Source: a virus (Duplodnaviria; Caudoviricetes). From it: 32,435 nucleotides of DNA. Location of the stretch: IMG/VR virus record IMGVR_UViG_3300025610_002491, positions 1-32,435 of that record; one strand, given 5' to 3'. The notes beneath the pieces were generated by a model. That model saw nothing but the letters and a program-made list of their open reading frames with translations, made no database searches and was not told the DNA's origin. The position numbers and the translations under genes were made by a program. Positions 1-32,435 of this stretch are shown in pieces (the first letter of the stretch is position 1; the number at the start of each line of letters is the position of its first letter).

Positions 1-708
1 AACTTTAGTATTGAATCTTCTTTCTATTGCTTCTGATTCATTAAATACAGCTGATGATCGTCCCCAACCTCTAAGTAATTTTAATTTTCCAACTAATTTT
101 TTATCATTGGTACAAACCATACCACCTAAACCTGCAGCAGTTATAATATGTGACGCATAAAAACTTGTAGTCACTAAATCATTGTATTTACCTGTTGTAC
201 CATCTTTACTGTCATAATACTTATATCCAATTGTATCTGCACAGTCTTCAATAACTTTTAATCTATGTTGTTTTGCAAAATCATAAATTCTTTCCCAATT
301 ACAAACATTTCCTAATAAGTTCGGAACCATAATTGCGACTGTTTTGCTGGTTAAAGCAGTTGCAATATGTTGTAGATTACAAATAAATTCAGCATGCTCA
401 ACATCTACAAAATGAGGTATTAATCCACACTGATAAATAGGTGCAACCGTTGTTGCAAACGTTAATGCCGGTGTAATAACTTCACCACCTTTTGGTAAAT
501 CTAACGATGCTAGTGCGATTAGGTTAGCGGATGAACCAGAGTTAACCATCACACCATATTTTTTTCCAAAAATTTTTGCTACTTTAGTTTCAAATTCTTT
601 AACCAACGGACCATCCATCAAAGTTAAATGATTTTTTAAAACTTTATTGACTGCTTTTATTTCTTTTTGATCGTAAACTGCGTTTGCGTAATATACTTTA
701 TTAACCAT
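1..708 (-). CDS. DegT/DnrJ/EryC1/StrS family PLP-dependent enzyme, probably an NDP-4-keto-6-deoxysugar 3-dehydratase (ColD/RfbH-like); runs off the left edge
   Basis: Not in the ORF track. Manual translation from ATG at 708: MVNKVYYANAVYDQKEIKAV...VMVNSGSSANLIAL...EVITPALTFATTVAPI...PNLLGN...VIEDCADTIG...TSFYASHIITAAGLGGMV. These are family motifs, with His at the usual Schiff-base Lys position. Confidence 0.9.
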   Translation of the reverse strand, partial: MVNKVYYANAVYDQKEIKAVNKVLKNHLTLMDGPLVKEFETKVAKIFGKKYGVMVNSGSSANLIALASLDLPKGGEVITPALTFATTVAPIYQCGLIPHFVDVEHAEFICNLQHIATALTSKTVAIMVPNLLGNVCNWERIYDFAKQHRLKVIEDCADTIGYKYYDSKDGTTGKYNDLVTTSFYASHIITAAGLGGMVCTNDKKLVGKLKLLRGWGRSSAVFNESEAIERRFNTKV

Positions 709-714
709 AGAAGG

Positions 715-743
715 TTTCTACAATTAAATGTATGGTTTGTAAA
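715..743 (-). promoter_or_regulatory. Putative sigma70 promoter giving a leaderless transcript
   Basis: TTTACA-N17-TAGAAA ends 6 nt before the ATG at 708; no SD present. Confidence 0.4.
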
Positions 744-882
744 TAGATTTTATTTTACCACCTGCTTTTAATTTTTTAAGGTCACCTTTGGTTAATTTAG
801 AATAATCTATATCTTCATATAATTCTAAATGAGGATCTTTTTTAGGTTTTCTAATAAATAAATTTTTGATCCACTTAAACAT
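724..882 (-). CDS. Small basic hypothetical protein (52 aa)
   Basis: Manual translation MFKWIKNLFIRKPKKDPHLELYEDIDYSKLTKGDLKKLKAGGKIKSIYKPYI; TAATG stop/start overlap with the upstream ORF. Confidence 0.7.
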   Translation of the reverse strand: MFKWIKNLFIRKPKKDPHLELYEDIDYSKLTKGDLKKLKAGGKIKSIYKPYI

Positions 883-1271
883 TATTTTTTACCACCTAGA
901 TGTTTTAGTTCAGTAGCCTTAATTCCGTACACAGCTCCCACTACGGCTACCCAAAGTGAAATTATCCACCACGGCATTGTTTGTAATTTTTCAAAATATA
1001 AATCTAATTTTTGACCAATCTCTTCATCTTCTGCAAAAACAGAATATGCAAGCAAAAACAAAGGACTTGAGAGCACTAATAAAATAAATTCGTCCTTCCA
1101 GTCTCCTTTTTGATTTTTAGCAATCTGACCGGTGTACTCAATCTCTCCTCGTTTCATCTTTTCAGCATGGACGATTTGTGCTTCAGACATAATGATTTCA
1201 GATTTCTTTTTATTCTTATAAATCTCTGCACCAGTCTTTAATGCTGTACCAATTAAACTCCAAGGAAACAT
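882..1271 (-). CDS. Holin-like membrane protein
   Basis: Amphipathic N-terminus, WKDEF motif, two hydrophobic segments (FILLVLSSPLFLLAYSVF; WWIISLWVAVVGAVYGI) and a basic C-terminus; translationally coupled. Confidence 0.6.
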   Translation of the reverse strand: MFPWSLIGTALKTGAEIYKNKKKSEIIMSEAQIVHAEKMKRGEIEYTGQIAKNQKGDWKDEFILLVLSSPLFLLAYSVFAEDEEIGQKLDLYFEKLQTMPWWIISLWVAVVGAVYGIKATELKHLGGKK

Positions 1272-2092
1272 TAAAATACTCCTTTAAATTTTGTTCCTCT
1301 TATTGCAGCTCCACCCCCTCTAGAAAGTTTTACTGGAGGTACTTGTGGATTAGGTCCTCTTTTAGGTGGGGGACCCGAAGATACTCCACCACTTTTTAAC
1401 GGATAAAAAATAAAATCTTTTAAAAAACTTGAACTACTTGAAGAAGACCCCGTAGTTGTTGGAGCCTTTGTTACGGCAGGTTTAACACAAGGGGGTAAAC
1501 TTCCGTCAGGACATAAATTTAAACCACCTTTCGTATCTACCTTTGGGGGTTGAACAGGTTTTATTAAACCTGCATCTTTCATATAGTTTTTTCCTTCAGG
1601 ACTCTTAACATCTAAAGTTTTTCCTGTAGTTTTATAGTAATCTCTTGTTGCAGGTAAACCTGTAGGTTTACCAAATAAAGTTTCTCCTTTAGCTTTTTGA
1701 GTTTTAATTTTTGTATCTAATGGATCCACAACTAAATTCTTTAAAAGATTTACAGTCATGAACGGAGTTGGAGTAAATAAAGTTTGTGTAATAGTTTTTG
1801 GTTTATTAGTAGTTACTTGTTTATTTCCAGTGTCTTTAAAACTTTTATTTTTATTTATGGCTGCTTGTTTAGTTTGTGCCATTCTATTTGCAATGTCTCT
1901 ATCACTTCTACCAGGCCTTCCTGTTTCTGTTCCTTTATCTTTACCCATATCGGCACCACCGCCTACACGCTTAATTACTTTTTTAAGCTTACCAGAATTC
2001 TCCATGGCATAAAAAACTTGCTCACCCTTTTTCTTGCCATATTGTTCTTTAAATTTTTTCTTTAATTTTTTACCTTTAGCAGTAAGTGGCAT
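1271..2092 (-). CDS. Lys-rich putative internal head/virion protein
   Basis: 273 aa, coupled to portal by TAATG; basic and low complexity, with several xxGG motifs; ends RGGGAAIRGTKFKGVF. Confidence 0.6.
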   Translation of the reverse strand: MPLTAKGKKLKKKFKEQYGKKKGEQVFYAMENSGKLKKVIKRVGGGADMGKDKGTETGRPGRSDRDIANRMAQTKQAAINKNKSFKDTGNKQVTTNKPKTITQTLFTPTPFMTVNLLKNLVVDPLDTKIKTQKAKGETLFGKPTGLPATRDYYKTTGKTLDVKSPEGKNYMKDAGLIKPVQPPKVDTKGGLNLCPDGSLPPCVKPAVTKAPTTTGSSSSSSSFLKDFIFYPLKSGGVSSGPPPKRGPNPQVPPVKLSRGGGAAIRGTKFKGVF

Positions 2093-4434
2093 TATTTTTT
2101 AGCTCCTCTATTTTTAGCTCTTGCTATTTCTAGTTTTTCTTCAGCAACTCTAATTCTTTCAGCTGCTTGGTCTTCATTGTTTTCTAATTTCATCTTCTCT
2201 AAATCTAATTTCTCTTCAATTTCATTTTCTTTTATTTCCATATTCATCATACTCTCTTCAGACTTACGTTGTAAATCCATTGCTCTTAAATCTAGTTCTC
2301 TTTGTTTCAATGCAACTAGTGGATCTTGTTGTTGACCCATAGCTTCAGATTGTGCAAGCTCCATTGTTAATTGAGCAACTCTGTTTGCTATCATAGATGC
2401 TATTTTTATCTCTGCTCCTTCAGGATCAGACTGTAACATTTGTTGCATCATAGGATCATTTTGTATTTGAGCACCTACTTCACCTTGAGCTAACATAGAA
2501 ACGTGCTCAGAGATGTGAGATTGTAGTGCTGCATAAACTTGTGGGTTAATCTGCACCATTCGTGTAGACATAAATGCTCTATGCGCTGCAATATGTGCTT
2601 GATGGTCTTGAGTTGGGAAAGCTTTTAGTGGTTTTTGCATAATCGCTTCCATATTCTCGGTTGCAGGGTCTTTTGGCATTGGTCTTTCTTGTGGAATTAG
2701 CAATTGATCAATATCTTGAGTCCCCAATGCTTCATATACTCTTCGATATGCTTCTCTTAAGTTGTGCATCATCGGATTTGACATTGCAATCTTCAAATTC
2801 TCATTAGCCAACGTCACTCTTTGCGCCATACTCATGATATTTGGGTCTGCAACTGGAATTACATCAACTCTATCGTCAAAATCAGTTTGTTTTACTGCTT
2901 GATCTGCACCATATACTGAATACGGGTAGATTGGTGGTAAGTATGTGCCAAAAACTTTGGCTAAAAGTCTAAATTCTCTTCTCATTGAGTAGTAACATCG
3001 CTTGTGAATAGCACTCATGACTCTCGAACCACGTTCTAATAGCGAAACAGTCGTACCCACAGCTCTATTTTGCATGTCATTACCGGTATCCATGTTGGTA
3101 ATCGCTGCAAATTTCTGTCCTGCTTGTACAACAAAGCCCATTAATTGGTATAATGTAGCTGATGGTTCTTTAAATGGTAAAATTTGGAACTGATCTTTGA
3201 TATTTCCACCAGGTGCATCGACATCTCTGAACTCTCCTGGCTGAAATGGTTGATCATCATCTCTAATTCTTATACCTCTAGACTTAAATCCTGCAGGTAA
3301 ATTTGATAATGTTCCTGCATCAAGTAATTGTCTTAAAGATTGTGTAGCTGTTCTGCTTAATCCACCAATCATGTGAGTTAAACCAAAGCCATAAAAACCT
3401 AATCCTGGTAAAAATTTAAAATGTACAAAATATTCTTTTCTTTTTTTGGTCTCATCCATCATATCGTAGTTACGATAGATAGATAAAACTTCTCCACTTC
3501 CTTCATCAATCGTTACAATATATGGAATTTTGACTTGTTTTTCTGAATTTTGCATTTCAAATTCTTCTAAATTTAAATCGACATGCATTTCTAATATTTG
3601 ATAAGAATATTGTTTATCTGTTGAAGGCGTTACTCCTTCTAATTCTTGATATTTCTTTTCTATTTCTGATGGTCCTTTAGAAGTCGGTTTTAATTCAACA
3701 TCTCTATAAAATCCTGCTTGTTGTTTTTTAAGAATTTCATTCTCACCCATTTTCAATACATGAGTAATTCTTTCACAATCCATTAAGTCGGTTGCATAAT
3801 ACGGTACAACTAAATCTTCTGCAGGTATAAATTTAGATACTGCTCTTTGCATCACTTCATCATAGTAAACTTTTTTGAATGCAGAGCCTGCAAGCGCTAA
3901 ATAAAATAATAACTGATCAAACTCTGGAGTATACTCTTCCATCTCTTCAGTGATCATGTAGTTCATAAAGTCTTGAACTCTTTGTGCTTGATCTATCTTT
4001 TGAGAATCTTCCATTCCAAGAACTCTAGTTCTTACAGGTCCTTGAGACGGGAGTAATTCTTTATAGGCTTGTGCTTGGAATTGTGTAACAGCTTCTGATA
4101 AAAGTGGATGGGTCACGGATGCCGAACCTTTGAACGGTCTCGTCATCTCTGTATGCTTAATACCTAGGAGATCTAAATTATTGGTATAAGATGTTTCCCA
4201 ATCCTTACGTGAGATTCTATCCTTTTTATAATCGTCAAGCAATTCATTCGACATTCTTTGTAGAACATCATCAGACATATCTTCCGCAAGATTCTTGTAG
4301 AAGTCTTCTTGTTCAGACATAGCGTCATCCAGTTTTACTGGACCGTCTTCAGTCGTTTCTTCTAACTCGATATCTACTTCTTCTGTCTCAGGAGTCTCAA
4401 GCTCCGTCTCAATTGCTTTATCGATTTCAGCCAT
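2092..4434 (-). CDS. Portal protein (P22-like podovirus type)
   Basis: 780 aa; HPLLSEAVTQFQAQAYKELLP, LAGSAFKKVYYD, PGLGFYGFGL, PGEFRDVD; long Gln-rich coiled-coil C-terminus; lies downstream of terL. Confidence 0.9.
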   Translation of the reverse strand: MAEIDKAIETELETPETEEVDIELEETTEDGPVKLDDAMSEQEDFYKNLAEDMSDDVLQRMSNELLDDYKKDRISRKDWETSYTNNLDLLGIKHTEMTRPFKGSASVTHPLLSEAVTQFQAQAYKELLPSQGPVRTRVLGMEDSQKIDQAQRVQDFMNYMITEEMEEYTPEFDQLLFYLALAGSAFKKVYYDEVMQRAVSKFIPAEDLVVPYYATDLMDCERITHVLKMGENEILKKQQAGFYRDVELKPTSKGPSEIEKKYQELEGVTPSTDKQYSYQILEMHVDLNLEEFEMQNSEKQVKIPYIVTIDEGSGEVLSIYRNYDMMDETKKRKEYFVHFKFLPGLGFYGFGLTHMIGGLSRTATQSLRQLLDAGTLSNLPAGFKSRGIRIRDDDQPFQPGEFRDVDAPGGNIKDQFQILPFKEPSATLYQLMGFVVQAGQKFAAITNMDTGNDMQNRAVGTTVSLLERGSRVMSAIHKRCYYSMRREFRLLAKVFGTYLPPIYPYSVYGADQAVKQTDFDDRVDVIPVADPNIMSMAQRVTLANENLKIAMSNPMMHNLREAYRRVYEALGTQDIDQLLIPQERPMPKDPATENMEAIMQKPLKAFPTQDHQAHIAAHRAFMSTRMVQINPQVYAALQSHISEHVSMLAQGEVGAQIQNDPMMQQMLQSDPEGAEIKIASMIANRVAQLTMELAQSEAMGQQQDPLVALKQRELDLRAMDLQRKSEESMMNMEIKENEIEEKLDLEKMKLENNEDQAAERIRVAEEKLEIARAKNRGAKK

Positions 4435-4925
4435 TAATAAATTTTAGTTTTCTTATTTCTACCTAATTTGCATTTAGCCATAACAGATCCACCAGATTTA
4501 AACAAGGGTTTTTCGAATCTAAAACCAAATAATGATGGTCCTTCTGAAACTTTTTTCATACCAAAACCCATATTTTTTCTTCTTTCGTCTGCTGCTTTGT
4601 TTGCTGCTTTAAATTTATCAATACTAGATTGTGAAAATTTATTATCTGTTTTAACACCAAACATTTTAAAAGGCCCACTTTGTAAAACATCTTTCTCTAC
4701 AATTTTACCTGGAACTTTTTTAACTATATCTGGTTTAGCAATTGGTAATTTTGGAGTTTTACCTCTCATAGCTACATCTGAAGTCATTGCTTTTCTAGCT
4801 GAAGCCATTTTATCTCCTGCAATACCAGTAGCAGTTTTGCCACCTAACATCCCTAATTTAGATGCACCGATACCTAGAGCCACAGCCGCTAGTATCTTAT
4901 TTCGTCTTCTTGATTTTTTTGACAT
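4434..4925 (-). CDS. Basic hypothetical virion-associated protein
   Basis: 163 aa, SD AGGAG, between terL and portal; ends FKSGGSVMAKCKLGRNKKTKIY. Confidence 0.65.
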   Translation of the reverse strand: MSKKSRRRNKILAAVALGIGASKLGMLGGKTATGIAGDKMASARKAMTSDVAMRGKTPKLPIAKPDIVKKVPGKIVEKDVLQSGPFKMFGVKTDNKFSQSSIDKFKAANKAADERRKNMGFGMKKVSEGPSLFGFRFEKPLFKSGGSVMAKCKLGRNKKTKIY

Positions 4926-4936
4926 GTCTTAATCTC

Positions 4937-6421
4937 CTAATAATATACGTATTTACGTTCCCTATAACTTTCCATCTCATCCTCGTCAGCATAAGTAGTT
5001 ATAAAAGAACCTTGCCGATATCTTAACATAGCTTGTGTCGTACTGTCTACATAATCGTCATGTTCGCCATGAGGGAATGCTGCACATTCCTCAATAACTT
5101 CTTGAGCCCAATGTTCGTCTCGAGGATAATACACTTGCCCACTTTCGAAAATAGGTGCAGTGGCGTTGACCCGTGAGTGTTTGTCCTGGCCTCGTCCTGG
5201 TGTGTAATCCATCACCGGTATCCCCATTCTTCTAAATTCTTGTAATAAACTTTGACCACTGGCTTTCGCCTCAATGATCACGGTCTCTGGATTCCAGTAT
5301 TTATATTGATCAAGCGCTACCATTTTTAATTCTGGAAAATCATATTTACCTTTAATCGCATCGAGTAACATAATTGCATCTGGCCCTGATTCGTGAGGCG
5401 TGAATATTCCCCACGTAGTAATAGCTGAATAGTCGGCAGTTTCTTTTTTACTGAACGCTGTATCATAACTTTGAATAACATGTTTTAAAATTGGAAAGTC
5501 CCCTGTCCATGGTTGCCACCATTCTCGTTTTAAAATCGCACCTTCTTCTGAAGTTGGATTTTGCATATACTGCGCAGACCAGTTTCTAATGGATATAGAC
5601 GCTTTAACCTTTTCCAGTTCCTCTAGAGACCAATACTCAGGCCAAACGGGTCTCGAATCTTCACCCTCGCCTAAAATGGCTGGGAAAGAAATTGTTTCCC
5701 ACTTATCTGCCTTAGGTTCATTTTGTGATTTTATTAATCGACCTGTTAAATCATCTTGAGCCCATCTTGTCATTACAAGAACAATTGAGCCTCCTGGTTG
5801 TAAACGTTGTCTTGGTCCAGACAAGTACCAGTCAAAAGTTCTCTCCATTGCTGAATCAGACATTGAGTCTTGTTCAGTATGTGGGTCATCGATAATAAGT
5901 AAGTCCGCCCCTCGTCCAGTGATTGAACCGCCTACCCCCGCTGCAAAGTATTCCCCACCTTGATTGGTCTCCCAACGTCCCTTAGCTTTACTATCTTCTC
6001 GTAGTCTAACATCTCCAAAGATTTGTTTATACTCTGCACTGTCAATTAAATTTCTTACCTTTGCACCGAACCTTCCAGAAAGTTCTGCGTTGTGTGACAC
6101 CTGCATAATTTTCATCTTAGGAAACTTCCCTATCATCCAAGCAGGAAAATAGATTGAAGCAAATTCAGATTTAGTATGCCTAGGAGGCATATTTACAATG
6201 AGCCTTCCTTTTTTGTTTTTAGATATTTTTGTAAACTCATGAGCAATATGTTGATGATGGCCCCACTTATCAGGATCTTTATCAGTACGGCATATGAAGT
6301 CTGGCCAAACATTCTTTACAAAATATAAGAAGTTATCCTGACATAATTTTATATGTTGAAGCCACACTTTTTCGAGCCTCTCTCGTAATTGATCGGTGGT
6401 CAATAATTCTGCTTTAGTCAT
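4937..6421 (-). CDS. terL: Terminase large subunit
   Basis: Walker A variant MPPRHTKS, Walker B LLIIDDP, VMTRW coupling motif, RNase H-like nuclease motifs SYDTA and HDDYVDS. Confidence 0.95.
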   Translation of the reverse strand: MTKAELLTTDQLRERLEKVWLQHIKLCQDNFLYFVKNVWPDFICRTDKDPDKWGHHQHIAHEFTKISKNKKGRLIVNMPPRHTKSEFASIYFPAWMIGKFPKMKIMQVSHNAELSGRFGAKVRNLIDSAEYKQIFGDVRLREDSKAKGRWETNQGGEYFAAGVGGSITGRGADLLIIDDPHTEQDSMSDSAMERTFDWYLSGPRQRLQPGGSIVLVMTRWAQDDLTGRLIKSQNEPKADKWETISFPAILGEGEDSRPVWPEYWSLEELEKVKASISIRNWSAQYMQNPTSEEGAILKREWWQPWTGDFPILKHVIQSYDTAFSKKETADYSAITTWGIFTPHESGPDAIMLLDAIKGKYDFPELKMVALDQYKYWNPETVIIEAKASGQSLLQEFRRMGIPVMDYTPGRGQDKHSRVNATAPIFESGQVYYPRDEHWAQEVIEECAAFPHGEHDDYVDSTTQAMLRYRQGSFITTYADEDEMESYRERKYVYY

Positions 6422-6601
6422 CTAGATTCAATATACACCCGGGTCCCCTAAAAATAAACCCCTGTATTCTACAGCCAGGTACTACTTCTATGTATGCTAC
6501 AAACCTAAAGCTAATTATTAAGAATGTTTAAAAAAAAATCCTAAAAAAATAAAAAATAAAAACTTTTCGTTTTTGGTTTTTGATTGGTACCTCTACGGGT
6601 A

Positions 6602-6623
6602 GCCCAGGCCGTTAGGCCTGGGC
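6602..6623. repeat. GC-rich stem-loop (CCAGGC/GCCTGG family)
   Basis: gcccaggcc-gtta-ggcctgggc, perfect 9-bp arms just after the stop at 6632. Confidence 0.85.
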
Positions 6624-6631
6624 AGGGGAAA

Positions 6632-7051
6632 CTATTGCGCGCCTATTCTTTTAATAGAGTTCTTAACGTTAATTATAAAGTTATTATAATCATAACGCTT
6701 AAAGATTTGCCACGCTTGTTCAACCTCACACGGTTTACTTAATGTAGGCGCCATTAACTTACATTTTTTATCATGAGGTAAGTTATAAACAGAGTGACCT
6801 AGTTCATGTAGTACTACATGTAATAAGTACTGATAACCTCTGTCTATTGCTTTTTCAGTGATCCAGATGTTATGACCTCCGCCCACGCCTAAAACGTTTT
6901 TATATTCATGAGCAGATTCACCGATTCGAACATTTACACGCGGTAAGTTAATGCCTCTGTCACGCGCTTCATATAAAATGTTTATAACTTTACGTCTTAA
7001 CTTATAAACGCTGTCATTCATTTTGTAGTTTTTTATTTCTTTTGTTTTCAT
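6632..7051 (-). CDS. Zinc metallopeptidase-like protein (HExxH, metzincin-like)
   Basis: VLHELGHSVYNLPH followed by CKLM (possible Met-turn). Start moved to 7051 because AAAGGGG SD precedes it. Confidence 0.75.
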   Translation of the reverse strand: MKTKEIKNYKMNDSVYKLRRKVINILYEARDRGINLPRVNVRIGESAHEYKNVLGVGGGHNIWITEKAIDRGYQYLLHVVLHELGHSVYNLPHDKKCKLMAPTLSKPCEVEQAWQIFKRYDYNNFIINVKNSIKRIGAQ

Positions 7052-7090
7052 GTTTTCCCCTTTGTTAGTTGTTAAATTAAACATGTTTTA

Positions 7091-7119
7091 TTTATATCCC
7101 ATCTAAATAAGATAGTCAA
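7091..7119 (-). promoter_or_regulatory. Sigma70 promoter with operator box in the spacer
   Basis: TTGACT-N17-TATAAA; ATCCCAtctaaaTAAGAT at 7096-7113; AT-rich UP-like tract upstream. Confidence 0.8.
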
Positions 7120-7149
7120 CTAATAAATTAATTTTTTTTTATTTTTATT

Positions 7150-7177
7150 CAACCCAGGCGTGTACACGCCTGGGTTG
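7150..7177. repeat. 28-bp perfect palindrome (CCAGGC/GCCTGG family)
   Basis: caacccaggcgtgt|acacgcctgggttg, just after the stop at 7186. Confidence 0.9.
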
Positions 7178-7185
7178 TTTTATGT

Positions 7186-7512
7186 TTATTTAACTATCTT
7201 TGTTTTTAACTCTACAGCCTCCCCATCTACTATAAATTTATTATACAGATGCGGGTGCTTCTCCTGGAAAGCTTTCACATCAAAACGCTTAGTATTTTTC
7301 CTAACCGCTTCAATATAATAAGATTTATTTTTATATTTATTTATTATAGATCCGCCCATTCGGTCTACAATCTCCAGGGCTTCCTCCTTAACGTTAACCC
7401 ATAATCTATTATAAGATTTACGTGTGTCATTAATTTCACACGCTTGAAAAAGTTTACTGTTTTCAATTGGTGAAATCGCCTGGCTGTTTTTTGTTTTTTG
7501 TTGTGCTGTCAT
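7186..7512 (-). CDS. Hypothetical early phage protein
   Basis: 108 aa, strong SD AAGGAGG; C-terminal RFDVKAFQEKHPHLYNKF. Confidence 0.8.
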   Translation of the reverse strand: MTAQQKTKNSQAISPIENSKLFQACEINDTRKSYNRLWVNVKEEALEIVDRMGGSIINKYKNKSYYIEAVRKNTKRFDVKAFQEKHPHLYNKFIVDGEAVELKTKIVK

Positions 7513-7553
7513 AAATTAACCTCCTTGTTAGTTTGTTGTTTTATGTTTAACAC

Positions 7554-7588
7554 ATCCCATCAATATAAGATATTTAAATAGTTGTCAA
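7554..7588 (-). promoter_or_regulatory. Sigma70 promoter with operator box over the -10
   Basis: TTGACA-N17-TATTGA; ATCCCAtcaataTAAGAT at 7554-7571. Confidence 0.75.
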
Positions 7589-7608
7589 ATAAAAAATTAA
7601 TTTTTTTT

Positions 7609-7635
7609 CTAGGCCAGGTTGTACGCCTGGCCTAG
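7609..7635. repeat. GC-rich stem-loop (CCAGGC/GCCTGG family)
   Basis: ctaggccagg-ttgtacg-cctggcctag, perfect 10-bp arms. Confidence 0.85.
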
Positions 7636-7647
7636 TTTGGAACAATT

Positions 7648-7758
7648 CTAAATTAGCATTAATAGACAGAATATAAAAACAAAGGTGAAGGGATAGAATA
7701 GAGCGAATCGGATCCCCATCGCTGCAGCCTTCTCTGTCCTGGTTGGTTTGCGACTCAT
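7648..7758 (-). CDS. Small membrane protein (36 aa)
   Basis: Manual translation MSRKPTRTEKAAAMGIRFALFYPFTFVFIFCLLMLI; ATGA overlap with the upstream stop. Confidence 0.65.
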   Translation of the reverse strand: MSRKPTRTEKAAAMGIRFALFYPFTFVFIFCLLMLI

Positions 7759-8456
7759 GAAGCAACCTTGATAAAACTATTCGTTGTCACCTTCCGCCCG
7801 AGTCCCTTTGCAACCAAACCCACAACCACGCCCGAAGGGTCTTTAAATCTTAAGTCGTGTTTATCTCCATTTATAACACGTCTGTCCATCCAGGTTCTGG
7901 GTAACTTATCCTTGAATACTACAGCAACGTTTGCGCCCTTCTCCATTGCTGCTAGTTGATCCGATTCATTCCGTCCTGAATCACTAAATGTAAAATGTAA
8001 ATTCTCAAAATCATGATCAAGATAATTTAAGACTTTAGTGTATTCGTAGAATTTTACATCCGGATGCAGCTCCATAAGTGTGCTGCCTCCATCGACTTTC
8101 ATTCGATGCCAGGGTAGGTCCGAAGTCCCATTGAGCCTACAAGCGAATTTATAGCCCTGAGATCTAGCCCGCTTTTTTAGCTGCTCGATCTCCTTCGATA
8201 GCTCCCAAAGAAAACCGTTTTTATTGGTCCAGAAGTAATTCGTTTTATTGACTCTGGCCCTCTGTACTGAGCCCATCTGGCCCCGTCCAGAAGTATTCAA
8301 ACATGGCGCAATGCATCCTCCTGGCCCTTTGGTTGCCTTTGGACAAACATTCTTACCACTTAGATCATATGGCGCTAGATGCAAGATCGCTGTTTTATAT
8401 CCGAATGCTTCACCCTTTGCCATTTTGGTTTGGCTGTAATAATTAAGCAGGGGCAT
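7755..8456 (-). CDS. GP88-family phage protein (Cys-triad, radical-SAM-like fold suspected)
   Basis: VCPKA...CIAPCLNTSGRG, RLNGTSD, FYEYTK, HFTFS and GDKHDLRF motifs, recognised as typical of the gene-product-88 family. Confidence 0.75.
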   Translation of the reverse strand: MPLLNYYSQTKMAKGEAFGYKTAILHLAPYDLSGKNVCPKATKGPGGCIAPCLNTSGRGQMGSVQRARVNKTNYFWTNKNGFLWELSKEIEQLKKRARSQGYKFACRLNGTSDLPWHRMKVDGGSTLMELHPDVKFYEYTKVLNYLDHDFENLHFTFSDSGRNESDQLAAMEKGANVAVVFKDKLPRTWMDRRVINGDKHDLRFKDPSGVVVGLVAKGLGRKVTTNSFIKVAS

Positions 8457-8691
8457 AAGCTACATCCTCCCAGTTACCGTTAACCTTAGCTAATTTTATT
8501 TGATTACTATAAACACTGCCCGCCTCATCAACTAGCCCAAATTCCGAGCCCTTAGAAAAAATTAAAATAGTTTTTTTTAATCCTTTGCCTTGCTTTGGTG
8601 ACTCGAGAAGCTTTCCACTGCATAAGATGACTGGGTGCAATTGGCTGCTTTTTATTTCCTGCCCTTTTTTTAGATCTTTAAACATTATCAT
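8443..8691 (-). CDS. Hypothetical early phage protein (82 aa)
   Basis: Start moved to 8691 (MIMFKDLKKG) after SD AAGGAG; overlaps the GP88 start. Confidence 0.75.
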   Translation of the reverse strand: MIMFKDLKKGQEIKSSQLHPVILCSGKLLESPKQGKGLKKTILIFSKGSEFGLVDEAGSVYSNQIKLAKVNGNWEDVAYAPA

Positions 8692-8807
8692 TTTTTTTTG
8701 CTCCTTTGTTAGTTGCGGCAGCCTCAACTCTCATTCAGGGCCCTGGATTTAATAGCTTAGGTTTACAACTCCTTAACGGTCCTGACATAGTAAACTACTG
8801 CCTTGAT

Positions 8808-8840
8808 ATCCCATTTATATAAGATGGCTGCAGCTGTCAA
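8808..8840 (-). promoter_or_regulatory. Sigma70 promoter with operator box over the -10
   Basis: TTGACA-N17-TAAATG; ATCCCAtttataTAAGAT at 8808-8825; long A-tract upstream. Confidence 0.75.
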
Positions 8841-8900
8841 CTATTATTTTTATTTTTTTTTAAATTTTTTTATTCTTTATTTATTCCGGTCCAATGAAAT

Positions 8901-9070
8901 CTAATACTAACAGTATTAGGAAAAATCTCGGTATTGATCTCAAGATTTACCTGCGCACTAATACTAACATATATGAAAAAATTTTGGTTATTGATCGCAA
9001 GATTTACGCGCATACTAATACTAATAAAAAGAAAAATTATTCTGGTATCAATCTCAAGAAATACGCGCCA
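8901..9070. repeat. Three degenerate tandem repeats, 57-bp period
   Basis: ctaatactaa at 8901, 8958 and 9015; each unit also carries a (g/t)tat(t/c)(g/a)atc(t/g)caaga(t/a)(t/a)tac block. Confidence 0.8.
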
Positions 9071-9087
9071 AGCTATGCTTGGCGCGT
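9063..9087. repeat. Perfect 11-bp inverted repeat
   Basis: acgcgccaagc-tat-gcttggcgcgt. Confidence 0.85.
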
Positions 9088-9120
9088 GTCAAAGTCTCGT
9101 GAGGCGTGGGACTTGGTTTT

Positions 9121-9483
9121 TTACGCTTGGATTTTTTTGATTGCGTCTTCTAAATTTTTGAAATTTGCAACAGGAATCACGCGTCTCGGATCTCGGATCA
9201 CGAAAATTTGATATTCTGAAGAGCTTGACTGCGAGAGTGCCTCTCGCAAGATAAAAGACACGCCACCATTTTTAAAATGTGTCAAATGCCAGTTGATTTG
9301 GTACTTAGACAAACCTAAATTCTTGACATTATTAGACTTCAACTCAATCCAAATACTTTTGTTGTTTATCAACCAATAAACATCTGGTATTCCATTAATT
9401 GTTGGGCTTTCTATACGAAAAATTTGACCTTTTAACTTTAAATTTTTTATGCGTTGCCACAATAAACTTTCTGATTTTTTCAT
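9121..9483 (-). CDS. VRR-NUC / Holliday junction resolvase-like PD-(D/E)xK nuclease
   Basis: ESLLW...RIES...GIPDVY...WIELK...LSKYQINWH pattern. Confidence 0.85.
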   Translation of the reverse strand: MKKSESLLWQRIKNLKLKGQIFRIESPTINGIPDVYWLINNKSIWIELKSNNVKNLGLSKYQINWHLTHFKNGGVSFILREALSQSSSSEYQIFVIRDPRRVIPVANFKNLEDAIKKIQA

Positions 9484-9511
9484 AATGTTATTAGGTCAAT
9501 AACATATAAAT

Positions 9512-9553
9512 AAAAAGCCCTCAACTGCACTCTCGCGCATTGTTAAGGGCTTT
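9512..9553 (-). terminator. Intrinsic terminator
   Basis: Minus strand AAAGCCCTTAAC-AATGCGC-GAGA-GTGCA-GTTGAGGGCTTTTTATTT: long stem, GNRA loop, G-U pairs and U-tract. Confidence 0.8.
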
Positions 9554-9638
9554 GTAGGACTTTAGCTTGAGATCAAATTAATAACTAGTATTTATCTCAA
9601 TACAGGTTGCTAACTTACCTATTGGCCTAGTACCAATT

Positions 9639-10220
9639 CTATTTGCTCGGCAACTCCAATAAAGTTTGTGGAACTTCCAAAACTATTTCAGCTTTAGACA
9701 TTTCTTTTTTCAAAGAACTAACCACGCTATTTATATGTGCGCCAGTATGTATAATCATTCTACATCTTTTTCTAACTTTATCTAAAGAATTATAGACTTT
9801 ATGATTTTTCTTAACATGGTTTTTAGCTTCTTGGTAGCAAGCGTCATTTAACTTACTTTCAGCAGTAGCAGGATTTACAGTACCATTATCACCCATATAC
9901 ATATCTTCCCAATTACGAGCTTTACTTAATCTTTGTACTTTAGATTTAAACTGCTCACTTGCCTTTTCCCAAGCATGTTTTAATTTATTTTCCATAACTG
10001 CTTTATTATCCACAAAGTCTTCATAAGCCTTATGCTCTTTTTTAAGAGCTTCAAGCTCTTTGTGTAAGCCACACTCTTTAACAAAATTATCTTTTCTTTT
10101 ATCTGCCAAAGTTTGTGCTTCTTGTGTTATTTCAGTATCAACTGATCTTTGTTTTTCGTAGAATTCATCATTAGTAAAATTATTCCAGAATTCTAACTCA
10201 TCTTTTCTTATTGGTTTCAT
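9639..10220 (-). CDS. Hypothetical coiled-coil early protein
   Basis: 193 aa ORF with SD GGAG. Confidence 0.8.
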   Translation of the reverse strand: MKPIRKDELEFWNNFTNDEFYEKQRSVDTEITQEAQTLADKRKDNFVKECGLHKELEALKKEHKAYEDFVDNKAVMENKLKHAWEKASEQFKSKVQRLSKARNWEDMYMGDNGTVNPATAESKLNDACYQEAKNHVKKNHKVYNSLDKVRKRCRMIIHTGAHINSVVSSLKKEMSKAEIVLEVPQTLLELPSK

Positions 10221-10424
10221 TTATTGCTCCATTTTTTTCTTTGTTAGTTTAAATTGTAGTGGGTTGAACTTGATGCAATTATTGTATTCAACCTTTTAGT
10301 CAAGAACGCACCACAAAGTTATTTTTATTTTTTGGTAGCGTAAACCCAAAGTTTATATTTCTATAACACCTATATACGCTTTGTTGTCTCGGTAATACCA
10401 ATTAAAAACAACTAAAAAATTCTT

Positions 10425-11024
10425 TTATCCGATAGTAAAGCCACCAGAAAATTTACAAAAAGTTGCAAACTCTTTCACATTTTCTAAATTAAAAGGATAA
10501 TTACCCATACTATTTCTTTTTTGTAGTATTCTATCCCACTGTTGCTTTTCTTTTTTCGGAAAATCTATTGGCGCCCAACCAGGTTGGTTGTATTTTTTCT
10601 TAACACTTTCACTAAAGGCTTGTAGCTCTTTTTCAACAATTTCATTTTTCTTTTCTGCTTTTTTTCTTAAAAGCTCAAACTCTTTAGCATATTTTTTAGT
10701 ATGACCAGTGCTAATTAAATGCTCTAATTGTTGCGCAATCATTTTAGCGTCTTGGTCATTAACTTCGTGATTATCGTTGAAGTGCCATCTTTCAGCGTCT
10801 TTTTCACTTACGACTTTTGTAAATCTAATTACATAATCGGCAAGTGGTCGCCACCACCAAACATTGTTCCTAAAGTAAGTGCCACTTTGACTTTCGTATT
10901 TGTCCATTTCTTCAAAATATTTTTCTCTCTCTTCTTGAGAAAAATTTTCGTCATGTAAGTTATCTGGTCTTTCTGGTCTTTTAATTGTTGTTTGTGGATT
11001 TAATCCATATAAGTCAAAACCCAT
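10425..11024 (-). CDS. Hypothetical early phage protein
   Basis: 199 aa, SD AGAGG; MGFDLYG...YFRNNVWWWRPL...SGGFTIG. Confidence 0.85.
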   Translation of the reverse strand: MGFDLYGLNPQTTIKRPERPDNLHDENFSQEEREKYFEEMDKYESQSGTYFRNNVWWWRPLADYVIRFTKVVSEKDAERWHFNDNHEVNDQDAKMIAQQLEHLISTGHTKKYAKEFELLRKKAEKKNEIVEKELQAFSESVKKKYNQPGWAPIDFPKKEKQQWDRILQKRNSMGNYPFNLENVKEFATFCKFSGGFTIG

Positions 11025-11053
11025 TTTATACCTCTTTTTGTTAAATTGTTAAT

Positions 11054-11090
11054 ATCCCATGAGAATAAGATATAAAATAAAATTTGTCAA
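11054..11090 (-). promoter_or_regulatory. Sigma70 promoter with operator box over the -10
   Basis: TTGACA-N17-TATTCT; ATCCCAtgagaaTAAGAT at 11054-11071. Confidence 0.8.
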
Positions 11091-11099
11091 ACTTTATTT

Positions 11100-11192
11100 T
11101 TATGTAAAATAACCCAATAAAATCAATATTATTAGAAATAGTGCAGGAAAAAATATTATAAATCTTAAAATAAATGCAATAAATTCGTTCAT
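11100..11192 (-). CDS. Small membrane protein (30 aa)
   Basis: Manual translation MNEFIAFILRFIIFFPALFLIILILLGYFT; resembles 7648..7758. Confidence 0.55.
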   Translation of the reverse strand: MNEFIAFILRFIIFFPALFLIILILLGYFT

Positions 11193-11232
11193 GGATTATT
11201 AAAATAAACCCATAAAAAAATATTACAAGATA

Positions 11233-11544
11233 CTAAATTTTTTTAATTTCTTTTATTACAGAATTAGGAATTATGGTTGTATTACCTATATTCTCAATTT
11301 TCTTTTTATCTTCACTAAAAGAATAATCTCCAAAAATTCTGGTTATACCTTTAGATTGAGAGAATAAATGACCTTTTGTAATACAGGTTGCAAGCTCACT
11401 ATTTTTTAAATTTTCAAAACTAGTCCATGAGCTATCACTAACTATATCATACCACTCAACAGAAACCATTGGATATTTTTCTATTTCACTATTTACTTTT
11501 TTAGGAATTGTAATTTTTTTATTATTTCGTTTTTTAATTTTCAT
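11233..11544 (-). CDS. Hypothetical phage protein (103 aa)
   Basis: YPMVSVEWYDI...CITKGHL...TTIIP. Start moved to 11544 because the extra 30 residues in the track simply translate the DNA repeat. Confidence 0.75.
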   Translation of the reverse strand: MKIKKRNNKKITIPKKVNSEIEKYPMVSVEWYDIVSDSSWTSFENLKNSELATCITKGHLFSQSKGITRIFGDYSFSEDKKKIENIGNTTIIPNSVIKEIKKI

Positions 11545-11643
11545 AAAAATCTCGGTATTTGTTCTCAAGGTTTGCAAAAAAATCTCGGTATGTATTCTCA
11601 AGATTTGGAAAAAAATCTCGGTATGTATTCTCAAGATTTGGCA
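11545..11643. repeat. Three tandem 33-bp repeats
   Basis: aaaaatctcggtatttgttctcaaggtttgcaa / aaaaatctcggtatgtattctcaagatttggaa / aaaaatctcggtatgtattctcaagatttggca. Confidence 0.95.
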
Positions 11644-11645
11644 TT

Positions 11646-11729
11646 TTACTTTCCATCCTTTGTTAAAACACTAACTATACCAATTGAAGTATTCAAATGT
11701 TGGTTATGAACTTCATTGAATACTTGCAT
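11646..11729 (-). CDS. Possible small protein downstream of terS
   Basis: MQVFNEVHNQHLNTSIGIVSVLTKDGK fills the gap after terS; start uncertain. Confidence 0.35.
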   Translation of the reverse strand: MQVFNEVHNQHLNTSIGIVSVLTKDGK

Positions 11730-11739
11730 AAACCCACCG

Positions 11740-12249
11740 CTATTCAAGAGTTTTTTCTGGCGTGACGTCAATAATATCTTTGGCCTCTCCGATTTTACCT
11801 TCGAGTTCAGATAATCTTTTTTCAAGTTCCTCACGACTCATACCCTCCAATCCCACATGGGTTACTTCTTTTTTATCTATAAAAAATCCTGCCATCTGGC
11901 CACTTCTATACTCTGCATTTATAGCATGCCCAAATTGTTTTTTCTTCTCAGCTTCTTTACTAAGTCGCTCAAAATTTTTATACTTCTTAAGTTTATCCCC
12001 GGAATATTTTTTTAATTCCTGATTGTATCTCATTTCCATATATCTAACTACGTGTGGGTTTTTATTTGGATCTGTGAGTCTACTTGCGATTTCTGTAGGT
12101 CCTTCAGGCTTTACTGATTTATAACCTGCTCTTTTGGCTGCTTCTACTTTGGAAAGCTCACCCCAATTCTCAACATATATATCAACAAACGCTTTTTGTT
12201 TTTGCGTCAATTCATTTATAGCTTTTAGTGTGTTTTTTCTTTTTGCCAT
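11740..12249 (-). CDS. terS: Terminase small subunit
   Basis: LTQKQKAFVDIYV...KVEAAKRAGY HTH, ASRL...PHVVRY, AINAE...GFFIDKKEV, MSREELEKRL. Confidence 0.85.
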   Translation of the reverse strand: MAKRKNTLKAINELTQKQKAFVDIYVENWGELSKVEAAKRAGYKSVKPEGPTEIASRLTDPNKNPHVVRYMEMRYNQELKKYSGDKLKKYKNFERLSKEAEKKKQFGHAINAEYRSGQMAGFFIDKKEVTHVGLEGMSREELEKRLSELEGKIGEAKDIIDVTPEKTLE

Positions 12250-12287
12250 CTTGACCAGTTATATCATATTCCACTCTCCCATACCCC

Positions 12288-12545
12288 CTCCTTACAAACA
12301 TTTTTTTAAATTTTTTTTTGCACAAATGACATCCTCTGTAATTTTTCCTAAAACTTTGGGAATTTTCCCAGTCTTAAAAAGCACTTTGGGACGTTATTAT
12401 TCTTATTCTAAGCCATTTTTCCCAATTTCCCAGAAATTTGCTCCTTACAAACATTTTTTTATTTTTTTGTTTCTAAGGAGTAGGTATAGGGAAAACTGGG
12501 AAAGTGGCAGAATCGTGGCCCGTGATCCGTGGTCCATTATCCCAG
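12288..12545. other. Repeat-rich non-coding region: candidate replication origin or packaging site
   Basis: Perfect 21-bp direct repeat ctccttacaaacattttttta (12288, 12441); multiple TTCCCA/TGGGAA elements in both orientations; T-tracts; three CGTG heptads at 12514-12531. Confidence 0.55.
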
Positions 12546-12697
12546 TCACTATCAACTACAAAATATTACCAATTACCAAGATGCACGGCTACCGAACCAC
12601 TGACAAAAGGACAGTATAGATGATAACTATCGATTAGGTGCCACTAGTGGATACCTTAACATAGATATCCGTAAATCAACCAATAAAAAGGACAAAC

Positions 12698-13063
12698 ATG
12701 TACACTAAAAGTGCTAAAAATACACAAGAAATCGCTAATGAAATATTAAATTTTTTCATATTATTTAGCGAAACAGCTAAAAGAAATGGTTTAAGAAAAC
12801 ACCATTTAACAGCAGGACATTTAGGAATTATGATAGCAATTCCTGAAAGCTTTGAGAATGGAGAACATTTAATAAGTTCATTTTCAGCAGTAAGGATTTA
12901 TAAGAGCTTTAGGGCCCTTAATTACCAATGCTCGTCTGCATCTTTTAGAATGAATCTAAATGAATTAGTTAGACTCGGATATCTTAAAAAAGAAAACTAC
13001 GAGTACAGCTATAATTTATTTTTCTCAAAACAAGAAGTTGACTTTAGCGAACAACTCCAGTAA
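12698..13063 (+). CDS. Putative winged-helix DNA-binding protein
   Basis: 121 aa, SD AAGGA; SSASFRMNLNELVRLGYLKK resembles a wHTH recognition helix plus wing. Confidence 0.55.
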   Translation: MYTKSAKNTQEIANEILNFFILFSETAKRNGLRKHHLTAGHLGIMIAIPESFENGEHLISSFSAVRIYKSFRALNYQCSSASFRMNLNELVRLGYLKKENYEYSYNLFFSKQEVDFSEQLQ

Positions 13064-13066
13064 TAA
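13038..13066 (+). promoter_or_regulatory. Putative sigma70 promoter for sRNA-1
   Basis: TTGACT-N17-TAATAA inside the 3' end of the upstream gene; ATGGGAT operator half-site at 13066-13072. Confidence 0.5.
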
Positions 13067-13072
13067 TGGGAT

Positions 13073-13155
13073 ACGCATAATTTCATTATTGTGCCTCTTT
13101 GTTAGTTCTAGGCCTGGCTTTTTATATTCATTTCCCAGGCCTAGACTTTTTTCTT
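13073..13155 (+). ncRNA. Candidate trans-acting antisense sRNA-1
   Basis: 5' hairpin gcataat/attgtgc (G-U pair on + strand), exposed cctctttgttagtt, then terminator hairpin tctaggcctgg/ccaggcctaga plus U-tract. Confidence 0.55.
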
Positions 13156-13156
13156 T
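13107..13156 (+). terminator. Intrinsic terminator
   Basis: 11-bp perfect arms 13107-13117 / 13135-13145 followed by cttttttcttt. Confidence 0.75.
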
Positions 13157-13183
13157 GACACCATCTTCAATATTTGATAATCT
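13155..13183 (+). promoter_or_regulatory. Strong sigma70 promoter with extended -10
   Basis: TTGACA-N17-TAATCT with TGn immediately before the -10; no normal ORF downstream. Confidence 0.7.
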
Positions 13184-13189
13184 ATTTAT

Positions 13190-13270
13190 TATTAACTTAG
13201 GAGGGTTCTCATGAGTTAACTTGTTTACCCTGTAGTTTATAGATTGCTCCCTTAGGCTACAGGGTTAAAC
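13190..13270 (+). ncRNA. Candidate sRNA-2 (two hairpins, embedded Met-Ser-stop minigene)
   Basis: Hairpin ttaactta/tgagttaa encloses AGGAGG-N6-ATG AGT TAA; 13-bp stem accctgtagttta/taggctacagggt (two G-U pairs on + strand) with loop tagattgctccct. Confidence 0.5.
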
Positions 13271-13738
13271 TTCAATCGATAAATCTTTTTTAAAACTATC
13301 AACAAATACGTTATCAGCATGTGATATTTGTCTACGTTTATTTTCTAAATTTCGTCTCAGCTCACGTCTTAAATCTTTATCCACTTCAACCTTAAGTCTT
13401 TGAAATAATTTATTATATTCATGCCATAACAAATGACGTCTTTTAAATTTGATATCACCATTCTTTAACGCTTTATAATATCTAAATCGAACATCATCCG
13501 GTTCCCATCCGGCCCACCAACAGATCTGTTCAAAGTCATCAGATGCTGCAATCCAAAAATGTGCATCACACTTATTTAAACTTGATTTACGATCTCCTGC
13601 TAAAGCTCTTGCATCTTCAAATGCATTTAAAATAACATGACGCCATAATTTCTGTTCATTACTTATGTGATTATCTGCAATAATATCGGCAGTAATTTTA
13701 GTGCCCATAAGTTTTAACAAGTCTGGAGAGTAGATCAC
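13265..13738 (-). CDS. Hypothetical phage protein
   Basis: EQKLWRHVILNAFEDA...DFEQICWWAGWEP; true start may be the MGTK Met. Confidence 0.8.
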   Translation of the reverse strand: MIYSPDLLKLMGTKITADIIADNHISNEQKLWRHVILNAFEDARALAGDRKSSLNKCDAHFWIAASDDFEQICWWAGWEPDDVRFRYYKALKNGDIKFKRRHLLWHEYNKLFQRLKVEVDKDLRRELRRNLENKRRQISHADNVFVDSFKKDLSIEV

Positions 13739-13943
13739 GATAATGGCCTTTCGATTTATTATATTTAAACCGAGTGGCGACCTCGTAATGTTCTAATACA
13801 TCATCAATTAATATTGTGATGGCTGCGCCTTGAAGTTTCTCTTCTTTGATATGAGCTTTGATATCTTGAAAGTCTTCGTTCATTTCACGTTTAGTATAAT
13901 TATCAGGCATCATTCTTTGGACTCCAAAATTTATAATGCTCAA
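13698..13943 (-). CDS. Hypothetical protein
   Basis: Part of an overlapping operon; start probably at the internal MMPDN. Confidence 0.65.
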   Translation of the reverse strand: MSIINFGVQRMMPDNYTKREMNEDFQDIKAHIKEEKLQGAAITILIDDVLEHYEVATRFKYNKSKGHYRDLLSRLVKTYGH

Positions 13944-14253
13944 AATTAATTATATTGTCGTGTGTTTGAATTTGTTTTTTATTTTTTTTCTTTTTAAAGT
14001 TAGATACTTTTGATGGATCGGGTTTATGGTTTTTGAAAAAAGAGGTATTTCTTAATTCTTTATTGTGAATATCGTAAATGTCTTGTGCATCCTGGAGGAA
14101 CCTTGGTCCGAGTTCCGTGTATCCATAATTAACACCATTGAGTAAAGCAAAGATAGTCGAGGTTAGATTCTTGTATTGATTAGGCGTAAATTTCCCTGCT
14201 GCAGTAACTAACAGCTTTGTTAAATCAGTGATACCATCCTTTTTCTTTGCCAT
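13903..14253 (-). CDS. Hypothetical protein
   Basis: 116 aa ORF in a tightly packed operon. Confidence 0.75.
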   Translation of the reverse strand: MAKKKDGITDLTKLLVTAAGKFTPNQYKNLTSTIFALLNGVNYGYTELGPRFLQDAQDIYDIHNKELRNTSFFKNHKPDPSKVSNFKKKKNKKQIQTHDNIINFEHYKFWSPKNDA

Positions 14254-14467
14254 TTATATAATCCAATGCAATTTTAAATAATAATACTTGTTCGGCTTCT
14301 TTTGTTATGCCGTTTGGTCCGTGGAGCGTGGTTCCTGATGAATTGCAAATGATACACTCAGTGTAATATCCTGCAGTAGTCTTAATATAACCAAGGCCTT
14401 TGCAGTCTTTACACTTTGCGGATTTGCCAGTTAATTTATTCATATTAAATTTTAGGTTGTGTTGCAA
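14225..14467 (-). CDS. DnaJ-type zinc-finger small protein
   Basis: CKDCKGLG and CIICNSSG (CxxCxGxG-like); start uncertain. Confidence 0.7.
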   Translation of the reverse strand: MQHNLKFNMNKLTGKSAKCKDCKGLGYIKTTAGYYTECIICNSSGTTLHGPNGITKEAEQVLLFKIALDYINGKEKGWYH

Positions 14468-14482
14468 GTACTTATTGTAAAG

Positions 14483-14518
14483 AAAAAAGGGGATGGGATC
14501 AATGACCCCAACCCCTTT
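14483..14518 (-). terminator. Intrinsic terminator
   Basis: Minus strand AAAGGGGTTGGGGTC-ATT-GATCCCATCCCCTTTTTTC, downstream of the stop at 14540. Confidence 0.8.
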
Positions 14519-14539
14519 GATAAGCGTTGTATGAGTAGT

Positions 14540-15259
14540 TTAATTTAATTTTTTATTATTCCATCCAGATACTTGATCTAAATATTCTTCAGGACTCATT
14601 AAACCATGTTTTTTCTCTATTAAATCTACAAAATTTTTAGATCGTTCAACTAAATGTTTAGGCGCAACAATGTCAAAAGCTTCTTTTAACCCACTGCCCA
14701 AGATAGTACTCATCACCTGGGGATGTTTCATTTTTCTTTGAGCTTTACCTATGATTTGTCTTACTCGTTCTCTAGATAGATGAAATGTTTGAGCAATTTC
14801 CTCTAAGGTATGCTCATGGCCATCATCAAAACCGAATCGCATTTTTAATATTGCAGCTTCTCTAGGATTCAAACCTTTTTCAATTGCAACTCTAATCTTA
14901 ATCTTAGCCTGCTCTTCAATAAGTTTTTGCTCCTGGTTTTTAGTTGGATTAACAATTTGTTTAAGATCTTTTTCTTTAACTTTAATTTCAAAAGATCTTT
15001 TATTGAATCCTTGTAGTTGTCTTTCAGTAAAACAATCTTCCAAAGTAACATTAAGAACTTCTAATAACTTAGCGCAAACACCAACTAAGGTACCTTTTTC
15101 AGTAAAAGGTTTTAGTTTGCCAGCCACTAACTCTGTTAATTGTTGGTAAGGCAGATAATTTTTTTCTGCAAAACTTCTTACACTTATGTAACCTTTATCC
15201 TCAATTAACTTTAAGATACGTTCATTCCTAATTGTTATTTTTACTCGATAGTCACTCAT
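14540..15259 (-). CDS. XRE-like HTH fused to a sigma70 region 4 domain
   Basis: N-terminal SVRSFAEKNYLPYQQLTELVAGK...KLLEVLNVTLEDCF; C-terminal LNPREAAILKMRFG...TLEEIAQTFHLSRERVRQI closely matches RpoD region 4; no region 2. Confidence 0.8.
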   Translation of the reverse strand: MSDYRVKITIRNERILKLIEDKGYISVRSFAEKNYLPYQQLTELVAGKLKPFTEKGTLVGVCAKLLEVLNVTLEDCFTERQLQGFNKRSFEIKVKEKDLKQIVNPTKNQEQKLIEEQAKIKIRVAIEKGLNPREAAILKMRFGFDDGHEHTLEEIAQTFHLSRERVRQIIGKAQRKMKHPQVMSTILGSGLKEAFDIVAPKHLVERSKNFVDLIEKKHGLMSPEEYLDQVSGWNNKKLN

Positions 15260-15300
15260 TACTGTCTCCTGATTCGTTAATTTATTTTATTCATAATTAA

Positions 15301-15328
15301 AAACTAGATTGCTCAGATTAATTGTCAA
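15301..15328 (-). promoter_or_regulatory. Putative sigma70 promoter
   Basis: TTGACA-N16-TAGTTT upstream of SD AGGAG and the ATG at 15259. Confidence 0.55.
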
Positions 15329-15336
15329 ATAAAATT

Positions 15337-15414
15337 TCATATAAGAAAGTATAGGACTGTTGCTGCAATTACCCACCATAAAAGGTAGTTATTATCGTTA
15401 TACGGTTGTCTCAT
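15337..15414 (-). CDS. Small membrane peptide (25 aa)
   Basis: Manual translation MRQPYNDNNYLLWWVIAATVLYFLI; ATGA overlap with the upstream stop. Confidence 0.55.
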   Translation of the reverse strand: MRQPYNDNNYLLWWVIAATVLYFLI

Positions 15415-15746
15415 AGAGGTTTAAATCCTGGAAGCTCCTCTTCATTAAAGTTATCATCTTTCATATTAAGAATCTTTCTTATAGCAGATAATTCAGTATA
15501 CGCTTTGGTCTTTTCATCAACTGCAAACTTTAATCTTTCATTACAGTAATCTTTTAAATTTAAAAGAATCGCTTCTGGATCATCTTTGATATACGGATTG
15601 TTAGTCATACGAATTATTTCAGAACAAAAAGTTTCAATTGCTCTACTGCCAGAAATATAATTAACTAGATTATGAATCTGCACTGTCATTTTCTTTTTTC
15701 TATTTTTGTCGTAGTTAAATTGTATTCTTTTTAATTCTTTATCCAT
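15411..15746 (-). CDS. Hypothetical protein
   Basis: 111 aa, abuts the upstream ORF. Confidence 0.75.
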   Translation of the reverse strand: MDKELKRIQFNYDKNRKKKMTVQIHNLVNYISGSRAIETFCSEIIRMTNNPYIKDDPEAILLNLKDYCNERLKFAVDEKTKAYTELSAIRKILNMKDDNFNEEELPGFKPL

Positions 15747-15974
15747 TTAATTCTCTAACTTCCTCATGGCTAAAAATTTAGTCTTAGCTATTCTTAACAT
15801 ACGATCAAACAACGGCTCTGCTTTAAAAGTTTTAATAGTATTTCTCATTTCACCATTTACAATTAAAGTCAGAGTGTTATTTGAATGGTCTAATTCTATA
15901 GTGAAGAGTTCTTTACCCTTCACTCTAGTATCAATTCTTTTTAGATCGCTTTCCGTCATCATTACTTTCTCCAT
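15747..15974 (-). CDS. Hypothetical protein
   Basis: In operon; start probably at MMTESD. Confidence 0.7.
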   Translation of the reverse strand: MEKVMMTESDLKRIDTRVKGKELFTIELDHSNNTLTLIVNGEMRNTIKTFKAEPLFDRMLRIAKTKFLAMRKLEN

Positions 15975-16158
15975 TTAAAAGTTGTTTACGAAAATTTTCT
16001 ACACTAATTTTATTTTTCTTAGCTAAGTGTTCTACGTAACCTTGAAGCATTTTAGATATCATTGCGCCAGGTGCTCTGAATTTATTTTTACAAAGACCCT
16101 TTAACAATTTGTAATCTTTAATGTTAATGGCTACAGATTTCCATTTATTTATGTCCAT
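15931..16158 (-). CDS. Small DNA-binding protein (ribbon-helix-helix-like)
   Basis: WKSVAINIKDYKLLKGLC...AMISKML strand-helix-helix pattern; SD GGAGG. Confidence 0.6.
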   Translation of the reverse strand: MDINKWKSVAINIKDYKLLKGLCKNKFRAPGAMISKMLQGYVEHLAKKNKISVENFRKQLLNGESNDDGKRSKKN

Positions 16159-16477
16159 TATCTTTTACCTCCATGTCTTTAGTTAATACTAAAGGCTTTT
16201 GAATTGGATCATTTTTATAATGATTCACTCTCCAGTCTTCTATTTCTTTTTCACTTAAAGTTTTAACCATCTTAATCGCATCCTCAATAATCATCATTTG
16301 AGTATTTGCTTGGTTAAGTTTAGTTAGAAGTCTAAAATTTTCTAATCTAAGCTCTTTTACTTCTGTACCTAATGCAGTGATGCCTTCATCAAGTTGTTGC
16401 ATTATGTCTTTTGGTTTTGCATTATCCATGCATGTCCTCCTTGGTTGGTTCGTTTTTTCTTGTTTCAATTTCGTCAA
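16145..16477 (-). CDS. Hypothetical coiled-coil protein
   Basis: In operon; likely start MDNAKP after GGAGG. Confidence 0.7.
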   Translation of the reverse strand: MTKLKQEKTNQPRRTCMDNAKPKDIMQQLDEGITALGTEVKELRLENFRLLTKLNQANTQMMIIEDAIKMVKTLSEKEIEDWRVNHYKNDPIQKPLVLTKDMEVKDNGHK

Positions 16478-16694
16478 ATACTAAAATGGTCGCTAACGTT
16501 TTATTTACTGGATAATGTTTTCTATTAATCTCATCCGTAAAATTAATATTAGCAACACCATCTATGTACATATCTAAATGCATCGAATCTTCAATTGGCG
16601 TTCCATCTGCTTCATACAGTGGGATGCTTGCTAATTGTTGATCGATATCAGACATGATAGACTTGAGTATTGGACTTTTACTTTTTTGTTTCAT
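16422..16694 (-). CDS. Hypothetical protein, first gene of the operon
   Basis: 90 aa, directly downstream of promoter 16702-16730. Confidence 0.75.
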   Translation of the reverse strand: MKQKSKSPILKSIMSDIDQQLASIPLYEADGTPIEDSMHLDMYIDGVANINFTDEINRKHYPVNKTLATILVFDEIETRKNEPTKEDMHG

Positions 16695-16697
16695 GTC

Positions 16698-16730
16698 ATC
16701 TTAAATATATGGGATAAGAATTAATGTCAA
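16698..16730 (-). promoter_or_regulatory. Sigma70 promoter with inverted copy of the operator box
   Basis: TTGACA-N17-TATTTA; ATCTTAaatataTGGGAT at 16698-16715, between divergent genes. Confidence 0.75.
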
Positions 16731-16737
16731 ATTAATT

Positions 16738-16950
16738 ATGAAATTTATTTTAATATATACAGTCTGCGCTTTCATTGATGGTAGTTGTTTACCTGATACT
16801 CAATACCCTAAAACCTTTGATACCTGGAGAGAGTGTATAACTACAGGATTAGATACTACAAAAAAAGTTATTGAATTTTTCCCACCAGAAGATATAGAGA
16901 AGTATCATCTTGGCCCACGATTTGTGTGCCAAGGTATTAATACTGTTTAG
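16738..16950 (+). CDS. Small Cys-rich exported protein
   Basis: Hydrophobic N-terminus MKFILIYTVC; four Cys. Confidence 0.7.
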   Translation: MKFILIYTVCAFIDGSCLPDTQYPKTFDTWRECITTGLDTTKKVIEFFPPEDIEKYHLGPRFVCQGINTV

Positions 16951-16951
16951 A

Positions 16952-17212
16952 ATGATTCTAAAGTTTATACTATTAGGTAGTGTATGTTTAAATACACCAG
17001 ATATGGGTATCAAGTGCACCCAATATATAGTAAATGACCTCGTAGATGGCCCAGGATGTCGTTCTAAAGCAAAACATATAGGAATGACCATGAAACGACA
17101 AATAGAAGAAATTGGGGGCTCTATGGCCGATTATAACGTACATTGTATAGCTATTGACAGCCAAGGCTACAATGTTGACCATTCTTTCAAAATATCTTAT
17201 AATATCTCATGA
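16952..17212 (+). CDS. Small Cys-rich exported protein (paralogue-like of the previous gene)
   Basis: Start moved to 16952 (MILKFILLGSVC); four Cys with similar spacing. Confidence 0.7.
   Translation: MILKFILLGSVCLNTPDMGIKCTQYIVNDLVDGPGCRSKAKHIGMTMKRQIEEIGGSMADYNVHCIAIDSQGYNVDHSFKISYNIS
17175..17203 (+). promoter_or_regulatory. Near-consensus sigma70 promoter giving a leaderless transcript
   Basis: TTGACC-N17-TATAAT ends 5 nt before the ATG at 17209. Confidence 0.7.
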
Positions 17213-17394
17213 CAGCTTATCGTATCCGTGCTTACATGGGAGGAAGCAGTATAGACCAAGTAGTCGAAGCTGATAATGCAAAGCAAGCGATATTAAAGGT
17301 GTCAGAACAAGTGGACCAAGGTAACGTTGAAATTATCAATGATGGTTTCACCGGGAACAAAAGGGTTCACATAACTTATGAGGAACTAAAATGA
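17209..17394 (+). CDS. Hypothetical protein (61 aa)
   Basis: ATGA overlaps at both ends. Confidence 0.7.
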   Translation: MTAYRIRAYMGGSSIDQVVEADNAKQAILKVSEQVDQGNVEIINDGFTGNKRVHITYEELK

Positions 17395-17573
17395 GTCCTA
17401 AAAAAATTGAGCTGCTTAAAGAATTACAAGCACTCGAAAACAAATGGTCATCTGAGTTAATGACACATGGTGGTGTTCATACAGGGATGACTCAAATAGA
17501 ATCTGATATTAGATCTAAAAGAAATGCGATCAAGTATCAGGATGTACAAGAAAACTTACAAGCACAAGCTTAA
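17391..17573 (+). CDS. Hypothetical protein (60 aa)
   Basis: SD GAGGA, ATGA overlap. Confidence 0.7.
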   Translation: MSPKKIELLKELQALENKWSSELMTHGGVHTGMTQIESDIRSKRNAIKYQDVQENLQAQA

Positions 17574-17595
17574 GTTTTTATTGTAGTTAAAAAGT

Positions 17596-18000
17596 TTATC
17601 TTTTTCCTAGGGGTTCTGTCGGCTTTCCAAATTCGTAATGATTTATAATCTTTAATAATTTTTCTCTTTTAGTAACTGAATAAGGTATAAATAACTTTGC
17701 AAGTTTTAATGCATTTTGATGAGAGCACCTCCATCTCCACTGAGGTATCTTAGCTAAACTACCTTTGCCAATACCTTTGTAATGAATACTACCAACCTTA
17801 ACAATATCATAAAAATTTTTAATACAATCTAAATCAGACATAGCTACTTCCATAGCCACATTCCATTTTAAATAAATTTTACCGTTTGGTTTATTACATT
17901 TGTATTGTGCATAATTAATATTACCTTCACCATCAAATAATCCTGCTGCATAAGCAATCATATCCTGGTTTCCGTGAGCCGTGTTTCTTTTATTTAGCAT
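17596..18000 (-). CDS. Free-standing single-motif LAGLIDADG endonuclease
   Basis: IAYAAGLFDGEGNI motif, VAMSDLDCI, QWRWR...PYSVTKR; start set at MLNKRN. Confidence 0.85.
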   Translation of the reverse strand: MLNKRNTAHGNQDMIAYAAGLFDGEGNINYAQYKCNKPNGKIYLKWNVAMEVAMSDLDCIKNFYDIVKVGSIHYKGIGKGSLAKIPQWRWRCSHQNALKLAKLFIPYSVTKREKLLKIINHYEFGKPTEPLGKR

Positions 18001-19855
18001 CACCCCAACTCTTTCCAAGTCCATACTCAACAACAGAAGGTACTTCAAACTTAATAGTATTTTCCATAATCTCTTTTATCTCTTTAGCATGAGCTTCATC
18101 TTTTACATTAAAACACAATTCATCATGGATCTGTAACATAGGTAAGTGACCTGCATTTACACAATCTAACATAGCTTGTTTAGTTTGATCAGCTGAGGAT
18201 CCTTGAATTAATCTATTCAATGCTTTATAGGTATAGGCTCTTTTAATATTATTAGCACCATACTTTGCAACAGCATTCTCATATTTCTCTGCAACATGTA
18301 GGCCAAAGTCTTTTGTTTCCCACATATCAAATCTACATTTTCTACCCTTCTTAGTTCTAATCACACCCTCATTAGCAGCTTTAAGCATACATCTATCAGA
18401 TAGTTGTTTTACAAAAGGTACCTTCCTATTATATTTTACAATCAATTCATCGGCCTCTTCTTTACTTACTCCTAAAGAATTAGCTAACTTATTCTTACCC
18501 ATTCCATACATAAGGCCTAGTCCAATTGTTTTAGCTTGATTTCTCTCAATACCTACCAGGTCTGCTACTGTTTGGTGAAAGTCTGCGCTAGAATTTTTAT
18601 AAGCTTCCATCAATTCTTCGGAGCCTTCATAGTTTAAAGATGATGCATAATGGACTGTCATCCGTGGTTCTTGTTGCGAGTAATCAAAGCTACCCCATTG
18701 GTAGCCTTCCTCTGGTATAAATAATCCTCTTATCTTGGGGCCAAACTCTTTATTTCTAGCAGGTATTTGCTGTAAGTTAGGATTAGACATACTGAGTCTG
18801 CCTGATACCGTACCTCCAGTATCTGATCTAAGTTGTTGGATCTCACCATGAATACGGCCGTTGACCTGGTACTTCATGATCGAAGATAAAAAAGTTCCAT
18901 GAAATTTATTGATCTCTCTTGCACTCACAATTAATTGTGCTATTTTGTTTTTATTATTAATCAACCAATTTTGTGTAAACGATGGTTCCTTTGTTTTTTC
19001 GGTTCGTGGGTAGTCTAACTTCAGTTTGTCAAAAGCTTTGGCAATCTGGCGGGGTGCCCAGATATCTATTTCTACTCCTGTTTCTTTCTGTATATCCCGT
19101 AATATTTCTTTTTCTTGGTGCATCATTTCTTTTCGTAATGCTTCAGCTTTTTCCACTTGGACTCTCACTCCTCGTTGACGCATCTTTATTAGGATTGGAA
19201 GCAATTGCATCTCCATTTCCCATACAGTAGTTAGACTCTGAGTTTTAATTTCTTGTTCAAATCTTTTCCATAATTTTAAAGTTAGTTCTGCATCTTGCTC
19301 TGCGTAATATCCGACATGTTCTGCAGGTAACTTCCACATCTCTGCTTTAGGATCTATACCATGAGCTGCTGCAGCTTCTCTTAATTCTGTCTCTGCTTTT
19401 ATCTCTCCAAGGTAATCAACGGATAATGAATTCAATGCATATGAAAATCTATTCTCATCTATAAGTGCAGCTGCTATCATTGTATCTATGATCTCACCTT
19501 TAACTTCTATCCCAGATGCTTGTAACCAACCGACATCGTATTGAGCATTATGAAATATTTTTTTACATGGAAGTGCACATACATCTTTCATATATTGTTT
19601 AACCTGTTGAGGTATCATATTACCTCCACCTAAATGATTAAATGGAAAGTAACCTTTCCAACCATCTACTGCTACTGCAAACCCTACAATTTCACCTTTA
19701 CCTAAAGCCCAGCCAGCTCCAAGTTTATTATTAATACCATCATCTCTTGTCTCTAAGTCGATAGCTATTTCTTTTGCGTTAGATAAATCTTTATACTCAC
19801 TCGGAGTATTCCATAATGATTTTTTAAATGTTAGTGTTAGTTGTAGTCCGTTCAT
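17990..19855 (-). CDS. polA: DNA polymerase family A with 3'-5' exonuclease (Leu762 type)
   Basis: ExoI DLET, ExoII HNAQYD, ExoIII YAEQD; GRLSMSNPNLQQIP; motif A DYSQQEPR; motif B RNQAKTIGLGLMYG; motif C QIHDEL. Confidence 0.97.
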   Translation of the reverse strand: MNGLQLTLTFKKSLWNTPSEYKDLSNAKEIAIDLETRDDGINNKLGAGWALGKGEIVGFAVAVDGWKGYFPFNHLGGGNMIPQQVKQYMKDVCALPCKKIFHNAQYDVGWLQASGIEVKGEIIDTMIAAALIDENRFSYALNSLSVDYLGEIKAETELREAAAAHGIDPKAEMWKLPAEHVGYYAEQDAELTLKLWKRFEQEIKTQSLTTVWEMEMQLLPILIKMRQRGVRVQVEKAEALRKEMMHQEKEILRDIQKETGVEIDIWAPRQIAKAFDKLKLDYPRTEKTKEPSFTQNWLINNKNKIAQLIVSAREINKFHGTFLSSIMKYQVNGRIHGEIQQLRSDTGGTVSGRLSMSNPNLQQIPARNKEFGPKIRGLFIPEEGYQWGSFDYSQQEPRMTVHYASSLNYEGSEELMEAYKNSSADFHQTVADLVGIERNQAKTIGLGLMYGMGKNKLANSLGVSKEEADELIVKYNRKVPFVKQLSDRCMLKAANEGVIRTKKGRKCRFDMWETKDFGLHVAEKYENAVAKYGANNIKRAYTYKALNRLIQGSSADQTKQAMLDCVNAGHLPMLQIHDELCFNVKDEAHAKEIKEIMENTIKFEVPSVVEYGLGKSWGDAK

Positions 19856-19967
19856 ATGTTTCTTCTTTCGTTGGTATGTTTTTTAATTTTATATAACAAT
19901 CTGCACAATAATATTTTTTATCCTCAATAATATCTGCTTTCTTATTGCAGTCCTTGCACTTTATCAT
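19824..19967 (-). CDS. Small zinc-finger protein (47 aa)
   Basis: Manual translation MIKCKDCNKKADIIEDKKYYCADCYIKLKNIPTKEETYERTTTNTNI; two CxxC pairs; fills the operon gap. Confidence 0.7.
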   Translation of the reverse strand: MIKCKDCNKKADIIEDKKYYCADCYIKLKNIPTKEETYERTTTNTNI

Positions 19968-20166
19968 TAATAAATTTTTGTTCGATTAACTTATTTAACT
20001 TATCTTTATTACTAAATGCAAATAATGCTGCATGATAATCTTCTGGAAATATTTCCCAGTAAGGACCCTCAGTACCAGAACATCCTTCTCTTGCAGGATA
20101 TATCTCAAGAGTAAATCCTACTCCATCAACCTTTATTTGTTTTTTTATTGTTCTTGAACTTGGCAT
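19942..20166 (-). CDS. Hypothetical protein
   Basis: 74 aa, overlaps both neighbours in the replication operon. Confidence 0.7.
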   Translation of the reverse strand: MPSSRTIKKQIKVDGVGFTLEIYPAREGCSGTEGPYWEIFPEDYHAALFAFSNKDKLNKLIEQKFINDKVQGLQ

Positions 20167-20401
20167 CAGTATCCTTTAGTTTTTTAATTTCTAAATCACA
20201 ATAATGTTTTATTTTTTCTAAATCTTCAATTCCATTTTTACCTAAATATCTACAAACATATTTTACAACGTTGCCCTGGAAGAATGAGAGATTGTTTTTT
20301 GAAATAAATTCATAAGGTTGAATGTGAAAATCTTTGTAGTGATTCCCGCCAATCTGTTTTGATTGTGGAAATGCTTCTTCTAATAAACCACTATTTGTCA
20401 T
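20126..20401 (-). CDS. DUF3310 / T7 gp1.7-like nucleotide kinase domain protein
   Basis: QIGGNHY...IQPYEFI...GNVVKYVCRY..KNGIEDLEK; start moved to 20401 after SD AGGAG. Confidence 0.85.
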   Translation of the reverse strand: MTNSGLLEEAFPQSKQIGGNHYKDFHIQPYEFISKNNLSFFQGNVVKYVCRYLGKNGIEDLEKIKHYCDLEIKKLKDTDAKFKNNKKTNKG

Positions 20402-22034
20402 TTTTCTCCTGTACATAAATTAAATAATCTGATCCAATTGGATAGTTATACTTATAGTCAGTTCGCAATAAATGTAAAGTTTTTCTTGCTCTAGTTGCAC
20501 CAGTGTACCAAACTTTACGTTCATCACTTTTTTCTTGTTTGTTTTTATTATCGTAGTCCGATGGATAGTTACCTTTACTATAAAGCACTACATGATTTGC
20601 TTCTCCACCTTTAACACTGTGTATTGTATCTATAGTAATTAGTGGATCTTTATCTAATTCTTTTTGTCCATAAGTTCTAAGTAATCTAATAAATTGTCTT
20701 ACCTGTCTTGGTTTAAAATTTCTTCTAAGTATCCAGTACCAAGGTTTTTTTGAGTCCTCTTCTTTTAATTCTAAACCACACCACTCTTTTAAATCTTGAA
20801 AGTTATATTCTCTTAAGTCTGGTTCATTTCTCCAAAACCTATCTAATCTATATTCGGGATCTGAAAGTTCTCTAATAAACTTATACATATTCCTTGCTTG
20901 TTTCTTGTCTATCTTTTTATCTTTAGTAATAGCAGTCCAGGCTTTAATTGCTTCCCATTGTTTTACATCAAAACATTTTGTATCTTTATTATCTTTAAAA
21001 TATAAACCTGCATCTTTAGCTAACATTCTAAGTTCGTTAACTGTTTCATTTATCCTGCCTAAGATATACCAATCTTCTTTTAATTTATTAAAAGGTATTT
21101 CTTTAAATGATAAGTAACTTTTTACATAACCTTTACTATCTCCAGGTAAGTATTCTTTCTCTTCACTATCTTTAATACCTCTTCTAATAACTTGTGAAAA
21201 TTTATAAATAGCCTCTCCAAATCTTTGAGTCTTTCTTAGTTTTACTTTTCGGCCTGGAAAAAACTTTGTAAAATACTTTGGATCTGCACCATTCCATTTA
21301 TATATACCTTGGTCATCATCACCTGCTAAATATATTTTTTTAGCTTTCATAGCCATCTTATAAATAACTGACCATTGAAGTGGTGTACAATCTTGTGCCT
21401 CATCTAATATTAAAACTTTAAGCGATGGAAAGTCTACTTCTTTAATTGTTCTCTCAATCATATCATCGAAGTCGATGAATGATCTTTCTCCCCCACCTTG
21501 TTTGTAATGTTCATATGTTGATATCTTTCTATGAAAAACAGTTAATGAATCTTTTTTATAAGACTCTCTTTTGTATGCTTCCTCTGGAGTAATTAATAAA
21601 TTTCTTGCTTTACTGTAAATACCTAACGACCAATCTTTAAATGTAAATGCATCATCAGCTAATCTAGTATCAGAGGTTTTTATTATTTTAGTTTGTAATG
21701 CAAAATCAATAGCACAATGTTTAGGATCAAATACCTCTTCTTGAAAGTATCTTCTACAATATGTGTGTAGAGTTTTGAATCTTAAAAAATCTTCTGATGT
21801 ATAATTAGGAAAAGAATCCATAGCTCTTCTTACTGCAGTGTTCACTGCTTTGTTTGTAAAAGATAAGTAAGCTATATCAGATGGTTGTACTCCTCTTCTT
21901 AAATGACTTTTTAAAACTCTTTCAATTAAAGTATATGTCTTACCTGTACCTGGTGGACCAAATATCTTTATGGTCTTCCTGTATAAGTCTTTAAGTATTT
22001 TAAGTTCTAAATTTTCCTGTGTGGAAGTCATCAT
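20391..22034 (-). CDS. UvrD/Rep-like superfamily 1 helicase
   Basis: GPPGTGKT, SFTNKA, LDEAQD, AGDDDQGIY, TIHSVKGGEA, YTGATRAR; exact start uncertain. Confidence 0.93.
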   Translation of the reverse strand: MMTSTQENLELKILKDLYRKTIKIFGPPGTGKTYTLIERVLKSHLRRGVQPSDIAYLSFTNKAVNTAVRRAMDSFPNYTSEDFLRFKTLHTYCRRYFQEEVFDPKHCAIDFALQTKIIKTSDTRLADDAFTFKDWSLGIYSKARNLLITPEEAYKRESYKKDSLTVFHRKISTYEHYKQGGGERSFIDFDDMIERTIKEVDFPSLKVLILDEAQDCTPLQWSVIYKMAMKAKKIYLAGDDDQGIYKWNGADPKYFTKFFPGRKVKLRKTQRFGEAIYKFSQVIRRGIKDSEEKEYLPGDSKGYVKSYLSFKEIPFNKLKEDWYILGRINETVNELRMLAKDAGLYFKDNKDTKCFDVKQWEAIKAWTAITKDKKIDKKQARNMYKFIRELSDPEYRLDRFWRNEPDLREYNFQDLKEWCGLELKEEDSKKPWYWILRRNFKPRQVRQFIRLLRTYGQKELDKDPLITIDTIHSVKGGEANHVVLYSKGNYPSDYDNKNKQEKSDERKVWYTGATRARKTLHLLRTDYKYNYPIGSDYLIYVQEKNDK

Positions 22035-23559
22035 CCATTTCCGATACTGTTTTATCATTACCTTTAGCAGCGTTACTTATGTTTTTGTAATCCACAAACT
22101 TAGGCATCTTTACAAACCAAACATTTTTAACACCTTGATGATAATCTAATCGTTCACATCCCAACATATTTAAAGCTTCAGCTGAACTTCTAAATACTTT
22201 ATTCTTTCCTAAGAAATCTTCAAAGGTAATCTTTTTAAAATAACAAATGTTAGTTTCAGAGTCTAGAACAACATACTTATCTTTTAATTTATCAAAGTCA
22301 TCTTCCTCAATATGACTCTCAAAGAATTTTTTAAGAAAAGTATATTTTTGTTCTTCAACTGAATCTTCAAACTTCATCTTATCGTTCTCAACTGCTTTCT
22401 TAACTAGTGCAGCCATAAGCATTTCAAATGGAGAAGGACCACTTCTTGGTCTAGGTAATGTAACCCAATATATTCCATACTTAAGTAATTTAACTCTAAA
22501 AGATTTTTCATCCTTCATGTCTTCTGGATTGATTACTATTTTCTCTCCTTGAAATGTAAATGCATATTCAATTGATGTTGGACTTCTAGTAAATTCTATA
22601 TCTTCAAAGTCATCTATTAAATCTGGTACTTGTGATCCGATACCTAACTTTCTAAACTTACATAAATCTTTATTACATATAGGTGTGATAGCCCCAAGTT
22701 TTGGTGGACACTTGTAACTATAGTCTTTTTTAATAACAGATTTTGCAACAGAACTTTCCACTTCTTTTGGATCCATAGGTGTAACAAATATCTCCTGGTT
22801 TCTTTTTTGAAGTATTCGTGACATCTCTTCTTTACTAATATTGCCGTCTGCTTTTTTCATTTCAAGCACACCAACATTGTAGAGTAAATCATTTCTGTGA
22901 TTACCAGACCACTTATCCATAATCATTTTTTGAATACATGGCGGATAATGTTTCCAATCCTCTTCTGGTTCGTATTCTTTTACTTTTAAACTATTTAATT
23001 GTTCTAAAGATATTGTTTTCTTTTTAGCTAATTCTAAAAAAGTTCCTATCATAACTGGTGTATTATTTTCATCATAAGCAAACTCTGTAGTAGCATTCAT
23101 ATTGAAGTAAGGCATATTCATACACTTATTCATAGGAAACACTTCTAATGCTTGAAAGAAATTTTTATTCCACTCATTTAATTTTTTAAGAACATCTTTA
23201 ACTGAATACCATCCATCTAAAAATAAAAATAAATGTAGGCCACCAGACTTTGATCTAACTGGTACTAATGGTAATTGATTGTCTCTAACAATATCTATAA
23301 CTTTCTTTTGTGAATAATCTTTATAACTCTGAGGATCTATATCTATACATCCCCATTTACATAGGTCGCCTTTCTCAGGCATAATCCCTATTCTTTGTTT
23401 ACCGTTTATATGATCTGTCCATAATTCAAGAGTAACAGGTTCGTGTTTCGTGAATGTATCACTAACCTTCTTGCCCCGTTCATCTACTTCCCCCGTAAGA
23501 GAAGTAGTGATGAACAGTTCAGAATTACCCTCAAATATTTTTAAGAGCTCCCTTTCCAT
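22000..23559 (-). CDS. AEP-superfamily primase with PriCT-like domain
   Basis: WGCIDID, RSKSGGLHLFLF, EVFP, PPCI...GNHRNDLLYN; Cys cluster; no Walker A seen. Confidence 0.85.
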   Translation of the reverse strand: MERELLKIFEGNSELFITTSLTGEVDERGKKVSDTFTKHEPVTLELWTDHINGKQRIGIMPEKGDLCKWGCIDIDPQSYKDYSQKKVIDIVRDNQLPLVPVRSKSGGLHLFLFLDGWYSVKDVLKKLNEWNKNFFQALEVFPMNKCMNMPYFNMNATTEFAYDENNTPVMIGTFLELAKKKTISLEQLNSLKVKEYEPEEDWKHYPPCIQKMIMDKWSGNHRNDLLYNVGVLEMKKADGNISKEEMSRILQKRNQEIFVTPMDPKEVESSVAKSVIKKDYSYKCPPKLGAITPICNKDLCKFRKLGIGSQVPDLIDDFEDIEFTRSPTSIEYAFTFQGEKIVINPEDMKDEKSFRVKLLKYGIYWVTLPRPRSGPSPFEMLMAALVKKAVENDKMKFEDSVEEQKYTFLKKFFESHIEEDDFDKLKDKYVVLDSETNICYFKKITFEDFLGKNKVFRSSAEALNMLGCERLDYHQGVKNVWFVKMPKFVDYKNISNAAKGNDKTVSEMDDDFHTGKFRT

Positions 23560-23562
23560 AAA

Positions 23563-24378
23563 TTAAAATGGAACAGATTCTTTTGATACAGTGTTATTTC
23601 CTGAAGCTTGATTCTCATTTGAGAAATCAACCTTACCAAAAATATCACTCTTCATGGCGCTTTGATAAAAGGCTTGTGTTGCCTCTAATGTTTTCAAATG
23701 CTCTTCTGCATTTAAGAACTTATCAAATTCAATTACCCAACCATACCAAGAATTTTTAGAATTAGATTCTTTGGTTGTAGATAACTTATAAGTAGTTGCC
23801 CATGATGGTGGATTGAAGAAACCTTTTTTACCTTGGGCCCTTCTACTCATAATCATAGAATTCCAAGTCTTAGATTTCTTTTTCTGTGTAGACTTTAATG
23901 GAATCATTGCTTGTTCAATTGGATTATAATCTTTATCCAAAATATAAACAAAGTGATTTCCAGTATCCTCTACATAGTTACCATTTGGCAATCTATCTTT
24001 ACCGTCAGCTTCTCTTGAAGTCTGAGCCATGATAGACGGATCAGTGTGAATGTTTACAGGTCTTCCTAAACCTTCACCTTTATCCTTCCATTCATTAAAT
24101 GTGTTTATGTAAAGACATGGTACTACAATTAGACCTTCTCTACCTTTCCACACAGTACCAGATGTTTCACTCCATATGTCTCCTTGCTTTGCAGTTTCAA
24201 CATACTTTCCATCAGTCTCATCTAAGACTGGTGAGTTAGCATATAGTATTTTTAACATTGGAAGTTTTTGGTCCCGAGCTGTTACAAACTCCTGACCTTG
24301 TCCTGCCATATCTTCCAAATTAAAATTAGTTGGCAGGTTGTCTTTTTTAGTCGTGATCGCTTTTTCTTTTATTATCAT
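23563..24378 (-). CDS. Putative single-stranded DNA-binding protein
   Basis: Located in the replication module; aromatic beta-rich core (SWYGWVI); flexible tail ending VPF. Confidence 0.6.
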   Translation of the reverse strand: MIIKEKAITTKKDNLPTNFNLEDMAGQGQEFVTARDQKLPMLKILYANSPVLDETDGKYVETAKQGDIWSETSGTVWKGREGLIVVPCLYINTFNEWKDKGEGLGRPVNIHTDPSIMAQTSREADGKDRLPNGNYVEDTGNHFVYILDKDYNPIEQAMIPLKSTQKKKSKTWNSMIMSRRAQGKKGFFNPPSWATTYKLSTTKESNSKNSWYGWVIEFDKFLNAEEHLKTLEATQAFYQSAMKSDIFGKVDFSNENQASGNNTVSKESVPF

Positions 24379-24929
24379 GATCGTTGTTCCTTGGTTGTTA
24401 TTTTAGTTTTATTAGCAACATAAGTACCAAACAATTCAGCAGGTACATCCTTACCTAGATCTTGAATTTGTTCTCTAACAAATCCTCTAAGTGAACTAGG
24501 GTGTACAGTTTGTTTTTGCTGAACTGGTAGTCCTTTTTGCTTCAGCTCTTCTACAATTGATTTAGCTTCATTGTCTTGCTTCATACCAAACTCCATAGTC
24601 ACTTGGTTTTTAATCAAGTCACCATGACCGTTTTCTCGAAGCCAACTAAAAGCCTCTTCAGTTTTAGACGCAGGTATTCTAGCTGAATAGAACGGCTTAA
24701 CTTCAACAGACGACCCGTCTGTTAATTTAAGCAATGATACACCTGCTTGTTGCATTAAGTTTGGAATTGTTTGCTCAGAAAGAGTAGTCTCAGTTTCCTT
24801 CAACTTCTTTAGTTGTTCTTCAACCGTATTTATCTGTTTCTGAGTTTCCAATAACTTATTGCAAGAATCGGCAATGTCCGAAGACATGCCAGTATCAACC
24901 GACACGGTTGATTCTGCTTCTAAGTCCAT
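24375..24929 (-). CDS. Conserved phage replication-module protein
   Basis: Start moved to 24929 after SD AAGGAGG; IPNLM, AFSWLRENGHGDLIK, VHPSSLRGFVRE. Confidence 0.8.
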   Translation of the reverse strand: MDLEAESTVSVDTGMSSDIADSCNKLLETQKQINTVEEQLKKLKETETTLSEQTIPNLMQQAGVSLLKLTDGSSVEVKPFYSARIPASKTEEAFSWLRENGHGDLIKNQVTMEFGMKQDNEAKSIVEELKQKGLPVQQKQTVHPSSLRGFVREQIQDLGKDVPAELFGTYVANKTKITTKEQRS

Positions 24930-24949
24930 AAGAACCTCCTTGGCGCAAA

Positions 24950-24994
24950 TCAATATATTATTTATTTGATTAATGCAAACAAATAATTTAAAAA
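24950..24994. promoter_or_regulatory. Overlapping divergent sigma70 promoters
   Basis: Minus: TTGCAT-N17-TATTGA (24978-24950). Plus: TTGATT-N17-TAAAAA (24966-24994), 6 nt before the ATG at 25001. Confidence 0.55.
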
Positions 24995-25000
24995 ATTTGC

Positions 25001-26407
25001 ATGTATAATTATAAAACAAAACCGTTCGAACATCAAAAGCAAGCCTTAATTCAAGGGGCCAAAGACTATAATTTTGCTTACTTTATGGAGATGGGTACAG
25101 GTAAAACTAAAGTTGCAATTGATAATGCAGCTTATTTATTCCAGGATAAAAAAATAGATTTTGCATATGTCATTGCACCTAATTCAGTTTATCAAAATTG
25201 GAAAAAAGAAATTAAAACTCATTGTCCAGAAGAAGTGAATATGTATATTTGGAAAGTTTCTAAAGACAAAGATTTTAAAATTGATCCAAGTAAATTAACA
25301 TTTATATTAATGAATGTTGAAGCACTATCTCATACATCAGGTAAAAAATGGTTAGAAAGTAAATTAATTAAAACTGGTATGAGAAGTATGATTATACTTG
25401 ATGAAAGTACATCTATAAAAAATCTTAAAGCATCTAGAACTAAGTCTATAATTAAATTAGGACAGCTTGCTAGATATAAAAGAATTCTTACTGGATCACC
25501 AGTAACAAAATCACCTTTAGATTTATTTTCTCAATGCGCATTTTTAGATAAACAATTATTAGGCTATGATACCTTTACTGTATTTAAAGCAAGGTATGCA
25601 GTTATGTATAATATAGAACGCGGTGGTTATAGTATTCAAATACCAAAGTATTATGTGAACCTAGAAGAGTTAGAATATAAAATAAAAAACTTTTCTTATA
25701 GAGTTAGAAAAAAAGATTGTTTAGACATCCCACCTAAAATGTATGTTCAAAGACATGTGGAACTACCGGATGAACAAAGACAAGCTTATGAACGACTTAA
25801 ACAAAATGCATTAATAATACTTAAAGATGATGAAGTATCCTACAACAACAAACTAACAGAACTACTTAAACTACAACAAGTGGCTAATGGTTTTGTTAAA
25901 ACTAATGAAGGGGATATAGTTGAATTTAAAAGCAATGCAAAGCTAAAAGAATTAATGAGTGTATTGGAGGAGACTCAAGACAAGTGTATCATATGGGCTA
26001 ACTATGTTTATAATATAGAAATGATAAAAGCCAAATTGAAGGAGACTTATGGAGAAGATTCAGTGGTTTCGATATACGGAAAAGATTCAGTTGAAGTACG
26101 TAACGATGCTGTTGAAAATTTTCAGTCTAATGACCGATGTCGTTTCCTTGTTGGTAACCCTACTGTTGGCGGTTATGGTCTTACCCTTACTGCTGCTAAG
26201 TATGTTATATATTTTAGTAATTCTTACAATCTGGAAGTCCGTCAGCAAAGCGAAGATCGTGCTCATAGACATGGTCAAACTTCTCAGGTCACATATGTAG
26301 ATTTAATTGCAAAAGATACTGTTGATGAAATGGTATTACACAATTTAGAAAATAAAATTGAATTATCTGCTAAGACTCTTGGGGAACAGGTTCAGAAGTG
26401 GCTTTAG
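25001..26407 (+). CDS. SNF2-family (superfamily 2) helicase
   Basis: MEMGTGKT, ILDES, LTGSP, GGYGLTL, QSEDRAHRHGQ. Confidence 0.93.
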   Translation: MYNYKTKPFEHQKQALIQGAKDYNFAYFMEMGTGKTKVAIDNAAYLFQDKKIDFAYVIAPNSVYQNWKKEIKTHCPEEVNMYIWKVSKDKDFKIDPSKLTFILMNVEALSHTSGKKWLESKLIKTGMRSMIILDESTSIKNLKASRTKSIIKLGQLARYKRILTGSPVTKSPLDLFSQCAFLDKQLLGYDTFTVFKARYAVMYNIERGGYSIQIPKYYVNLEELEYKIKNFSYRVRKKDCLDIPPKMYVQRHVELPDEQRQAYERLKQNALIILKDDEVSYNNKLTELLKLQQVANGFVKTNEGDIVEFKSNAKLKELMSVLEETQDKCIIWANYVYNIEMIKAKLKETYGEDSVVSIYGKDSVEVRNDAVENFQSNDRCRFLVGNPTVGGYGLTLTAAKYVIYFSNSYNLEVRQQSEDRAHRHGQTSQVTYVDLIAKDTVDEMVLHNLENKIELSAKTLGEQVQKWL

Positions 26408-27110
26408 ATTTGTGGTAGTTGTGAACTCTCTCTAACCATTTTTCTTCATACTCATTTAATTTAGATTCATTCATTTTAAATTCTTGATACAATTTATCTT
26501 TCGTACAAACACAAATTAGTCCTTGAGTAATGGGTCCATATTGTTTTTTATGTGCTAGTGAGTAAGCTGCAATTTGATAATAGTAATCTTCAACGTATTC
26601 TTCTCTTTTAGGTTTATTCGATTGTTTAAAGTCTATTATAGTTGGTTGTTCATCGTATAAGCCTACAACGTCTGTTGCACCTGCCCATAAATCTTCATAA
26701 GCAAGACTAACTTCATTACCCCACACTACTTTTAGTTTTTCTAAATTTTGTACAATCTCATGAGCCATGAGCCGTGCTTGTGCACCCTCTGGAGATAGAT
26801 TCAAATATCCTTTACCATCTATGTAATTCTCTAATACATAATGCATTTCAGTTCCACGTGTAGCTGCTTGTTGTGTAATACGTTGTGCTTCCTGGTAACC
26901 AACTCGTTCTCTCCATCTATCGAGTGAGGCTTTCTTTTCTTCAGATTGTGTAGCCGATAGTATAGTAGTAACTGATGGTATTTTCTTTTCACCTACATTA
27001 TAGGTCCGTGAGCCGTGTTCCTCTTGTCGTGTATATTTCTGATAGTCGTACTTATTCTCTCGTTTGAGATCAGTGATAATAAATTTATTTTCTTGTTTTA
27101 TAAGACGCAC
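26370..27110 (-). CDS. PD-(D/E)xK exonuclease
   Basis: PSVTTIL, RGTEMH, WAGATD, IIDFKQS, QIAAY; GTG start. Confidence 0.88.
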   Translation of the reverse strand: MRLIKQENKFIITDLKRENKYDYQKYTRQEEHGSRTYNVGEKKIPSVTTILSATQSEEKKASLDRWRERVGYQEAQRITQQAATRGTEMHYVLENYIDGKGYLNLSPEGAQARLMAHEIVQNLEKLKVVWGNEVSLAYEDLWAGATDVVGLYDEQPTIIDFKQSNKPKREEYVEDYYYQIAAYSLAHKKQYGPITQGLICVCTKDKLYQEFKMNESKLNEYEEKWLERVHNYHKSKATSEPVPQES

Positions 27111-27115
27111 AAGGT

Positions 27116-27144
27116 CTTTTAATTTAATTTGATAACAAGTGCAA
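27116..27144 (-). promoter_or_regulatory. Putative promoter giving a leaderless transcript
   Basis: TTGCAC-N17-TAAAAG, 5 nt before the GTG at 27110. Confidence 0.4.
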
Positions 27145-27328
27145 CTATTATTCCGATTAAGGTTGTGAGTATAAATCCAGTTGATGCTAACATAATTTTT
27201 TCTAGTCTATGTACATCATTATGGATAGCATCTATTTTTTTATTTGTTTCTTCTTGCATAATTCTACATAACTTCTCATGATCATCTATTCTTTGATGGG
27301 CTAATATATCTTTATTTTCTTCAACCAT
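27119..27328 (-). CDS. Small coiled-coil protein with C-terminal transmembrane helix
   Basis: HEKLC...RLEKIMLASTGFILTTLIGIIVALVIK. Confidence 0.75.
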   Translation of the reverse strand: MVEENKDILAHQRIDDHEKLCRIMQEETNKKIDAIHNDVHRLEKIMLASTGFILTTLIGIIVALVIKLN

Positions 27329-27331
27329 AAC

Positions 27332-29878
27332 TTATCCAAATAAATTTAAAGCTTGAGCTAACTGAGCTCTGTCTTGTGGTGTTTGTTCACCTGTTCCAGT
27401 TATAGGTAAATTTGTTGGTGTAACCTCTGGTAAAGGCATCTCTGGTCTTCTTTGAGCTTGTTGTTTTCTACGTATCTCTTCTTCTGTCTCTAATGCAGGC
27501 GCTTCTTCTGGTCTACTATCTCTAAACATTGGACCATCAAATACACCTGTTTCAAAAAACTTATCATATTTATCTTTGTTTGCTTGAATATCATCTAGTA
27601 CTGCTTTCGCATCTTCAGCACCAACAAAACCTTGGCCAACTAATCCTGAAGATAATTGAGTCATAAATCTATTGTACTTTGCAAAGCTATCAATTGTTTT
27701 ACCTTTACCACCTAAACCTTCAATAAGTAGTTTTGTAATCTTAGGATTAGAAAAAGCTTTAGCAACTCCATAAGGTGCTAGTACAAAGAAAGCAGCTGAG
27801 CCTGGATCAATGTAGCCACCACCACCAAGCAATATACCCCCGATCTGTGTTACAGCTCCTGCTTGTTTTAATTGAATAAATATTTTACCAGTACCTTCAC
27901 CAGCAGCTCCTGGTGCAGTTACTTTACCAGTAGTAAATTTTAAAGCTTTAGCATAGTCGTCTAAATTTTTCTTTTGTGATGCTGTTAAAAAATTAGGATC
28001 ATCTAATATATGTTTATGTTGTCTTAAAAACTTAGCAGCTTGAGCAGCATCTAACACATTATATTGTCCAACTTCTTTTTGTGATGCATTAAAAAAGTTT
28101 TTCAAAAATTGTCCTCTTAATCCTTCTTTAACTTCATCTGCATTTCTAAATAAAGGATACATTGTACCGTTTGGTAATTTTACTTTTCTATCAATTAAGT
28201 CCATGAAGTATTTTGTATAGTCAGGTTTGTTAGCTGCTACTATTTGTTTGTATAAAGCTTCTTGTCCTCTATCAGTTGTAAGTATTTTATTCATTAATGT
28301 ATTATTAAATGATCTAGTTCCCATTCTAGTAAACTCTTTAACTGCTTTAGCTTCTTTCATTAATGCAGGTGGTAATGGTGCATCTGATAATAATGATTCC
28401 ATTCTTTTTAATAATTCTGCTTGTACTGATTGGGCTTCACCAGTAAATTTTTGTGAACCTAAAAAACTATATTGTCTTCTTAATGCATTGTAATTAGTTC
28501 TATTTCCTAAAGCTAAAACTTGTCCTAACATTTTAGTAATATCAGGATCATCTATTTTTGCGTTTTTTAAATCTTCTAATGTTTTTAATGCGTAATCTTC
28601 AATATTACTTGCAGGTAAAACTTTTTGAAAACGAGCATCATATGCTTGAATCTTTGGAGCTGCGTTTGGTCCACCTAATATAATATCGTAATTAGGATCA
28701 TATGTTCCATCTGCTCTTTTAATTAACTGATCTACTTTAGCTCCTAAGTCATCCCAAAGTTTAGCTTTAGTTCCCATAAATAATTGTTTATTAGCGTTTG
28801 CAGATTCATTTAATAAAACTCCTACAGCATAACCAGTATCATCTACATCACCTAATCCTCTTAATGCTACATCTGTAAATGCATCAATACCTTCCATTAC
28901 AGATTGTTTACCCATCTCCTGAGCTGCTCTAATAGATCCTGACCCCATGATTGCGGAAGCGGCAATACCTTCCATAAGATCAATAGTAGAGTTTTGAGTC
29001 ATTACCCCTGGAGTAATATTTGCTTTTTCTATATCTGCAAAAAACTCAGTGCCTCTTTTTGTTTTTATATTTTCAATTATTTCTTTTCTTAATTTTGGAT
29101 CTTTTAAAATTTGTAATTGTTCGCCTGTTAAAGGTAGATCACTTTCAGTTTTAAAACCTTTTTCAAATACTTTCTTAGGTACTTCTTTTCCTTCGTCAGC
29201 TTCTTTTAAATATTTAAAAAACTCTTTATCTCTTTCAATAACTTTAGATGCTTCTTTAGCTCCTGATATTGTATGCAAACCTTTTGTTGTAACTTTGTTA
29301 TAAACTTTAGCTAAGCCTCCTGCTAAACCATAACCAAGTACTTCACCAAATCCCCCTTGAAATGCACCTCTTGCAACTTCTCTTACAATACTTTCTCTTG
29401 GGTCAAATGTTTGTGATATAGCTGCACCAACACCACCCCCAGCTGCTGCACCTGCTGTAGCTCTTCCAATTTTACCAACAGTCTTAGATGATATATTAAG
29501 TAAAGGTCTTGCAAGTCTAGCAACTCTTGCTGCCATTGTTGCAGTTAATGCTAAGGAGCTTCCTCCAGAAAAAGGGGCCATGGCTGCACCGGCTAAACCA
29601 CCGGCAATTGATAAACCAACCTCAGCTACAATTCTTTTAAAGCTAGGGCTTTTTAAAAAACTTTCTGTATCTTTATTGTATTTACCTTTTTGTGCATCAG
29701 ATAAAATTTCATCAGGTGTTAATTGAAACTCTAATTCTTCATCAAAAGATAAACCGTCTTTGTTACCTTGTTTTAATTGTTTAGCTCCAATATAAGTATC
29801 AATAGCTAATTGTTCTTTAGGTGTAGGCTCATTACCTTTTATTTTAAATTTTTGTCCATTAACTACAATCTCTGCCAT
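27332..29878 (-). CDS. Large internal virion / DNA ejection protein
   Basis: 848 aa, helical, with Gly/Ala-rich hydrophobic segments; last of a series of ejection-like genes; SD AAGGAG. Confidence 0.65.
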   Translation of the reverse strand: MAEIVVNGQKFKIKGNEPTPKEQLAIDTYIGAKQLKQGNKDGLSFDEELEFQLTPDEILSDAQKGKYNKDTESFLKSPSFKRIVAEVGLSIAGGLAGAAMAPFSGGSSLALTATMAARVARLARPLLNISSKTVGKIGRATAGAAAGGGVGAAISQTFDPRESIVREVARGAFQGGFGEVLGYGLAGGLAKVYNKVTTKGLHTISGAKEASKVIERDKEFFKYLKEADEGKEVPKKVFEKGFKTESDLPLTGEQLQILKDPKLRKEIIENIKTKRGTEFFADIEKANITPGVMTQNSTIDLMEGIAASAIMGSGSIRAAQEMGKQSVMEGIDAFTDVALRGLGDVDDTGYAVGVLLNESANANKQLFMGTKAKLWDDLGAKVDQLIKRADGTYDPNYDIILGGPNAAPKIQAYDARFQKVLPASNIEDYALKTLEDLKNAKIDDPDITKMLGQVLALGNRTNYNALRRQYSFLGSQKFTGEAQSVQAELLKRMESLLSDAPLPPALMKEAKAVKEFTRMGTRSFNNTLMNKILTTDRGQEALYKQIVAANKPDYTKYFMDLIDRKVKLPNGTMYPLFRNADEVKEGLRGQFLKNFFNASQKEVGQYNVLDAAQAAKFLRQHKHILDDPNFLTASQKKNLDDYAKALKFTTGKVTAPGAAGEGTGKIFIQLKQAGAVTQIGGILLGGGGYIDPGSAAFFVLAPYGVAKAFSNPKITKLLIEGLGGKGKTIDSFAKYNRFMTQLSSGLVGQGFVGAEDAKAVLDDIQANKDKYDKFFETGVFDGPMFRDSRPEEAPALETEEEIRRKQQAQRRPEMPLPEVTPTNLPITGTGEQTPQDRAQLAQALNLFG

Positions 29879-29886
29879 AATACTCC

Positions 29887-30747
29887 TTAGTTACCACTAA
29901 CATCTATTACATCGCCTTCTTTTCTAAAACTTACTTCATCTGTAAGATCTAAATAATTTTGTGCACCTTTTCCAGAAGTTTCCATTATTTCTAGAGCGGT
30001 CTCAAAGTCTGCATTGTTATCTTCTGCAATTGCAATAGCATCTGCAAAATAACTATCAAGTGCTTTCATCTTACCTTCAAAAGTTGCTTCACTGTCTCCT
30101 AACTGAGGAATTAGTTTTGTAATTCTTTTTGCTTCTTGTTCTGATACTGCTGCACCAGAAATAGCCTGTGTAATAAATGAAGTTGCTTGTTGTATTCTTC
30201 CCTTCATAGCAGCATAATCTTTTGAGTATTGAGTACCTGCCGCTCTCCCTAAAGTTGCCGCTATTCTACTTGGATCTGCAAAACCCACTGGTTTATTCAA
30301 TCTATAGTAATCATCTTGAATTCTAGATAAAATACTTCTTACTCTTTTACCACCTTGTATCTGTTTAATTTGTTCAGCAGACGGTTTTGATACTATAGAA
30401 ATTTTTCCGTCAGCAGACATTTGAGCAATAGTTCCTGGAGGTAAATTATAAGCTTTTACTTCCTGGTCCGATAAAGTTCTAACCCCATCTCCTGCTTCAC
30501 CTTTTTGTTTTTCAACAGCTAATATTGTTGAAGGTAATTTACCAATACCTTCACCTAATGCAGATAATGCGGGACCAATTCCTCTGCCTTTTGCTTGTAA
30601 TAAAGGTGCAGCTAATGTGGATGCATAGATAGCTTTTTCTTTAGGAGTTAATGAACTTAAACCACCTTTTTGAAAATGTTTTACTTTAGGTTTTAAAGAT
30701 TGAAAATATCTGTCTCTAAATAATTTTCTTGTTAATACTTCATCCAT
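29887..30747 (-). CDS. Internal virion / ejection protein
   Basis: LTRKLFR...FQKGGLSSL N-terminus, SGAAVSEQE motif; SD GAGG. Confidence 0.65.
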   Translation of the reverse strand: MDEVLTRKLFRDRYFQSLKPKVKHFQKGGLSSLTPKEKAIYASTLAAPLLQAKGRGIGPALSALGEGIGKLPSTILAVEKQKGEAGDGVRTLSDQEVKAYNLPPGTIAQMSADGKISIVSKPSAEQIKQIQGGKRVRSILSRIQDDYYRLNKPVGFADPSRIAATLGRAAGTQYSKDYAAMKGRIQQATSFITQAISGAAVSEQEAKRITKLIPQLGDSEATFEGKMKALDSYFADAIAIAEDNNADFETALEIMETSGKGAQNYLDLTDEVSFRKEGDVIDVSGN

Positions 30748-30749
30748 AG

Positions 30750-31595
30750 CTACCTCGGTTGCATCATGTTGTAAGCAGCATAACCACCTAAGGCAGTTCC
30801 TGCAGCTTGCGCTAATGGATTTGATCCGGGAGCCGTGGTTGCTGTTAATGTACTTTGTGTTGTAGGTAAGTTAGTCATAATACCTTTTAAGAATTCAATT
30901 CTTTGGTATGGCTCGTATGCTCTTTGTAATGCAGTTTGTCTTTGAGCTTCTAACGCTTGTTGGCCAATACCTCTTTGCAATGCGCCTGCTTGCATTTGTG
31001 CTTGAATATCTGCAAGACTCATTGCTTGTTGTTGTGCTCCTAGTTGTCCTAGTGCTTGTCCACTTGCAAGTTGTTGAGCTCTTTGTTGTTGAGCTGCTTG
31101 TAATGCGGTTCCAAAACCTGCTGCTTGCGCTTGTCCTATTTGAGATAAAATTCCTCTTTGAAGTTCTGCTCTTTGAACGCCTTCTCTTCCACCACCAAAT
31201 GCGCCAGCGCCTACAGCACTAGCTGCTAACTGATTCATTTGCATTTGTCCTCTTCTAGCAATTTCGTCAGTTACATATGATTGATATGGATTAAAAAATT
31301 GTTGAATGTTTGGAGCCTGTAATCCTGCTTGTAATGCTCCTACTCCAGCACCTACAGTTCCTGCACCAACACCAGTTTGTCCTGCTTGTTGTATTGCAGC
31401 TTGTTCTATTCCTGTAATAGGTGCAACTTGAATACCAGGTAATGATACTGGGGTTGCAGCTAACTTAGCTGCTTGATCATATAACGATAGCTTTCGAGCC
31501 TCAACTCCTGGTGCTTCTCTTGCTATACTTGTTTGTGTTCCAGTAGAGGATCCACCTCCACCTCCAGAATCTCCACCTCCAAAAATAAAACTCAT
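30750..31595 (-). CDS. Gln/Ala/Gly-rich DNA transfer (pilot/ejection) protein
   Basis: FFNPYQ, AGAFGGGR, Q/A-rich helices, Gly-rich termini. Confidence 0.7.
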   Translation of the reverse strand: MSFIFGGGDSGGGGGSSTGTQTSIAREAPGVEARKLSLYDQAAKLAATPVSLPGIQVAPITGIEQAAIQQAGQTGVGAGTVGAGVGALQAGLQAPNIQQFFNPYQSYVTDEIARRGQMQMNQLAASAVGAGAFGGGREGVQRAELQRGILSQIGQAQAAGFGTALQAAQQQRAQQLASGQALGQLGAQQQAMSLADIQAQMQAGALQRGIGQQALEAQRQTALQRAYEPYQRIEFLKGIMTNLPTTQSTLTATTAPGSNPLAQAAGTALGGYAAYNMMQPR

Positions 31596-32056
31596 TAGTT
31601 TAACTCCTTAGTATATAAATATCTTTTAACACCCCAACCTTTTGTTTTTAAAAAAGGCATCCAACCTGGTCTTGCATGCACAGCGATTCTTTTACAACCT
31701 TCTGATTTTGCAATGTTCTCTATTGTATCAGCAAGTTGGTCTTGCCACAATTCTCTCTTCTCTCCTTTTAAAAGGATAACTTCACATTGAGAAAAATTAG
31801 GTAAAACTGTAATTCTTACTACACATACACCAAATACTTTATATTGGATACCATCGTCTGATCCAAACATCATGAATAGACCCATCTTATTATTTTTGAT
31901 ATATCCTTTTAAATCTTCAATAGTCATAGGGTCTCCATCATATTTAAGACCTTCTCTCAACATAAACTCTACTAATGACCAGTACTCATCCACCATTGAT
32001 GGAAATATCTCAAGTACATCTACTTGTTTTTTAATTTTAGTTTTGTTTGCTTGCAT
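31595..32056 (-). CDS. GNAT-like virion assembly protein
   Basis: IENIAKSEGCKRI...ARPGW...KGW pattern; immediately upstream of the ejection genes. Confidence 0.6.
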   Translation of the reverse strand: MQANKTKIKKQVDVLEIFPSMVDEYWSLVEFMLREGLKYDGDPMTIEDLKGYIKNNKMGLFMMFGSDDGIQYKVFGVCVVRITVLPNFSQCEVILLKGEKRELWQDQLADTIENIAKSEGCKRIAVHARPGWMPFLKTKGWGVKRYLYTKELN

Positions 32057-32435
32057 TGACTATATCGTAAATCCTTTTAAATTTTTTCTGTTGATCGTAA
32101 AAGAAATCAGCTCCTGCTTTTCTCATACTTTTAAAACTTTTAGGATCTGCGCCAGATAAGATACCTGCACCTAATACTGCATCTGCTCTTGATACAAACT
32201 CACCGTCAGCTAATTGTGCAAGCATTGTGTCTTCATCTTTATCACCGTTACCTGCTCCATCTTCAACATATCCTGTTGCTCTTACATAATTGTTTGCATC
32301 GTTCTCATCATGATCTGATTTAGATGGTAAATAACTTACACCACCTGTATTAAATTTTTTTACAACTTCAGCTAGTCCACCTTTGTTTGCATAAAACATA
32401 TTTGATCCATATACATCTGATCTTGCAGGCATAGT
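32037..32435 (-). CDS. Virion-associated protein, C-terminal part (probably begins beyond the right edge)
   Basis: ANKGG and FNTGG motifs; GDKDEDTMLAQLADGEFVSRADAV. Confidence 0.7.
   Translation of the reverse strand, partial: TMPARSDVYGSNMFYANKGGLAEVVKKFNTGGVSYLPSKSDHDENDANNYVRATGYVEDGAGNGDKDEDTMLAQLADGEFVSRADAVLGAGILSGADPKSFKSMRKAGADFFYDQQKKFKRIYDIVNASKQN

Follow-up and report, generated by a model that had tools for sequence, protein, structure and literature searches.

A conserved plus-strand RNA unit predicted to target the early-gene leaders of HTVC023P-type Pelagiphages

Genomic context of the locus

The stretch of DNA analyzed here (hereafter, the window) is a 32.4-kb virus record with a completeness of about 54%. 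Its DNA polymerase shares 84.9% identity with that of Pelagibacter phage HTVC023P and its gene order is that of HTVC023P; the window is an HTVC023P-type Pelagiphage, and its host is therefore probably SAR11. A search for a prophage or host link returned a single match in genome contigs, a 5.6-kb contig from a Bacteroidetes bin, and this lead was dropped. No antirepressor or integrase match was found among the 45 proteins of this roughly half-complete record, and the phage group is described as lytic in the accessible part of PMC12753301.

Between the genes for the terminase small subunit (terS, 11740-12249, start at 12249) and the terminase large subunit (terL, 4937-6421) there is a run of minus-strand genes to which no function could be assigned; several have a TTGAC promoter of their own. 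The genes of this block likely form an early class, an assignment that comes from promoters and synteny and not from homologues of timed expression. In the accessible portion of Table S3 of PMC12753301, gp35, gp36, and gp38 of HTVC027P, which occupy the same position before terL, are assigned to the class Early and drop after 3-6 h; homology between these three and the block genes of the window was not detectable. Elsewhere, the window encodes a sigma70 region 4 protein (14540-15259, minus strand) and an SNF2-type helicase (25001-26407, plus strand), the latter on the strand opposite to the replication block. Two related direct-repeat arrays (8901-9071 and 11537-11640, with periods of 57 nt and 33 nt) share a AATCTCGGTAT-like core and are possible packaging or origin sites.

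Five genes of the block are preceded, on the minus strand, by versions of one box. Box and Shine-Dalgarno (SD) sequence together occupy 7057-7070 before the gene starting at 7051 (a homologue of HTVC023P gp28), 7520-7533 ahead of the gene whose start is 7512 (a gp27 homologue), and 8701-8714 before the gene starting at 8691, whose stop is overlapped by gene 8456, of the GP88 family. In the leader of the gp24 homologue, whose start is 10220, the box (10236-10249) lies upstream of the SD, and a degenerate box with SD at 11031-11047 precedes the gene starting at 11024 (gp23 homologue). The four intact leaders lie where the original prediction, made from the letters of the window, had placed them, as does a further copy at 13094-13107.

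Allowing up to two mismatches, a scan of the window for the box returned eight matches, against 2.3 ± 1.5 in shuffled sequences, none of 100 of which reached eight. The exact 9-mer AACTAACAA had five minus-strand copies (the four leaders and 13099-13107) and none on the plus strand, and its reversed control had none. The complete HTVC023P genome has six AACTAACAA copies, located in its own version of the unit described below, in four leaders, and within one gene. Among relatives, AACTAACA was present in 58 of 113 early leaders versus 1 of 189 other leaders, in a comparison for which the 'early' gene clusters were picked after box counts had been seen.

The box is not restricted to this group. 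The combination of box, SD, and ATG occurred in about 1400 viral stretches versus about 480 for a control of the same composition, that is, about three times as often. Only 11 of 120 sampled box loci matched proteins of this phage group (41 of the loci being shorter than 800 nt), and most came from unrelated phages, where the box preceded varied gene types. Given that it is common in unrelated phages, the box is probably a strong unstructured leader that the group has adopted as a tag, not a private code.

Operator-like imperfect palindromes at four places (7096, extending to 7113, as well as 7554, 8808, and 11054) lie over four of the five box-gene promoters. One more copy, inverted, sits at 16698-16715, immediately before gene 16694. 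The operon of this gene includes a 75-aa ORF (15931-16158, minus strand) that has no family match and gives the impression of a ribbon-helix-helix protein; its product is a candidate binder of the palindromes. Hairpins between early genes at about 6600-6625, 7150-7177, and 7605-7632 have CCAGGC in common with the terminator of the RNA unit presented next; read on the coding strand, they are not followed by a U-tail.

Anatomy of the RNA-1 unit

The plus strand at 13038-13156 carries a compact promoter-hairpin unit, which we term RNA-1. Its sigma70-type promoter, a TTGACT (13038-43) separated by 17 nt from a TAATAA (13061-66), can be read directly from the sequence just as originally described; a promoter scanner reads it as an 18-nt spacer followed by AATAAT. 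The -10 element overlaps the stop codon of a 121-aa ORF (12698-13063) that lies upstream on the same strand. The predicted RNA is about 80 nt long (13073-13152), with a 5′ end placed by promoter spacing and a match to our covariance model, and there is no plus-strand ATG within it. Its predicted fold consists of two hairpins (plus strand, z = -6.7; minus strand, z = -5.5). The predicted 5′ hairpin (13075-13094) has a UUCAUU loop containing an anti-AUG, and the terminator-like hairpin with its U-tail (13107-13156) has an 11-bp stem and a U-rich loop. A simple terminator scan does not list this terminator because its loop is 17 nt, and in the window its stem has no G-U pair and is strand-neutral. 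A search of Rfam gave no match at the locus, and two matches elsewhere in the window had E values of 0.27-0.33.

Between the hairpins, the sequence at 13094-13107 is the complement of box plus SD, and is here called the seed. It had been described as largely unpaired, which holds for 13095-13103 (at least 95% unpaired) but not for 13094 and 13104-13107, which are mostly or partly paired. The pairing reported for it was reproduced in full: 14 of 14 positions with the leaders at 7070 and 7533 (13 Watson-Crick pairs and one G-U), 13 of 14 with the leader at 8714, and 12 contiguous positions with that at 10249. Pairing with the leader at 11031-11047 is weaker (11 of 14, gapless).

The upstream 121-aa ORF matched no family at threshold, its winged-helix look being an impression only, and by tblastn 4 of 81 loci had a match, two of them with the ORF and the RNA in one orientation. 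A module of repressor plus RNA conferring immunity was considered and rejected; the upstream ORF is variable and is not a fixed partner of RNA-1.

Among 18 listed sequencing runs, 14 are RNA, and all consist of assembled contigs that carry neither strand nor ends. No separate RNA-1 transcript was seen among these contigs. In the four runs compared over 12500-13900, portions of the neighboring genes are represented and no contig covers 13111-13251, making them uninformative for an 80-nt RNA. One unstranded, low-depth contig (X9) takes in 13059-13100 and extends past the RNA-1 promoter on its upstream side, which fits read-through or DNA.

Conservation across relatives

We examined 79 loci, comprising 80 related loci, the window, and HTVC023P, less three that ended within 150 nt of the anchor gene. 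The RNA-1 unit was present in 73 of the 79: 65 were found by pattern, one (L051) by a looser pattern, and seven more by the covariance model; a pattern match in L096 is due to chance. The cultured phage HTVC023P (L081) is among the carriers. The 65 pattern-found units represent 51 distinct cores.

RNA length ranged from 79 to 101 nt across 50 units. Under a loose rule, 50 of the 51 distinct units have a -35-like hexamer at a distance of 40-51 nt from the box, and a strict promoter rule found a plus-strand promoter in 27 of 51 versus a minus-strand promoter in 1 of 51. A 5′ hairpin was predicted in all 50 units, with differing stems, and the anti-AUG was unpaired in 26 of them. The mean unpaired probability of the seed (anti-box) was 0.79 over the 50 units, and its GTTAG was nearly fixed in our alignment A1. 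In the terminator stem, 95.4% of alignment cells were paired, with two-sided changes at 12 of 12 pairs, and covariation reached 0.613 versus 0.259 when shuffled and at most 0.18 when slid, all in 31 selected sequences with a structure drawn from our own reading of the alignment. A U-tail with at least five T in 9 nt followed the stem in 37 of 50 units, and fewer than five T in 13. G-U pairs in the downstream hairpin region favored the plus strand (84 versus 24), although 18 of 51 such regions folded better on the minus strand, and the bias in the 5′ hairpins was small (31 versus 24). Collectively, the RNA-1 unit is conserved and likely functional.

Three loci (L066, L068, and L069) kept box leaders and lacked the unit. 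In this clade, L066 has a sense box at about 11560-11620 (minus strand), followed by a hairpin with an anti-SD/anti-box loop. The covariance model had no match in HTVC027P, 023Pt_psg01, or DSL-LC04 (30 kb each), and early leaders of the first two differ from the box type. The terminator loops of L004, L005, L014, L017, and L020 read UUCCUUUCU, which resembles an alphaproteobacterial 16S rRNA tail; they are also the complement of the GAAAGGA leaders found in HTVC027P and 023Pt_psg01.

Immediately downstream of RNA-1 lies a second promoter (TTGACA 13155-60, TAATCT 13178-83) with an RNA-like unit of its own (13155-13270, plus strand). The loop of its hairpin (13223-13270), GAUUGCUCCC, complements GGAGCA, the sequence around the SD in early leaders, which was found in 46 of 113 early leaders versus 1 of 189 other leaders. 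In 65 of 79 loci, a GCTCC-type motif lies close to this position, and G-U pairs favored the plus strand (115 versus 34). The unit with its conserved GAUUGCUCCC loop lies just past the anchor gene in L031, L033, L081, and others. In two lineages it also contains an apparently leaderless ORF of about 29 codons, absent in the window, that ends in Pro-Pro-stop, a ribosome-stalling motif. L001 and L002 have a third promoter-hairpin cassette between the two units, forming a tandem array of three RNA-like units.

Predicted pairing with early leaders and its match to lineage

Pairing was assessed with simple duplex energies for the 34 distinct RNA 5′ domains, out of 38, that had early leaders. The mean predicted duplex was -18.8 kcal/mol on early leaders (n = 113) versus -11.9 kcal/mol on other leaders (n = 189), and the duplex z relative to shuffled RNA fell below -2 in 82% of early versus 10% of other leaders. 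With RNA and leader averages removed, RNAs were predicted to pair with early leaders of their own phage 1.28 kcal/mol better than with those of others (-1.28), a value reached in 0 of 5000 permutations, and control genes gave -0.02. Across eight lineages taken from a protein tree, five of which have one or two members, the mean own-lineage advantage was -1.78 (printed p of 0.0000 over 40320 permutations), versus +0.08 for control genes (p = 0.63), and most of the advantage came from the part comprising box and SD, which alone gave -1.13 (p = 0.0001). Seed and box had been expected to covary among related phages, and predicted own-lineage pairing was indeed better in 8 of 8 lineages, although common descent of seed and leaders, without selection, could give the same signal.

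Individual loci illustrate the pattern. In L028, AATTAAC is common to the RNA complement and its own leaders. Among distant clades, seed changes in L078 are accompanied by leader changes, and in L072 neither an anti-box in the cassette nor an exact box in the leaders is present. In a position-wise table of seed and box, 7 of 32 leaders versus 4 of 87 had T at position 10, which is suggestive only, the selection being box-biased. The G-U differences within seed-leader duplexes, noted in the original prediction, did not prove specific in a mirror test (-0.80 for early versus -2.03 for control genes).

The duplex ranking is not exclusive, with some non-box leaders scoring as well as box leaders. 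Among 42 starts in the window, those of terS (12249) and the sigma-like gene (15259) ranked within the top six, and among 85 starts in HTVC023P the five box genes ranked 1, 2, 5, 7, and 11. The terminator loop was also considered as a second seed for terS, with which it forms the best duplex of the window (-15.1); this candidate was rejected, as control clusters that included terS had no own-lineage signal, the 5′ domain having been tested.

Interpretation and rival explanations

We consider it probable that 13038-13156 is a plus-strand RNA unit and that, as predicted from sequence, its RNA represses translation of the early genes of its own phage. The original prediction had one small RNA silencing a whole gene class. 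What is supported is a plus-strand antisense gene facing its own box leaders, as argued for by conservation, promoter polarity, compensatory stems, and lineage-matched pairing, while the class comes down to about five genes and is not exclusive. Likewise, lineage-matched pairing favors the proposal that box and seed are a co-evolved address tag, whereas the presence of the box in unrelated phages weakens it; the box may be a borrowed strong leader and not a tag made for the RNA.

Under the repressor reading, host sigma70 polymerase would transcribe RNA-1 from TTGACT-N17-TAATAA, and read-through from the upstream ORF may add to it. The transcript is predicted to fold into the 5′ hairpin, an open linker, and the terminator, for the last of which covariation is seen in the alignment. 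The complementary open linker would then nucleate on the AACUAACAA box, itself predicted to be largely unpaired, and pairing would spread over the SD and onward to the AUG as the 5′ hairpin opens. 30S binding would thereby be blocked, and early proteins would fall as RNA-1 accumulates. RNA-1 would in this way be a further brake, backing up the operator sites that four of the five promoters carry. The probable ancestor of the unit is an early-gene leader whose ORF was lost and which acquired a promoter facing it, and an origin of the site as a cassette remnant, as was raised from the outset, is plausible.

Several other explanations merit weighing against this repressor. The RNA could be real with mainly foreign targets, namely leaders of superinfecting or competing phages or strong-SD mRNAs of the host, its action on own early genes being incidental. 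We judge this unlikely, though unrelated phages commonly have the box, several lineages have AUUCCUUUC terminator loops complementary to GAAAGGA leaders of HTVC027P and 023Pt_psg01, and some predicted cross-lineage pairing is strong (G RNA on D leaders, -2.1). The own-lineage advantage in all eight lineages is what self-targeting predicts, and blocking of incoming kin would use the same mechanism and so is compatible with self-targeting. The box might instead be a protein site, on DNA or mRNA, with the copy at 13094 being a decoy or an extra site read on the minus strand. A single binding protein would likewise make the copies covary, the box core is kept while its distance to the SD varies, and the G-U usage of the duplexes lacks specificity. 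That reading is nonetheless improbable: a minus-strand promoter precedes the copy in just 1 of 51 units while a conserved plus-strand promoter faces it, and the copy keeps the SD complement, and usually the AUG complement, without a conserved ORF.

The unit could also be simply a decayed early-gene cassette, with a hairpin that only ends transcription and a box that is a strong generic leader. In favor of this, the box is widespread, and the RNA-1 hairpin has CTAGGCC in common with a hairpin before the 7512 promoter, which the covariance model scores weakly (E = 0.26). In 73 of 79 loci, however, the core is unchanging, a promoter faces it at a constant distance, and two hairpins that vary are retained, which would not be so for a dead leader, and we regard this explanation as quite improbable. 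The original prediction had offered its own alternative, in which the site is the minus-strand ribosome-binding site of a small protein gene of 25 codons (13009-13086, ATG at 13086). The SD-ATG spacing is good and an ATG is present in most units. The ORF is present in the window but is not conserved: its counterparts in relatives vary from 1 to 58 codons, consist of start and stop only in five units, have no ATG in L047 and L056, share no sequence past the first few codons, and lack a promoter. A protein-coding function was rejected on these grounds, and we hold such a gene to be very improbable.

If the repressor reading is correct, an RNA switch over the early class would add the layer that has been missing from early-gene shut-off in these phages, which depend on host polymerase. 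HTVC023P is cultured and carries the unit, and the idea is therefore testable.

Comparison with known systems

RNA-1 has, in silico, the features of a trans-encoded base-pairing sRNA, including its own promoter, an accessible and conserved seed against target ribosome-binding sites, co-change of seed and target, and no conserved protein. We found no description of it in the literature covered, including the accessible parts of PMC9599517, PMC5737381, PMC2704228, and PMC10690425; in the last, the six supplementary files searched had no motif match, and RNA-1 may be among its unnamed candidates.

The available text of PMC12197685 describes c4 of P1/P7 as a phage antisense RNA that is encoded apart from its target and blocks translation around the ribosome-binding site of a phage mRNA. 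As far as this source goes, RNA-1 resembles c4 in being encoded apart from its targets, in predicted pairing around the ribosome-binding site, and in a specificity that differs between related phages. In contrast, c4 acts on one mRNA (ant) in a temperate phage, and RNA-1 faces about five separately promoted genes in a group described as lytic (accessible part of PMC12753301). The c4 target is an antirepressor in a temperate immunity region, whereas RNA-1 faces genes of unknown function, and RNA-1 belongs to none of the Rfam families, C4 included.

Both sar of P22 and OOP of lambda are encoded opposite their targets. In the accessible text of PMC12197685, they are short phage antisense RNAs that lower phage gene expression via mRNA pairing. 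RNA-1 is like them a short phage antisense RNA, with predicted pairing to phage mRNA, but they have one target each in the material available, while RNA-1 lies 2-6 kb from its predicted targets and would pair via a repeated box. The same partial source presents VpdS (VP882) and PreS (lambda) as trans-encoded phage sRNAs that have several or distant targets, bind Hfq, and act largely on the host (PMC12197685). RNA-1 is predicted to share trans-encoding and several or distant targets with these two, and differs, on what that text offers, in a predicted pairing that is long, near perfect, and tracks phage leaders.

The closest layout is that of cluster K mycobacteriophages, where SAS/ESAS, an asymmetric box, is fused to the SD before non-structural genes, and for which the RNA or protein partner is stated as undetermined in the accessible portions of PMC3203893, PMC11373665, and PMC12699233. 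The Pelagiphage box is similar, in layout only and as far as those portions describe it, in being SD-fused in one orientation before non-structural genes, with inverted repeats at promoters and a lone copy off gene starts. The box itself, AACTAACAAAGRRG, is unrelated to the 13-bp SAS consensus given in the available part of PMC3203893, and copy number differs, with 11-19 SAS in the sources at hand versus about five Pelagiphage boxes. The lone copies also differ, that of the Pelagiphages being in leader orientation with an opposing promoter facing it, and that of cluster K being an inverted SAS within the loop of a hairpin, close to the reported start of the late transcript, around which a promoter-terminator cassette could not be defined. 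The inverted SAS forms the loop of a long, conserved hairpin in 5 of 7 cluster K genomes (Anaya, Angelica, Biglebops, Shaobing, and, as a variant, Ekdilam) and is lost or changed in Yuna and Keshu. In Anaya (L106) it is located at 31870-31883, between gp96 and gp97, and it was also seen in L107, L108, L111, and L112.

A tentative generalization, which we put forward as possible, is a phage RNA regulon in which a short RNA would read a tag fused to the ribosome-binding sites of a dispersed early class, a second RNA loop would read the SD context, and tag and RNA would drift together, giving lineage-specific control or exclusion. The Pelagiphages would then be the clean case, and the inverted SAS hairpin might be the missing RNA partner of the cluster K SAS. 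RNA-1 also offers a concrete, testable answer to what reads the start-associated sequences of cluster K. For the Pelagiphages themselves, RNA-1 is likely a new variant of phage antisense control, similar in its working to P1 c4 and P22 sar, but with several distant targets and a sequence outside Rfam.
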